Shown: positions 1-64,000, numbered from the stretch's first letter. The stretch: DNA of 64,000 nucleotides from an uncultured Actinomycetota bacterium (GCA_963776255.1 CAVZMB010000022.1:1789-65788); one strand, 5' to 3'. The notes: a model not told the origin generated them from the sequence alone. A program made the numbers and translations.

Positions 1-1227
1 GCCAGCCGGGAGTGCAGCTCGCGACCGAGCCGGCGGATCTCCTGAGCGTTCCGGGCCAGCGCCTCCTGCCGCCAGGTGTAGCTGACGGTGCGCAGCAAGG
101 CGATCAACGTCGTCGGGGTGGCGATCACCACATTGTGCTCGAAGGCGTGCTCCAGCAACCCGGGATCGGACTGCACGGCGGCCTCCAGGAACGGGTCGCC
201 GGGCACGAACAGCACCACGAACTCGGGGGTCGGCTCGAACGCCTCCCAGTAGCTCTTGGCGGACAGCGCGTCGACGTGTGCGCGGAGCTGCCGGGCGTGC
301 TTGCCGAGCTTCTCGGCGTGGGTTTCCGGATCGCGGGCCTCGACGGCCTCCAGGTAGGCGGTGAACGGGACCTTGGCGTCGAGCACGATCTGCTTGCCAC
401 CGGCCAGCCGCACGACCATGTCCGGCCGCACCGCGCCGTCGCTGGTCACGGTGTGCACCTGCTGGCTGAAGTCGCAGTGCTCGACCATGCCGGCCAGCTC
501 GAACGATGCGCTCCAGCTGCAGCTCGCCCCACCGGCCGCGGACCTGCGGCGCGCGCAGCGCGTTTACCAGCTGCTTCGCCTCGGTCTGCATGGCGCTGAC
601 CTGCTCGCGCAGCCCGGCATACGCGCTGGCCCGCTCCTTCTCCACCGTCCGCAGCTGCCCCTCGACCCGCTGCAGGGTGGCCGAGACCGGCTCCAGCAAC
701 GCACTGATGGCTTGCGCGCGGGCGGTGTGGTCGCCGTCGGCCTTCGCCGCGAGCCCCGCGGTGGCCTCCTTGATCCGGCCCTCGGCGAGCCGCACGAAAG
801 CGTCGTTGTTCCGGGCCAGCGCCTCGGCCGACAGCGCCTGGAAGACCTCGCGCAGCTCCGCGTCGCGGCGGGTGAGCAGCCGCTCCCGCTCGGCGGCGGT
901 CTCCTTCTCCACCTGCAGCGCGACCTGGGCCGCCTCCCGCTCGGAGCGTCGCGAGGCCTTCTCGGCCGCAGCCTCCGCCGCCGCCGTGCTGGCCCGCTCG
1001 GCGAGCTGCGCGACCTGGTGCTCGCGATCACCCAGCCGCTCGCGCAGCGCGTCGAGCTCGGCGCGAACCGCGGCGGCCTGGGCACGGGCGGTGGCCGCCG
1101 CCTCGGCGTGCGCCCTGGCGGTCTCAGCGCCGGACGCGCGCAGCCGGCCGGCGGCGAGCACCCAGCCCAGCGCGCCGCCCGCGGCGAGGCCGACCAACAG
1201 CACGGTCAGCCCGGCGAGAAGATCCAC
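1..1227 (-). CDS. rmuC: DNA recombination protein RmuC (3' end runs off the window; indel near 502)
   Basis: Manual minus-strand translation: N-terminal TM MDLLAGLTVLLVGLAAGGALGW, coiled coil, RGRWGELQLERI, RPDMVVRLAGGKQIVLDAK, TPEFVVLFVPGDPFL, NVVIATPTTLIALLRTV. One extra base breaks ERIVELAGM. Confidence 0.9.
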   Translation of the reverse strand, partial: MDLLAGLTVLLVGLAAGGALGWVLAAGRLRASGAETARAHAEAAATARAQAAAVRAELDALRERLGDREHQVAQLAERASTAAAEAAAEKASRRSEREAAQVALQVEKETAAERERLLTRRDAELREVFQALSAEALARNNDAFVRLAEGRIKEATAGLAAKADGDHTARAQAISALLEPVSATLQRVEGQLRTVEKERASAYAGLREQVSAMQTEAKQLVNALRAPQVRGRWGELQLERIVRAGRHGRALRLQPAGAHRDQRRRGAAGHGRAAGRWQADRARRQGPVHRLPGGRRGPRSGNPRREARQARPAAPRTRRRAVRQELLGGVRADPRVRGAVRARRPVPGGRRAVRSRVAGARLRAQCGDRHPDDVDRLAAHRQLHLAAGGAGPERSGDPPARSRAALPAG

Positions 1228-1296
1228 GGCGCCCAGGATGCACGGTTCCCCGGACAGAACCGGGATCCGACGCGCCGGACTGGTCGCTGTCGACAC

Positions 1297-1805
1297 TCAC
1301 GGGCGCGTCTCGTGCGCCAGCAACCAGCGCTTCACGTGCAGTCCCCAGCGGAACCCACCGAGCGTGCCGTCGCTGCGCAGCACCCGGTGGCACGGCACGA
1401 AAAGCGCGGCGGCGTTGCGTGCGCAGGCGGAGGCAGCGGCCCGCACGGCCGCCGGCCGCCCGGCCTTCGCGGCGAACTCGGTGTAGCTGAGTGCCGCCCC
1501 GGGCGGTACGCCGCGCAGCACGTCCCAGGCGTGTCCCAGGAACTCGCCGCCGCATTGCCGCACCGGGATCGCACCGACTGCGGACAGCTCGCCGTCGAGG
1601 TACGCCTGCACCGCCCGGCTCACCTCGCCGACCTCGGGCCGCGGCTGCGTCTCGTCGGGCCGCAACGTCGGGTGCACCAGCGCCAGCAGCGCCGCGGGGT
1701 CGGTCGTCCAGCCGGACGCGAGCACCACGCCGTCGTCGTCCAGCACGACGGTGAACGGTCCGACCGGGGTGTCCAGGCAGGTAGTGGTCCAAGTGATCGA
1801 GTCAT
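1297..1805 (-). CDS. ogt: Methylated-DNA--protein-cysteine methyltransferase
   Basis: VPCHRV active-site motif and SYTEFAAKAGRPAAVRA HTH. ATG at 1805 overlaps the alkA stop (ATGA) after GGAGG but is out of frame with the body, so an early indel is inferred. Confidence 0.9.
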
Positions 1806-3282
1806 GCCGTCCTCCGTAGTCTGGCGCCGGCACGCCACAGATGCATGCCGGCGTAGGAGCGCCACGGCCGCCAGCGGCGGGCGTGTGCGATGAGCGCGTC
1901 GAGATCCGCGACGGGCAGACCGACCGCGCCCGCGCCGCGGCGCAGCGCTACGTCGTCGACCAGCAGCTCGTCGGTGCGCCGAGCAGCCGCATGACCAGGT
2001 AGCCGGCGGTCCACGGCCCGATCCCGGGCAGCGCAACCAGCTGGGCGCGCAGCTCCTCGGCGTCCTGGCCGGGATCGAGCGCCAGCTCGCCGGTCTCGAT
2101 GGCGGCGGCCGCGGACCGCACTGCGGCGAGCCGGGCGGCCGGGCCGGTCAGCACCTCGTCGACCCGCTCGGCGACCGCGGCCGGCGCCGGGAACAGCCGC
2201 GTCAGGCCGTCCTGCTGGTCGACACGCAGCGGCTCGGGCAGCGGTTCGCCGAGCGCGGTGGTCAGCCGGGTCGCCGCGGTGCGGGCCGCCGCCACCGTCA
2301 CCTGCTGGCCGAGCATGGCCCGCAGCAGGGTCTCGGCGCCGTCCACGGTGCCCGGCACCCGGATGCCCGGTGCGTCGCACACCGCGGCGGCCAGCGCGGG
2401 GTCGGCGCCGAGCACGGCGTCGACCGCGACCGGATCCGCGTCCAGGTCGAGCAGCCGGCGCACCCTGGCCACCGCGGTGCCGAGGTCGCGCAGGTCGGTC
2501 AGTCGCAGGGTGGCCTCGATGTGCGCCCCGCCGGCGTCCGGCCGCAACGCGACGGTGGCCGGCCCGTTCGGCAGCCCGAGCGAGCGGGCGTACGAACCGG
2601 CGTCGACGAGCTCCACGCCCGGGACCGCGCGGGCGGCCAGGAAGTCGAGCAGGCCGTCCAGGTCGAACGGCCGGCGGTAGGGCAGCCGCAGCGTGATCGT
2701 GCCGGCCGACGGCCGGGTGACGCGTTCGGCGGTGCGCAAAGCCGACGGCGGCAGGTCGTAGGTCGCGCGCATCGTGTCGTTGAACTGACGAACGCTGGCG
2801 AACCCGGCGGCGAAGGCCACGTCCGCGAGCGGCAGCGCGGTGGTCTCGATGAGCACCCGGGCGTTGTGCGCCCGTTGGGCCCTGGCCAGCGCGAGCGGGC
2901 CGGCGCCGAGCTCCGCGGTAAGCACCCGCTGCAGCTGCCGCGGCGAGTACCCGAGGCGGGCGGCCAGCCCGGCCACCCCGTCCCGCTCGACGACACCGTC
3001 GGCGATCAGCCGCATGGCTCTTGAAGCGGTGTCCGCGCGGGCGTCCCAGTCCGGCGAGCCGGGGACCGAGTCCGGCCGGCAGCGGCGGCACGCCCGATAG
3101 CCGACCCGGATCGCGGCCGCCGCGGTAGGCAGGAACTCGACGTTGCGCCGCTTCGGGGTGATCGCCGGGCAGGACGGTCGACAGTAGATGCCGGTGGTGC
3201 GCACCGCGGTGACGAACTGCCCGTCGAACCGGGCGTCCCGCGACTCCACGGCGCGATAGCAGCGCTCGGCATCCAGGTGCAT
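1802..3282 (-). CDS. alkA: Ada-AlkA fusion (Ada Zn domain, AraC HTH, DNA-3-methyladenine glycosylase II); indel near 1973
   Basis: TTGIYCRPSC...CRRC Ada metal site; LPGIGPWTA HhH motif; C-terminal WRPWRSYAGMHLW lies in an adjacent frame. Confidence 0.92.
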
Positions 3283-3362
3283 GCCAGCGATGCTGCCACC
3301 CCGGCTCGTCGCGATGCTGGCGGGAATCGGACATCGCCGCCGGGCACCTAGACTCGGTCGGC

Positions 3363-4466
3363 GTGAGCCTCACCATCGGCATCGTCGGGCTGGCCAACGT
3401 CGGCAAGTCCACCATGTTCAACGCGTTGACCCGGGCCGACGTCGACGCCGCGAACTACCCGTTCGCCACGATGGAGGCCAACATCGGCGTGGTGCCGCTG
3501 CCCGACCCGCGGCTCGACGTCCTCGCGAAGTTGCACAAGTCGGCGAAGATCGTACCCGCGACGGTGTCCTTTGTGGACATCGCGGGGATCGTCCGCGGGG
3601 CGTCCGAGGGTGCCGGGCTGGGCAACAAGTTCCTCGCGCACATCCGCGAGTCGGACGCGATCTGCCAGGTCGTGCGGGTGTTCTCGGACCCCGACGTGAT
3701 GCACGTCGAGGGCAAGATCGACCCGGCTTCCGATATCGCTGTCATCGACACGGAACTGATCCTGGCCGACCTGCAGACCCTGGACCGGGCGCTGCCCCGG
3801 CTGGAGAAGGAGGCCCGCACCCACAAGGAGCGGCGGGCCGACCTCGAGACCGCGCAGGCGGCGCGTGCGGTGCTCAACGACGGGCAGACGCTGTTCTCGG
3901 CCGCCGCCGAGGGTGGCGCCGACTGGACCGCGCTGCGTGAGCTGACCCTGCTGACCGCGAAGCCGTTCCTGTACGTGTTCAACGCGGACGAAGCCGTGCT
4001 CACCGACGAGACCCGGCGCAAGGAGCTCGCCGAACTGGTGGCCCCCGCCGAGGCGATCTTCCTGGACGCCAAGGTGGAGGCCGAGCTGCTCGAGCTGGAC
4101 GCCGAGTCGGCCGCCGAGCTGCTCGCCTCGATCGGGCAGCCGGAACCGGGGCTGAACGCCGTCGCCCGGGCCGGCTTCCGCACGCTCGGGCTGCAGACCT
4201 TCCTCACCGCGGGCCCGAAGGAGTCCCGGGCCTGGACGATCCGGGCCGGCGCGACCGCGCCGCAGGCCGCCGGCGTGATCCACTCCGACTTCGAGCACGG
4301 CTTCATCAAGGCCGAGGTGGTCTCCTACGACGACCTGGTCGCCGCCGGCTCGATGGCCGCTGCGCGCGCCGCCGGGAAGGTCCGCATGGAGGGGAAGTCG
4401 TACGTGATGGCCGAGGGCGACGTGGTGGAGTTCCGCTTCGGAAAAGCATCACGGAGCAAGACCTGA
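3363..4466 (+). CDS. ychF: Redox-regulated ATPase YchF with non-canonical C-terminus
   Basis: GLANVGKST P-loop, NYPFAT, DIAGIV, GLGNKFL, AGVIHSDFEHGFI, GDVVEFRF. Confidence 0.97.
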   Translation: MSLTIGIVGLANVGKSTMFNALTRADVDAANYPFATMEANIGVVPLPDPRLDVLAKLHKSAKIVPATVSFVDIAGIVRGASEGAGLGNKFLAHIRESDAICQVVRVFSDPDVMHVEGKIDPASDIAVIDTELILADLQTLDRALPRLEKEARTHKERRADLETAQAARAVLNDGQTLFSAAAEGGADWTALRELTLLTAKPFLYVFNADEAVLTDETRRKELAELVAPAEAIFLDAKVEAELLELDAESAAELLASIGQPEPGLNAVARAGFRTLGLQTFLTAGPKESRAWTIRAGATAPQAAGVIHSDFEHGFIKAEVVSYDDLVAAGSMAAARAAGKVRMEGKSYVMAEGDVVEFRFGKASRSKT

Positions 4467-4500
4467 CGACCATTGGTGGCGGGGGAGCTGTGCTGGCGAG

Positions 4501-4521
4501 ATGTAGTACAAATGTAGTACA
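4501..4521. promoter_or_regulatory. Putative antitoxin operator (ATGTAGTACA x2)
   Basis: Two identical 10-mers at 11-bp spacing, each containing the palindrome TGTA-G-TACA, ending 8 bp before the antitoxin start. Confidence 0.6.
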
Positions 4522-4529
4522 TTATCGGG

Positions 4530-4802
4530 GTGGAACAGGTACCGGTCCGCGAGCTGAATCAGGACACCGCTGGGGTTCTGGCCCGGGTTGAGCGCGGCGA
4601 GACGGTGGAGATCACTCGTCACGGCAAGGTGATCGGCCGGATAGTGCCTGCCATGGTGGGTGGGCTCGATGACTGGATCGCCCGGGGCCGCGTGGTGCCC
4701 GCGACCGCTGCGCGTCCGATCCCGATGCCCACGCAACGCGCCACGCCGGGGGCCGAGTCCGGGCAGCTGCTGCGTGAGCTCCGCGACGAAGAGCGCTGGT
4801 GA
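4530..4802 (+). CDS. vapB: Phd/YefM-family antitoxin
   Basis: VRELNQDTAGVLARVERGETVEITRHGKVIGRIVP is a Phd-type N-terminus; GTGA overlap with the downstream PIN gene. Confidence 0.9.
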   Translation: MEQVPVRELNQDTAGVLARVERGETVEITRHGKVIGRIVPAMVGGLDDWIARGRVVPATAARPIPMPTQRATPGAESGQLLRELRDEERW

Positions 4803-5212
4803 TCTATCTCGACTCGGCGGCGCTGGTCAAGCTCGTCCGGGAGGAGGAGGAGACCGGCGCACTGGTCGATTGGCTGAACGAGCGGCCTGCTCAGCGGTTG
4901 GTGGCTTCTGTGCTGGTCGAGATCGAGGTGCCGCGCGCGCTGCGACGCAGTCAGCCGGGTGTGCTCGGCGCCGTCGCTGCGACACTTGCCAGGATCAACC
5001 GTATCGAGATCGACGCGGCCATCCGGGCCACGGCCGCCGCCAATGTCGATCCTCAGCTGCGCTCGCTGGATGCCATCCATCTGGCCACCGCGGACGAACT
5101 TGTCGCTGCTGGAAAAGCCGTCTCCGCGTTCGTCACCTACGACACCAGGCTGGCCGAGGCCGCCCGAGGCGCAGGGTTGACCGTTGTGGCGCCCGGCGCC
5201 GAGGCGCGCTGA
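4799..5212 (+). CDS. vapC: VapC PIN-domain toxin
   Basis: IYLDSAALVKL, LRSLDAIHLATA and FVTYDTRL PIN motifs. Confidence 0.93.
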   Translation: MIYLDSAALVKLVREEEETGALVDWLNERPAQRLVASVLVEIEVPRALRRSQPGVLGAVAATLARINRIEIDAAIRATAAANVDPQLRSLDAIHLATADELVAAGKAVSAFVTYDTRLAEAARGAGLTVVAPGAEAR

Positions 5213-5228
5213 ATCGAGCCTCAGACTC

Positions 5229-5282
5229 GACGGCGACCTCGTCGAGTTCCGTCACGGACAATCATCACGGACCAACGGTTGA
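5229..5282 (+). repeat. Diverged second copy of the ychF 3' end
   Basis: Translates DGDLVEFRHGQSSRTNG-stop versus EGDVVEFRFGKASRSKT-stop at 4413-4466; 40/54 nt identical, ungapped, by hand count. Confidence 0.75.
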
Positions 5283-5375
5283 CGGCCGGTATCGCTCCCG
5301 CGGCAGCGAAGGCATCAACCGGAAGTCGATCTCTTTGGCATTCGCTCGGTCGATGACCGGCAGGCCGGGCGGCGG

Positions 5376-5816
5376 TCAGGTACCCATGAAGAACATCTCT
5401 AGCTGGATGTTGTCCGGGTCGCGGAACACCAACACCGAATAGTCCACGGGAACCGATGTGTCGGTTACGCCGGCGTGCGCCACTCCCAGGTGGTCGAGCC
5501 AGGCGGCCCAGGCATCCAGGTCAGCCCGGGTCGGGACTGCTATTGCGACGTGGTCGAGTCCGGTTCGTGTCTCGTCACACGGCTCGCCGCGATTCGCCTC
5601 GTTGTGGTGCAGGCCGATCATGACGCCGGCGGACGTGTCAGCGAGCACGACCGCATACCCGGTCTCCTCATTGCCATAGTGCGGAAACCGCGGTGGCACG
5701 CGTTCGAGGCCGAGGACGCGCTGGTACCAGGCTGCGCTGCCTTCGACGTCCGTCACGGTGGGTGAGAAATGATGGATGCCTGCCATCGGTGGTCGCTGGC
5801 TCACCGTCTCAGTCAT
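5376..5816 (-). CDS. VOC/glyoxalase family protein
   Basis: IHHFSPTVTD, GLDHVAIAV, FRDPDNIQLE; GGAGG RBS. Confidence 0.9.
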   Translation of the reverse strand: MTETVSQRPPMAGIHHFSPTVTDVEGSAAWYQRVLGLERVPPRFPHYGNEETGYAVVLADTSAGVMIGLHHNEANRGEPCDETRTGLDHVAIAVPTRADLDAWAAWLDHLGVAHAGVTDTSVPVDYSVLVFRDPDNIQLEMFFMGT

Positions 5817-6492
5817 CGAACCTCCCAGGGCGATGGGTGCGGTCGAAGATTGTTCCGGCCGCACCCAAGCGGTCACAATCGGCCAAACCGGGCGAGCGCA
5901 CAGGGGATAGGGCGTGGACGGGTAGCTGCCGCCGTGCTAGCCGCGGGCTGAGCCGGCGGCCGCAGCCAAGGCAGGCACCGCAGCCCCGACCGACAGGTCG
6001 GGGGAGGGGTGCGTCGAACGGATGGCGGGCCGTGATCCCTAGCCCGTGATCTTCTCTGCAACATGAATATCGAGGCGATTGGTCCCGCGCGGCGGGATCA
6101 TGTCGCTGCGGCGCTTTCGACCTGGCGCGTATCGATCCACCTGGCAAGCGCGCTGAGGCGGCTAGCCGCTCCAGGGCCTCCTGCTGAGGCGGGATTGGAG
6201 CACTACGTCTTGGTGCTGCGAAAGGCCAGGCGCCGGCACCCGTCGAACTTGGCTCGAACGCCCAGACGCCCGTGGTCAGCGGCAGCTCGCGCACGCTGCG
6301 CGGTCATTGGCTGCATGGGCGGCCGCAGTGAGTGGCTAACGGGCATCATTCCGACGCTAGCCAGCCTCGCCACCACTGACCAGCTCATGTACATACACCA
6401 TGCTGCGTCATACCTGATCAGTGGGTCACATCACCTACCCCTGTATGGCCAGTATCTGGATTGTGTATGGACAATCCGCTAGACTGACATAC

Positions 6493-6732
6493 GTGGCTAA
6501 GACACCCGCCCGCTCCGTGCGCATCCCAGACGACCTGTGGAATGAGCTGCAGACACACGCCCGCCAGGTGCGCACGGACAGCAGCACGGTGCTCCGCGAG
6601 TTGGCACGGCTGTGGATCGCCCTCGCCAAGGGCGACGCGGAACTCGCCGCGCGATTGGTCCGCGAGGAACCGGCCTACATGGCCCGGCTTCGAGAGGCGC
6701 TGATGGACGAGATGCAAGAACGACCGCGGTAA
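6493..6732 (+). CDS. Small ribbon-helix-helix-type DNA-binding protein
   Basis: KTPARSVRIPDDLW...SSTVLREL strand-helix-helix pattern; AT-richer upstream region. Confidence 0.6.
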   Translation: MAKTPARSVRIPDDLWNELQTHARQVRTDSSTVLRELARLWIALAKGDAELAARLVREEPAYMARLREALMDEMQERPR

Positions 6733-7011
6733 ATCCACCGCAGCGCGGGGCCAATGCTCACACACCGGTTCCGGGTGCCCGCGCGTCGTAAGCGCCTCCA
6801 CACTGCGCGACCGCACGACCCGCTCCTGCCTGGCCTCTAGACGTCCCCTGCGCAAGCGGGCTCGCGGCCTGCACCCTGGCGCTGATCCACACCTGACCCG
6901 ACAGATGTCCCCGGCAACTGACTGGGGGAGAGCTGCCTGGGGGCGAGCTGACGCCAACCAGGCCCTCCGGACCGACCGGCCTGGGACAAGCTCCGAGATG
7001 AAGGAATGATC

Positions 7012-7500
7012 ATGTCTGCACCGAACTACCACGGCCCGCACGCCCCACCACCGCCTCCAGCGGATGTGCCGTCCCAGATGCCGTTCACCCACAGCCGGGA
7101 CCGCCGGCCGCCGCCGAAGCGGCGCCGATGGCCCTGGATCGTGGGCGCGATCCTGGTGTTGTTCGTCCTGGTCGTCTCGTGCAACGCGAATACCAGCTCC
7201 AAGAACGACAGCCCGCCCACGCCCGCGCCCGAGGCCCAGCAGGCCCCGGCACCCGCGCCAGCTCCGGCGCCCGCAGCCCCGGCACCCGCTCCGGCCGCCG
7301 ACCCCGGCCCTGCTCCGGCAGATGCGCCTGCCCCGGCACCTGCGGCTAAACCGGCACCCGCTCCGAAGGCGGCGCCAGCGGTGCCGGTGTACGCCAACTG
7401 CACCGAAGCCCGCGCTAATGGCCCCACTCCGCTATTCCGAGGGCAGCCGGGGTACTCCAGCAAGCTCGATCGCGATGGCGATGGGGTTGCATGCGAGTAG
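7012..7500 (+). CDS. Membrane-anchored excalibur calcium-binding domain protein
   Basis: TM segment, Pro/Ala linker, YANCTEARANG...GYSSKLDRDGDGVACE. Confidence 0.9.
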   Translation: MSAPNYHGPHAPPPPPADVPSQMPFTHSRDRRPPPKRRRWPWIVGAILVLFVLVVSCNANTSSKNDSPPTPAPEAQQAPAPAPAPAPAAPAPAPAADPGPAPADAPAPAPAAKPAPAPKAAPAVPVYANCTEARANGPTPLFRGQPGYSSKLDRDGDGVACE

Positions 7501-7730
7501 GCGGCCCTCTCCCGAATGTGCTGCAGCGTCCCGTGCGCGCGGAGGCTGACGCCATCGAGCGCCTGGCCGTCGTCACGTGCGCTAGCTCTTGATGCTCGCG
7601 GTCGCCTGGACGCTCGGCGACCTCGCCAGTGGGGACCGCCCGGACGAGACGATTGTCCCCGCCGCGATCCTGTTCAAGGACCGGCGGGCGGGGTGAGCGG
7701 GGCGGGGGCGGGGTACCTGCTCTGGATTAG

Positions 7731-7848
7731 TCCGTACTTGGTCCGCATCCGATCCGCAGAACGGCAATACGCGGCCAACGACTGCCAACAGCAGTCAACG
7801 CAATTTGAGGCAGGTCAGATGGCGTGTCGACCGTCTACCAGCAGGTCA
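7731..7848. repeat. Phased short repeats beside the att core (arm-type or accessory-site-like)
   Basis: TCCG(T/C)A at 7731/7742/7753, CAAC at 7776/7786/7796, GCAGGTCA at 7810/7841. Confidence 0.5.
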
Positions 7849-7987
7849 CCCGGCGGTCGGAGTTCCGCTTCAACGTCTAGATGCCGAAGCTTCGCTGATC
7901 GCGCCTCCCGTTCCCGCGAAAGGGTGCTCGGCTAGGCTTCCTGCCGTGAGGCTGGGTGACGGGCGCAGCAAGGCGGCGAGAACCGCC

Positions 7988-8077
7988 ATGATCGTGGTCG
8001 CCAACGTGTTGTTGCTCAGCCTGTGCCTGGCGTCGGTCGTCGCTTGGGTGGCAGTGGTGGTCACCTTCGGTCACTAG
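7988..8077 (+). CDS. Possible 29-aa hydrophobic peptide
   Basis: MIVVANVLLLSLCLASVVAWVAVVVTFGH, one TM-like stretch; weak RBS. Confidence 0.3.
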   Translation: MIVVANVLLLSLCLASVVAWVAVVVTFGH

Positions 8078-8252
8078 CTCGCGGCGACCCGGTGCCTTTG
8101 GACTCAGCAGGGCTGTAGGGACGTCCGGATCGCTGCCGCGGCGGAGGCAGCTACGCTCCAGAGCTGCCGTCAACCCAGCGCGCGGCCGGCCGCTGCGACG
8201 CCCGAGGGGCGCACTCGCAGACTGCGCGAGCCGGCCTCGCCCAAAGGATGCC

Positions 8253-9044
8253 ATGCGCACGGTGCACACCGTCGATCTGTTGCTCGTCACCATCGCGGTA
8301 GCCATCTTCGCTTCGTCGGGCTGCGCATCGGCGCCGCGGACGGAGGCCCCCGCTGCGCCCGGACCGGCCCAGGATCGGTCCGCGGTTCGGTATCCGGCCG
8401 ATGTCCTCGACCTCGAGAACTGGTACTTGACCCTGCCGACCGGAGCAGCCGGTGACCCGGACACCGTTCACCAACCCGAGTTGGCGACCTACAGCGGTCC
8501 CGACTTCCGGCTGACCGAGGCCAAGGACGGGGTGGTGCTCACGGCCAACGCCGGCGGGGCCACCACCGAGAACAGCGACTACCCGCGGTCCGAGTTGCGC
8601 GAGATGAGCGGGACCGAGAAGGCCAGCTGGTCCAACGCCAACGGCACGCACACACTCAGCGTGCGGCAAGCCGTCACTGCCCTGCCGCCCGCCAAGCCGG
8701 AGGTGACGACCGCTCAGATCCACGATGCGACCAGTGACGTGCTGGCAGTCCGTCTGGAGTCGACGAATCTGATCGCGCGGTACGAGGACAACGGTCGCAA
8801 GAACGACATCACGCTCGAACCGGCATACCAGCTCGGGACTCCATACGACCTGAGAATTGTCGCCGCCAACGGCCGGATCGAGGTCTACTACAACGGCACG
8901 AAAAAGGCAGACATCCCGAAGAGCGGGTCTGAGTGGTACTTCAAGAGCGGTAGTTACTTGCAGTCCAACCCGACCAAGGGCGACGCGCCTGACGCCAGCG
9001 GCGCGGTCGTGCTGTTCTCGCTGCTCGTGACGCATTCCGCCTAG
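8253..9044 (+). CDS. Polysaccharide lyase family 7 (alginate lyase), probable lipoprotein
   Basis: All three PL7 motifs: YPRSELRE, AQIHD, YFKSGSYLQ. Signal peptide ending ASSGC. Confidence 0.93.
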   Translation: MRTVHTVDLLLVTIAVAIFASSGCASAPRTEAPAAPGPAQDRSAVRYPADVLDLENWYLTLPTGAAGDPDTVHQPELATYSGPDFRLTEAKDGVVLTANAGGATTENSDYPRSELREMSGTEKASWSNANGTHTLSVRQAVTALPPAKPEVTTAQIHDATSDVLAVRLESTNLIARYEDNGRKNDITLEPAYQLGTPYDLRIVAANGRIEVYYNGTKKADIPKSGSEWYFKSGSYLQSNPTKGDAPDASGAVVLFSLLVTHSA

Positions 9045-9257
9045 CCGGCCGCCCGCCCGGAAGTCCACAGTGGAAGTGGCCATTCGCCGGCCGGCGGGCA
9101 TGGTGATCATCGCTGGCGGCCAGGTCGTTGCTAATGCAAGGTCTCAGTTCGAGCACGGATTGGTAACGCGGCAACGGGTCGTACCGAGAGACCGGGTGAG
9201 CACCGCCTCCATCCGCACGCTCCCCGAGGAAGCCGTGACTTGCGCCGGTCCCCACGC

Positions 9258-9281
9258 CGCGCCGAACCCAGGTTCGGCGCG
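9258..9281. promoter_or_regulatory. Palindrome with 11-bp arms containing CGAAC-N4-GTTCG
   Basis: CGCGCCGAACC-CA-GGTTCGGCGCG about 190 bp upstream of the dehydrogenase; GTTCGG recurs at 9295 and 9307. Confidence 0.4.
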
Positions 9282-9470
9282 TGACTGCGACCCGGTTCGG
9301 CGTGACGTTCGGTCTCCAAGACCGCCGGCGTGGCGAGTCTCGGCCTCCAGTTCCCCACGAGGCGCTGCTCAACGCACAACGCACCGCGGTTTCGCAGTCC
9401 GAATCGCCGTTCCGTGGCATCGACGCTCCCCGTCTGATTTCCGCTGCCACGGCCATCTCAGTTGGAGGTT

Positions 9471-10397
9471 GTGTTGTCCCAGATCGCGAGGATCTTCGTG
9501 GTCGGTGCAGGAGTTGTCGGTGCCGCGACCGGCCGCGGGTTCTTGGCCGCCGGTCACGAGGTCACCTTCGTCGACAAGTCGACGAACCGAGTGCGCGAGC
9601 TGCGCGCTCAGGGCCTGGACGCCCGCACGACGTTAGACCTGGAAGGTGAGCCGGAGTCGTTCGTGTTCCTGAGCCTGCCCACGCCGAACTCCGGGCTTGA
9701 ATACGATCTTCGGGCCATCGCCGCTGGCTCCGCAGCGGTCGGTCAGGCACTGGCCCGAACGCCCAGGGCTCATACGGTCGTCGTGCGTTCCACGGTTCCG
9801 CCGGGCACGACCGAGGGCCTGGTGCGCCCGCTGTTGGAGCAGCATTCCGGCAAGCGGATGGGCAGCGACGGGTTCGGGTTGGCGGCCAATCCGGAGTTCC
9901 TGCGAGCCGTATCGGCCGAGCAGGACTTCCGGAATCCGTGGATGACAGTCATCGGCTCGCGCGACGTCCGGACCGTCGCGCGGCTTCGCGAGCTGCTGCG
10001 ACCGTTCGGTGGCCGGATGGAAACCTTCCGCGACTGTGAGTCTGCGGAACTGGTGAAGTGCGCGCACAACCTCTTCAACGCGACCAAGATCAGCTTCTGG
10101 AACGAGATGTGGCTCGTCGCCAGCAGCCTCGGTATCGATCCGGATCGGGTCGCGTCTACCGTCGCGGCCTCTGCCGAGGGTTCGACGAATCCGAAGTACG
10201 GCATCCGGGGCGGCGCTCCCTATGGCGGGGTGTGCCTGCCTAAGGACACCCGCGGGTTCCTCGGCTTCGCCGCCGACGACCTCGCCCTGGAGATGCACCT
10301 CCTGCGCGCGACCATTGCCGTCAACGAACAGCTAGGCGAGATGGTGGACCGCGAGGTGGCGGCCGCCGTCAACGAGGCAGTGCGGGCGTCGAGCTAG
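9471..10397 (+). CDS. Short GDP-mannose/UDP-glucose 6-dehydrogenase family protein (AlgD-like)
   Basis: GAGVVG Rossmann motif, RSTVPPGTT, NPEFLR, ELVKCAHN...KISFWNE, catalytic YGGVCLPKD. About 308 aa. Confidence 0.9.
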   Translation: MLSQIARIFVVGAGVVGAATGRGFLAAGHEVTFVDKSTNRVRELRAQGLDARTTLDLEGEPESFVFLSLPTPNSGLEYDLRAIAAGSAAVGQALARTPRAHTVVVRSTVPPGTTEGLVRPLLEQHSGKRMGSDGFGLAANPEFLRAVSAEQDFRNPWMTVIGSRDVRTVARLRELLRPFGGRMETFRDCESAELVKCAHNLFNATKISFWNEMWLVASSLGIDPDRVASTVAASAEGSTNPKYGIRGGAPYGGVCLPKDTRGFLGFAADDLALEMHLLRATIAVNEQLGEMVDREVAAAVNEAVRASS

Positions 10398-11609
10398 ATG
10401 GCGCTGCCGCTCTACTACTACGTCCTTGGCACCCCGCTTGGCGTGCTGGGACTTATCAGGTGGGGGTGTTGGCTCGTCCGGCGGATGCCCGCCGTGCTCT
10501 ACAAGCCGATCAAGAACGACTTCCGGCTGCCGATCAGCGTGGTCGTGCCCGTGTACCAGGAGGACCCAGAGCTGTTCGCCACCGCGATCGAATCGTGGCT
10601 GGCGAACCCGGTCAGCGAGATCATTCTGGTGATCGACGTGTCGGACCAGGCCTGTCAGGCCGTGGCTCGCCGCTACCCGGTGACCGTGCTGATCACGGAC
10701 GTGCCGGGCAAGCGGGATGCGTTGCTTCGCGGGTGGCGGGCTGCGTCGACGGAGTTGGTCGCGCTGGTGGACTCCGACACGGTCTGGGCTCCCGACGTCG
10801 CCGACGAGGTGTGCAAACCCTTTGCCGATCCTCGCATCGGCGGCGTCGGCACCCGGCAGAGTGTCTACGGGTCGAAGGGATTCCTGGCCCGGATCACCGA
10901 CATGTATCTCGACCACCGCTACTTCGACGAGAACGCCAGCCAGAGCCTGCTGGGTCAGGCCGTTTCGTGCCTGTCCGGGCGCACCGCGATCTACCGTCGC
11001 TCGCTGCTGTCTCAGGCCGAACACGAGTTCATGAACGAGACCTTCTGGGGGGTGCCCTGCCTCTCCGGCGATGACAAGCGGCTGACTACCCTGACCCTCG
11101 CCGGCGGACACCTCACCTATATGCAGCGCAGCGCGCTTGTCTGGTCGACCTTCCCGACCCGGTGGAAGGTGTTCTTCAAGCAGCGGTTGCGATGGGCCCG
11201 GAACACCTGGCGCTCCGACATTCGTGCGCTGTCCAATCGGTGGGTGTGGGGACACCCATTTCTGGCTTACACCATGATCGACAAAGGGATCAGTAGCTTC
11301 ACCCTGCTGGTCGGGCCGGCATTCATGATCTACTCCTTGATCGTCCAGAACTGGACGTTCGTCGTGGTTCTGGCGCTGTGGTGGCAGGTCAGCCGGTCCG
11401 CGAAGCTGGCGCCGCACATCCGGCGGCGACCGTCGTCGTTCTTCTTCGTTCCTGGCTATGTCGTGGTGTCCTGGATCATGGCGCTGATCAAGATCTATGC
11501 GCTGATGACCATCCGCAAGCAACGCTGGCTCACCAGACACGTGGCCGTCGAGAACGGCGCGGTGGTGCGGACCGGACAATCGCCCGACCCGCTGGGTGCG
11601 CGCGCGTGA
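10398..11609 (+). CDS. Processive GT2 polysaccharide synthase (Alg8/HAS/NodC-like)
   Basis: N-terminal TM, VDSD, CLSGR, SGDDKRLT, QRLRW, C-terminal TM helices; starts immediately after the dehydrogenase stop. Confidence 0.9.
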   Translation: MALPLYYYVLGTPLGVLGLIRWGCWLVRRMPAVLYKPIKNDFRLPISVVVPVYQEDPELFATAIESWLANPVSEIILVIDVSDQACQAVARRYPVTVLITDVPGKRDALLRGWRAASTELVALVDSDTVWAPDVADEVCKPFADPRIGGVGTRQSVYGSKGFLARITDMYLDHRYFDENASQSLLGQAVSCLSGRTAIYRRSLLSQAEHEFMNETFWGVPCLSGDDKRLTTLTLAGGHLTYMQRSALVWSTFPTRWKVFFKQRLRWARNTWRSDIRALSNRWVWGHPFLAYTMIDKGISSFTLLVGPAFMIYSLIVQNWTFVVVLALWWQVSRSAKLAPHIRRRPSSFFFVPGYVVVSWIMALIKIYALMTIRKQRWLTRHVAVENGAVVRTGQSPDPLGARA

Positions 11610-14064
11610 AGGGCCCCTCGAACGCCCATCGACGGCGCTGGCGGCTGGTGCTGATCGTGCTGACCGTAGGCATCACCGGCTGGGCTTCCCCCGGGGTGGC
11701 CGTCGCCGGTCCCACCCAACCACCGCAGCCCGCTCCGACGCCTCCCGCCCAAACCAACCCGGCTCCGGCGCCAGCCCCGGCGCTCCGGCTCCCGCGCCGG
11801 CGCCGGCTCCCGCGCCCGCCCCGGCTCCGGCACCTCCTCCGGTGCCGGTCCCGGACCCGGCGGCGGAGGCGGCGGCTGCGGCCGCGCGGGCTGCCGAGCT
11901 AGCCCGTGAACGGGCCGCGCAAGCCGCCGAGGACCAGGCGGAACAGGCCAGGGCCGCGCAGACTGCCCGAATCTCGTGGGAGAAGCGCGGCCGGCCCAAC
12001 CGGCTGGTGCTGGTCCGTCGGACCAGCGTCGACTCGGTGAGCGCCGGATCCCTGGTGCAGCACCTTCGACGTCCGCCAGGTGCCCTGACCCTGTCCGCGC
12101 TCAATGCGTACCTGCCGGAATCGTGGCTGTTGATCTCGGATGGAACGGCGAGCCTGTCGGCGACCCTGGTGCTCTCGCAGGGCGTCGCGCTCGACGTCGG
12201 CGGCGACATTCGGACCGTGAAGCTCGTCGGCGGAGCGACCGCGGCCCAGGCGTCTTCGATCTTCACCGGTGGAGGCCAGCTCACGGTCCGGGGCGCGACG
12301 ATCACGTCAGCAGACCCGCGATCCCAGGAGGCCATGCCCGCAACGGAGGGCAGGCCGGTCATCGCGGTGGGCCGCGGTGGGCGTTTCAACGCGACCGACG
12401 TGACGATCAGCGACCTTGGAACACCGGGTACCGATATCGATCGCGGGCTGCCCGGCTTGCGGTACAACCCGGGCAGCAGCGGCGCCCTGGTCCGGACAAC
12501 ATTCCTGCGCAACAGCACAGGTCTCAGGCTTTCCGGTACCCAGAGCGCGCGCTTGGAGGATGTCACGGTTGCCGACTCGGCCGGCGACGGTCTGGTTCTC
12601 GAGGGCGACCAGGGCAGCACCGTCAAGGGCGTGCGAGCCGAACGCAATGGTGGCAGCGGCGTCCTGGTGACCGGTCCGGCCAGGGACAGCGCGGTCGGCG
12701 GCATTACGACGGAGGGCAACGGAGCGTTCGGCGTCACGATGATCGGGCAATCCAAGCAGCTGATCAGCGGCGTCGTCACGGCCAACGACAAGGCCGGCGG
12801 GCTTCGGGTGGGCCGCTCCACCGAGATCACGGTCACGGCCTTCCGCGCGACCGATCAGCCGATGGGGGTCTTCACCAACCTCGGATCCACCCAGATCACG
12901 CTCGACGGCATCCAGATCACTGGCGGGCGTCGTGGCGTGGTGGTGGAGAAATCCACCGAGCACGTCACGGTGATCGGCTCGACGATCGAGGGCTCGAAGG
13001 TCGCCGGCATCGCCATCGGCGGGCGCGAGGTCGAGCTGCGCGACGTGACCGTACGCGACGCGCATGCAGGGGTGCGGGTGGAACGCGGCGCGGCCGGGGT
13101 CCGAGCCACCGGCCTGACGTTGACCGGCGGGGAGGACGGGTTCGTCGCGTCGGCAGGCGCGTCGCGAATCGTCATGCAGAACCTGGTGGCGGACGGCGTC
13201 AGGAACGACGCTGTGCGGACATTCAGCCCGAACACAGAGATCAGCGGCGGCAAGATCAGCGGCGGCGCGACCGGCATCGATACCGGGGTGGCGACCACGA
13301 TCTCGGACACCGAGATCACGCTGTCCAACCAGGGGATCCGGGTGCGCGCAACAGAGCCCGTCATGGCCGAGCGCGTCAGCGTCGCGGCCGTCGCGGTCGG
13401 GGTCAACGTCGAGCCGGGCAGCCCGGTGACGCTCACCGACTCCCGCGTCTACGCCCTGGAATCGGTACGCGGCGATATGAAGAACGACGTCAAGTTGCTA
13501 GGTGCGAACGACTTCAGCCTTCCGCCGCTCAATGTGCTCGGCGCGATCGGCGTCCCGCTCATCCTGCTGGCATATGCCCTCGAGCAGGTGCACACCTTCC
13601 GCCAGCGCCGGGCCGGGGCCGCGGTTCGACGACGGCGACCTCCCCGCGTCGCGTCCACTGGATCATCGGCCGTTGTCGAGAAGCCGACGGAGCCCCCGAC
13701 GGTACCGCTGGCCCGGCGAACAGCCCCGACTACTGCTGCTCCGCAACGACGGCCGGGCCTACCCGTCATCTCCCCCTACCCGTCGCGGCTGGCGCCGCCA
13801 CGAGCGCGCGTCGCTCAGCAAGCGCCCCTGATCCCGCGCCCAAGGCGGCCGGCGACAGTCTCCGCCACCACGCGTCAGAATGGCGCACCGACCAATCAGC
13901 TGCGGAGAAACGGCCAGCCGGGCGCGCACGCTCCACCCGAGGATCAGCAGGCGAGACAACCTCTGCCCAATGGTCAGCTGCCGAGGCAGCGATCCGCCGT
14001 CCTGCCCTCGCCCAACGCCCAGCGGCCCAGGCCCAGGCTGCAGACGACACGGCGTGGCCGATGA
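11606..14064 (+). CDS. Secreted right-handed beta-helix protein with C-terminal TM anchor (indel near 11780)
   Basis: GTGA overlap with the GT2 stop; signal peptide RRRWRLVLIVLTVGITGWASPGVAVA; Pro-Ala linker; PbH1-like repeats; TM VLGAIGVPLILLAYAL; Pro/Arg tail. Confidence 0.8.
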
Positions 14065-15407
14065 TGCCGATCAGAACCCATCGCACGTGCGGGCGGGCCG
14101 CGCTGCTGGTCGGGTCCGTGCTGTGCCTGGTCTTGAGCGCCTGTTCCTCGCAGCCGGCACCGCTGGAACGTCGCGATGTTTCCCCTGCGGCGCAGATCGA
14201 TCCGGCTCGGCCCTGCGTCCGCGAAGCGCAGCACGTCGATCCTGGCGAAGACGGATCGTCGAAGGATGTGGAGGCAACGTTCGACCGAGGCGCCAACAAG
14301 ATCGTGCTCAGCGCCGGTGAGGGCGTCACGGTCCCCGCGCTGAGCCGGGCTGTGGCCGATCAATCCGCACTGCGCGAGCTCGCGCCGGGCGAATGGCTGT
14401 TCGGCGCAAACCTCGAGGTGCTCAAAGGTGCTTCGCTGCGGATCGCGTCGCCTACCGTGCGCTGGCTCAAGCTGAGCAGCGCTGGGCAGCGCTTCGTGAC
14501 GATCAAGGCCATCGGCGGCAACCTCGACATCAGCGGTACGTGCATCACCTCGTGGGACTCCCAGCAGGAACGCGCCGACACCGAGCACCTGGACGGCCGC
14601 AGCTTCCTGCTCGCCAAGGACGGCGGGCAGATGACCATCGACCGTGCCGAGCTGCGGTACCTCGGCTTCGGCGCCGTCGAGTCATACGGGCTGTCGTGGC
14701 GAATTGAGGGCACGGGCGGACGAATCACCAACAGCGTGGTATCTCACCTGTACTTCGGCCTCTACACCTACGCCGTCGGCGGCCTGGTGGTGGAAGGCAA
14801 CGAGTTCCACGACAACGTGCTGTACGGGATCGACCCACATACCGGTTCCCATGACTTGCGAATAGAGCGCAACGTCGTACACGACAACGGCAAGCACGGA
14901 ATCATTCTTGCCGAAGAGTGCACGGCAAGCGTGATACGAGACAATGTCGTCTACCGCAACCGTCATCACGGAATCGTGCTGTACTTGCACGCCGACCGGA
15001 ACACAATCGAGGGTAACCACTCGTTCCAGAACGAAGCCCAAGGCATTAATATCAACGAGTCCTCGAACAACACGATTCGTGCCAACCACGTGTACGACAA
15101 CGGCGAGTCGGGAGTGGGAGTCGGCCAGCGCTCGCAGGACAACCTGTTGGATCAGAACGAGGTCCGGGCCAACAAGCAGGACGGTGTGCGCTTGGTGAGC
15201 GAGGCAACGCGGACGACCGTGCAAGGAAACGTCATCGGCGAGAACGCCCGATACGGCATCTATATCGACAGCGACGGAGAATTCACTCTCGCGGGCAACC
15301 GGATCTTCGGCAGTCAGGTCGGCGTGCTGCGAAAGGGCCCGACCGACACCCAAGCCGGAAACAACGCGTTCCACGACAACAGTGAGGCCGACGTGAAAAA
15401 CCGATGA
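14061..15407 (+). CDS. AlgG-like mannuronan C5-epimerase, lipoprotein
   Basis: ATGA overlap; LSAC lipobox; LGFGAVESYGLSW; YFGLYTY...GNEFHDNVLYGIDPHTGSHDLRIERN...KHGII matches the AlgG catalytic region as recalled. Confidence 0.82.
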   Translation: MMPIRTHRTCGRAALLVGSVLCLVLSACSSQPAPLERRDVSPAAQIDPARPCVREAQHVDPGEDGSSKDVEATFDRGANKIVLSAGEGVTVPALSRAVADQSALRELAPGEWLFGANLEVLKGASLRIASPTVRWLKLSSAGQRFVTIKAIGGNLDISGTCITSWDSQQERADTEHLDGRSFLLAKDGGQMTIDRAELRYLGFGAVESYGLSWRIEGTGGRITNSVVSHLYFGLYTYAVGGLVVEGNEFHDNVLYGIDPHTGSHDLRIERNVVHDNGKHGIILAEECTASVIRDNVVYRNRHHGIVLYLHADRNTIEGNHSFQNEAQGININESSNNTIRANHVYDNGESGVGVGQRSQDNLLDQNEVRANKQDGVRLVSEATRTTVQGNVIGENARYGIYIDSDGEFTLAGNRIFGSQVGVLRKGPTDTQAGNNAFHDNSEADVKNR

Positions 15408-15432
15408 GGCAACTCGGCCGGCCCGTCCGGGC

Positions 15433-15756
15433 TCACGCCAGGACAACCTCCGCCATCTCCGACCAGCCCGCGCCCGGCAGCTCCTGATAAACGATCTTCG
15501 GCACCGACGCGACCACGGACGGCAGCCAGCCGAAGAACCTCTGCGCATGCTCGGAGGCCACGTGCGCCTCGCCGGCCGCCTGGTCGACGTAGTTGGCTAT
15601 CACGGCGTACTCGTCGGGCCGCTCGACGCTCGCGAAGCAGCTGAAGACGAGGTTGCCCGGCTCCTCCCGAACCCGTGCCGAGTACCGGGTGATTCCGGCC
15701 AGAAAGTCCTCCTTCTTCTCTGGGCGGATGTCGATCCTGATGACGATGAAGATCAC
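15433..15756 (-). CDS. Antibiotic biosynthesis monooxygenase / putative quinol monooxygenase
   Basis: VREEPGNL and AHVASEH; 107 aa; GGAGG RBS. Confidence 0.85.
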   Translation of the reverse strand: MIFIVIRIDIRPEKKEDFLAGITRYSARVREEPGNLVFSCFASVERPDEYAVIANYVDQAAGEAHVASEHAQRFFGWLPSVVASVPKIVYQELPGAGWSEMAEVVLA

Positions 15757-15864
15757 GACGCCTCCGATGAGCCTCGGCACTGTGGTCCAGGTGTACCGCA
15801 CTCCCGACGTCCTCGGTGTCTCATCCAGGACCACCTAACGAGTCGATCGCCGCGGCGAACATCA

Positions 15865-15931
15865 TGATCAACGGCGGCGATGTACGGCCCTATTGCACGA
15901 AGGTGCCGTTCGTGGGCGGCTAACGGGGCGG
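15865..15931 (+). repeat. 67-bp dispersed intergenic repeat, copy 1
   Basis: 53/67 nt identical (hand count) to the reverse complement of 62586-62652. Confidence 0.75.
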
Positions 15932-15972
15932 GGGCGGACGGCGGGGCGGCGCGCTGCTACCTGTGTGCGGGG

Positions 15973-16593
15973 CTACGTGTTGAGCTCGTAGGTGCCGTAG
16001 GTCGGCGGGCCGGTCGGCGTGTAGGTCTGCAACGTGAGCCCGGCCGGCGTCGTCCTGGACTCTGTGAGCCGGAATCCGGCCGCCTCACCGGTGTCCGGGA
16101 ACAGTCGCCGGCCGGCACCGACCACCACCGGCGCGATCACCAACCGCAGCGTGTCGACCAGGCCGGCGGCCAGCATCGACCGGGCCAGCCGCGCGCTGCC
16201 GTGGATCTGCAGCTCTCGACCCGGCCGCTGCTTCAACTCGGCGACCTGGGCCGCGACGTCCCCGGACAGGATCGTGCTGTGCTGCCAGTCGTCGGCCGAG
16301 CGAAGGGTCCGCGAGGCAACGTACTTGGGCAGGTTGTTCAGCTTGGCGGCGATCGCGTCGTCCGGGTCGGTGACCTTGGGCCACGCCTGCGAGAAGATGT
16401 TCCAGGTCTGTCTGCCGAGCAGGAACGCGTCCGCCTCGGTCATCCAGGTCTCGACCTGACGCAGGAACTCGTCGTCCACGTGCGGCACCAGCCAGCCACC
16501 GCGGGTGAACCCGTCGCTGGTGTCCTCGTCCGGTGCGCCCGGGCCCTGCGCCACGCCGTCCAGCGAAAGGAACTCCATCAACGTCAACTGCAC
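15973..16593 (-). CDS. Dihydrofolate reductase family (RibD C-terminal) protein
   Basis: EFLSLDGVAQGPG, LLGRQTW, PKYVASRTL, IHGSARLA, PVVVGAGRRLF. Confidence 0.9.
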   Translation of the reverse strand: MQLTLMEFLSLDGVAQGPGAPDEDTSDGFTRGGWLVPHVDDEFLRQVETWMTEADAFLLGRQTWNIFSQAWPKVTDPDDAIAAKLNNLPKYVASRTLRSADDWQHSTILSGDVAAQVAELKQRPGRELQIHGSARLARSMLAAGLVDTLRLVIAPVVVGAGRRLFPDTGEAAGFRLTESRTTPAGLTLQTYTPTGPPTYGTYELNT

Positions 16594-16734
16594 TGCGCGC
16601 CTCCTCGTTCTTCTACACCGGTGCTTCGATAGCGGTCCTCTGCAGGGACCCGCACCACCCAGCGGAGTCATCGGTCGGAGCTGCGTACGATCTTGACTCA
16701 GAAGATCGACCCGTGCCGCCGAGGAGCCAAGGCG

Positions 16735-17466
16735 ATGCCGCTGTCTGTCGAAGAGATCACCGCGCAGCGCTTCCGGATGCGGTTTCGCGGCTACGACCCG
16801 AAGGAGGTCGACGCCTTCCTGGAGCGGGTGGCGGCGGACCAGGTCGAGGCCCGGCAGCTGATCGCCACTCTTAGCGCGGAGAGTCAGCGCTCCGCGGACG
16901 AACACAGCGCGCTCGCTGCCGAGTTCACCGCACTGGCCGAGCGGGCGCGGCTCGCCGCCGAGCAGAGCCGTCAGGAGGCCGAGGAAGACGCCGCCCGGGT
17001 GCGTGATCGCGGCGAGCAGGCGGCCTCCGCGATCCTGCACCAGGCCGAACAGGCGGCCGAGGCGGTCCTGCGCCAGGCCAACAAGCTGCGCGCCGCCGCC
17101 GAGGAGGACGTGGTCAACGCCCGTCGCGAGGCGGACGCTGCCCGGCAGCGCCGCGACGCGGCGACCGCTGCCGCGGACCGGCGCCGCGACGCGCTCCGCG
17201 GGCTGGAGGCCCGGCTCGCCGAGCGGCTCCGCGACACCGATAACGCGCTAGCCCAGCTGCGCAGCCGGGTGGACGTGCTCGGCGAGGTGCACCGCCTCGA
17301 GGAGCTCATCGCGGCGGTCCGCTCCGACACCTGGGCCGAGTGGGCCGCCGTCGAGGGCGACTCGGCTCCCGTCGTGGATCGCGACGCCGACGAGGACGGT
17401 CCTAACGAGGGACCCCGGCCGGCGCCGCGATCCGGGCCCGAAGCGACGCCACCTCGGCCGGCGTGA
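16735..17466 (+). CDS. DivIVA-domain coiled-coil protein
   Basis: LSVEEITAQRFRMRFRGYDPKEVDAFLERV followed by a long coiled coil. Confidence 0.85.
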   Translation: MPLSVEEITAQRFRMRFRGYDPKEVDAFLERVAADQVEARQLIATLSAESQRSADEHSALAAEFTALAERARLAAEQSRQEAEEDAARVRDRGEQAASAILHQAEQAAEAVLRQANKLRAAAEEDVVNARREADAARQRRDAATAAADRRRDALRGLEARLAERLRDTDNALAQLRSRVDVLGEVHRLEELIAAVRSDTWAEWAAVEGDSAPVVDRDADEDGPNEGPRPAPRSGPEATPPRPA

Positions 17467-18268
17467 GGGCGATCCCGAACGTCGTGGTCAGCTCGTGCAC
17501 GACCTCGTCGTCGGAGAGAGCCCGCGGGTCGTCGTCACCGTCCGGGCGGCTGCGAAGCAGTTCGTGGTCCCGCAGGATCAGCCGGAACGTCGGCTCGGTG
17601 CGCATCGCCAGCGGGTGACCGACGAACGGCGAGGACGGGTGGGTGGCGGTGAAGTGGTTCGCGACCACGTAGTCGACGTGATGCTGCGGTTCGAGGGTGA
17701 ACGTGTACAGGTCGGACCAGTCGGCCGGGCTGCCGAGCCGGGAGCGCAGCCGCCAGACGTCGGCCGGGGCACGCTCGACGCGGAAGGTCCAGTCGTCCTG
17801 CCGGCTCACCGCCCCGTCCTCGAACCGCACGGGCTCGAGCAGGGACGCACCGAACCCGACATCCGCCAGCCACCGCGAGCCACCCTGATCGCGGACCATG
17901 AGCAGCATGTGTGAGCGGGGACGTAGCTGCTCCAGGGCCCCGACCCGGGCGGCGAGCCGAGTGACCGAGTAGCCGAGCCGCTCCAGGACCGCCCCGAACA
18001 GCAGGCTGTGCTCGTAGCAGTAGCCACCCCGCTGCCGCCGGACCAGCTTGTCCTCCAGGTCGTCGAGGTCGAGCCGAGGTGTGCCGCCGAGCAATATGTC
18101 CAGGTTCTCGAACGGGATCGTCGTGGCGTGCGCCCGGTGCAGGCCGCGGAGCGCCGCAGCGGTCGGGTCGGTCGCGCCGCGATATCCGGTCCTGGCCAGG
18201 TAGCCGCCGAGATCGAGCCTGTCGATGTCCCACTCGGCGGCGGACCGCGGCCGGATCGTGTCGGTCAT
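17402..18268 (-). CDS. nat: Arylamine N-acetyltransferase
   Basis: IPFENLD, RGGYCYEH, SHMLL, LADVGFG (Cys-His-Asp triad). Confidence 0.93.
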   Translation of the reverse strand: MTDTIRPRSAAEWDIDRLDLGGYLARTGYRGATDPTAAALRGLHRAHATTIPFENLDILLGGTPRLDLDDLEDKLVRRQRGGYCYEHSLLFGAVLERLGYSVTRLAARVGALEQLRPRSHMLLMVRDQGGSRWLADVGFGASLLEPVRFEDGAVSRQDDWTFRVERAPADVWRLRSRLGSPADWSDLYTFTLEPQHHVDYVVANHFTATHPSSPFVGHPLAMRTEPTFRLILRDHELLRSRPDGDDDPRALSDDEVVHELTTTFGIALTPAEVASLRARIAAPAGVPR

Positions 18269-18326
18269 GCGTTGCTCCCCCGCGCCCCGATGATCACCGC
18301 CTCCTACGGTACGCGCGAGCCGCCGG

Positions 18327-19130
18327 CTAGCGAGCGCGGGCGACCGCCCAGATCAGCGCCGTGCGGCCCTCCTGCCGGTTGCGGTGCGTGTTGCGCATCT
18401 TCGTCGCGCCGTCGGTGACGTAGACGTGGTAGCCGAGCCCACCGTCCGGCCGGGAGGGGCGGCCGAGCGAGAACTCCGTCGCGTCCACCCAGGACTCGAC
18501 CTCGAACCCGGCGGCCTCGATCACGCTGCGCAGCTCGGCCGGGTCGACCAGATGGCTCGACGACGGCTCGCTGGCCCAGGTGACCGGGAGCACCAGTGGG
18601 CCGACAACCGGGCCGGCCACCACCTCCTGCAGCGCGATCCGGCCGCCGGGCCGCAACACCCGTCGGGTCTCCCGATACAGCGTCGCCTTGTCCGCTATCG
18701 CCATCGAGACGTTCTGCATCCAGACCAGGTCGAACGTCGCCGGCGGGAACGGCAGGTCCAGCGCGTCGCCCACCCGGACCTCGACCAACTCGCCCAGACC
18801 GGTGATCTCGTTGAGCATCCGGGCCGCCGCGCAAACCTCCGGCTCCAGGTCGACGCAGGTCACCCGGCAGCCGAGGCGGTCGGCCATCAAGCGGGCCGGG
18901 CCGGCCAGCCCGGCGCCGACGTCCAGCACCTGCGTGTCGGCGGCCACGGACGCCATCTCCAGCAGGGCGTCGGTGGCGGCGCTGCCGCCGCTGTGGAAGT
19001 GGTCAAGCGGAGCGAGCGCCTCGGGAGCGAGCCGCGCCGACGGGTCGAGGCCGGCGGCCGTGATCGCGGCGAGCAACCGGTCGTTCAGCGGCCCACCGTC
19101 GTAGTAGCCCGCCGACCTGCCCACCGACAC
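18327..19130 (-). CDS. Class I SAM-dependent methyltransferase
   Basis: LDHFHSGG, VLDVGAGLAGPAR, GDALDLPF, RVLRPGG. Confidence 0.88.
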   Translation of the reverse strand: MSVGRSAGYYDGGPLNDRLLAAITAAGLDPSARLAPEALAPLDHFHSGGSAATDALLEMASVAADTQVLDVGAGLAGPARLMADRLGCRVTCVDLEPEVCAAARMLNEITGLGELVEVRVGDALDLPFPPATFDLVWMQNVSMAIADKATLYRETRRVLRPGGRIALQEVVAGPVVGPLVLPVTWASEPSSSHLVDPAELRSVIEAAGFEVESWVDATEFSLGRPSRPDGGLGYHVYVTDGATKMRNTHRNRQEGRTALIWAVARAR

Positions 19131-20080
19131 TAGCGCCCGCTCGTCCGTGCGGACCGGGCCTGCCGCCAGCCTCGTGGGCTGACCCCGTGGGCCCGTCGGA
19201 AGGTGCGCGCGAAGTACCCGGGATCGGGATAGCCGACCTGCCGGGCCACCTCGGAGACGGCGAGGTCGGTTTCGACGAGCAGTCGGCGGGCCTGCGTCAT
19301 CCGGCGTTCGGTGATCCAATCCTGCACGGTCCGGGCGGTGCGGCGGCGGACCGTCGTGGTGAGGTGGGCCGGCGACCGGTTCACCTCCCTGGCCACGTCA
19401 CGCAGTGACAGCGGCTCGGCGTAACGCCGTTCGATGATCGCGAACACGTCGGCCAGCAGCGGCTCGTCATTGAGGCGCAGATCGCCGACGACGTCCGCGG
19501 CCAGCCGGGACACGTCGACGAGCAGCAGGTTGAGCAGGGCCAGCGCGGCCTCCTGGTGCCCGTCGCGCCGCTCGGCGAGCTCGCGGTCGAGCGCGACGAT
19601 CCGGTCGGCCCAGCGTGGTCGGTCGGCCGGCGGGACCGTCAGGCGCAGCACGCCGCGCCCGCCGCCGCGCACGAACGGGAACAGCAACGGATGGGCGCGC
19701 CAGGACAGGAAGGACGCCGGCGCGGTCGGCCGCAGCGCGTCCGGGGTGAAGATCACGGCCCAGCCGCGGACCGACTCGAGGTCGGCGTCGCCGATGCTCA
19801 CCACGTCCCCGGGTGCGATCACGAACAGGTCGCCCGCCTCGACGTGCGAGATCGGATCGCCGCCGGCACTCGCGGCGGAACCCGCTTCGGGCCGTGCCCC
19901 GCCGCCGGCGGTGATGTAGGTCAGGACCGGGAAGTCGTGCACGTGATCGCACGGGTCGATGCGGTGCACTACCTGCGGCTCGATCCGCATCGTCGCCACC
20001 GGCGGCGCGCCCGGTGCCGGCAAGTAGCCGTACACCGGCGTCGCGGCGTGCCGCCCGTTCAACCTCGTCGTCGGGACCAC
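19130..20080 (-). CDS. AraC-family transcriptional regulator
   Basis: Cupin-like DHVHDFP; C-terminal double HTH with VGYPDPGYFARTFRRAHGVSP. Confidence 0.92.
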   Translation of the reverse strand: MVPTTRLNGRHAATPVYGYLPAPGAPPVATMRIEPQVVHRIDPCDHVHDFPVLTYITAGGGARPEAGSAASAGGDPISHVEAGDLFVIAPGDVVSIGDADLESVRGWAVIFTPDALRPTAPASFLSWRAHPLLFPFVRGGGRGVLRLTVPPADRPRWADRIVALDRELAERRDGHQEAALALLNLLLVDVSRLAADVVGDLRLNDEPLLADVFAIIERRYAEPLSLRDVAREVNRSPAHLTTTVRRRTARTVQDWITERRMTQARRLLVETDLAVSEVARQVGYPDPGYFARTFRRAHGVSPRGWRQARSARTSGR

Positions 20081-20204
20081 GGCAGCCGCCCTCCCTGGAC
20101 CGAAAGAACGTCCCACTACTTGCGAGGATCAGTCCCGATCCAGCTTAGACGGACCGGGCAGAGTCGGACTCGACCGAGGATCATCCCACTTGGAGGGACC
20201 GGAG

Positions 20205-20843
20205 ATGGAAAGTCCGCACCACACCGCGCACCGGCACTACCTGCCCGGGATGGGGCTGCACGCGTTGCTGCCGGTCTACGACGTCGTGCATCGGCTGCTG
20301 GGGGTCGGTGCGCTGCATCGCGCGCTGATCGAGCGGGCCGGGATACAGGCCGACCAGCGCGTGCTCGACATCGGCTGCGGCACCGGGAACCTGCTGCTGA
20401 CCCTCGTGCGGCGACACCCCGGCGTGCACGCCACCGGGATCGACCCGGACGAGCGGGCGCTCGCCCGGGCTCGTCGCAAGCTCGGTCGCGGGTCTGGTGC
20501 TCGGGTCCGGCTCGACCAAGGGTTCGGCCAGGAGTTGCCCTACCCGGACGGTTCGTTCGACCGGGTGCTGTCCACGCTGATGTTCCACCACCTGGACGCC
20601 GACGCGAAGGACGGCATGCTGGCCGAGGTGTGCCGGGTGCTCGTGCCGGGTGGCGTGCTGCTGCTGGCGGACTTCGGTGGCGCGGGCGGAACCACCGGAC
20701 GGTTCGGCCACCGCATGGAGGACAACCTCGGTGACGCGATCCCGCGGCGGATGCGGGCCGCCGGCCTCATCGATGCGGGCGAGCTGGGGAAGGTGCGCAC
20801 CCGGATCGGGCGGGTGGCGCTCTTCCGGGCGGTGGCGCCCTAA
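20205..20843 (+). CDS. Class I SAM-dependent methyltransferase
   Basis: VLDIGCGTG, LPYPDGSFD, RVLVPGG. Confidence 0.9.
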   Translation: MESPHHTAHRHYLPGMGLHALLPVYDVVHRLLGVGALHRALIERAGIQADQRVLDIGCGTGNLLLTLVRRHPGVHATGIDPDERALARARRKLGRGSGARVRLDQGFGQELPYPDGSFDRVLSTLMFHHLDADAKDGMLAEVCRVLVPGGVLLLADFGGAGGTTGRFGHRMEDNLGDAIPRRMRAAGLIDAGELGKVRTRIGRVALFRAVAP

Positions 20844-20848
20844 GCGAA

Positions 20849-21049
20849 CTAGCGGGCGCGGCGGCGGTTGAGCACCAGCGCGACCACCACCGCGGCGACC
20901 GCGGCGAGCGCGCTGAACACCGCGAGCACCCACCACCGAGGGGTCGGTTGGTAGCTGGCCAGCGTGAGCACGAACAGCACCAGCCAGCCCGCCGCCACCG
21001 CGGCGAACATGATCACTTGGCCGAGCGTCGCAGGCCGGCGTTGAGCCAT
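20849..21049 (-). CDS. Small two-TM membrane protein
   Basis: 66 aa with two hydrophobic segments and GC-rich third positions. Confidence 0.6.
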   Translation of the reverse strand: MAQRRPATLGQVIMFAAVAAGWLVLFVLTLASYQPTPRWWVLAVFSALAAVAAVVVALVLNRRRAR

Positions 21050-21065
21050 CTGTGCGGTCCGCGGT

Positions 21066-21362
21066 TCAGCCGGAGACCGACTCGATCACGCCGGAGATCG
21101 CGGCCGCCAGCGTCACGTCCAGGTCGGTGATCCCGCCGGCCGAGTGCGTCGACAGCCGGAAGGTCAGGTTGCGCCACCGGATGTCGATGTCCGGATGGTG
21201 GTCGCGGGACTCGGCGATGTCCGCGACGAGGTCCACCGTCTGGATCGCCGCCGGGAAGCTCGGCAGCTTCGCGGTGCGGACCAGCGCGTCCCCGTCCCGG
21301 CTCCATCCCGGCAGGGACTGCAGCGCCTCGGTCACCGCGGCGTCGTCCAACAGCTCGGCCAT
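21066..21362 (-). CDS. phhB: Pterin-4-alpha-carbinolamine dehydratase
   Basis: DHHPDIDIRW...STHSAGGITDLD. Confidence 0.93.
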   Translation of the reverse strand: MAELLDDAAVTEALQSLPGWSRDGDALVRTAKLPSFPAAIQTVDLVADIAESRDHHPDIDIRWRNLTFRLSTHSAGGITDLDVTLAAAISGVIESVSG

Positions 21363-21500
21363 GTGCGTCATCCTGTCACGGCCGCTGATTGCGTCCGCTG
21401 AACCCGAGGCGGGCACGAAACGTCTTGTGCGGCTTGGTCGCAGCGAGGAGCCTTGACCGGCTGACACGGCGCCTGGCAACGAAGCATGAGGAGAGCCCGT

Positions 21501-21902
21501 ATGTCCGACAACATCGCACTCGTCGAGCGGTTCGAGCACGCCTTCTCGGCCAACGACGTGGCCGTCATCGACGAGCTCGCCGACCCCAACCTCGTCGACC
21601 ACAACCCGCTTCCGGACCAGCAGCCGGGGCTCGCCGGCCTCAAGGACACGATCGCCTTCTACACCGCGACCTTCGGCAACCAGAAGGTCGAGCTGCACCA
21701 CGTCTTCGGCGACGGCGATCTCGTCACCACTCACTGGACCACCCACGGCACGCACAAGGCCGAGTTCTTCGGCATCCCCGCGACCGGCCGGGAGGTACAG
21801 GTGGAGGGAATAAACATCTATCGGGTGGTCGACGGCAAGATCACCGAGGTGTGGACCCAGTTCGACGGCCTCGGCTTGATGGAGCAGCTGGGCGCCGGCT
21901 GA
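21501..21902 (+). CDS. SnoaL-like ester cyclase
   Basis: GTHKAEFFGIPATGREVQVEG...DGKITEVW. Confidence 0.9.
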   Translation: MSDNIALVERFEHAFSANDVAVIDELADPNLVDHNPLPDQQPGLAGLKDTIAFYTATFGNQKVELHHVFGDGDLVTTHWTTHGTHKAEFFGIPATGREVQVEGINIYRVVDGKITEVWTQFDGLGLMEQLGAG

Positions 21903-21903
21903 C

Positions 21904-22212
21904 GGAGGGGAAGGACCGGCGAGCATCGCAGCGCGCGGAGCGCGCGAGGAGCGGAACCGGTCCGGACCCGACCATTAGAGGCGGAGGGGAAGGACCGGCG
22001 AGCATCGCAGCGCGCGGAGCGCGCGAGGAGCGGAACCGGTCCGGACCCGACCATTAGAGGTGGAGGGGAAGGACCGGCGAGCATCGCAGCGCGCGGAGCG
22101 CGCGAGGAGCGGAACCGGTCCGGACCCGACCATTAGAGGTGGAGGGGAAGGACCGGCGAGCATCGCAGCGCGCGGAGCGCGCGAGGAGCGGAACCGGTCC
22201 GGACCCGACCAT
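21904..22212 (+). repeat. 79-bp tandem repeat, about 3.9 copies (MIRU/VNTR-like)
   Basis: Units start at 21904, 21983, 22062 and 22141; near-identical with no spacers; lies between convergent genes. Confidence 0.95.
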
Positions 22213-22222
22213 CAGCAGACGC

Positions 22223-23095
22223 TCACGCGTCCCGGGTGCGGAGGCGCACGACGGTCAGGACCAGGCCGACGAGCAGGTAGCCGACCGCGAGCGAGCTGCC
22301 CCGTGCGAGGTCGCCCAGCGGGACCGGGTCGCGGAGCACGTCGGCGATGGCCGTCCAGTGGCTGGTCAGCAGCGCCGGTTGCAACCAGTCCAGCGCCGGG
22401 ATCGCGCTGAGCACGCCGAACACGATCGCGCCGCCGAGCACGGCGGCCATCACGACCAGCGGGTGGTCGGTGAGCGACGAGACCACGAGCGCCACCGCGC
22501 CCACCGCGGCGAGCTGCAGGATCACATAGCCGGCGGCGAGGCCGACCCGGCCGGCCGCCGCCATCGGCCCGACCGTGCTGCCGGACAGGGTCAGCAACTG
22601 GCCGCCGCTCGCGGTGGTGCCCACCACCAGCAGGCCGGTGAGCACGCCCATGATCGTGATCAACCCGACGGCGGCCACCGCCACCGCGAGCACGCCGAAC
22701 GCCTTGACGCCGACCACCCGGTCCCGGCTCATCGGCGCGAGCAGCAGGCCGCGCAGCGTCCCGTGCGCGGACTCGCCGGCCAGCGCGTCCGCGGCCGCCA
22801 TCGAGACCCCGAGCGGCAACAGCAGCGCCAGCGACAGCGTGAGCGCCAGGACGGGCAGCACCATGCCGTTGCCCGCGGTGGCGGCGATCAGCCCGGCGGC
22901 CGGTCCGCCCGCGCGCCCGGAGGTGGCGATCGCGATCCCGATCACCACCGGGATCAGCCCGAACAGACCGAGCATCACCAGCGTGCGCGGCCGGCGGAAC
23001 ACCCAGCGCAGCTCGGAGCGCAACAGCCGCCCCAACGGCGCCGCGGTGTGTTGTCGGCCGTCCGCATCGAGCTGCGTTGCCGTGGCGGTCATCAT
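22223..23095 (-). CDS. ABC-2 type transporter permease
   Basis: LLRSELR, DALAGESAHGTLRGLL, about 6 TM segments. Confidence 0.9.
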   Translation of the reverse strand: MMTATATQLDADGRQHTAAPLGRLLRSELRWVFRRPRTLVMLGLFGLIPVVIGIAIATSGRAGGPAAGLIAATAGNGMVLPVLALTLSLALLLPLGVSMAAADALAGESAHGTLRGLLLAPMSRDRVVGVKAFGVLAVAVAAVGLITIMGVLTGLLVVGTTASGGQLLTLSGSTVGPMAAAGRVGLAAGYVILQLAAVGAVALVVSSLTDHPLVVMAAVLGGAIVFGVLSAIPALDWLQPALLTSHWTAIADVLRDPVPLGDLARGSSLAVGYLLVGLVLTVVRLRTRDA

Positions 23096-24186
23096 CGGCT
23101 ATCGCCTTCGGTGTTGATGCCTCGGCTCCTCGCTCGCTCCGCTCCTCGCTCGCTGGCGCTCGCTGCGATGCTCACTCGCTTGTCGCCTTCGGTGTTGTCG
23201 CCCTGGGTGAGCCGGGCGAACAGCTCCTCGAGCCCGGTCCGCCGCTGCCGCGCCTCGTACACCGGCACGCCGGCCTGGACCAGCGCCGCGACCGCGGCCG
23301 GTGCGTCCCGGCCCGGCTCGGCGGCCAGGTCGACCACGACGTCGGATCCGGACGGACGGGCCGGCAGCCCGGCGGCCTGCAGCGCGCGCACCGCGTCGGC
23401 CGACCGGCTACCGACGTCGATCACCAACGCCGGTGCGTCCGAGGCCAGCAGGGCGGACAGCTCGCCGGTCGCCACCACCGAGCCGTCCTGCAGCACCGCC
23501 ACGTGCGTGCAGGTCGCCTCCACCTCGGCGAGCAGGTGCGAGGACACCAGCACGGTCACCCCGTCGGCGTGCAGCTCGGCGACCAGTCGTCGGACGTCCC
23601 GGGTGCCGGCCGGGTCCAGCCCGTTGGTCGGCTCGTCCAGCACGACCAGCCGGCGCGGCACCAGCAGCACGGCGGCCAGCCCGAGCCGCTGCTTCATGCC
23701 CATCGAATAGCCGCGGTACGCCCGGCGCGCGGCCGCCCCGAGCTCCACCCGCTCCAGCGCGGCGTCGACCGCGCCCGGGATCCTCCGCCCGTCCAGCAGC
23801 GGTTCGGCGGCCGCGCAGCGCAGCAGGTTCTCCCGGCCGGACAGGAACGGGTGGAACCCCGGACCCTCGACCAGCGCGCCGACGTGCGGCAGCGCCTCAC
23901 GGGCCCGTCCCGGCACCGGCGCGCCGAGCAGCTCCGCGCTGCCAGCGGTCGGGCGGGACAGCCCGAGCAACAGCCGGATCAGCGTCGTCTTGCCGGAACC
24001 GTTCGGCCCGAGCAGCCCGAGCACGGAGCCGGCCGGTATGTCGAGGTCGACGTCGTCCACCGCAACCGTCCGCCCGCGGAACACCTTCCGCAGGCGGAGC
24101 GCGCGCGCAGCCGGTGCGGCATCCGGCCGAGCACCGGCAGCCCCGCTGGCCGGCACCGCGGCCGGCTCGGTTCGAACCGTCGTCAC
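23092..24186 (-). CDS. ABC transporter ATP-binding protein
   Basis: GPNGSGKTT, YSMGMKQR, LDEPTNGLD, SSH. Confidence 0.95.
   Translation of the reverse strand: MTTVRTEPAAVPASGAAGARPDAAPAARALRLRKVFRGRTVAVDDVDLDIPAGSVLGLLGPNGSGKTTLIRLLLGLSRPTAGSAELLGAPVPGRAREALPHVGALVEGPGFHPFLSGRENLLRCAAAEPLLDGRRIPGAVDAALERVELGAAARRAYRGYSMGMKQRLGLAAVLLVPRRLVVLDEPTNGLDPAGTRDVRRLVAELHADGVTVLVSSHLLAEVEATCTHVAVLQDGSVVATGELSALLASDAPALVIDVGSRSADAVRALQAAGLPARPSGSDVVVDLAAEPGRDAPAAVAALVQAGVPVYEARQRRTGLEELFARLTQGDNTEGDKRVSIAASASERGAERARSRGINTEGDSR
23102..23197 (-). repeat. In-frame REP/MIRU-like insertion flanked by 15-bp direct repeats
   Basis: CAACACCGAAGGCGA at 23102-23116 and 23183-23197 (81-bp spacing). The core GAGCATCGCAGCG...GAGGAGCGGA is shared with the 79-bp repeat. 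Confidence 0.75.
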
Positions 24187-25196
24187 CGAGCGAGCGCCTC
24201 CGTCAGCACCTGCTCCGGAACGGCGCCCGCCGCGACCCGGCCGTCGTCGGTGACGATCGCCGAGGCCACCGCGGTGCTGATCAGCCGGCCGCTACCCCAC
24301 GGGCCGGAGACCGGCGTGGCGATGTTGTTCAGCATGGGGCCGACCTCCCCGCGGGACTGCTCGGGGACCGTGCTCAGCAGCACGGTGTCCCACCCCTCGC
24401 CGACGGCGGTCGGTTCCTCCGCGCCACGGAGCTGGCCAGGCATGTCGCCATTGTGCCCGGGGCCGCCTTCCTTGACGGTGGCGCCCGGGGGTGGGGTGAA
24501 CCCGAACAGCGCGTCGTCCTGCGGCGCGAAGGTGATCTCGGTGAACCCGGCCTGCATCGCCGGCTCCCCGGTGCCTTGGGCGAACACGGTCAACCGCAGC
24601 GGCAGCCGTCGCTCGGAGTCCACCGCGACCCGCACCTCACGCAGCAGGGTGCGCTCGGTCGGCGCCGGGGTCAGTACCAGCTCGTAGGCGGTCCGGCCGG
24701 CGACGGTCGACGTGCCGTCGACGGTGACCGTGCTGAACGCCCGCACCGACTCGACCATGCGCCGGGCCGCCTCGGCCGGGTCGGCCACCGGCTCGCGCTG
24801 GTCGCGCACCTGTGAGGCCGGGACCTTGGACACTGTGCGGTCCGCGGAGTCCCAGAACCACACGGTGGTGCCGTCGTTCACCACCAACCGCTCGCCCTGC
24901 GCAGTGGGCAGCGCCAGCCGGCTCCGGTTCCCGCCGTCGTGCGCCACCCTGGCCGTCGAGGTCCCGTCGGCGCTCTGCGGCACGCCGGGCAGCGCGGGCA
25001 GACCGAGCCGGTTGTCCAGCTGCCCGGTGCCGGCGAACGCCCCGGGCTCGGCCGTCAGCACCGAGCTGACCAGCTCCTCGGGGCTCACCGGCGGCGGCTG
25101 CTGCTGTGCCGCGGCGGCGAGTGGCACCACCACGAACCCGAGTGCGGCGATCGTCGCCGCGCCGACGCCGATCGCGGTCCAGCTGCCCATGCGCAT
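24183..25196 (-). CDS. LolA-like / DUF2092-type secreted protein
   Basis: Signal peptide; DGTTVWFWDS, VAGRTAYELVLTP, FGFTPPPGATV. Confidence 0.8.
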   Translation of the reverse strand: MRMGSWTAIGVGAATIAALGFVVVPLAAAAQQQPPPVSPEELVSSVLTAEPGAFAGTGQLDNRLGLPALPGVPQSADGTSTARVAHDGGNRSRLALPTAQGERLVVNDGTTVWFWDSADRTVSKVPASQVRDQREPVADPAEAARRMVESVRAFSTVTVDGTSTVAGRTAYELVLTPAPTERTLLREVRVAVDSERRLPLRLTVFAQGTGEPAMQAGFTEITFAPQDDALFGFTPPPGATVKEGGPGHNGDMPGQLRGAEEPTAVGEGWDTVLLSTVPEQSRGEVGPMLNNIATPVSGPWGSGRLISTAVASAIVTDDGRVAAGAVPEQVLTEALAR

Positions 25197-25219
25197 GGCG
25201 TCAGCGTCGCGCATCGGCT

Positions 25220-25236
25220 CTGAGAGCGCCCTGAGA
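25220..25236 (-). promoter_or_regulatory. MprA-type box TCTCAG-N5-TCTCAG
   Basis: CTGAGA-GCGCC-CTGAGA on the + strand, in the 90-bp gap between divergent operons. Confidence 0.6.
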
Positions 25237-25286
25237 ACGCACGTCGGAGACCGCGTCCGGCCGCCGCTCTGGGTAGCGTCTCGGCT

Positions 25287-25976
25287 GTGTCCCGGGTGCT
25301 CGTGGTGGACGACGAGCCCGCCGTGCGCTCCGCACTGCGCCGCGGGCTGGCCGCCGAGGGCATGGACGTGATCACCGCCCCGGACGGCCCCAGCGCGCTG
25401 CGGCTCGCGCTGACCGGCAGCTTCGACGCGATCGTGCTGGACATCATCCTTCCCGGGCTCTCCGGCTACCGGGTGCTGGAGCGGCTGCGCGCCGAGGGCG
25501 TGGACACGCCGGTGCTGCTGGTGTCCGCCAAGGACGGCGAGATCGACCAGGCGGACGGTCTGGACCTCGGCGCGGACGGCTACCTGGTGAAGCCGTTCTC
25601 GTTCGTGGTGCTGGTGGCCCAGCTCAAGGCATTGCTGCGGCGACGCGACGCCGCGCTGGGCCGGACCGGCGCCGGCCAGCGGCTGCGGCTCGGTGACCTG
25701 GTCGTCGACCCACGAGGGCGGACAGTGAGCTGGCGCGGCCGCCCGATCGAGCTGTCCCCGCGCGAGTTCGCCGTGCTGCACGCACTGGCCAGCCACCCGG
25801 ACACGGTGCTGAGCAAGGACGACCTGCTGCGCCGGGTGTGGGGGGACGAGGAGGCGGCCAGCCGGAACGCGGTGGAGGTCTACATCGGGTACCTCCGCCG
25901 GAAGCTGGATGCGGTCGGCGCCGGGCACGTGCTGCGGACCGTGCGCGGCCACGGCTACCTGGTGGGCACCGGTTGA
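25287..25976 (+). CDS. OmpR-family response regulator
   Basis: VLVVDDE, LDIILPG, GADGYLVKPF, VEVYIGYLRRKL, TVRGHGY. Confidence 0.95.
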   Translation: MSRVLVVDDEPAVRSALRRGLAAEGMDVITAPDGPSALRLALTGSFDAIVLDIILPGLSGYRVLERLRAEGVDTPVLLVSAKDGEIDQADGLDLGADGYLVKPFSFVVLVAQLKALLRRRDAALGRTGAGQRLRLGDLVVDPRGRTVSWRGRPIELSPREFAVLHALASHPDTVLSKDDLLRRVWGDEEAASRNAVEVYIGYLRRKLDAVGAGHVLRTVRGHGYLVGTG

Positions 25977-27319
25977 TCACTTGGCTGGGCGGATGGTGGG
26001 AGCGACGAAGCCTGCGGGCACGGATCACGCTGGTGGTCGGCGCGGTGGCGCTGGTCGCGCTGCTGGTGCTGGCTCACCTGGCGGCCGGTCTGGTCGGGTC
26101 GGCCGCGACCGCGGTGGCCGACGAGCGGCTCCGGGAGGCTGCCGTCGGTGCTTCGGAGCGGTTGTCGACAGGCGCCCCGGTGCCGCCTTCACCGGCCGGA
26201 CCGGTGGACGCACCGCTCACCGTCCGGGTGCTGGACACCGCCGGGACGCCGGTCGACGGCGGGCCGCCGGTGCCGCTGCGCGCGCCCGAGCTGCGGCGGA
26301 TCGCGGCCGGCCAGACGATCACCGTGTACCCCGCTTCGGCCGACGGCTCGGCCGAGCCGCGCCGGGTGCTGGCGATGCCGGCCGCCGCCCCGGACGGCAC
26401 CCCGCGGCTGGTGGTGGCCTCCGCCGACCTGGTCGGCTACGACGAGCTGCTGGCCCGGGCTCGGGTCGGTCTGCTGCTCGGCGCGCTCTTGGTGACCGCG
26501 CTGGTGGCCGCCGTGACCTGGGGTGCGGTGCGCCTCGCGCTGCGTCCGGTGGACCGCCTGCGGGCCGCCGCCACGTCCCTGCCGCCGGGGCAGCGGCTGC
26601 CGGTGCCGCCGTCCCGCGACGAGCTGGCCGCACTGGCCGTCGAGTTGAACGAGCTGCTGGCCCGGCGGGACGCGGCCGTCGAGCGGCTCGAACGGTTCAC
26701 CGCCGACGCCGCGCACGAGCTGCGCTCCCCGGTCGCGGCGATCCGGGCGCAGGCCGAGGTGGCCGTCGCCCACCCGGATCCGTCGCTGGCGGCGGAGACC
26801 CTGCAGACGGTGGCCGACGAGGCGGCCCGGCTCTCCGAGCTGCTCTCCGACCTGCTTGCGCTGGCTCGCGCCGATTCCGGGCGCCGAGCCGACCCCAGCC
26901 CGGTGGACCTGGTCGGCGCCGCGCGCGCCGCGGTCGGTCGGCGCCCTGGCTCGCCCGACGTGCGGCTGGTGTCGCCGCTGCCCGCGACGGTGTCCGCGTC
27001 GCCGGCCGAGGTGTCGCTGGTGCTGGACAACCTGCTGGACAATGCGCGGCGGCACGCCGCGTCCGCGGTGACCGTGTCGGTGCTGCCGGCCGGGTCGGTG
27101 GTGCGGCTGGTGGTCGACGACGACGGTCCCGGGGTGCCGGCGGCCGACCGGCAGCGGGTGTTCGACCGGTTCACCCGGCTCGATCAGACCGCCGACGGCG
27201 GCAGCGGGTTGGGGCTGGCCCTGGTGCACGCCCTGGTGCGGGGTCGCGGCGGGTCGGTCGTGATGGCCGACGCGCCGGAGGGTGGGGCGCGGGTCGAGGT
27301 GCGCTGGCCCGCCAGGTGA
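25973..27319 (+). CDS. HAMP sensor histidine kinase
   Basis: ADAAHELRSP, NLLDNA, DDDGPG, GSGLGL; TTGA overlap with the regulator. Confidence 0.93.
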   Translation: MITWLGGWWERRSLRARITLVVGAVALVALLVLAHLAAGLVGSAATAVADERLREAAVGASERLSTGAPVPPSPAGPVDAPLTVRVLDTAGTPVDGGPPVPLRAPELRRIAAGQTITVYPASADGSAEPRRVLAMPAAAPDGTPRLVVASADLVGYDELLARARVGLLLGALLVTALVAAVTWGAVRLALRPVDRLRAAATSLPPGQRLPVPPSRDELAALAVELNELLARRDAAVERLERFTADAAHELRSPVAAIRAQAEVAVAHPDPSLAAETLQTVADEAARLSELLSDLLALARADSGRRADPSPVDLVGAARAAVGRRPGSPDVRLVSPLPATVSASPAEVSLVLDNLLDNARRHAASAVTVSVLPAGSVVRLVVDDDGPGVPAADRQRVFDRFTRLDQTADGGSGLGLALVHALVRGRGGSVVMADAPEGGARVEVRWPAR

Positions 27320-27356
27320 CAGCACACGTGACAGCGGCCGTGACAGCATTCGCCTC

Positions 27357-28208
27357 GTGCCCGTGCTGCGAGCGACCGCGCTGATCGACGCGCCGCAGCG
27401 CACGGTCGCCGGCTTGCTGCGCGACGCCGCGCTGGTCTGCTACACGCAGCATCGGCTCGGGCACCGGGTGCGGGCGTCGGCGCGGCACCTCGGGGTCGGC
27501 GACGTGCTCAAGTTCCGGGTGCGCCTCGGGCCGGGGCTCGCGGTGCCGATCACCACTCGGATCACCCGGGCCGACCTGACCGGGATGTCCTCGGCGCTGG
27601 TCGCCGGGCTGCCGCGGCGGCTGGAGCACAGCACGACCCTGGTCAGCACGCTGGCCGGGGTACTGGTGACCGAGGAGGTCCGTTGGACCAGCCCGCTCGG
27701 GGTGCTCGGCAGCGTGGTCGACGTGCTGGTGCTGCGCCGGGTCGTGCTCGGGCTGCTGACCGCGCGCTGCGACGACCTGTTGCGGCGCGCCGAGCAACTC
27801 GTCGAGCGCGGTCGGGTGGTGGTCGGCGCGGCGGTGGTGCGGGACGGCCGGCTGCTGGTCGGTCAGCGGTCCGGCCCGCCGGAGCTGGCCGGGCGGTGGG
27901 AGCTGCCCGGCGGTCAGGTCGCGGACGGCGAGCCCGAGCCGGCCGCGCTGGCTCGGGAGATCGACGAGGAGCTCGGCGTGCCGGTGCGGGTGGGCGAGCG
28001 GGTCGGGCCGGACCTGCCGGTCGACGGCAACCGTCTGCTGCGCGTGTACGCCGCCGAGCTCGACGGTGGCGGCGCGGAGCCGCGTGCATTGGAGCACGCC
28101 GCTTTGCGCTGGGTCGGCCCCGGTGAGCTGGACGCGCTGGACTGGCTGCCGGCGGACCGCGTGCTGCTCCCCGACCTGCGCGCCCTGCTCACCGCGACCC
28201 CGCCATGA
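27357..28208 (+). CDS. SRPBCC-like domain fused to a MutT2-like NUDIX hydrolase
   Basis: C-terminal WELPGGQVADGE...ALAREIDEELG Nudix box; N-terminal half resembles SRPBCC/cyclase. Confidence 0.8.
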   Translation: MPVLRATALIDAPQRTVAGLLRDAALVCYTQHRLGHRVRASARHLGVGDVLKFRVRLGPGLAVPITTRITRADLTGMSSALVAGLPRRLEHSTTLVSTLAGVLVTEEVRWTSPLGVLGSVVDVLVLRRVVLGLLTARCDDLLRRAEQLVERGRVVVGAAVVRDGRLLVGQRSGPPELAGRWELPGGQVADGEPEPAALAREIDEELGVPVRVGERVGPDLPVDGNRLLRVYAAELDGGGAEPRALEHAALRWVGPGELDALDWLPADRVLLPDLRALLTATPP

Positions 28209-29062
28209 TCACCGCAACGATCTCGCGCACGACGGCCTCCGGGCGGGTGGTCAGGTCGTGCCAGGTGAAGCGCAGCACCGTCCAGCCCGCGCATACCAAT
28301 CGGTTCTGCCTGCGCCGGTCGGAGCCGAACCGCTGCGCATCGACGTGCCACGCCCAGCCGTCCACCTCGACCGCGACGCGTTCCGCCGGGAAGGGCGAGG
28401 TCCAGCAGGTAGCCCTCGGCGGGGTGGCCGAGAGCCCACCCGGTAATCCCGGCCTGGCGCAGCAGCCGAACAAGCAGCCGCTCCGCAGCAGAGGCGGCCC
28501 GGTCCGCGGCAGCGGCGAGCAGCGCCCCCATCCGCCGGGAGCCTCGACAGCCGAGGCGGCGGCAGTACGCGCGGTGCGCGGTTTCGAACCGCACGTGGCG
28601 TTGCAAGGCGCGGTCGAGGAACGCCGAGCCGCGATCGCCGAGCGCGACCGCGGTCTCGAGCACGCTCAGCGGAACCGCGGTGACCGGTAGGTCGCGCAGC
28701 TCGACCACGTCCATCGGTGCGAGATCCCGGCGCACAACGGCGAGGCCGGGCCGGGCGAGCAGGCTGCGGCTCTTCGGGATCGTCACCGTGATCGGGTTCG
28801 GGGCTGTGTCGAGCATCCGATGCCACCACGCGGCCGCCGGACCGCTGAGGGCGGCGCCGTGCCCGGCCCAGAGCACGACGGCGCGCACCCAGGCCTCGTC
28901 GTTCTCCGGATGCCCCGCGGCGAGGTACACCCTCGGCAGCAGGGGTCGCCACGCATGGCTCGCCAACAAGCGATCCACGGCGTGCCGCGACAGGCCCGCG
29001 CACCGTGCCTGCTCGCGCGAGATCACGCCAGCCTGGCGGCGCAGGTAGTACTCGACCCGCAT
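28189..29062 (-). CDS. AbiEi-antitoxin-like / DUF559 domain protein (indel near 28390)
   Basis: RQAGVISREQA, ALSGPAAAWWH; VAVEVDGWAWH...DRRRQNRL...GWTVLRFTW in an adjacent frame. Confidence 0.82.
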
Positions 29063-29255
29063 GCCTCGTTAGATGACACGGGGAGCCCGACGGCACCAGG
29101 ACAGCCGGATGATCGCCGTTTGTGAAGCTCGGTGGGCATCGGTGCGCGGGTTAGGCAGCCTCGGCTCACCGTCCAGCCCGGCCCGTCACAGGCGCCTTCC
29201 ATCCCCGGTGGGAAGATGGCCGCCGCGACCAGGGGACCGGCGCGGGAGGTCGAAA

Positions 29256-31052
29256 GTGAGCCAAGGGCGCCGAGGAGCTGCCGTCCTCGCCGTGCTCGTG
29301 GTGCTCGGCGCGCTCGCACTGGGCGGCTGCACGACCGCCCCGCCACCGCCGCCGGCGCCCGCGCCGCCGCCGGCGCCCGATGAGCCGACCGAGCTGGTGG
29401 TCGGCATCGACGAGCTCGGCGAGGGGTTCAACCCGCACCTGCTCGCGCACGTCTCGACCGCCACGACGGCGCTGAGCACACTGGTGCTGCCCTCGGTGTT
29501 CCGTCCCGGTCCGGACGGCGCACTGCAGCTCGACCGCGCGGTGGCCACCAGCGCGCAGGTGGTCTCCCGGGACCCGTTCACGGTCAGCTACGAGATCAAC
29601 GTCAAGGCGTCCTGGTCGAACAGCGCGCCGATCGCCGCCGAGGACTTCGTCTACCTCTGGGACCGGATGCGCTCCGAGCCGGGGGTCACCGACGGCGCCG
29701 GCTACCAGCTGATCACCGCGGTGCGGTCGCGGGCCGGCGGCAAGGCGGTCGACGTGGTGTTCGCCGAGCCGTACCCGGCCTGGCAGACGCTGTTCGCAAA
29801 CCTGCTCCCGGCCCACCTGCTCAAGGACGCTCCCGGGTCCTGGACCGGCGCGCTGACCGGCGGCATCCCGGTGTCCGGCGGACCGTTCCGGGTGGACTCG
29901 GTGGATCGTAACCGCGGCCAGATCGTGCTCGCCCGTAACGACGCGTACTGGGACTCCCAGGCCGTGCTGGACAAGTTCGTGCTGCGCCGGGTGGACCCCG
30001 CCGGCATGGCCGCCGGGATGCGCAACGGCGAGCTGCCGATCGTGCTGCCAACCGCCGACGCCGCCGCGGTCGCCGCGCTCGGCGGGCTCGGCCCGGTCGC
30101 GAAGCTGACCACGGTGCCGCAGCCGGTGGTCGTGCAACTCGGGCTGCGCGGCGACGCCGGGCCGCTCGCCGACTTCCGTACCCGCCGGGCGGTCGCCGCG
30201 CTGCTGGACCGGACCGCGCTGATCGCTGCCGGCACGGGCGGGCCGCCGGCTCAGCCGCTGCCGGCAGAGGCGCTGCTGACCGCACCGTCCCAACCGGGCT
30301 ATGCGCGGACCGGACCGGAAGGCCCGCCGCTGCGACCGGACCCGGCGCAGGCCGCGGCGCTGTTGACCGAGGTCGGCTACGTCAGGCTCGCCGACGGTCG
30401 CTGGACCGGACCGGCGGGGCCGCTGCGGCTGACCGTCGGTGCACCGGTCGGGCGGGAGTCCTACCTTCGGGTCGCCACGGCGACCGCAGCACAGCTCACC
30501 GCCGCGGGCATCCCTACCGAGGTGGTCACGGCGCCGGGCACCGCGCTGTACAGCGCGCCCAACGTCGATCCCGTTGCGCCGACCAGCACCACGCCGTCCT
30601 CCGGCGGGACCAGCACCAGCGCCACGCCGAGCCCGGCCGCCGCGAGCCAGGCCACGCCGAGCCGGCCCTCGGGCGGCGCGGTCCGGGTGGACGTGCTGGT
30701 CATGCCGCGCACGGTCGGTGGCGACCCCGGCACCGAGCTGATGTCCGACTACGGGTGCCCCGCCTCCACCCAGGCGGTACCCGACCCGCCGCCGGGTCCG
30801 AGCGGCTACTGCAACGCGGCCCTGCGCCCGCTGATGCTCGCGGCGATCACCGGCGAGCAGCTGCCGACGGCCGAGGCGCTCGCCACCGCGGAAGGCATTC
30901 TCTGGACCGAGACTCCGGTGATCCCGCTGTACCAGCCGACCAGCTTGCTGGCCGTCACGCCGGCCGCCGAGGCCGCCACCGGCATCGGCCCTGGGCCGCT
31001 GCTCACCGGACCGCTCAGCGGCGCGCAGCGCTGGCCACCGGCCGGTGGGTGA
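29256..31052 (+). CDS. lpqW: ABC family-5 solute-binding lipoprotein (LpqW-like)
   Basis: LGGC lipobox; GFNPHLLAH, LVLPSVFR, NLLPAHLLKD; directly upstream of mshB. Confidence 0.8.
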   Translation: MSQGRRGAAVLAVLVVLGALALGGCTTAPPPPPAPAPPPAPDEPTELVVGIDELGEGFNPHLLAHVSTATTALSTLVLPSVFRPGPDGALQLDRAVATSAQVVSRDPFTVSYEINVKASWSNSAPIAAEDFVYLWDRMRSEPGVTDGAGYQLITAVRSRAGGKAVDVVFAEPYPAWQTLFANLLPAHLLKDAPGSWTGALTGGIPVSGGPFRVDSVDRNRGQIVLARNDAYWDSQAVLDKFVLRRVDPAGMAAGMRNGELPIVLPTADAAAVAALGGLGPVAKLTTVPQPVVVQLGLRGDAGPLADFRTRRAVAALLDRTALIAAGTGGPPAQPLPAEALLTAPSQPGYARTGPEGPPLRPDPAQAAALLTEVGYVRLADGRWTGPAGPLRLTVGAPVGRESYLRVATATAAQLTAAGIPTEVVTAPGTALYSAPNVDPVAPTSTTPSSGGTSTSATPSPAAASQATPSRPSGGAVRVDVLVMPRTVGGDPGTELMSDYGCPASTQAVPDPPPGPSGYCNAALRPLMLAAITGEQLPTAEALATAEGILWTETPVIPLYQPTSLLAVTPAAEAATGIGPGPLLTGPLSGAQRWPPAGG

Positions 31053-31056
31053 GCCC

Positions 31057-31980
31057 GTGACCGCTGCTCGATCGCAAGACGAACGGCGCGCGGCGCGCCG
31101 GCTGCTGCTGGTGCACGCCCATCCCGACGACGAGACCCTCACCACCGGCGGCACCATCGCCCGGTACGCCGCGGAGCCGGACACCGAGGTCACCCTGGTC
31201 ACCGCCACGCTCGGCGAGAACGGCGAGATCGTGCCGCTGCGGCTGGCGCTGCTGGCCGCCGAGCACGCCGACCAGCTCGGCGGCTACCGGATCGGTGAGC
31301 TCTCCGCGGCGTGCGCCGCGCTCGGCGTCACCGACCACCGGTTCCTCGGCGGACCCGGGCGCTGGCGGGACAGCGGGATGGTGCTGGCCGACGGCCCCGG
31401 TCCGCCGAGCATCCTGGCGAAGGCACCCGACGTGCTGCATCCGCGCGCCTTCGCCCGCCCCGAGGCGATGGCCGAGCAGGTCCTCGCGTTGCGAGCCGTG
31501 CTCGACGAGGTCCGCCCCCAGGTCGTGATCACCTACGACAGCCGTGGCGGCTACGGGCACCCGGACCACATCAGGGCGCACGAGGTCACGATCGCCGCCG
31601 CGGCGGAGTGCGCGTCGGTGCGCAAGCTGTACTGGACCGCGCTGCCCGGCAGCGTGCTGGACGCCGGGCTTGCCGAGCTGGCCGGTGCGCCCGGGCTGCC
31701 GTTCCGCATGCCGCGGCCGGGCGAGCTGCCGACCGTCGACGACGAGGCGATCACCACCCGGATCGACGTCACCGCCCAGCTACCGGCCAAGATCGCCGCG
31801 CTGCGGGCGCACGAGACCCAGCTGACCGTCTGGTCGGACGGGCAGCACACCGGGTACGCGCTCAGCAACGGGATCGCGGCACCGGTGTTGGGCACCGAGT
31901 CCTACACGCTGGCCGGTGCGGCCGGGTCGGTTCGCGCGCTCGATCCCGAAGACGACCTGTTCGCCGGGATCGAGACGTGA
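31057..31980 (+). CDS. mshB: GlcNAc-Ins deacetylase (mycothiol synthesis)
   Basis: VHAHPDDE, WRDSGM, GGYGHPDH, ALSN. Confidence 0.93.
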   Translation: MTAARSQDERRAARRLLLVHAHPDDETLTTGGTIARYAAEPDTEVTLVTATLGENGEIVPLRLALLAAEHADQLGGYRIGELSAACAALGVTDHRFLGGPGRWRDSGMVLADGPGPPSILAKAPDVLHPRAFARPEAMAEQVLALRAVLDEVRPQVVITYDSRGGYGHPDHIRAHEVTIAAAAECASVRKLYWTALPGSVLDAGLAELAGAPGLPFRMPRPGELPTVDDEAITTRIDVTAQLPAKIAALRAHETQLTVWSDGQHTGYALSNGIAAPVLGTESYTLAGAAGSVRALDPEDDLFAGIET

Positions 31981-32423
31981 TCCCGCTGGTGATCCCCTTG
32001 CTGATCGTCGACTCCGTGCTGCTGGCCGTCGTCGAGGTGATGTTCCTCGACATCAACGTGGCCGGGGTGCCGGTCCCGATCAGTGCGCTGCTGGCGGCGG
32101 TGAGCCTGCCGTGGCTGGTGTGGCAGGCCGGCAAGATCGGCGGCACCCCGGGCTGGGCGGTGTCGCCGCTGGTGGCCTGGCTGGTCACGGTCGGGCTGCT
32201 CGGGTTCGCCGGGCCCGGCGACGACATCCTGCTGCCGATGACCTGGCCGCTGGTGGTGCAGACCGTGCTCCTGCTGGTGGGTGGGCTCGTTCCAACGGTG
32301 ATCACACTGGCCCGGGTCAGGCGCGGGATGGTCGAGCACCCGGAGGAGTGGCGCGGCGAGCAGGAGGAGCTGGTGCCGGGCGGGAAAGGAGACGATCAGT
32401 CCGCACCGCCGGGTGACACATAG
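31977..32423 (+). CDS. Conserved membrane protein downstream of mshB
   Basis: GTGA overlap; about 4 TM segments with GPGDD loop. Confidence 0.75.
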   Translation: MIPLVIPLLIVDSVLLAVVEVMFLDINVAGVPVPISALLAAVSLPWLVWQAGKIGGTPGWAVSPLVAWLVTVGLLGFAGPGDDILLPMTWPLVVQTVLLLVGGLVPTVITLARVRRGMVEHPEEWRGEQEELVPGGKGDDQSAPPGDT

Positions 32424-33395
32424 CGGACCCGGTGGTGCGGGCGGAAGCCCTGGGCGAGCCAACCGGCGCGCGCCGCTTCGTCGCCCGGGTCGACCTGCAG
32501 CACGGCCCAGCGCGCGCCCCGGTCCCGACCCCACCGCGCCGCGGCGGCCAACCCGGCCGCGGCCGGCGTCTCGACGTCGCGCAGCGTGAGGTGCACGTGC
32601 TTGCCCACCACCGCGGCCCGAACCGTCACCGGGCCGATGCGGGCGAAGCCGGCCGGCGAGAAACCGGACAGCACCTTCCGCTGCGCGGCCGTCGGCGCTC
32701 CGGTGCCGATCGCGGCCTGCCACCAGCGCGCGTCCGGCGCGTCGAGCCACCCCGGCTCGGCCGGTACGGGCTCGGCCGGAGTCGACGACGTCGAGGACGT
32801 CGAGGTCGTCGAGGTCGTCGAGGTCGACCACCAGCACCTCGGCGACCTCCGGCTCGGGTCCGGAGCGGTCGCCGGCCCAGCCCGCGGCGCGCAGCGTGGT
32901 CTCCCACGGCGAGCCCACCGGCACCCTGGCCAGCGGGGCGATGTGGTGCTCGGTGGCGAACTCGCGCACCACCCGCAGCGCCGCCGGGAACGCCATCCCT
33001 GGGTCACCGGTGGCCAGCGCCGAGTTCGCCAGCCGAGTGAACCCGCCCGCGGCGCGCAACCGCCACGCTCCCAGCGGGCGGTCCACCACGGCCGGCCAGG
33101 CCTGCGCGCACACCCCCTCGAGGGCGGCGACCGCCGCCCAGGACGGCCGGCGCGGCACCGGCGGCGGAACCGCCCGGACCGCGACCACGGCGTCCGCGCG
33201 GAGCCGAACCGGCCCGCGCCGGGTGTGCACGACGAGCTCGCCCGGTCCGCCGCGGCCGAGCTCGCCGACCGCGTCGGAGTACAGCGGCCGGCCGTCCCGG
33301 TCCCCGACCCGGTGCCGCAACGACACCCGCGACCCGATCAGGCCCCCGATCCGGTCCCCGATGTGCCCCCCGTTTTCACCGCTGACCCCCGACAT
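32396..33395 (-). CDS. GNAT-family N-acetyltransferase (indel near 32770)
   Basis: GSRVSLRH, WRLRAAGGFTRLANSAL; GARWAVLQV...GFRPHHRVRY in an adjacent frame. Confidence 0.78.
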
Positions 33396-33522
33396 GTGAA
33401 CAGCGTCGCAGATCAAACGGCAGATCATCCGGCCCCGGCGGTTCCCCCAGTCGGCGGAGGAGCGATACTGGTGACTAGTTCGACAGCAGCCAGACGACGA
33501 CCCGCACTAGCAGGAGATACCC

Positions 33523-33849
33523 GTGACCTACGTGATCGCCGAGCCTTGCGTCGACCTGCTGGACAAGTCCTGCATCGAAGAGTGCCCGGTCGACTGCATC
33601 TACGAAGGCGGTCGGATGCTGTACATCCACCCCGACGAGTGCGTGGACTGCGGTGCGTGCGAGCCGGTCTGCCCGGTCGAGGCCATCTACTACGAGGACG
33701 ACGTGCCCGAGCAGTGGAAGGGCTACTACGCCGCGAACGTCGACTTCTTCGTCGAGCTGGGCTCCCCGGGCGGCGCCGCGAAGCTCGGTAAGATCAACTA
33801 CGACCATCCGATGGTCGCCGAGCTGCCCCCGCAACAGCACGACGAGTGA
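33523..33849 (+). CDS. fdxA: 7Fe ferredoxin
   Basis: MTYVIAEPCVD...CPVDCIY...CVDCGACEPVCP. Confidence 0.97.
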   Translation: MTYVIAEPCVDLLDKSCIEECPVDCIYEGGRMLYIHPDECVDCGACEPVCPVEAIYYEDDVPEQWKGYYAANVDFFVELGSPGGAAKLGKINYDHPMVAELPPQQHDE

Positions 33850-34946
33850 CGCGGCCCCGGGTGGAGCTACCCGCGTTCCCCTGGGATCTGCTCACCGAGG
33901 CGCACGCCACGGCCGCCGCACACCCAGACGGCATCGTGGACCTGTCCGTCGGCACCCCGGTCGACCCGGTCCCGCAGCAGGTTCGGGCGGCGCTGGCCGG
34001 CCCCGCCGCGGCCGATCCGGGCTACCCGACGGCGGCCGGCACCGGCGAGCTGCGGGCGGCCGCGGCCGCGTCGCTGGCCCGGCGGTTCGGGATTCCGGGG
34101 GTGGCACCGGACGCCGTGCTGCCCACCATCGGGACCAAGGAGTTGGTGGCCTGGCTGCCGACCCTGCTCGGGGTGCGTCCCGGCGAGCTCGTCGCGATCC
34201 CCGAGCTCTGCTATCCGACCTACGAGGTGGGTGCCCGGCTGGTCGGGGCCGACGTCGTCCGGCTGGCCGACGGTGAGCCGCCGCCGGCGGGCACCCGGCT
34301 GGTGTGGCTGAACTCCCCGTCGAACCCGACCGGACGGGTGTTCGGCGCGGCCGCCATGCGCGCCGCGGTCGCCGGTGCTCGCGAGGTCGGTGCGGTGCTC
34401 GCCTCCGACGAGTGTTACCTGGCGAGCGACGGCCCGGAACGCACCGCGGTCTCGGTGCTCGCGCCAGCCGTCTGCGCCGGCGTGCACGACGGGCTGCTGG
34501 CCGTGCACTCGCTGTCGAAGTCGTCGAACCTGGCCGGCTACCGGGCGGGTTTCGTGGCCGGCGACCCTTCGGTGGTCGCCGAGCTGCTGGCGCTGCGCCG
34601 CCACCTCGGCATGATCATGCCCCGCCCGGTGCAGGCCGCGATGGTCGCCGCACTGTCCGACGACGTCCACGTCGCCGAGCAGGCGGCGCGCTACGACGCA
34701 CGCCGGGATCGGCTGCGCGATGCGCTCAAGGCCTTCGGGCTGCGCGTCGAGCACTCCGAAGCGGGCCTTTACCTGTGGGCGAGCGCCGACGAACCGGGAT
34801 GGGACACGGTCCGGACCCTTGCCGCGCTGGGCATCCTGGTTGCGCCGGGGGAGTTCTACGGGCCGGCGGGCACGCGGCACGTGCGGTTCGCGCTCACCGC
34901 GACCGACGAGCGCATCGACGCCGCGGTGGCCCGGCTCGCCGGGTGA
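33846..34946 (+). CDS. dapC: Succinyldiaminopimelate transaminase
   Basis: DLSVGTPVDP, NSPSNPTG, SDECY, SLSKSSNLAGYR; follows fdxA. Confidence 0.93.
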   Translation: MTRPRVELPAFPWDLLTEAHATAAAHPDGIVDLSVGTPVDPVPQQVRAALAGPAAADPGYPTAAGTGELRAAAAASLARRFGIPGVAPDAVLPTIGTKELVAWLPTLLGVRPGELVAIPELCYPTYEVGARLVGADVVRLADGEPPPAGTRLVWLNSPSNPTGRVFGAAAMRAAVAGAREVGAVLASDECYLASDGPERTAVSVLAPAVCAGVHDGLLAVHSLSKSSNLAGYRAGFVAGDPSVVAELLALRRHLGMIMPRPVQAAMVAALSDDVHVAEQAARYDARRDRLRDALKAFGLRVEHSEAGLYLWASADEPGWDTVRTLAALGILVAPGEFYGPAGTRHVRFALTATDERIDAAVARLAG

Positions 34947-35003
34947 GCCCGGACCGCCGGGTGAGCCCGGACCGCCGGGTGAGCCCGGACCGCCGGGTGA
35001 GCC
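34937..35003 (+). repeat. 18-bp tandem repeat (about 3.7 copies) spanning the dapC stop
   Basis: CGCCGGGTGAGCCCGGAC repeated; each unit contains the CCGGG-TGAG-CCCGG hairpin. Confidence 0.9.
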
Positions 35004-35007
35004 GGCC

Positions 35008-35985
35008 TCAGATGGCCGCCATCCGGGCGACGACGCCTCGCCAGGCGTCCGGCCACTGCGCCCTGGCGCTGGCGGCCCGGCCCTGCTCGCGCTCGACCAG
35101 CCGTCCGGCGACGAAGGCCACCGCGACGTCCGGCAGCTCAACCAGGCCGTCCAGCAGTCCGGCGATGCGCTGCTCGGCAACGCAGGCGTCCTGGTGGTCG
35201 CCGAGCACCTCCTGGAACCGGGTGGTGGCCTTGATCAGCGCCCGCACCGAGCGCGCGGTCAGCCGCGGCATGGCCGGCTCGACCAGCTCGGCGGTGTAGC
35301 GCAGCCGCTTACCCCGGATCCGCAGGTCGTGCAGCACCTCGTCGGCCGGTTGACGGCCGGCGCGGCGCACCGTGCGGCTCAGCGTTCGGTACTCGGCGCG
35401 CACCAGGTCGACCAGCCCGGGTTGCTGCTCGGTCGCACTTCGAGTCGGCAGCGGTAGGCGCACGGTGTCGGCGAGGCGTTCGAGCAACGCGTTGTAACGG
35501 GTGCTGGCCAGCGCCTGCATCATCGCGCGACGGGTCGCCGTCCGCTGCTCCTCGAGATCCTGGACCAGCCGCCCGGCGGCGGCCCGCTCGGCGGTCGGCA
35601 GGTCGGCCGTCTCGTCCCGGAACCGTTCCAGCATGACGTCGAGGTCTCGCGTCGGGCCGAGCGCCCTGCCCAGCCAACCGAGCTCGGCTCGCAGCCCGTC
35701 GGCCCAGGTCGGGTCGAGCAGCGGGCGAGCGGAGCGCAGGGCGGCCCGCATTCGGCGGACGGCCACCCGCATCTGGTGCAGGTCCTCGATGTCCTCCCCG
35801 GTGCGGGTGCCGCCGTCGTGGCGGAGCAGGGCACGCAGCCGGAGATCCAGGGCAGCCCGGACGTGGTGTGCCGGCGGATCGCCCGGAGCGGCGACCACCG
35901 GCTCGTCCAGGAAGAAAAGCTCCGGCGTGAGGTTGATCCGCGCGATCCGGGCCACCGGCCTGGCTTGGGCGGTGGACGGGGGCAT
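35008..35985 (-). CDS. CHAD domain protein (polyphosphate-binding)
   Basis: LHQMRVAVRRMR, RDLDV, LHDLRIRGKRLRY, QEVLGDHQD. Confidence 0.92.
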   Translation of the reverse strand: MPPSTAQARPVARIARINLTPELFFLDEPVVAAPGDPPAHHVRAALDLRLRALLRHDGGTRTGEDIEDLHQMRVAVRRMRAALRSARPLLDPTWADGLRAELGWLGRALGPTRDLDVMLERFRDETADLPTAERAAAGRLVQDLEEQRTATRRAMMQALASTRYNALLERLADTVRLPLPTRSATEQQPGLVDLVRAEYRTLSRTVRRAGRQPADEVLHDLRIRGKRLRYTAELVEPAMPRLTARSVRALIKATTRFQEVLGDHQDACVAEQRIAGLLDGLVELPDVAVAFVAGRLVEREQGRAASARAQWPDAWRGVVARMAAI

Positions 35986-36011
35986 CAATCGAGCATAGAT
36001 GACGACGATTT

Positions 36012-36962
36012 TCAGTTATGCGCGTGCAGTGCGGCGTTCAGGGTGATCCCGCTTCCGGTGCGGGGCTTCGCCTCGACGGCCCCGGTCACCGAGTTGCGCC
36101 GCAGCAGCAGCCCGCTCTGGCCGGAGAGCGTTCGGGCCGGCACGATCGCGCCGTCCGGCAGCGTGACCTTGGTGCCGGCCGTGACGTACAGCCCGGCCTC
36201 GACCACGCAGTCGTCGCCGAGTGAGATGCCGATCCCGGCATTCGCGCCGACCAGGCAGCGCTCGCCGACCGAGATCACCTCGGTGCCGCCGCCGGACAGC
36301 GTTCCCATGATCGATGCGCTGCCGCCGAGGTCCGAGCCATCGCCGACCACTACGCCGGCGGAGATCCGACCCTCCACCATGGACGTGCCGAGGGTTCCGG
36401 CGTTGAAGTTAACGAAGCCCTCGTGCATGACGGTCGTGCCGGGCGCGAGATGGGCGCCCAGCCGCACCCGGTCGGCGTCGGCGATGCGCACCCCCGACGG
36501 CAGCACGTAGTCGACCATGCGCGGGAACTTGTCCACTCCGTACACCGTGACCGGCCCGCGAGCCCGCAACGCCGCCCTGGTCTGCTCGAAGCCCCCGACC
36601 GCGCACGGACCGCAGCTGGTCCACACCACGTTCGGCAGCAGGCCGAAGATGCCGTCCAGGTTCGCCTGGTGCGGACGCACCAGCCGGTGCGAGAGCAGGT
36701 GCAGCCGCAGGTAGACGTCGGCGGTGTCGTCCGGCGGCTCGGCCAGCGAGCCGATCACGGTGCGCACGACCTCGGTCCGGGTGCGGCGCGCCTGGTCCTC
36801 GCCGACCAGCGCGCGCAGCGACTCGTCCGGCTCGTCCGGCTCGACGGGCTCGCCGTCGAGCCGCGGCGCCGGGTACCAGACGTCCAGCACGGTGCCGTCG
36901 GCCGCACGGGTGGCGACGCCGGTGCCCGATGCCGGGGTGTCCAGGGGTTGCGGAGTCGGCAC
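36012..36962 (-). CDS. dapD: Tetrahydrodipicolinate N-succinyltransferase
   Basis: [37 protein letters not shown]. Confidence 0.96.
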
Positions 36963-36993
36963 CTGTCAACGGTATCGCCCGCGCGCGGCGGGC

Positions 36994-37609
36994 TCAGGGT
37001 CGAACGGCGCGTACCGCCACCCCGCGGCGGCCGCGCACCCGCTCCTCGACCGACACGTCGGTGAACCCGGTCTCGGTGCACATCCGCGCGAAGGCCTCGG
37101 CCTGCCGCGGCGTCCAGCCGTGGCTGGACAACCCGGACGCGCCGGGACGGAATCTGGCGCTCGAGGACGAGCAACCGCCCACCCGGCTGCAACACCTGTC
37201 GCGCCTCGGCCAGACCCGCTGCGACATCGGTCCAATGGTGCACGCTCGCGATCGTCCACAACACCGTCGCCGAGGCGTCCGGCAGCGGTAGCCGCTCGGC
37301 TTCGCCGGGCAACCAGTCGATGCCTGCGCTCCGCCGGGTTGTGGCGCGTGCCAGCCCGAGCATCGCCGCCGACGGGTCGACACCGCTCACCCGGGCGCCG
37401 CGGCGGGCGGCGGCGCGAGCCGCGTTGCCCGGCCCGCAGCCGACGTCGACCACCCGGTCGCCCTCGGACACGCCGGCGAGATCGACGACGAGCCGGGCCG
37501 TCGGGCCACCAGTGGCGGCCATCGCCAGCCCGGCCAGCAGCCCGAGGACGCCCATACAGCCCGGATAGCCGGCGTGATGGTTGACAGTCTCCGCGTCCGG
37601 CACGCTCAT
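36994..37609 (-). CDS. Class I SAM-dependent methyltransferase (indel near 37150)
   Basis: VVDVGCGPG, AERLPLPD, VLQPGG; C-terminal HGWTPRQAEAF in an adjacent frame. Confidence 0.8.
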
Positions 37610-37725
37610 CAGTGTCCGCTCCTCTCCACCCAACTGCCGGCAGGTTGATACCAGGCTGCCGGTTCAAGTCGGGTTGAAGTCAAGTTCAGCCAGGTCCGTG
37701 GACCCGCATCCGATAACATGCATGC

Positions 37726-37965
37726 ATGCGCACGACGGTGGAAATCTCCGACGCCCAGCACCGGGCGCTGGCCGCGATCGCCCGGCAGCGCGGGATCCGG
37801 GGTTTCTCCCAGCTCGTCCAGGAGGCGCTCGACGCTTACCTGCGCGACCTCGACGTAGCCGAGACCGACCTGCTGCTGTCGCTCGAGGGTGTCCTCGACG
37901 AGGAGGAAGCGACGGCTGTTCGGCAGCGGATCGACCAGGCACGGGACACGTGGCGGGCCTCGTAG
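37726..37965 (+). CDS. vapB: CopG/RHH antitoxin
   Basis: MRTTVEISDAQHRALAAIARQRG...SQLVQEALDAYL; overlaps the PIN gene. Confidence 0.82.
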   Translation: MRTTVEISDAQHRALAAIARQRGIRGFSQLVQEALDAYLRDLDVAETDLLLSLEGVLDEEEATAVRQRIDQARDTWRAS

Positions 37966-38345
37966 CCGTCGACACCGACCTCGTGATCGACTTCCTCCGG
38001 GGCCGTGGAGAAGGGGTTGGGCTGGTCCGGATGCTGCTGGTCGAGCGGCGTTTGCGACTGACCGCCGTCACGGGCTTCGAGCTTCGGGTGGGAACCGACT
38101 TCCTCGCCCGACGAGCTGACATCCTGCGCCTGCTCCGCTCGCGCACCGTTCCCCTCGACGGAGCCTCGGCGCTCCGTGGTGGAGAGGTGGCGGCCGAGCT
38201 TCGGGATCGCGGCGAGCCGATCGGTTTCGCCGATTGCCTGCAGGCCGGGATATGCCTGCGCAATCATCTGCCGCTGGCCACCAGGAACCGGCGACACTTC
38301 GAGCGGATCAGCCAGCTGCAGCTGGTGGACCTCCCGACGCAATAG
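37950..38345 (+). CDS. vapC: VapC PIN-domain toxin
   Basis: [37 protein letters not shown]. Confidence 0.9.
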
Positions 38346-38389
38346 CCGGTTGTGGGATCCGTACCGCGCGGCCCGGTACCGTCCGGCCA

Positions 38390-39490
38390 GTGGGCACATC
38401 ACTGATAGACCTGACCGGCGACCCGGTCGAGCTGACCGCCGCCCTGGTCGACGTGCCCAGCGTGTCCGGACAGGAGCGGGCGCTCGCCGACGTGATCGAG
38501 GGCGCGTTGCGCGAACAGGCGCCGCACCTGGAGGTGCTGCGCTCCGGCAACGCGGTGCTCGCCCGCACCCCTGCCAGATCCGCTGCCGGATCCGCTGCCG
38601 GATCCGACGCGGCTGGGCGGGTGCTGCTCGCCGGCCACATCGACACGGTCCCGGTCGCGGGCAACCTCCCGGCCCGCCGCGACAACGGCGTGATCCACGG
38701 CTGTGGCACCTCGGACATGAAGTCCGGGGTCGCGGTGATCGCCCACCTGGCCGCGACGATCACCAGCCCGCGGCATCCGCTCACCGTCGTGTTCTACGAC
38801 TGCGAGGAGGTGGAGGCCAACCGCAACGGGCTTGGCCGGATCGAGCGCGAGCAGCCGGAGTGGCTGGCCGCCGACCTCGCCGTGCTCGGCGAGCCGACCG
38901 ACGGGGTGGTGGAGGCGGGCTGCCAGGGCACCATGCGTGCCGAGGTCACCACCAGCGGGCATCGGGCGCATTCGGCCCGTGCCTGGCTCGGCCGCAATGC
39001 GATCCACGCCGCCGCCGAGGTGCTGCAGCGGCTGCGCGAGTACCGGCCGCGCACCGTGGAGATCGACGGCTGCACCTACCGCGAAGGCCTGCAGGCGGTC
39101 GGGATCGACGGCGGCGTGGCCGGGAACGTGGTGCCCGACGAGTGCCGCACCACCGTCAATCTCCGGTTCGCCCCGGACCGTGACCCCGCCGCCGCCGAGG
39201 ACCACCTGCGCGAGGTCTTCGACGGCTTCGAGGTGAAGATCGTCGATGCCGCCGCGGGAGCGCTGCCCGGGCTGGCCGCCCCGCGCGCCGCGGAGTTCCT
39301 CGCGCTGACCGGCGCGATGCCGACCGCGAAGTACGGCTGGACCGACGTCGCCCGGTTCGCGGCCCGGGGCGTCCCGGCGCTGAACTTCGGCCCCGGCGAC
39401 CCGAACTTGGCGCACACCAGGGAGGAACACGTCCGGGTGGACAAGATCACCGAGGTGGCCGCGACGCTGCGGCGCTTCCTCGATCGGTAG
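38390..39490 (+). CDS. dapE: Succinyl-diaminopimelate desuccinylase
   Basis: [39 protein letters not shown]. Confidence 0.95.
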
Positions 39491-39500
39491 GCTCGACGCG

Positions 39501-40285
39501 GTGGAGGGCTCCGGGACCGACGGCACGGACGGAACTCCCGAGGAGACCTTCCGCGGACCCATGGTGTTCCGCCGGCAACGGAAGGTGCCGCTGAGCACGT
39601 CCACCACCGACCAGCGGCTGCTCGACTCCCGCGGCCCGACCGACTGGGTACACACCGACCCGTGGCGGGTGCAGCGGATCCAGGCCGAGTTCGTCGAGGG
39701 GTTCGGCGCGCTGGCCGAGCTGCCCCGTGCGGTCACGGTGTTCGGCTCGGCCCGGACCCGCCCGGACGACCCCGAGTACGCGATCGGCATGCAGCTCGGC
39801 ACGGCGCTGGCGCACGCCGGCTTCGCGGTGATCACGGGCGGCGGGCCGGGCGCGATGGAGGCGGTGAACCGAGGCTGCTCGGAGGCCGGCGGGCTGTCGG
39901 TCGGGCTGGGCATCGAGGTGCCACTTCGAGCAGGGCATGAACCACTGGGTCGATCTCGGGATCAACTTCCGGTACTTCTTCGTGCGCAAGACGATGTTCG
40001 TCAAGTACGCGCAGGCGTTCGTCTGCCTGCCCGGTGGCTTCGGCACCCTGGACGAGCTGTTCGAGGCGCTCACCCTGGTCCAGACCAAGAAGGTCACCAA
40101 GTTCCCGGTCGTGCTGCTCGGCCGGGACTACTGGGCCGGCCTGCTCGAATGGCTGTCCAGCACGGTCCGCGGCGGCGGCAAGCTGAGGGACGAAGGAACT
40201 GCGCCTGCTGCACGTGACCGACGACATCGACGACGCGGTCAAGGTCGTCAACGAGGCCTACCGGGCGTGGGAGCTCACGCATTGA
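39501..40285 (+). CDS. LOG family (TIGR00730) protein, indels near 39922 and 40190
   Basis: VTVFGSAR, ITGGGPGAMEA, FRYFFVRKTMF and PGGFGTLDE, spread over several frames. Confidence 0.88.
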
Positions 40286-40962
40286 GCGGGCACGCGGTCT
40301 GCGTCTACTGCGCGTCGTCCAGCACGATCCCGGACCACTACCTGAAGCTCGCCGCCGCGGTCGGCTCGGCGATCGCCGCCCGCGGCTGGACGCTGGTCTC
40401 CGGCGGCGGCCGGGTGTCGATGATGGGCGAGCTGGCCCGGGCGGCAAGGGCCCGCGGCGGGCGCACGGTAGGGGTGATCCCGCGCGCGCTGATCACCGAG
40501 GAGCTGGCCGACGCCGACGCCGACGAGCTGCTGATCACCGAGACCATGCGGGAGCGCAAGGCGCTGATGGACGCGCACGCGGACGCCTTCCTCGCCCTGC
40601 CGGGCGGCATCGGCACGCTCGAGGAACTGTTCGAGGCGTGGACCTCACGCAGCCTCGGCATGCACGGCAAGCCGGTGGTCCTGCTCGACCCGGATGGCCA
40701 CTACGACGGCCTGCTCGGCTGGTTGGAGTCACTGGCCCGGCGCGGGTTCTTCCGGGTCGACGTGTTCGACAAGCTCACCGTCACCACCGACCTGATCTCG
40801 GCCCTGGACGCCTGCGCACCGCGCGCCGTCCAGCCGGTGCCCGGCCGTTCTCCTGACCACCGCGCGCAGCCCGCAATGAGCCCGCTCATTGCGCTGAGAC
40901 GGTGCCCAACCCGCAATGAGCGGGCTCATTCGGGGTTGGGGGGCGGGTGCAACCCGGAATAA
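40282..40962 (+). CDS. LOG family (TIGR00730) protein; 3' end uncertain because it reads into a repeat cluster
   Basis: VCVYCASS, TMRERK, PGGIGTLEE; TTGA overlap. Confidence 0.85.
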   Translation: MSGHAVCVYCASSSTIPDHYLKLAAAVGSAIAARGWTLVSGGGRVSMMGELARAARARGGRTVGVIPRALITEELADADADELLITETMRERKALMDAHADAFLALPGGIGTLEELFEAWTSRSLGMHGKPVVLLDPDGHYDGLLGWLESLARRGFFRVDVFDKLTVTTDLISALDACAPRAVQPVPGRSPDHRAQPAMSPLIALRRCPTRNERAHSGLGGGCNPE

Positions 40963-40974
40963 GCCCGCTCATTC
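40872..40974. repeat. Cluster of three REP-like palindromes
   Basis: CGCAATGAGCCCGCTCATTGCG (40872), CGCAATGAGCGGGCTCATTCGG (40912), GAATAAGCCCGCTCATTC (40957), in alternating orientation. Confidence 0.8.
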
Positions 40975-41018
40975 GGCTGTGGCGGCGGCGGCGGGCGGCC
41001 CGTGACACGATCGCGGGT

Positions 41019-41885
41019 GTGGAGTTGCGCCTCGGTCCGCGGACCTGCCGTCGGATCGGGCGCTGGTGATGGCGATCGTCAACCGCACCCCGGACTCCTT
41101 CTACGACCGCGGCGCCACCTTCGCCGACGGCGCGCGCGATGGACGCCGTCGACGCCGCGGTCGCCGACGGCGCGGACATCGTGGACATCGGCGGGGTGAA
41201 GGCCGGGCCGGGGCCCGCGGTCGACGCCGCCGCGGAGATCGGCCGCGTAGTGCCGTTCATCGCCGCCGTCCGGGACCGGCACCCCGACGCTGGTGATCAG
41301 CGTGGACACCTGGCGTGCGGAGGTCGCCCGACTGGCGTGCGAGGCCGGCGCGGACCTGGTCAACGACAGCTGGGGCGGCTACGACCCGACGCTCGGCGAG
41401 GTCGCCGCCGAGTTCGGTGTCGGGATCGTCTGCTCGCACACCGGCGGCGCCACTGCCGCGGACCCGTCCGCACCGGGTGCGCTACCCAGACCTGGTCGCC
41501 GACGTGATCGCCGAGCTGACCGCGCAGGCGGACCGGATGGTGACGCTGGGCGTGCCGAAGGAGGGCATCCTGATCGACCCGACGCACGACTTCGGCAAGA
41601 ACACCTGGCACGGGCTGGAGCTGCTGCGCCGAGTGGACGAGCTGGTGGCGACCGGGTGGCCGGTGCTGATGGCCCTGTCCAACAAGGACTTCATCGGCGA
41701 GACCCTCGGCGTCGGGCTGGACGAGCGGGTCGAGGGCACGCTGGCCGCCACCGCGCTCGCCGCGGCCGCCGGGGTGCGGGTGTTCCGGGCGCACGAGGTG
41801 GCGGCCACCCGCCGCACGGTGGACATGGTCGCCAGCATCCTCGGCACCCGCCCGCCGGCCCGATGCCGTCCGCGCGCTGGCCTGA
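41019..41885 (+). CDS. folP: Dihydropteroate synthase (FolP2-like), several indels
   Basis: MAIVNRTPDSFYD, DIGGVKAG, ISVDTWR, IDPTHDFGKN, LSNKDFIGE and FRAH across frames. Confidence 0.88.
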
Positions 41886-41887
41886 CC

Positions 41888-42809
41888 GTGCAAGCCGACG
41901 TGCAGCGATGGTTCACCGAGCGGACCTGGCAGCAGCCCACGGTGGACCGCAGAGCAGCTGGTGGAAGCCAAGCGCGGCCGACGGGTGTCGGTGGTGCTGC
42001 CCGCGCTGAACGAGCAGGAGACCGTCGGCGACATCGTGGCGGCGGTCGTCCCGCTGACCCGCGGCGGGCTGGTCGACGAGCTGGTCGTGATCGACTCGGA
42101 CTCCGCCGACCGGACGGTGGAGGTCGCTGCCGCCGCCGGGGCCCGGGTGGTGCGGCGCGGCGAGGTGCTGCCCTGGCTGCCGCCGGCGCCCGGGAAGGGC
42201 GAGGCGCTGTGGCGCTCGCTGGCCGCCACCACCGGCGACGTGGTGGTGTTCCTGGACTCGGACCTCGTCGAGTTCGATCCCGGCTTCGTGCCCGCGCTGC
42301 TCGGGCCGCTGCTCACCGAGCGGGGCGTGGCGCTGGTCAAGGGCTTCTATCGGCGCCCGCTGCGGCTGGAGACCGTCGAGCTGGACACCGGCGGCGGGCG
42401 GGTCACCGAGCTGCTGGCCCGTCCGCTGCTCGCCGGGCTCCGTCCCCGGCTCGCCGGCATCGTGCAGCCGCTCGGCGGGGAGTACGCCGCCACCCGCGAG
42501 TTCCTCGAGTCGGTGCCGTTCGCGGCCGGCTACGGGGTGGAGATCGGGCTGCTGCTGGACGCCGAGCAGCGGCTAGGGCTGGACGCGTTGGCCCAGGTCA
42601 ACCTCGGGGTGCGCAAGCACCGGCACCGGTCGCTGCTGCAGCTCGGGGTGACGGCCCGCCAGGTGCTCGCCGCGGTGGCCGACCGCTGCGGCGTGTCGGA
42701 CTCGCACGCCGCGCTCACCCAGTTCCACCAGGTCGGTGGTGAGTGGCTGGCGACGACGTCCGACGTGCCGCTGGTCGGGCGACCCCCGATGCGGCAGACC
42801 TTGGTGTAG
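41888..42809 (+). CDS. gpgS: Glucosyl-3-phosphoglycerate synthase (indel near 41940)
   Basis: VVLPALNEQETV, GKGEALWRS, FLDSD, GGRVTEL, QPLGGEYA, YGVEIG. Confidence 0.92.
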
Positions 42810-42873
42810 CGCCCTGGTGTGGCGACGGCCAAAAGCGCTGCGCCGGTCGTACCCGCGTGCCACGATCGAAGGC

Positions 42874-43371
42874 GTGGGCACGGCGCTGGTCTACCTACTC
42901 GTGATGATCGCGGTGGCCGCCGTGGTCTTCGTCTGCGCCGCGCTGATCTTCGGTCGGGGCGAGGAGCTGGCGCCGCTGCCACCCGGGCACACCCCGACCC
43001 GGCTGCCGCGCGAGCGACATCGCCGGCGACGACGTGCGGGCGGTGCAGTTCCAGCAGGCGCTGCGCGGGTACCGGATGTCCGAGGTGGACTGGATCTGGA
43101 CCGGCTGGCCACCGAGCTGGACCGGACCGAGGACGAGCGCGCCGCGCTGCGCAGCCGGATTGACGAGCTGGAGCGGCCCCGGGTCGACGAGCTGACGCCG
43201 CCGGTGGCGCCGGAGAACGGGGTGCAGCCGCCCTCGCCCACGCCCATCGCCCACGCCGTCGCCCAAGCCGTCGCCAAGCCGGTCGCCGCAAGCCGTCGAC
43301 GGACGGCTCGGAGCAAGCGACCGCCCAGGGAGCTGCTCGCCCGGGAGACCGAGGATGCCGGTGAGCGCTGA
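42874..43371 (+). CDS. TM plus DivIVA-domain protein (Rv1209-like), compensating indels
   Basis: TM, FGRGEELAPLP; DVRAVQFQQALRGYRMSEVDW in an adjacent frame. Confidence 0.8.
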   Translation: MGTALVYLLVMIAVAAVVFVCAALIFGRGEELAPLPPGHTPTRLPRERHRRRRRAGGAVPAGAARVPDVRGGLDLDRLATELDRTEDERAALRSRIDELERPRVDELTPPVAPENGVQPPSPTPIAHAVAQAVAKPVAASRRRTARSKRPPRELLARETEDAGER

Positions 43372-43815
43372 GGTCGCGGCCGCGGTCGACGTCCCCGAAC
43401 CGCCGGAGCGGGTCTGGCGGGCCGCGATGGACTGGGACCGGCAGGGCGAGTGGATGCTCGCGACCCGGGTCGAGCTGACCGGCGGCGACGGCCGCTCGGT
43501 CGGATCGACGGCGCGCGCGGTCACCGGGCTGTCCGGCTACGGCATCGCCGACACCTTCGAGGTCGTGGAGTGGGCCGAGAACGGCGACCGCCGTTGCGTG
43601 GTGCGGCACACCGGCGGCGTGGTCCGCGGGCTCGGGATCTTCGAGGTGGTGCCGCGCACCGGCGGGTCGCGGTTCAGCTGGTCGGAGCGGCTGCGAGCTG
43701 CCGTTCGGGGCGCCGGGCACGGCTGGGCTGGCCGGTGGTCCGGCCGGCGGTCGCGGGCCGGGCTGCAGCTCGTCGCTGCGCCGGTTCGCCCGGTTCTGCG
43801 CCAGGGTACCGGTGA
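43355..43815 (+). CDS. SRPBCC family protein (indels)
   Basis: PERVWRAAMDWDRQGEWMLAT, CVVRHTGGVVRG. Confidence 0.8.
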
Positions 43816-44408
43816 CCGGGCCGACTCCGCCGACGTCCGACGAGGTGGCTGGTCGGGCCGGACGGGCTGGCCCGCTGCCCGTGGGCCGGTTCGGCGCCGG
43901 AGTACCTGGCCTACCACGACAACGAGTGGGGCGTACCGCTGCACGGGGTGGCGCCGATGTTCGAGCGGCTGAGCCTGGAGGGGTTCCAGTCCGGGCTGTC
44001 CTGGCTGGTGATCCTGCGCAAGCGGGAGGCGTTCCGGGCGGCGTTCGCGGGCTTCGACCCGCAGCGGGTGGCCGCGTTCGACGACGCCACCGTGCACCGG
44101 ACTGCTCGACCGACGCCGGCATCGTCCGGAACCGGGCGAAGATCGAGGCGACCGTGCACAACGCGCGCGCGGTGCTGGAGCTGGACCGCCCGCTCGACGA
44201 GCTGCTGTGGTCCTTCGCGCCGGACCGGGCCGGGCGCACCCGGCCGCGCCGCCTGGCCGAGGTGCCGAGCACCACCCCCGAGTCGACGGCGATGGCGAAG
44301 GCGCTGAAGCGCCACGGGCTGCGCTTCGTCGGACCGACCACGTGCTATGCCCTCATGCAGGCCGCCGGGCTGGTCGACGATCACCTGGCGGGATGTCACG
44401 TTCGGTGA
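43812..44408 (+). CDS. tag: DNA-3-methyladenine glycosylase I (indels)
   Basis: RCPW, YHDNEWG, LEGFQSGLSW, GIVRNRAKI, FVGPTTCYALMQAAG...DH. Confidence 0.9.
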   Translation: MTGPTPPTSDEVAGRAGRAGPLPVGRFGAGVPGLPRQRVGRTAARGGADVRAAEPGGVPVRAVLAGDPAQAGGVPGGVRGLRPAAGGRVRRRHRAPDCSTDAGIVRNRAKIEATVHNARAVLELDRPLDELLWSFAPDRAGRTRPRRLAEVPSTTPESTAMAKALKRHGLRFVGPTTCYALMQAAGLVDDHLAGCHVR

Positions 44409-44535
44409 ACGGCAGCGGGTCGGCTTAACCGATGCGCAACCGGCTAAGGGACAATATCCACTAGCCGAACTTGTCGGAGGCCTACGCTCCTCCCCGCGCG
44501 TACGGCCACTCCGAAGCTGATGGAGGGAGCACACG

Positions 44536-44703
44536 ATGGCGGCCATGAAGCCCCGGACCGGTGACGGTCCCCTCGAAGTGACCAAAGAGGGTCGGGGCAT
44601 CGTGATGCGCGTACCGCTCGAGGGCGGTGGCCGGCTCGTCGTCGAGATGTCGGCTGAGGAGGCGGGTGAGCTCGGCGACGCCTTGAAGGCGGCCGCGAGC
44701 TGA
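44536..44703 (+). CDS. DUF3117 protein (55 aa, below the ORF-track cutoff)
   Basis: MAAMKPRTGDGPLEVTKEGRGIVMRVPLEGGGRLVVEM; GGAGG RBS. Confidence 0.93.
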   Translation: MAAMKPRTGDGPLEVTKEGRGIVMRVPLEGGGRLVVEMSAEEAGELGDALKAAAS

Positions 44704-44711
44704 GCCGCCGC

Positions 44712-46226
44712 GTGGCAGCCCCGGTCGGCCCGGTTCCAGCGGTGCCGACTGAGCTACCGACCGTGCGGTTGGCAGGTGAGCCGGGCGGCGGCTGGCCGGT
44801 GATCACCGTCGACGCGGCACGGCCGGGTCGGCACCGGCGCGGCGGCGGCCGGCGTCGACGCCGAGTTGGCCCGCGCTGATCGGCAACGACGGGACGGCCG
44901 GCGAGGTGCACCGGGTGGCGCTGGCGTCGCACGGAGGTGGCTGGCTCGTCGGGATCGGGGAGGGGGAGCCCCGGGACTGGCGGAGCGCGGCGGCGGCGCT
45001 GACCCGGTCGGTGGTGCACGGCGACCAGCGGGACGACGCACCGGCGGCCCTCAGCTGGCGGCTACCCGAAGAGGCCGAACCGGACTCGGCGGCGGAGAGC
45101 TCCCGGCTGGCCGCGATCGTGCAGGGCCTGCGGCTCGGGGGGCACCGGTTCCGGGTGAGCGCAGAGCAGCCCGCCCCGCCACCGTCGATCACGCTGGTCA
45201 CGTCCGCTGCCGAGCGGTTGCGGCCGGTCGCGGAGCTGGCCGCCGAGCTCGCCGCGGCCACCGCGCTGGCTCGGGATCTCGCCGACACACCGTCGGATGT
45301 GAAGAGCCCGGCGTGGCTGGCCGAGCTGGCGGTGCGCCTCGCCGATGCCGAGCCGGGGCTGACCAGTCGGGTGTGGACCGAGTCAGAGCTCGCCGCCGAG
45401 GGGTTCGGCGGAATCCTCGCGGTCGGGTCGGGCTCGGCACGACCGCCTCGGCTGCTCCGGCTGGACTGGTACGCCGCACCGGACGCTGCGCATCTGGTGC
45501 TGGTCGGCAAGGGCGTGACATTCGACACCGGCGGCATCTCGATCAAGCCCGCGGACGGAATGCACTGGATGCGCACCGACATGTCGGGCGGAGCCGCGGT
45601 GATCGCGGCGATGCTGGCGATCGCCAGGCTGGGCGTGCCGACCCGGGTCACCGCGCTGGTGCCGATGGCGGAGAACACCCTGTCCGGCTCGGCCTACCGG
45701 CCGGGTGACGTGGTGCGGCACTACGACGGGCGCACCAGCGAGGTGACCAACACCGACGCCGAGGGCCGGATGCTGCTGGCCGACGCGCTGGGCTACGCGG
45801 TCCGCGAGCTGGAACCCGACGCGATGGTCGACGTCGCGACGCTCACCGGGGCGATGAAGGTCTCGCTCGGGCTGCGCACCGGCGGGCTGTTCGCCACCGA
45901 CGACGCGCTCGCCGCAGCGCTGATCGCCGCCGGCGAACGGGCCGGCGAGCGATGGTGGCGGATGCCGCTGCTCGACCACGTCGCCGAGGAGGTGGAGTCC
46001 GAGCTGGCCGACGTTCGGCAGATTCCGCCCGGCCCCGGCAGCGTCGGCAGCGGCGCTGTTCCTGCGGGAGTTCACCGGCGGGCTGCCCTGGGCACATCTG
46101 GACATCGCCGGGCCGGCGCGGTCCGAGAAGGCCTACGCCGACGTCGGGGAGGGCGCCACCGGGTTCGCGGCGCGCACGCTGATCGAGCTGGTCAGGTCGT
46201 ACTCCGGGGCCCGGGCCCGCGGGTAG
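44712..46226 (+). CDS. Leucyl aminopeptidase (M17), indels
   Basis: VGKGVTFDTGG, MRTDMSG, NTDAEGR, ATLTGA; WAHLDIAG in an adjacent frame. Confidence 0.9.
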
Positions 46227-46238
46227 CCGGCGGCGCCG

Positions 46239-47408
46239 TCAGGTGCTGCTCACGAGGTCCCGGTACACGGCCAGCGTGCGGCGGGCCGCCAGCTCCCAGG
46301 AGAACTCCCGCTCCGCGCCGGCCCGCCCGGCCGCCCCCATCGCCGCCGCGCGCGCCGGGTCGGCCAGCAGCTCGTTCACCCGCTGCGCGAGCTCGGCGCG
46401 GAACGTGTCGACGTCGTGCTCGTCGAAGTGCACCAGCAGCCCCGTCACGCCGTGCCGCACCACCTCCGGGATGCCGCCGACGTCGGAGGCCACCACCGCG
46501 GTGCCGCAGGCCATCGCCTCCAGGTTGACGATGCCCAGCGGCTCGTAGACCGATGGGCAGACGAACACCGTCGCCGCGGTCAGCACCGCATTGACCTCCG
46601 GCTGCCCCAGCATCTGGCGCACCCAGACCACTCCGGGCCGCGACGCCGCGAGCTCGGCGACCGCGAGCCGCGTCTCCTCGGCGATCTCCACGGTGTCCGG
46701 CGCTCCCGCGCAGAGCACGAGCTGGGCACCGTGGTCGATGTGGTGCGCCGCGGCGAGCAGGTGTCCGATCCCCTTCTGCCGGGTGATCCGGCCGACGAAC
46801 GCGACGATCGGACGCTCCGGGTCGATCCCGAGCTCGCGCAGCACCGCGACGTCGGCCACCGGGCGGTACAGGTCGGTGTCGATGCCGTTGTGCACCACGT
46901 GCACCCGGGCCGGGTCCAGCGTCGGGTAGCAGTCGAGCACGTCCGCGCGCATCCCTTCGGATACCGCGATGACCGCGTCGGCGTGCTCGTACGCCGTGCG
47001 CTCCACCCACGACGACAGCCGGTACCCGCCGCCGAGCTGCTCGGCCTTCCACGGGCGGCGTGGCTCCAGCGAGTGCGCGGTCACCACGTGCGGGACGTCG
47101 TGCAACTCCTTGGCCAGGTGCCCGGCCATGTTCGCGTACCAGGTGTGCGAGTGCACCAGGTCCACCCCGCCCACCGCGTGCACCATCTCCAGGTTCACGC
47201 CGAGGGTCTGCAGCGCGGGGTTCGCGTCGGCCAGCCCGGGCGGCGTCGGGTGCGCGGTCACCGACGGATCGACGCGCGGCGTCTCCCCGAAGCAGTGCAC
47301 GTCGACGTCGACCAGCTTGCGCAGCGCGGGCACCAGGTACTCGACGTGCACGCCGGCGCCGCCGTAGACATCGGGCGGGTACTCGCGGGTGAGCAAGCCG
47401 ATCCGCAC
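46239..47408 (-). CDS. glgA: GlgA/GlgM GT4 glucosyltransferase (maltose-1-phosphate synthase type)
   Basis: TREYPPDVYGGAGVHV, HSHTWYAN, GRITRQKG, EPLGIVNLEAM. Confidence 0.95.
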   Translation of the reverse strand: MRIGLLTREYPPDVYGGAGVHVEYLVPALRKLVDVDVHCFGETPRVDPSVTAHPTPPGLADANPALQTLGVNLEMVHAVGGVDLVHSHTWYANMAGHLAKELHDVPHVVTAHSLEPRRPWKAEQLGGGYRLSSWVERTAYEHADAVIAVSEGMRADVLDCYPTLDPARVHVVHNGIDTDLYRPVADVAVLRELGIDPERPIVAFVGRITRQKGIGHLLAAAHHIDHGAQLVLCAGAPDTVEIAEETRLAVAELAASRPGVVWVRQMLGQPEVNAVLTAATVFVCPSVYEPLGIVNLEAMACGTAVVASDVGGIPEVVRHGVTGLLVHFDEHDVDTFRAELAQRVNELLADPARAAAMGAAGRAGAEREFSWELAARRTLAVYRDLVSST

Positions 47409-47558
47409 CTGGAGAACATAGGGGAACGAGCCGGGCGCATTCGCGTGCCCGGCCGGTGCTCCGCCAGGTGGCAGGCAGCCGGCAACCTGGCCCACCCATC
47501 GCACCCGCACTAGGGTCGGTCTCGTGAACGCGCCCGAACCGCCTGCCGGGCTCGTGCC

Positions 47559-48813
47559 GTGACCGGTCCGGCTCGCGTCCGGCCATCCGTTCAGGCCGGG
47601 CTGCCAGCCAGGGTGTTGGGGATCGTGCTCGCCGGCGGCGAGGGAAAGCGGCTTTGGCCGCTGACGACCGACCGAGCCAAACCCGGGGTGCCGTTCGGCG
47701 GCAACTACCGGTTGATCGACTTCGTGCTGTCCAACCTGGTCAACGCCGGGGTGCACCGAGATCTGCGTGCTCACCCAGTACAAGTCGCACTCGCTGGACC
47801 GGCACATCTCCACCACCTGGCGGCTGTCCAGCGTGCTCGGTCAATACATCACCACGGTGCCGGCCCAACAGCGGCTCGGGCGCCGCTGGTACACCGGCAG
47901 CGCGGACGCGATCTACCAGAGCCTGAACCTGGTCTACGACGAGCATCCGGACTACATAGCGGTGTTCGGCGCCGACCACGTCTATCGGATGGACCCCGGG
48001 CAGATGGTGGCCCAGCACATCGTCAAGGGCGCCGGGGTCACGGTGGCCGGGATCCGGGTGCCGCGGGCCGAGGCCAAGGGCTTCGGCGTGATCGACGCGG
48101 ACGCGGACGGGCAGATCACCGGGTTCCTGGAGAAGCCGTCCGAGCCGCCCGGCGTGCCCGACGACCCCGAGGTCACGTTCGCCTCGATGGGCAACTACCT
48201 GTTCACCACCGACGTGCTGCTGGACGCGCTGCGGGCCGATGCCGAGAACTCCGACTCGGACCACGACATGGGCGGGGACATCATCCCGTACCTGGTGTCC
48301 GAGGGGGACGCCAGCGTCTACGACTTCGCCGACAATGTGGTGCCGGGCGCCACCGACCGGGACGCCGGGTACTGGCGCGACGTCGGCACCCTGGACGCCT
48401 ACTACGAGGCGCACTCCGACCTGGTGTCCGTGCACCCGATCTTCAACCTGTACAACGACCGGTGGCCGATCCGGACCGCTACCGCGTCGCTGCCGCCGGC
48501 GAAGTTCGTCGAGCACGGCGCGGCGTTCGACTCCATCGTCGGGGCCGGCACGATCATCTCCAACGCCACCGTGCACCGATCGGTGATCAGTACCGCGGTG
48601 ATGGTGGAGTCCGGCGCCGAGGTGTCCGACTCGGTGATCATGCCGGGGGCCCGGGTCGGCCGGGGTGCGGTGGTGCGCCGGGCGATCCTGGACAAGAACG
48701 TGGTCGTGCCGGACGGCGCGATGGTCGGCGTCGACCGCAGCCTGGACCGCACCCGCTACACGGTGAGCGCGGGCGGCGTGGTCGTGCTCGGCAAGGGCGC
48801 CGTCGCGCTCTAG
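47559..48813 (+). CDS. glgC: Glucose-1-phosphate adenylyltransferase (indel near 47757)
   Basis: [44 protein letters not shown]. Confidence 0.95.
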
Positions 48814-48821
48814 ACTTCAGA

Positions 48822-49095
48822 TCACTTCCTGCGAGGCTGGCTGAACCGCAGCATGTCGCCGCCGGGATCGCGGAAGGCGCAGTTCGCGGACGCCGTACGG
48901 CTGGTCGGTCGGCTCCCGCAGCGCCTCGCCGCCCGCGGCGCGCGGCGCTCCCCGAAGGCATTGCGGAAGCTGCGCGAGAAATGACCCGCCGACATGCGGG
49001 CGTCGCGCGCCAGTGCAGACGTCGAGCGGCTTCGCGATCTCGGGTGCATCGGATCACGGGCCCGGCGCAGCCTGACGAGGTCCTCCAACGTCAGT
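48822..49095 (-). pseudogene. Fused relic: AraC HTH N-part joined to a VOC C-part
   Basis: LVRLRRARD...[22 protein letters not shown] directly followed by [10 protein letters not shown]...[15 protein letters not shown]. Confidence 0.7.
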
Positions 49096-49182
49096 CGATC
49101 ACATCCCACAACGCCGGGCTCGCCTGCGCCATGATCAGCTACCGCAAACTCACCAAACGAGACACGCTCTAGCCGGCATGCT

Positions 49183-50472
49183 CTACACCTTGATTTGCGA
49201 TTGTGGTGGTGGTTTTCGGCGTGGGGTTTGGCTGACATCTATCCATTTGGGCGGGGTGAATTCGGGTGCGCCGCGGCTCATGTTGACCGGCCATTCGGAG
49301 CCGTGGATGAGTCGGTGGTGGAATCGGCAGAGCATGACCAGGTTGTCGATGGCGGTGGGTCCGCCGTGTTGCCATTCGGATCACGTGGTGGGCGTCGCAC
49401 CAGCTCGGTGGGCGTCCGCAGCCGGGGAAGGCGCAGCCGCGGTCGCGGGCGGCGACGGCGCGGCGTAGGTGGCGGGGTACGACCCGGCTGGCCCGGCCGA
49501 TGTCCAGCGGTTGACCTGTCCCGTCGAGCACGACGGGGATGACACGGGCTTCGCAGGCCAGCATCCGCAGTTGGGTGGGGGTGAGCGGGCCGCCGTGGTC
49601 GAGCATGGCCGCGCCGCCCGCGGGTTTCCAGCTCGGCGAGCGGGACGGTCACTACCAGGTGTGGGCGTTGCCCACCGACCATGGGCAGGTCGGCGGCGTC
49701 GAGGCGTTGGCGGCACAGTTCGGCGAGTCCGTCGCCGCGGCGTTCGGCCAGGGGTCGCTGGTCTTCGGCGGTCGGTGTGGACAGCGCGTCGAGGGCGGTG
49801 CGTAGCGCGTCGAAGCTGGGCGCGTCGAACACTCCGGTGATGCCGCCCACCGGCGCCGCCCGGCCGGGTGGCCAGGTACAGCTCGTTGACCTGCGCCTCG
49901 TCGCCGTGGTCGGGTTCGGGGCCGTCCTGGTCCAGCGTGGTGATCAGGTCCCGGGCGAAGCCGGCCAGCTCGCGGGGCCGGTACTCCCGGGCCCGGGCGG
50001 CCAACTGCTGCTCCGCACCCGCCCACACCTCCGGGGTAGCCGCCCCGCCGCCGAGCCGCCCAGCGCGTCGGCGATCACCTCGACATGCCGCAGGCTGACC
50101 TCACCGGCGGCGAACACCACCGCGGTGTCGGTCAACCGCGCCGGCAGTACCTGCCCGTCCAGCGACACCCGCTCGCACGACCTGCTCGGCCACCCGCACC
50201 CGTCGGTTCGCCGCACCGAGGTCCCAGCCGAGCAGGTCGGCCACCGCATGGGCGGCGCGGTGGTAGCCGCGGTCGGTGAACACCCCATCCCGGTCCAACC
50301 CCGCGGTCAACTCGATCGACACCTGCTCCAACTGGCGAGTGACCTGCTCACACACCGCCAGGGCTTCGATCCGGGTGTTCGCATCGGCACGAGAATCGCT
50401 GGCGGCGCGCAACGCGGCCACACCATCGGCAATCGATTGGTGCGCTACTGCGAGCGGGCTGCCGTCCTGCAT
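49183..50472 (-). CDS. DUF222 (13E12-repeat) HNH endonuclease protein, many indels (possibly a pseudogene)
   Basis: RMLACEA, PLDIGRASR, RDRGCAFPGCGRPPSWCDAHH, NLVMLCRFHH. Confidence 0.85.
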
Positions 50473-50653
50473 GCCACCAATTATCCAGGCCGCACCGACA
50501 ATTCCCGGGCTTCACGCATTCACAATGGCACAGACTTTCCCTGAATAGTATGGTCGGCTATTCGACGCATCACCCAACGTCCCGACCGGGCAGGCCAATC
50601 AATCCGGAACCGACGACTCAACCGGCCCGTCCCGGCTTCTTTATGTGAGCTGC

Positions 50654-51301
50654 TTACAGCCGCTGCCGGAGGGCGACCAGCAGACCGTCGTCCAGCGGCA
50701 GCAGCACGGAGACCAGCGCGTCGTCCTCCCGGCACTGCCGCGCCACCTCGCGCAGCGCCGCCGCATCGACGTCGTCGGCTCCGGACTCAGGGTCTTTCAG
50801 GCTGACCCTGCCTCCGAGCAGCACGCCGTTCAGCGCCACCACGCCACCCGGGCGCAGCAGCCGGACCGCCTCGTCCAGGTACCGCGGGTAGTCCGCGCCC
50901 GCCGCATCGATGAACACCAGGTCGTAGGCCGCGTCCGCGAGCCGGGGCAGCACGTCCAGCGCCATGCCGTTGATCAGGCGCAGCTGCGGACCGGCGAAGC
51001 CGGCATCGGTGAACGCGGTGCGCGCGGCCCGCTGGCGCTCCGGTTCCGAGTCGATTGAGGTGAGCACGCCGTCCGGGGCCATCCCGCGGAGCAGCCACAC
51101 CCCGCTCACCCCGGTGCCCGTCCCGACCTCGACGACCGCCCTGGCGCCCACCGACGCCGCGAGGAACCGCAGCATCGCACCGGTGCCGGGGTCGACCGGC
51201 TGGCAGCCCAGCTCGGCGGCACTGCGGCGCGCGGCGAGGAGGGCGTCGTCCTCGGCGAGGTAGCCATGCGCGTACTCGCGTGCGGCGCGAGTCGTGCTCA
51301 C
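50654..51301 (-). CDS. O-methyltransferase (Rv1220c-like)
   Basis: [26 protein letters not shown]; divergent from sigE. Confidence 0.92.
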
Positions 51302-51374
51302 GGCTCGACCCGGGCGAACAGGTCTCGCGGGCTCATGTTCGGAGGTTACTGGCAAGACGTTTCTGAGCGTGGTT

Positions 51375-51402
51375 TCTCAGTGTGCTCTCAGCGAGATCTC
51401 AT
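51375..51402 (+). promoter_or_regulatory. MprA-type box upstream of sigE
   Basis: TCTCAG-TGTGC-TCTCAG-CGAGA-TCTCAT, three hexamers at an 11-bp period. Confidence 0.75.
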
Positions 51403-51500
51403 GCCCACCACACCGGTTTCGTGCACCCTTGGGTACTCGACAAACCAAGGCCGGCAGACAGCAGGCCCGGCGGACGCGACACGAGGAGGGCAGCCAGGAG

Positions 51501-52097
51501 ATGGCCGACCCTACCCGCATGGAAGTCGGTGCCGTGCTCGCCGACGACCCGACCGCGGCCTCGACCGCCGGTTGGTCGCCGCCGAGCTGGAACGACGTGG
51601 TCCGCGAGCACGCCGACCGGGTCTACCGGCTGGCCTACCGGCTGTCCGGAAACCCGCACGACGCTGAGGACCTCACCCAGGAGACGTTCATCCGGGTGTT
51701 CCGCTCGCTCGCCTCCTACAAGCCGGGAACCTTCGAGGGTTGGCTGCACCGCATCACCACAAACCTGTTCCTCGACATGGTGCGCAGCCGCTCCCGCATG
51801 CGGGTGGGCGCGCTGCCGCCCGACTCGGAACGGATTCCCGGGCGCGGTCCGGAGCCGGAGCAGGTCTACTCGGACACCCACCTGGACCCGCACCTGCAGG
51901 CCGCGCTCGACGAGCTGGCCCCGGAGTTCCGTGCCGCCGTGGTGCTCTGCGACGTGGAGGGCCTGTCCTACGAGGAGATCGGCGCCACCCTTGGGGTTAA
52001 GCTCGGTACGGTAAGGAGTCGGATCCATCGGGGGCGTGCCGCGCTGCGTGCGGCGCTGGCACGGCAGCGGGCGGAAGCCGGGAAGGGTGCGGGATGA
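51501..52097 (+). CDS. sigE: ECF sigma factor SigE
   Basis: [50 protein letters not shown]. Confidence 0.96.
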
Positions 52098-52636
52098 CCG
52101 AAGGTCGGCGGCATCTACCGGGTCATTTCCCGGGGCCGGCGAACCGCGGTACCTCGTACTGGAATCCGGCCTCCTGGGGCCCCGGGCCATTCGGCGGATG
52201 GGGTGACGCCCACCTCGCACTCGACGCCATCGTCGCCTATGTCGACGACGAGCTGTCGACGACCGCTCGCGGCCGCGCGACCGAGCACCTGGCCCGCTGC
52301 CGCGACTGCGTCCGGGAGGTGAGCGCACAGCTGCAGGCCCGATCGGAGCTGCGTTCCGCGGTCGCCCCGACGTTGCCGGTGTCGCTGCTGGATTCACTTC
52401 GCGCCATCCCCGGGACCGCCGAGCTTCCACCGCCGCCGCCCGGGCTGGCGATGGGACCGAACGGCGAGCTGGTCTCGCTATTGCGGGACGTTCCCGACGC
52501 ATCGGCGGCGGGCGCATCGGGATCCGGACCGCGGCCACCGCGGGCGAGCCCGCCGTCGCGGCCGCTCGGCGGTTCGGCTGCCTGGTTCCGGTTCCTGCGG
52601 CAGAGTCCTGGGCCGGGGCCGGCCCAGCAGCGCTGA
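52094..52636 (+). CDS. rseA: Zinc-binding anti-sigma factor RseA
   Basis: HL...IVAYVDDEL...HLARCRDC; ATGA overlap with sigE. Confidence 0.88.
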
Positions 52637-52702
52637 CCGCTACGCCCACTTCACCCCTCGTCAACCAGGCTGAGTCGTCGTGAGATCCCGACTGGCGGCC
52701 CG

Positions 52703-54262
52703 ATGACCGACCAGGCAGACCCGGCGGCCCCGCTCGACCCGCGGCCGCCGGCCGGCGGGCCCGACGAACCGCCCCGGCTCGGCCCGCGTGGGCTGGACCG
52801 GCCCGCGGTAGACGCCTCCGAGGAGGAGTTCTTCGGCCGCCCGGCGGATGTGTCGGGGGCCTTCGCGCCGGATCCGGAGCGGGACTCAGGGCCGGACGAG
52901 CCACGCCGGCGATCGAAGGTCGCCGCGCCCCCGGACGTCGCGCTGGCCAGCGCGTTCGGCCGTCCGGCCGACGATCCGGCCACCCTGCAGCGCCCCCCGG
53001 ACCAGCGGCACGGCTCGGACGGCGGCCCGGGCGGTGTCGAGGCCGGGCCGTTCTGGGACGCCAGCGCGTCCGCCGACCCCTGGCGGGACCCGGGCACGAC
53101 AGCACGGCTCGGCCCGCCCGCGCTGAACGGCCGAGGGCGGGCCGGGGCGGTGCCCGAGGGGGCCAGGCTGTCCGCCAGGGAGGTGCTGTTCGGCCGGCGG
53201 GTGAAGCCGACCGCGCTGGCCGCGCTGGCCGCCGTCGCGGTGCTGGTCGGCGCGATCGGGGGGATCGTCGGCCGGGTGACGGCCGAGGGGGCCAACTCGC
53301 TGACCGATCCGGCCGCGACGATCGTCTCCGCGCAGGAGGGCAAGGAGCGCCCGCCGGGCTCGGTCGCCGACATCGCGGCTCGGGTCACCCCGGCCGTGGT
53401 GTCCATCGAGATCCGGGTGGGTCAGCAGGGCGGCGCCGGCTCCGGTGTGCTCATCGACCCCGCCGGATACCTGCTGACCAACAACCACGTGGTCGCGCTC
53501 GCCGCCGACAACTCGCAGGCGTCGATCGAGGCGATCTTCCACGACGGCAGCCGTGGTCCAGCGGCGATCGTGGGTCGGGATCCGAAGACCGACCTCGCGG
53601 TGCTCAAGGTGTCGGTGGCTAACCCGGTCGTGGCGAGCCTCGGCAAGTCGAGCGAGCTGGCGGTCGGGGACGGCGTGCTGGCCATCGGTTCGCCGCTCGG
53701 GCTTGCCAGCACCGTGACCGAGGGCATCGTCAGCGCGGTGGACCGCCCGGTACGCCTCGACGGGGACGGCAACGACAGCAGCGCGGTCATCGACGCGGTG
53801 CAGACCGACGCCGCGGTCAACCCGGGCAACTCCGGGGGCCCACTGGTGGACTCCACCGGAGCCGTGGTCGGCATCAACACCGCCATCCGCACCCTCGGCC
53901 AGGGCGAGGGCGGGTCGATCGGGCTGGGCTTCGCGATCCCGATCGACGACGCTCGGGTGATCGCCGAGTCGCTGATCCGCACCGGGGCGGTGAAGCACGC
54001 CGAGCTGGGGGTGAACGCCCGGTCGGTCACCGACGGCACCACCGACGGGGCACAGGTGCAGAACGTGCGGCCGAACAGCGCCGCTGCGACGGCGGGGATC
54101 GTCGAGGGCGACGTGATCGTCAAGCTGGCCGAGCGCAGCATCGGCAGCGCCGAGGAGCTGACCGTCGCGCAGCGCGAGCACCCGATCGGAACCGACGTGC
54201 TCATGGAGCTGATCCGGGAGGGCCGCCCGCTCGTGGTCACCGCGAAGCTGCAGTCCGACTAG
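52703..54262 (+). CDS. htrA: HtrA serine protease with PDZ domain
   Basis: TM, TNNHV, TDLAV, GNSGG, PDZ. Confidence 0.95.
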
Positions 54263-54321
54263 CGACCGAGCGCGGCGCCGGCAGCGCTCGCTGGGGGCCG
54301 CGACGCATACACTCGGCAACT

Positions 54322-54717
54322 GTGTTCGACAGCATCGGCTGGGGCGAGATCGTCGTTCTCGTCGTCGCCGGGCTGTTCATCCTGGGCCCCGAACGGCTGC
54401 CCGCCGCGGCGGCCTGGCTCGGCAAGGCGATCCGCCAGGTCCGTGAGTTCGCCTCCGGGGCGCGCGATCAGCTGCGCGACGAGCTCGGGCCGGAGTTCGA
54501 CGAGCTGCGTCAGCCGCTGAACGAGTTGCGCGGGCTGCGTGGCTTCGACCCACGCAGCGCGGTCCGGCGCACGCTGCTTGACGACGACCGTCCGAACCCA
54601 CCGGCGGGCGGCACTGTCAAGCCCAACGGCTACACGCCGAACCAGCCGAACGGCAGCCAGCCGGTGCGCCCACTGGCGTCCGGCGAGCGTCCGCCGATCG
54701 ACCCGGACGCCACCTAG
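54322..54717 (+). CDS. tatB: Twin-arginine translocase TatB
   Basis: [23 protein letters not shown]...DPDAT. Confidence 0.95.
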
Positions 54718-54871
54718 GCAGGCGGCCCGGCCGGTCCTGCCGGCGCACGCCGGCGCCAAACCCCAGGTCGTGGGGAGCATCCATCCCCCCATTCGGCTAC
54801 CTCCATTCGGGCGTGGTCGGACGGGCGAGCGCGGAGCTACCATCCGCGCACCCGCATTCTGGAGGGATCCC

Positions 54872-56198
54872 ATGGCGACCACGAACAGCCACCGGGCGCA
54901 GAACCCGATGCGGCGCATCGCGGTTGCGAGCCTGACCGGCACGACGATCGAGTTCTACGACTTCTTCATCTACGGCACGGCCGCGGCGCTGGTGTTCGGG
55001 AAGGTGTTCTTCCCGGCGCTCGGGGCGGCGGCGGGCACCGCCGCGGCGTTCGCCACCTTCGGCGTCGCGTTCGTCGCCCGACCGTTCGGGTCGGTCCTGT
55101 TCGGGCACTTCGGCGACCGGCTCGGCCGCAAGAGGACGCTCGTCGCGACGCTGCTGCTGATGGGTCTCGCCGACGGTCGCCATCGGCCTGCTGCCGGGCG
55201 CGGCGACGATCGGCGTGGCCGCGCCGATCCTGCTGGTCGTGCTGCGGCTCCTGCCAGGGCCTCGCGGTCGGCGGCGAATGGGCCGGCGCCACCCTGCTCA
55301 CCGCGGAGAACGCCCCGCCGGAGAAGCGCGGCCGGTACGCCATGTTCCCGCAGCTCGGTCCGTCGCTGGCGTTCGCGCTGGCCAGCGCTGACGTTCCTGA
55401 TCACCGGGCTGACCATGAGCCCCGGAGTCGTTCCTGGCCTGGGGCTGGCGGATCCCGTTCGTGCTCAGCATCGTGCTGGTGGCGGTCGGCCTCTACGTGC
55501 GGCTCCGGATCGACGAGACCCCGGTGTTCACGGCGGCGAAGGACCGCAACCAGGCGGCCCGGGTTCCGCTGTTCGAGGTGCTGACCAAGCAGCCCAGGGA
55601 GGTGCTGCTCACCGCTGGCGCGCTGACCATGCTGTTCGCGTTCTTCTACATCGGTGTCACGTACCTGACGAACTACGGGACTGCGACGTTGAAGCTGCCG
55701 TGCGCCGACAGTGCCTCGGCATCGGCGTGCTCGCCGGGCTGTGCTTCGCGGCCACCACGATCCTGTCCGCGATACTGTCGGACCGGATCGGGCGGCGGAA
55801 CATCATCATCTGGTCGACCGCCGCCGCGCTGGTGTGGTCGCTGGTGCTGTTCCCGCTCCTCGACATCGGCGACCCGGTGCTGTTCGCGGTCGGGCTCTGC
55901 GTCACGCTGGCGATCGTCGGTGTCGCCTACGGCCCGGCGGGTGCCTACCTGCCCGGAGATGTTCGCCACCCGGTACCGCTACACCGGCGCCGGCATGGGC
56001 TACAACCTGGCCGGTGTGCTCGGCGGTGCCGTCCCGCCGCTGCTGGCGACCCAGCTGGCCGCGTCGTTCGGCAGCTACGCGATCGGCGTCTACCTGGCCG
56101 CGATGGCGCTGCTCAGCCTGGTCTGTGTGCTCGCCTTGCGGGAGACCAAGGGCCTGGCCATCGACGAGGGCGCGCCGGTGGCCGCCACACCTGGCTAA
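54872..56198 (+). CDS. MFS transporter, MHS family (several indels)
   Basis: GTTIEFYDFFIYG, GDRLGRK, GGEW, WGWRIPF, RYTGAG. Confidence 0.9.
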
Positions 56199-57346
56199 CG
56201 ACCGTTGGGCGTGATGCCCAGCGGCATGCCGAGCAGGCCGCGGGCCCGGGTGGACAGCCGGTCCGACACCGAGCGCAGCGCCTGCGCGGCGGCCGAGTCC
56301 GGCGCCGAGAGCACCAGCGGGGTGCCGGCGTCGCCCGACTCGCGCAGCGCGGGGTCCAGTGGGATCCGGCCGAGCAGCGGCACGTCGGCGCCCACCGCCC
56401 GGGTCAGCGCGTCCGAGACCGCCTGCCCGCCACCGGTGCCGAAGACCTCCATCCGCTGGCCGTCCGGCAGCTCGAGCCAGGACATGTTCTCCACCACGCC
56501 GACCAGCCGTTGGCGGGTCTGCAGCGCGATCGACCCGGCCCGCTCGGCGACCTCGGCGGCCGCCAGCTGCGGCGTGGTGACCACCAGGATCTCCGCGTTC
56601 GGGATCAGCTGTGCGGTGGAGATCGCGATGTCCCCGGTGCCGGGCGGCAGGTCGAGCAGCAGCACGTCCAGGTCGCCCCAGAACACGTCGGCGAGGAACT
56701 GCTGCAGCGCGCGGTGCAGCATCGGGCCGCGCCAGACCACCGCGTCGTTGCCCGGGGTGAACATCCCGATCGAGATGACCTTCACGCCGTGCGCCTGCGG
56801 CGGCATGATCATTCTCTCGACCTTGGTCGGGCGGTCGGTGGTGCCCAGCATGCGGGGGATCGAGTGGCCGTAGATGTCGGCGTCGACAACGCCGACGTGC
56901 ATGCCCACGGGCGGCCATGCGCGGCGGCGAGGTTCACGGTCACGCTGGACTTGCCGACCCCGCCCTTGCCGGACGCGACGCAGTACACCCTGGTCAGCGA
57001 GCCCGGCTCGGCGAACGGGATCACCGGGTCGGCGGAGTCCCCGCGTAGCTGGCGGCGCAAGCGCGGTGCGCTGATCGTCGCTCATCACGTCCAGCTCGAC
57101 CCGCACCCCGGACACCCCGGGCACGGCGGCGACCGCGTTCGTCACCCGCTGCGTGATCGTCTCCCGCATCGGGCAGCCGGCGACGGTCAGCCAGATCGCG
57201 ACCGAGACGGTGCCGTCCGAGTCGACCTCGACCGTCTTGACCATGCCGAGGTCGGTGATCGGTTTGTGGATCTCCGGATCCTCGACGGTGGCCAGCGCGG
57301 CCCGGACGTCCTCGGTGGCGGGGAAAGCGACACTCACCCGGTCCAT
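56195..57346 (-). CDS. mrp: Mrp/ApbC Fe-S cluster carrier ATPase (compensating indels)
   Basis: DPEIHKPIT, GCPM, SGKGGVGKS (adjacent frame), WRGPM, DLPPGTGD, VVENMS. Confidence 0.93.
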   Translation of the reverse strand: MDRVSVAFPATEDVRAALATVEDPEIHKPITDLGMVKTVEVDSDGTVSVAIWLTVAGCPMRETITQRVTNAVAAVPGVSGVRVELDVMSDDQRTALAPPATRGLRRPGDPVRRAGLADQGVLRRVRQGRGRQVQRDREPRRRAWPPVGMHVGVVDADIYGHSIPRMLGTTDRPTKVERMIMPPQAHGVKVISIGMFTPGNDAVVWRGPMLHRALQQFLADVFWGDLDVLLLDLPPGTGDIAISTAQLIPNAEILVVTTPQLAAAEVAERAGSIALQTRQRLVGVVENMSWLELPDGQRMEVFGTGGGQAVSDALTRAVGADVPLLGRIPLDPALRESGDAGTPLVLSAPDSAAAQALRSVSDRLSTRARGLLGMPLGITPNGR

Positions 57347-57487
57347 GCTACGTCTCCGAGCTCCGGCCCGAGCAGCGTGGCATCAGCGGGGCGGCCACGG
57401 GACGTGCACGAGCCGAGAGTTGGATTGGACCGTCTGGGGGATAGCGCGTCCCGCGCACTCGCCCGCTCGGCCGGTATCCGTAGCATC

Positions 57488-57988
57488 GTGATCGTGTCCC
57501 AGGCTCCACCGGTCTCTCGTTCCCCGGGCCGGCGCCCGACTGACGGGCGACCACCGGTCGTTCCTACCCCCGAGCAGATGGTCGCCTGGCGGGCGTTCCT
57601 CCGGTCTCATGCGGCGGTCACCAAGGCGCTGGAGGCGGAGCTGATCGCCGGGCAGCGGCTTTCCCTGGCCTCCTATGACGTCCTGGTGCAGCTCGCCGAG
57701 GCACCCGACCGGCGGCTGCGGATGACCGAGCTGGCCGACGCGGTGCTGCTGTCCCGCTCCGGGGTGACCCGGCTGGTCGACCGCCTGGAACGGGTCGGGC
57801 TGGTCGCCCGCTGCCCGGTCGCCGAGGACGGCAGGGGCGTCGCGGCGAGCCTGACCCAGAAGGGCGTGGACCGGTTGCGCGCCGCGTCGCGTACCCACCT
57901 GGCCGGCGTGGTCCGGCACTTCGCCGACCGGTTGGAACCCGAGGACCTCGCCGCGCTGGTCCGCATCGCCGGCCGCCTCGAAGCCTGA
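57488..57988 (+). CDS. MarR-family regulator
   Basis: AWRAFLRSH, YDVLVQL, LRMTELA...SRSGVTRLVDRLE, EDGRG. Confidence 0.92.
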   Translation: MIVSQAPPVSRSPGRRPTDGRPPVVPTPEQMVAWRAFLRSHAAVTKALEAELIAGQRLSLASYDVLVQLAEAPDRRLRMTELADAVLLSRSGVTRLVDRLERVGLVARCPVAEDGRGVAASLTQKGVDRLRAASRTHLAGVVRHFADRLEPEDLAALVRIAGRLEA

Positions 57989-58014
57989 CGCGCGCTGACC
58001 CGGCCGAACCCCTG

Positions 58015-58527
58015 CTACTGCCGACGCGCGCCGTCGCCGACCGTTGCGCTGGAGCGGGGTTGTTGCTCCAGCCGGTCGGCGAGCCGGTCCAGCTCACCGC
58101 GCAGGTACTCCCGGGACGTCGTCTCGCCCACCGCCTGCCGCAGCGCGGCAAGCTCGCGGGCCAGGTACTCGGTGTCGGCCTTGGTGCGCTCGGCGCGGGC
58201 CCGGTCCTCCTCGAGGGACAGTCGGTCGCGGTCGTCCTGCCGGTTCTGGGCGAGCAGGATCAACGGTGCGGCGTAGGCGGCCTGGGTGGAGAACACCAGG
58301 TTCAGCAGGATGAACGGGTAGGGGTCCCAGCGCAGGTTCACCGCGACGATGTTCACGGTGATCCAGATGACGACGACCACGGTCTGGATGGCCAGGAAGC
58401 GCCCGGTGCCGATGAACCGCGCGATCCGTTCGGCGAACTCCGCGAACGCCTCCGGGTCGACGTCCACCCGCGGTGACCGGGCGGACCGCGGCTGGTCCAG
58501 CCGGCGGCCCTGGGTCAGCTCAGCCAT
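58015..58527 (-). CDS. DUF1003 membrane protein
   Basis: WDPYPFILLNLVFSTQAAYAAPLILLAQNRQ. Confidence 0.93.
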   Translation of the reverse strand: MAELTQGRRLDQPRSARSPRVDVDPEAFAEFAERIARFIGTGRFLAIQTVVVVIWITVNIVAVNLRWDPYPFILLNLVFSTQAAYAAPLILLAQNRQDDRDRLSLEEDRARAERTKADTEYLARELAALRQAVGETTSREYLRGELDRLADRLEQQPRSSATVGDGARRQ

Positions 58528-58550
58528 TGCGTCCCCTTTCCTCGGCCCGC

Positions 58551-59816
58551 TCACGCGCCGGCCGCGTCCTCCTCGCTGAGCTGGTCCCGCCAGCCGGCCG
58601 GCAGCAGGTGGTCCAGCACGTCGTCAACCGTGACCACGCCGAGCAGGTGGTCCTCGTCGTCGACCACCGGGCCGCAGACGAGGTTGTACGCGGCGAAGTA
58701 CCGGGTGACCTCTTCGAGTGTGGCGTCCGGGGCCAGTCTCGGCAGGTCGGTGTCCAGCACGGCGGCCACCAGCGTCGCCGGCGGCTCGCGCAGCAGCCGC
58801 TGCATGTGTGCGCAGCCCAGGTAGCGGCCGGTCGGCGTCGCTGTCGGTGGACGGCTGGAGAACACCATGCTGGCCAGCGCCGGAGTCAGGTCCGGGTTCC
58901 GGATCCGGGCGAGCGCCTCGGCGACCGTCGCGTCCGGGCGCAGCACGATCGGCTCGGGGGTCATCAGCCCGCCTGCGCTGTCCGCTGGGTAGTTCAGCAG
59001 CCGTCGAACCGGCGCGGACTCCGTCGGCTCCATCCGTTCCAGCAGCCGCTCGGACTCCGCGGCCGGGAGCTGGCCGAGCAGGTCCGCGGCGTCGTCGGGG
59101 TCCATCGCCTCCAGCACGGCGGCGGCGCGGTCGGTGTCCAGGTGCGCGAGCAGCGGCGGTTGGTCAGCCTCGGACAGCTCCTCGAACACGTCCGCCAGCC
59201 GCTCGTCGTCCAGCGCGTCGGCCACCTCGAACCGCCGCTTCTCCGGCAGCTCGTGCAGCGCGGCGGCGACGTCGGTGGCGCGCATCGTGTCGAACACGGC
59301 GAGCAGCCGCTCGGTACCCTGGCCGTCCGCGGTCCGGGTCGATGCGCTCAGCCCCTCGACCTCCGACCAGGGCAGCACCTGGAGCTGGCCGCGGCGGCTC
59401 AGCCGGCCGCGCCGCTCCCGGACGGCCAGCTTGCTGATCACCCAGTCCCGGGAGCGGGTCGGTTCGATCGCCGCGTCGACCACCACCGCGTCGGTGTCGG
59501 TCTCGGCGATCCGCACGTGCGCGTCCAGCAGCTCGCCGATCACCAGCGTCTCGTTCGGTCGCTGGGCGTACCGGCGGAGGTTGACCATCCCGGTGCTCAG
59601 GGTCACCGCGCTCGGTTCGATCGCCACGACCTGCAGCATCGGGACGAAGATCCGCCGCCGGCTGGCCAGCTCCACGACCAGCCCGAACACCCGGGGCGGC
59701 CGATCGTCCGACCGGACCGCGGCGACCATGTCGCGGATCTTGCCGATCCGTTCGCCGTCCGGGCCGAACACCGCGATGCCGCTCAGCTGCGCGACGAAGA
59801 CCCAGGTGGCTGCCAC
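58551..59816 (-). CDS. PRC / MgtE N-terminal / CBS domain protein
   Basis: MDPDDAADLL, SAGGLMTPEP, GVVTVDDVLDHLLP. Confidence 0.92.
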   Translation of the reverse strand: MAATWVFVAQLSGIAVFGPDGERIGKIRDMVAAVRSDDRPPRVFGLVVELASRRRIFVPMLQVVAIEPSAVTLSTGMVNLRRYAQRPNETLVIGELLDAHVRIAETDTDAVVVDAAIEPTRSRDWVISKLAVRERRGRLSRRGQLQVLPWSEVEGLSASTRTADGQGTERLLAVFDTMRATDVAAALHELPEKRRFEVADALDDERLADVFEELSEADQPPLLAHLDTDRAAAVLEAMDPDDAADLLGQLPAAESERLLERMEPTESAPVRRLLNYPADSAGGLMTPEPIVLRPDATVAEALARIRNPDLTPALASMVFSSRPPTATPTGRYLGCAHMQRLLREPPATLVAAVLDTDLPRLAPDATLEEVTRYFAAYNLVCGPVVDDEDHLLGVVTVDDVLDHLLPAGWRDQLSEEDAAGA

Positions 59817-59836
59817 CCGAGCAGGCTAGTGTCCGG

Positions 59837-60622
59837 TCAGAACGGCGTCGGGATCCAGTTCATCCCCTCGATCGGCGGACGCTTGTAGCCGCCGTCGTCC
59901 TGACGGGGCGGCATCTCGATCGCATCGTGCTGCACCTGCTGGTAGTCCACCTGCGAGAGCAGGTGGCTGATGCAGTTCAGCCGTGCCCGGCGCTTGTTGT
60001 CGGCGTCCACCTCCCACCACGGGGAGTCCGGGGTCGAGGTGTACTCGATCATGATGTCCTTCGCCCGGGAGTAGTCCACCCAGTGCCGGCGCGACTCGAC
60101 GTCCATCGCGGACAACTTCCACCGCCGCGCGGGGTCGGTCAGCCGGGACTTGAACCGCCGCTCCTGCTCCGCGTCGCTCACCGAGAACCAGTACTTGACC
60201 AGCTGGATGCCCGACCGGATCAGCATCCGCTCGAAGTCCGGGGCGGTGCGCAGGAAGTCCCAGTACTCGGCGTCGGTGCAGAAGCCCATCACGCGCTCCA
60301 CGCCGGCGCGGTTGTACCAGGACCGGTCGAACACGACCATCTCGCCGCCGGCCGGCAGCTGCGCGACGTAGCGCTGGAAGTACCACTGGGTGCGCTCCCG
60401 CTCGGTCGGCGCGGGCAGCGCGGCGACCCGGCAGTACCGCGGGTTCAGTGGGTCGACGATGCGCTTGATCGTGCCGCCCTTGCCAGCCGCGTCCCGGCCC
60501 TCGAACAGCACGATGAGCCTGTGGTCGCTCTTGCGGATCCAGTCCAGCATGTGCACCAGCTCGACCTGCAGTCGCGCCAGCTCCGTCTCGAAGTCCTTCC
60601 TCGGGAGAGTCTTGGCTGTCAC
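59837..60622 (-). CDS. ppk2: Polyphosphate kinase 2
   Basis: FEGRDAAGKGGTIK, WYFQRY, DRSWYNRAGVERVMGF. Confidence 0.96.
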   Translation of the reverse strand: MTAKTLPRKDFETELARLQVELVHMLDWIRKSDHRLIVLFEGRDAAGKGGTIKRIVDPLNPRYCRVAALPAPTERERTQWYFQRYVAQLPAGGEMVVFDRSWYNRAGVERVMGFCTDAEYWDFLRTAPDFERMLIRSGIQLVKYWFSVSDAEQERRFKSRLTDPARRWKLSAMDVESRRHWVDYSRAKDIMIEYTSTPDSPWWEVDADNKRRARLNCISHLLSQVDYQQVQHDAIEMPPRQDDGGYKRPPIEGMNWIPTPF

Positions 60623-60741
60623 TGATCCTCCTGAACGACACACGTCACACTCGGGTGGGCTACCACGGTCGCGCACCGACGCCCCGCGCTCAACTCGGGG
60701 ATCAGGAGATACTTGCTGGAACCGAACCCAGGAGGAAGCGC

Positions 60742-61935
60742 ATGGCCCGGCTCGCCCAGACCGCCGGACTCACCGACGTCCAGCAGGAGTTCCTGTCCAC
60801 GGTCAAGACCTTCGTGGACAAGGAGATCATCCCGTACGCCCAGGAGCTGGAGCACTCCGACAGCTACCCGTCGGACATCGTCGATGGGATGAAGGAGATG
60901 GGCCTGTTCGGGCTGACGATCGCCGAGGAGTACGGCGGCCTCGGCGAGTCGCTGCTCACCTACGCGCTGGTCGTCGAGCAGCTCGCCCGGGGCTGGATGA
61001 GCGTGTCCGGCGTGCTCAACACGCACTTCATCGTGGCGCACATGATCGGCCAGCACGGCACCGAGGAGCAGCAGCGGCACTACCTGCCGCAGATGGCCGA
61101 GGGAGCCGTTCGCGGGGCCTTCTCGATGTCCGAGCCCGAGCTCGGCTCGGACGTCGCGGCGATCAAGACCAGGGCCAAGCGTGACGGTGCTGACTACGTG
61201 ATCAACGGCGCCAAGATGTGGCTGACCAACGGCAGCACGTCGAACCTGGTCGCGACGCTGGTGAAGACCGACGAGGGTGCGGAGAAGCCGTACCAGAACC
61301 TCACCTGCTTCCTGGTCGACAAGCCGGAGGGTTTCGGCGAGGTGGCCCCGGGACTCAGCATCCCCGGCAAGATCGACAAGATGGGCTACAAGGGGGTCGA
61401 CACCACCGAGCTGGTGTTCGACGGCTACCGCATCGGCGCCGACCACGTCCTCGGAAACCAGCCCGGCGCCGGTTTCCGGCAGATGATGGACGGCGTCGAG
61501 GTCGGCCGGGTGAACGTGGCCGCCCGCGGTTGCGGGATCGCCATCCGGGCGTTCGAGCTGGCGATCGGCTACGCCCAGCAGCGCACCACCTTCGGCAAGC
61601 CGATCGCCGAGCACCAGGCGATCGCGTTCAAGCTCGCCGAGATGGCCACCAAGGTCGAGGCCGCGCACCTGATGATGACCAACGCGGCGCGGCTGAAGGA
61701 CTCCGGCGCGCGGTTCGACGTGGAGGCCGGGATGGCCAAGCTGCTCGCCTCGGAGTACTGCAAGGAGGTCACCGACGACGCGTTCCGCATCCACGGCGGG
61801 TACGGCTACTCCAAGGAATACGAGATCGAGCGGCTGATGCGCGAGGCGCCGTTCCTGCTGATCGGCGAGGGCACCTCCGAGATCCAGAAGACGATCATCA
61901 GCCGCGGCCTGTTGAAGGAGTACAAGCTGCGGTGA
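60742..61935 (+). CDS. Acyl-CoA dehydrogenase
   Basis: FSMSEPELGSD, GAKMWLTNG, FGKPIAEHQ, IHGGYGY, GEGTSEIQ. Confidence 0.95.
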   Translation: MARLAQTAGLTDVQQEFLSTVKTFVDKEIIPYAQELEHSDSYPSDIVDGMKEMGLFGLTIAEEYGGLGESLLTYALVVEQLARGWMSVSGVLNTHFIVAHMIGQHGTEEQQRHYLPQMAEGAVRGAFSMSEPELGSDVAAIKTRAKRDGADYVINGAKMWLTNGSTSNLVATLVKTDEGAEKPYQNLTCFLVDKPEGFGEVAPGLSIPGKIDKMGYKGVDTTELVFDGYRIGADHVLGNQPGAGFRQMMDGVEVGRVNVAARGCGIAIRAFELAIGYAQQRTTFGKPIAEHQAIAFKLAEMATKVEAAHLMMTNAARLKDSGARFDVEAGMAKLLASEYCKEVTDDAFRIHGGYGYSKEYEIERLMREAPFLLIGEGTSEIQKTIISRGLLKEYKLR

Positions 61936-62025
61936 TCGCTGGCATGATGGGCGGCCTTGCAGCCCTGGCCGTGCGTGGAGGCGGCCCAGAACCGGGGGCT
62001 GCCTAGTAGTGGAGGCACGAGCACC

Positions 62026-62580
62026 GTGACGATGCCGTTCGGCGGGAGCTCCCGGGCCCAGCCCGGCCTGCCCAACCTGCCAACTCCGCCGACCGGCTGG
62101 CCGGTCGGGTCCTACGCCACCTACGAGGAGGCCCAGCGCGCCGTCGACTACCTGGCCGACAACGACTTCCCGGTGCAGGACGTGACGATCGTCGGGGTCG
62201 ACCTGATGCTGGTCGAACGGGTGATCGGCCGGCTGTCGTGGGGGCGGGTGCTGGCCTCCGGTGCGCTGTCCGGGGCCTGGTTCGGCTTGTTCGTCGGCTT
62301 GCTGCTGAGCCTGTTCAGCGTCAACACCGTCGCGGCCGCCGACAACCCGCTGGCCGCCAACGCGTGGATCCCGATCCTGTACGGCCTGGGATTCGGCATC
62401 GTGTTCGGGCTGGTGTTCGCCGCGGTCGGCTACGCCGCGAGCCGGGGTCGGCGGGACTTCACCTCGTCCAGCCAGATCGTCGCCGGCCGCTACGACGTGC
62501 TGTGCGAGCCGCGCAACGCCGAGAAGGCAAAGGAGATGCTGGCCCAGCTCGCCCAGAAGCCCGCGGACTCCACCAGCTGA
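62026..62580 (+). CDS. General stress protein 17M-like membrane protein
   Basis: SYATYEEAQRAVDYLAD.DFPV, two TM segments, RRDFTSSSQIVAGRYDV. Confidence 0.88.
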   Translation: MTMPFGGSSRAQPGLPNLPTPPTGWPVGSYATYEEAQRAVDYLADNDFPVQDVTIVGVDLMLVERVIGRLSWGRVLASGALSGAWFGLFVGLLLSLFSVNTVAAADNPLAANAWIPILYGLGFGIVFGLVFAAVGYAASRGRRDFTSSSQIVAGRYDVLCEPRNAEKAKEMLAQLAQKPADSTS

Positions 62581-62585
62581 GCCGG

Positions 62586-62652
62586 CCGCCCCGTTCCTGC
62601 CGAACGAGCGGCACTTTCGTGCGATAGGGCCGTACAAGCACGCCGTTGATCA
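62586..62652 (-). repeat. 67-bp dispersed intergenic repeat, copy 2
   Basis: Reverse complement matches 15865-15931. Confidence 0.75.
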
Positions 62653-62680
62653 AGGTGCGCGGATCAGTAGGCTGTGCCGG

Positions 62681-63865
62681 ATGACGGCGTCGGTGGATCC
62701 GCTGGTGCAGCGGATGCGCGAGTTCGGCACGACGATCTTCGCCGAGATGTCCGCGCTGGCCGTCCGCACCGGCGCGGTCAACCTCGGCCAGGGGTTCCCG
62801 GACACCGACGGCCCGCCGGAGATGCTGGACGCCGCGGCCGCCGCGCTGCGCTCCGGGCAGAACCAGTACCCGCCCGGCCCGGGCATCCCGGCGCTGCGCA
62901 CCGCGATCGCAGCCAACCAGCGCAGGTTCTGGGGGCTGGACTACGACCCCGACAGCGAGGTGCTGGTCACCACCGGCGCCACCGAGGCGATCGCCTCGGC
63001 CGTGCAGGCGCTCTGCGAGCCCGGCGACGAGGTGGTCTGCTTCGAGCCGTACTACGACTCCTACGCCGCCACGATCGCACTGGCCGGCGCCACCCGTCGC
63101 CCCGTCACACTCAAGCCCACCGAGGGCGGGCGCTACGGCTTCGATCCCGGCGCGTTACGGGACGCATTCGGACCGCGCACCCGACTGGTGCTGCTCAACT
63201 CGCCGCACAACCCGACCGGGAAGGTGTTCACCGCCGACGAGCTCGCCCAGATCGCCGAGCTGTGCATCGAGCACGACGCCTACGCGGTGACCGACGAGGT
63301 CTACGAGCACCTGGTGTTCACCGACGCCCCGACCACCCACATCCCGCTCGCCACGCTGCCCGGGATGCGGCAGCGCACCGTCCGGATCTCCTCGGCCGGC
63401 AAGACCTTCTCCTGCACCGGCTGGAAGATCGGCTGGGCCGCCGGGCCGGCCCCGCTGGTCTCCGCGGTGATGCGGATCAAGCAGTTCCTCACCTACGTCA
63501 GCGGTGCGCCGTTGCAGCCGGCGGTCGCGGTCGCGCTCGGGCTGCCCGACGCGTACTTCACCGCGTTCCGGGACGGCCTGCAGGCGCGGCGCGACCAGCT
63601 GGTCAGCGGGCTGGCCGACGCCGGGCTCCGGGTGCTGCGGCCGGACGGCACCTACTTCGTCACCGCAGACATCACGCCGCTGGAGCCAGCCGCGGACGGG
63701 ATCGAGTTCTGCCGCCGGCTGCCCGAGCGGTGCGGGGTGGTCGCGGTGCCCACCCAGGTGTTCTACGACGACACGGAGGCCGGCCGGCACCTGGTGCGGT
63801 TCGCCTTCTGCAAGCGCGCCGAGGTGCTCGCCGAGGCCGTGCGGCGGCTCCGCACGCTGGGCTAG
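62681..63865 (+). CDS. PLP-dependent class I/II aminotransferase
   Basis: NLGQGFPD, NSPHNPTG, DEVYEH, SAGKTFSCTGWKIG. Confidence 0.95.
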   Translation: MTASVDPLVQRMREFGTTIFAEMSALAVRTGAVNLGQGFPDTDGPPEMLDAAAAALRSGQNQYPPGPGIPALRTAIAANQRRFWGLDYDPDSEVLVTTGATEAIASAVQALCEPGDEVVCFEPYYDSYAATIALAGATRRPVTLKPTEGGRYGFDPGALRDAFGPRTRLVLLNSPHNPTGKVFTADELAQIAELCIEHDAYAVTDEVYEHLVFTDAPTTHIPLATLPGMRQRTVRISSAGKTFSCTGWKIGWAAGPAPLVSAVMRIKQFLTYVSGAPLQPAVAVALGLPDAYFTAFRDGLQARRDQLVSGLADAGLRVLRPDGTYFVTADITPLEPAADGIEFCRRLPERCGVVAVPTQVFYDDTEAGRHLVRFAFCKRAEVLAEAVRRLRTLG

Positions 63866-64000
63866 TGTCCTGAGTCGGACACTAACGGGTCGTTCAACCG
63901 CGCCGAGCCGATGCGACAGAATGCCGACGTGGTCGGACCGGACTCGGGTGGCGCGCGGGACCGCGCCGACGTTGCAGGCGCGTTCGACACGGTCGCCGCC

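What the first reader, a model, noticed from the sequence alone, without database searches (positions are those of the whole stretch)
8253..15407. Self-contained alginate-like biosynthesis cluster in an actinobacterium
Seen: five co-oriented genes, the last four abutting or overlapping (TAG-ATG, GTGA, ATGA). They encode a PL7 lyase, a nucleotide-sugar 6-dehydrogenase, a processive GT2 and two extracellular beta-helix proteins, one with the AlgG catalytic motif. Known: characterised bacterial alginate synthesis is from Pseudomonas and Azotobacter and uses AlgD, Alg8/Alg44, AlgG, AlgL, AlgK/E and AlgI/J/F/X. From memory (verify): Ectocarpus genome work proposed that brown algae obtained their terminal alginate steps from an actinobacterium. 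Inference: this is a minimal monoderm pathway (precursor, polymerase, epimerase, lyase) with no Alg44/PilZ, outer-membrane or acetylation genes nearby, so it may make unacetylated M/G polymer. I cannot confirm from sequence alone that it is undescribed.
Basis: partly seen in the sequence, partly recalled or inferred. Interest (0 to 1): 0.92.

Follow-up and report, generated by a model that had tools for sequence, protein, structure and literature searches.

The report
Seaweed-type alginate pathway in actinobacteria
A soil-type actinobacterium carries a conserved five-gene cluster, shared with many Pseudonocardia and Streptomyces, that likely makes an unacetylated alginate-like polymer with a brown-seaweed-type precursor enzyme and a polymerase only distantly related to that of Pseudomonas, which would be a second bacterial route to alginate and a lead to the still-unknown seaweed alginate synthase.

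Summary
The five genes and their overlaps are real; gene 4 is frameshifted as assembled, probably an assembly error. The order dehydrogenase, GT2, beta-helix is conserved: 55 of 76 GTDB loci hold all four core genes. The dehydrogenase is not AlgD-like. It is a short form with all four residues that mark brown-algal GDP-mannose dehydrogenases, and it groups with them (100/99). The GT2 is hyaluronan-synthase/NodC-like, 21% to an Alg8-like protein, and is fused to AlgG-like domains in 22 of 150 relatives. The lyase slot holds PL7 or PL14, both alginate-lyase families. Twelve loci add a mannose-1-phosphate-guanylyltransferase-like gene. Best reading: a monoderm pathway to mannuronan or alginate (0.6; about 0.8 for any mannuronate polymer). 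Caveats: the window's epimerase keeps Y-D-H but has DPHT and lacks AlgG's arginine; no brown-algal member of this GT2 family was found; algal GMDs sit nearer giant-virus-like sequences than actinobacterial ones; nothing is shown biochemically. Ten literature searches listed no description of the operon, but Michel 2010 could not be read. This scan has noted the same system before on other DNA.

The parts
8253..9044 (+). PL7 alginate lyase, 263 aa, predicted lipoprotein; motifs RSELRE (112), QIHD (155), YFKSGSYLQ (229)
   Evidence: Pfam PF08787 E 5e-38; best PDB hits AlgAT5 5zqi E 3e-54 and polyguluronate lyase 1uai E 9e-47, glucuronan lyase 7nde E 2e-11; motif positions; lipoprotein is read from the sequence
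9474..10397 (+). Short nucleotide-sugar 6-dehydrogenase of the brown-algal GDP-mannose dehydrogenase type, 307 aa, no C-terminal domain; GAGVVG, PEFLRAVS, GAPYGGVCLPKD
   Evidence: residue signature from PMC4782291. Start inferred from the GGAGG at 9464-9468 and the 307-aa database entry
10398..11609 (+). Processive GT2 synthase, hyaluronan-synthase/NodC-like, 403 aa; DSD (125), GDDK (224), QRLRW (262), C-terminal membrane helices
   Evidence: NodC model E 2e-36, below cut-off; hyaluronan synthase E 2e-19; 21% to an Alg8-like protein
11606..14064 (+). Membrane-anchored beta-helix protein, degenerate paralogue of gene 5 without the DPH motif; signal peptide, Pro/Ala linker, beta-helix, C-terminal membrane helix, disordered tail; one frameshift in the linker as assembled
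   Evidence: 50 of 54 relatives have an in-frame start at the GT2 stop; hhalign probability 99.85, E 1e-30
14061..15407 (+). AlgG-fold beta-helix, 448 aa, predicted lipoprotein; Y255, D258, P259, H260 kept; T261 and A284-E285-E286 where AlgG has Asp and Ser-Arg-Glu
   Evidence: model pLDDT 91; top four Foldseek hits are AlgG, TM 0.64-0.70
9045..9473 (.). 429-bp intergenic stretch between the lyase and the four-gene core
   Evidence: no sigma-70-type promoter match in 7500-15900, uninformative for an actinobacterium

Best explanation
The cluster is a conserved, co-inherited operon that likely makes an unacetylated alginate-like polymer: the short dehydrogenase is predicted to oxidise GDP-mannose to GDP-mannuronate, the GT2 likely polymerises and translocates beta-1,4-mannuronan across the single membrane, the anchored motif-less beta-helix would guide the chain, the AlgG-fold lipoprotein likely epimerises some M to G, and the PL7 lipoprotein would trim or clear polymer. 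Shown: gene content, order, conservation, family membership, the GMD clade and the fusions. Inferred: every substrate and product. The epimerase of the Pseudonocardia clade has acidic residues where AlgG has its carboxylate-neutralising arginine, so it may need calcium as AlgE enzymes do; that step is the weakest.
For: Synteny: of 76 GTDB loci (best 80 of 307 stretches), 71 hold the GT2, 65 the anchored beta-helix, 56 the epimerase-like gene and 55 all four. Dehydrogenase: the four residues that PMC4782291 lists as differing between algal and bacterial GMDs (V17, A146, V147, P257) are all present. 120 of 120 homologues keep the Val, the Ala, the Pro and the short tail, and 80 keep the second Val; 0 of 51 short phage dehydrogenases have the RA pair. 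A 100/99 branch joins actinobacterial, brown-algal and giant-virus-like sequences against an AlgD-like protein, UGD-type proteins and phage short forms (39 rows; 99 in the 58-row tree). Coupling: 22 of 150 GT2 representatives carry an AlgG-like domain, 9 with YGxDPHD; one lineage named is WWE3. Algal-type GMD and this GT2 family are neighbours in 7 of 16 metagenome loci, one being a giant-virus contig. Lyase slot: PL14 in 37 loci, PL7 in 25, either in 56 of 76; 26 of 27 Streptomyces loci have PL14, whose best PDB hit is an alginate lyase. Precursor: 10 Streptomyces loci have a nucleotidyltransferase 73-170 bp after PL14 whose top four PDB hits are headed by mannose-1-phosphate guanylyltransferases; Thermopolyspora has one too, and an Actinocrinis locus has a different gene scoring 361 bits on the mannose-1-phosphate guanylyltransferase model. 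Internal control: a paralogous cluster pairs a 37% GT2 with a full-length UGD-type enzyme and a beta-helix without DPH.
Against: No activity or product is shown. The closest solved relative of the GT2 is hyaluronan synthase, which makes a heteropolymer. Pairwise, the dehydrogenase is only 34% identical to Ectocarpus GMD against 32% to the AlgD-like protein and 30-33% to UGD-type proteins; JGI names its homologues UDP-glucose dehydrogenase, and algal UGDs are reported to show GMD activity, so specificity in this family is loose (PMC5778160, passages). All 120 close epimerase homologues read DPHT and none has Arg or Lys in the triplet where AlgG has Ser-Arg-Glu; D178R in AlgE7 was inactive, so this site is sensitive (PMC8824271, passages). 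Six Streptomyces loci lack the epimerase-like gene altogether. The Streptomyces guanylyltransferase-like genes score 124-131 bits against a cut-off of 440. Three viral contigs hold the GT2 with no GMD within about 10 kb. Gene 4 is frameshifted in this assembly.
Confidence: 0.6

Rival explanations
1. The operon makes mannuronan, but in the Pseudonocardia clade gene 5 is no longer an epimerase: it is a lyase, a chain-length controller or a binding guide, so the product has few or no G residues.
For: DPHT in place of DPH(D/E) and Ala-Glu-Asp/Glu in place of Ser-Arg in 120 of 120 close homologues, while Streptomyces (DPHD, SQR) and fused forms (DPHD, SKR or SRR) keep a basic residue. Six Streptomyces loci have no gene 5. 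AlgE7 shows that one site can do both reactions (PMC8824271, passages).
Against: Y255, D258, P259 and H260 are invariant in 34 of 34 aligned sequences. Acidic residues at these positions are the AlgE solution with calcium (PMC8824271). The partner PL7 is closest to lyases that include a polyguluronate lyase. Some genomes keep up to five copies of gene 5.
Confidence: 0.18
2. The product is another acidic polymer, for example a glucuronan or a hyaluronan-like or pneumococcal type-3-like heteropolymer, made from UDP-sugars, and the alginate-type partners have been re-purposed.
For: Best solved GT2 hit is hyaluronan synthase and best NCBIfam hit is NodC. The top PDB and fold hit of the dehydrogenase is an archaeal UDP-glucose dehydrogenase. 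PL7 contains glucuronan lyases. Fungal and Mesostigma members of the GT2 family exist.
Against: The dehydrogenase falls in the clade of biochemically proven algal GMDs. Neighbouring nucleotidyltransferases are nearest to mannose-1-phosphate guanylyltransferases. Two unrelated alginate-lyase families fill the lyase slot. The UGD-type enzyme goes with a separate paralogous cluster.
Confidence: 0.15
3. The family makes an alginate-like polymer elsewhere, but this copy is decaying because gene 4 is truly broken.
For: Frameshift in gene 4; patchy presence in the genus, 44 of 137 genomes; lower GC than the rest of the window.
Against: The other four ORFs are intact and 60-84% identical to relatives. 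glgC in the same window is also split across two frames, and 4 of 54 relatives show no in-frame start either, which points to assembly indels in a repeat.
Confidence: 0.05
4. It is an alginate-degradation cluster in which lyase and epimerase-like proteins act on environmental alginate.
For: The PL7 is closest to catabolic lyases.
Against: A dehydrogenase and an intact processive synthase form the conserved core, synthase and epimerase are fused in relatives, and no transporter or sugar-acid catabolic gene recurs next to the core across genera.
Confidence: 0.02

Closest known systems
Pseudomonas/Azotobacter alginate system (AlgD, Alg8-Alg44, AlgG, AlgL, AlgK/E, AlgI/J/F/X)
   Same: Same logic of precursor dehydrogenase, GT2 synthase, AlgG-fold epimerase and lyase in one operon; gene 5 has the AlgG fold.
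   Different: Short algal-type GMD instead of AlgD; GT2 only 21% identical to an Alg8-like protein; an anchored motif-less AlgG paralogue after the synthase and no Alg44-like gene; PL7 or PL14 instead of PL5; no outer-membrane or acetylation genes; lipoprotein-type anchoring.
Brown-algal alginate enzymes (Ectocarpus and Saccharina GMD; ManC5-E family)
   Same: GMD of 315-322 aa without the C-terminal domain, same signature residues, same clade. The published ManC5-E tree lists a Streptomyces ochraceiscleroticus protein, and a genome of that species carries this operon with a DPHD epimerase (locus L145; identity with that accession not checked).
   Different: About 34% identity; algal GMDs are nested among giant-virus-like and unnamed sequences on a long branch; algal ManC5-Es all have DPHD while the window's protein has DPHT; no algal member of this GT2 family was found.
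Class I hyaluronan synthases and NodC
   Same: Small GT2 that is predicted to polymerise and translocate by itself; DxD, GDD and QxxRW motifs; a dehydrogenase gene next door, as in hasAB (recalled).
   Different: E 2e-19 only; partner dehydrogenase is GMD-type, and epimerase-like and alginate-lyase genes are attached.
AlgE-type calcium-dependent epimerases (AlgE4, AlgE6, AlgE7)
   Same: Y-D-H core and acidic residues near the site.
   Different: Fold and sequence are much nearer AlgG (TM 0.64-0.70 against about 0.4); no R-modules.

Membership tests
Pseudomonas/Azotobacter alginate system | Full-length AlgD with C-terminal domain | tested here: not met
   No PF03720 in the window protein or its 120 best homologues; separate branch from the AlgD-like protein
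Pseudomonas/Azotobacter alginate system | Alg8 orthologue | tested here: not met
   21% over 426 columns to the Alg8-like protein of a Rhizobium alg-type operon; P. aeruginosa Alg8 itself was not available
Pseudomonas/Azotobacter alginate system | Alg44/PilZ co-polymerase and AlgK/AlgE export genes in the operon | tested here: not met
   None in the window region and none among recurrent neighbours of 76 loci; the whole genome was not searched for PilZ
Pseudomonas/Azotobacter alginate system | AlgI/J/F/X acetylation genes | tested here: not met
   No MBOAT match in G000 (74% complete; control rang in 3 of 14 genomes); none among recurrent neighbours
Pseudomonas/Azotobacter alginate system | Product is beta-1,4 ManA/GulA polymer | not testable with these tools
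   Needs chemistry
Brown-algal-type short GMD | About 315 aa, no C-terminal domain | tested here: met
   53 residues after the catalytic Cys against 56-58 in algal GMDs and 163-180 in the AlgD-like and most full-length forms; short phage forms also exist, so this alone is not diagnostic
Brown-algal-type short GMD | Signature V17, A146, V147, P257 (SjGMD1 numbering) | tested here: met
   4 of 4 present
Brown-algal-type short GMD | Clade with algal GMDs apart from AlgD and UGD | tested here: met
   100/99 in a 39-row IQ-TREE run, midpoint-rooted, no AU test run
Brown-algal-type short GMD | GDP-mannose specificity | not testable with these tools
   The model was poor over residues 225-273; needs an assay
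AlgG/ManC5-E epimerases | AlgG right-handed beta-helix fold | tested here: met
AlgG/ManC5-E epimerases | YG(F/I)DPH(D/E) motif | tested here: not met
   YGIDPHT: six of seven positions, last differs; met in the Streptomyces and fused relatives
AlgG/ManC5-E epimerases | Carboxylate-neutralising arginine | tested here: not met
   The Ser-Arg of AlgG aligns with Ala-Glu. That AlgG uses an arginine is from PMC4444821; that it is this one is recalled
AlgG/ManC5-E epimerases | NCBIfam NF038177 cut-off | tested here: inconclusive
   136 of 700 bits, but an AlgG-like protein in a canonical-looking operon scores only 259
PL7 alginate lyases | RxELR, QIH and YFKxGxYxQ motifs and Pfam cut-off | tested here: met
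   motif names recalled
Class I hyaluronan synthases | Alternating GlcA/GlcNAc transfer | not testable with these tools
   Similarity only; membership is not claimed

The most novel reading that the evidence does not exclude
A GMD plus HAS/NodC-like GT2 plus AlgG-like epimerase module is a second, more widespread alginate pathway, present in actinobacteria, fused into one chain in candidate-phyla bacteria, and carried as a GMD-GT2 pair by giant viruses. Brown algae took their GMD and epimerase from this module, possibly through a virus, and this GT2 family defines the mannuronan synthase that is still unidentified in brown algae.
Probability: 0.3. Interest if true: 0.93.

Novelty: new variant of a known kind. 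Interest (0 to 1): 0.8.

Why it matters
Alginate synthesis is established only in Pseudomonas, Azotobacter and brown algae, and the algal polymerase is unidentified (PMC11468063, passages). A four- to six-gene operon in culturable Streptomyces and Pseudonocardia makes two long-standing questions testable at the bench: whether actinobacteria make alginate at all, which the 2010 transfer hypothesis assumed, and what a non-Alg8 mannuronan synthase looks like. It would also offer a short, acetylation-free route to microbial alginate and a new set of epimerases.

Tried and rejected
Reads over the gene-4 frameshift: four public runs were laid, none bridged the site, inconclusive; no RNA holder listed. 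Structure of the dehydrogenase: pLDDT 72, poor around the catalytic loop, cannot tell GDP from UDP. Viral scan with the actinobacterial GT2 alignment found nothing; with the eukaryote-like alignment it found 4 loci. Shortness of the dehydrogenase as a GMD marker was rejected because short forms also occur in phages and Bathyarchaeota clusters. A direct actinobacterial donor for algal GMD is not supported by my tree; no root or AU test was run. The EsV-1 dehydrogenase-synthase pair was considered: PMC5122149 (passages) classes that synthase with chitin synthases, so it was not used as support; its sequence was not compared. Brown-algal GT2 and ManC5-E sequences could not be obtained: 30 of 150 GT2 representatives were looked up, 8 clusters had a taxon name, none brown-algal. 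Promoter and terminator scan was uninformative. No PL14 gene was found in G000, but the control rang nowhere. Tenhaken 2011, Wolfram 2014 and Michel 2010 are not held. Trees: 1 mis-extracted row dropped; 19 further long-branch, partial or redundant rows left out; the Alg8-like row did not pass the coverage filter of the GT2 tree.
Full report
Observation. The five co-oriented genes and the three tight junctions are in the sequence. Gene 4 is split by a frameshift in its Pro/Ala linker: the start at 11606 and the signal peptide are in a different frame from the body. In 50 of 54 relatives the same gene starts in frame at the GT2 stop, and glgC in this window is also split, so an assembly error is likely; reads did not decide it. 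The region 4-16 kb is 64-69% GC against mostly 70-77% elsewhere. The genome (4.26 Mb, 74% complete) is Pseudonocardia-like, inferred from the named best hits.

Conservation. An alignment of the dehydrogenase found 307 stretches in GTDB; the best 80 gave 76 loci in Pseudonocardia, Streptomyces, Thermopolyspora, Microtetraspora, Actinocrinis and uncultured actinobacteria. Of these 71 hold the GT2, 65 the anchored beta-helix, 56 the epimerase-like gene and 55 all four; 10 of the 21 incomplete loci end at or near a contig end. These loci are kin and overlap with those, so they are not independent. The dehydrogenase is in 44 of 137 genomes of the genus, up to four copies. An AlgG-model match was found in 8 of 401 genomes of the phylum; that count includes G000 and one unpublished genome, G127, on which nothing else rests. 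Three further actinobacterial families carry related clusters. Clustering all neighbours gave no recurrent acetylation, export or regulatory gene across genera, and no MBOAT gene was found in G000.

Precursor. The dehydrogenase has 307 residues and no C-terminal domain, like all 120 best homologues. Saccharina GMDs, proven by HPLC and MS, have 320 and 315 residues, and the paper lists four residues that differ from bacterial GMDs (PMC4782291, parts 1-3 of 4 read); the supplement of PMC11468063 shows algal GMDs ending before AlgD's last domain (part 4 of file 1). All four residues are in the window protein, and the stretches PEFLRAVS and KYG-R-GAPYGGVCLPKD are shared with Ectocarpus and Undaria GMDs obtained. 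Short phage dehydrogenases lack the signature: 0 of 51 have RA and 1 of 51 the Pro, though 20 have the first Val. In trees, actinobacterial short forms, algal GMDs and giant-virus-like forms lie on one side of a 100/99 branch, against an AlgD-like protein, UGD-type proteins and phage forms. Against over-reading: pairwise identity to algal GMD is 34%, barely above the 30-33% to the others, and algal GMDs are nested among unnamed and giant-virus-like sequences, 1.0 substitutions per site from the actinobacterial group. Independent support for GDP-mannose comes from context: a nucleotidyltransferase nearest to mannose-1-phosphate guanylyltransferases follows the lyase in 10 of 27 Streptomyces loci and lies in the Thermopolyspora locus (124-131 bits, cut-off 440), and an Actinocrinis locus has a different gene at 361 bits over part of the model.

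Polymerase. The GT2 has intact processive motifs. Its best solved relative is hyaluronan synthase and it is 21% identical over its length to the Alg8-like protein of a Pseudomonas-type operon on a Rhizobium replicon. Among 150 representatives, 22 carry an AlgG-like domain on the same chain, 9 with YGxDPHD; named relatives include WWE3, Limnocylindrales, Anaerolineae, Nitrososphaeraceae, three fungi and Mesostigma. The algal-type GMD sits next to this GT2 family in 7 of 16 metagenome loci, one the same contig as a giant-virus record; none of these had an epimerase hit, and three viral GT2 loci had no GMD. No brown-algal member was found among the 30 of 150 representatives looked up. PMC11468063 says algal GT2s share no homology with Alg8; since this family is weakly Alg8-like, that counts somewhat against an algal orthologue.

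Modification. Gene 5 folds like AlgG (pLDDT 91; top four Foldseek hits) and keeps Tyr, Asp and His. But all 120 close homologues read DPHT and have Ala-Glu-Asp or similar where AlgG has Ser-Arg-Glu; Streptomyces versions read DPHD with SQR and fused versions DPHD with SKR or SRR. AlgG neutralises the carboxylate with an arginine (PMC4444821, passages) and AlgE with acidic residues and calcium (PMC8824271, passages); that the aligned Arg is the one meant is recalled. So the window's enzyme may be calcium-assisted, a lyase, or inactive. Six Streptomyces loci lack the gene. Gene 4 is a paralogue without the motif (hhalign 99.85) with a C-terminal membrane helix; in another lineage the anchored copy is the one with DPH. 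A role as chain guide or co-polymerase is inference; binding to the GT2 is untested. The lyase slot is filled by PL7 in Pseudonocardia-type loci and by PL14 in 26 of 27 Streptomyces loci: two unrelated families whose nearest solved members are alginate lyases. A paralogous cluster with a full-length UGD-type enzyme, a 37% GT2 and a beta-helix without DPH shows that the GMD-type enzyme and the DPH motif tend to travel together; one locus (L050) has a type-B GT2 beside a DPH protein, so the split is not clean.

What is known. Ten searches (listings) returned no paper describing this operon or alginate from actinobacteria. PMC11468063 (passages, supplement file 1 in part) reports actinobacterial sequences as closest bacterial relatives of algal epimerases, lists S. 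ochraceiscleroticus in that tree, says the Streptomyces it discusses are not known to have an alginate pathway, doubts an actinobacterial origin of GMD, and says the algal synthase is unvalidated. A genome of that species carries this operon (locus L145). An operon survey built on Pseudomonas models found alginate operons largely in Pseudomonas (PMC7112194, passages). Michel 2010, Tenhaken 2011 and Wolfram 2014 could not be read, and most subscription journals are outside the library, so an earlier mention is possible. Other papers seen as passages only: PMC5778160, PMC8307928, PMC5122149, PMC9614988, PMC10740432 and two bioRxiv preprints (2024.02.19.579948, 2025.02.06.636530), whose supplements are closed. 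This scan has noted the same system and the fusions on other DNA; I do not count that as support.

Verdict. A real, conserved and apparently undescribed operon that works like an alginate pathway but is not a member of the Pseudomonas system. Mannuronate polymer of some kind: about 0.8. With epimerisation in this clade: about 0.6. New variant of a known kind; interest 0.8.

Noticed in passing
L189:1472-22314 (Rhizobium gallicum replicon NZ_CP092346.1; AlgG-like matches in 9 Rhizobium records): A Pseudomonas-type alginate operon in rhizobia: PL7 with RTX repeats, PL5-type lyase, full-length AlgD-like, Alg8-like, two Alg44-like genes by position (no Pfam hit for the one scanned), AlgA-like, AlgG-like (DPHD, SRE) and AlgX-like genes. 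Not checked against the literature.
   Followed up: partly
L028, L029, L050-L053: A paralogous actinobacterial cluster: GT2 at 37% with GDDG instead of GDDK, a beta-helix mostly without DPH and a full-length UGD-type dehydrogenase; possibly a glucuronate polymer.
   Followed up: partly
L055 and L271-L284: Mostly AT-rich contigs, one a giant-virus record, carry a GMD up to 49% identical to Ectocarpus GMD next to this GT2 family; algal GMDs nest among such sequences.
   Followed up: partly
P0322, P0339, P0341, P0348: Mortierellomycota, chytrid and Mesostigma proteins belong to the same GT2 family, in one 100-supported FastTree clade with the giant-virus GT2.
   Followed up: partly
L120, L122, L125, L129, L144, L187: Tandem duplications of the whole operon; some Pseudonocardia-genus genomes have four dehydrogenase and five epimerase-like copies, including stand-alone ones, recalling the multigene epimerase families of Azotobacter and brown algae.
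   Followed up: partly
window 47590-48790 (+) and 1802-3282 (-): glgC is split across two frames; the ada/alkA gene appears to continue in another frame at its 3' end (the second not confirmed by Pfam). Suggests indel errors in this assembly.
   Followed up: partly
window 7006-7500 (+): Secreted Pro/Ala-rich protein with an Excalibur calcium-binding domain just upstream; not among the recurrent neighbours of related loci.
   Followed up: partly
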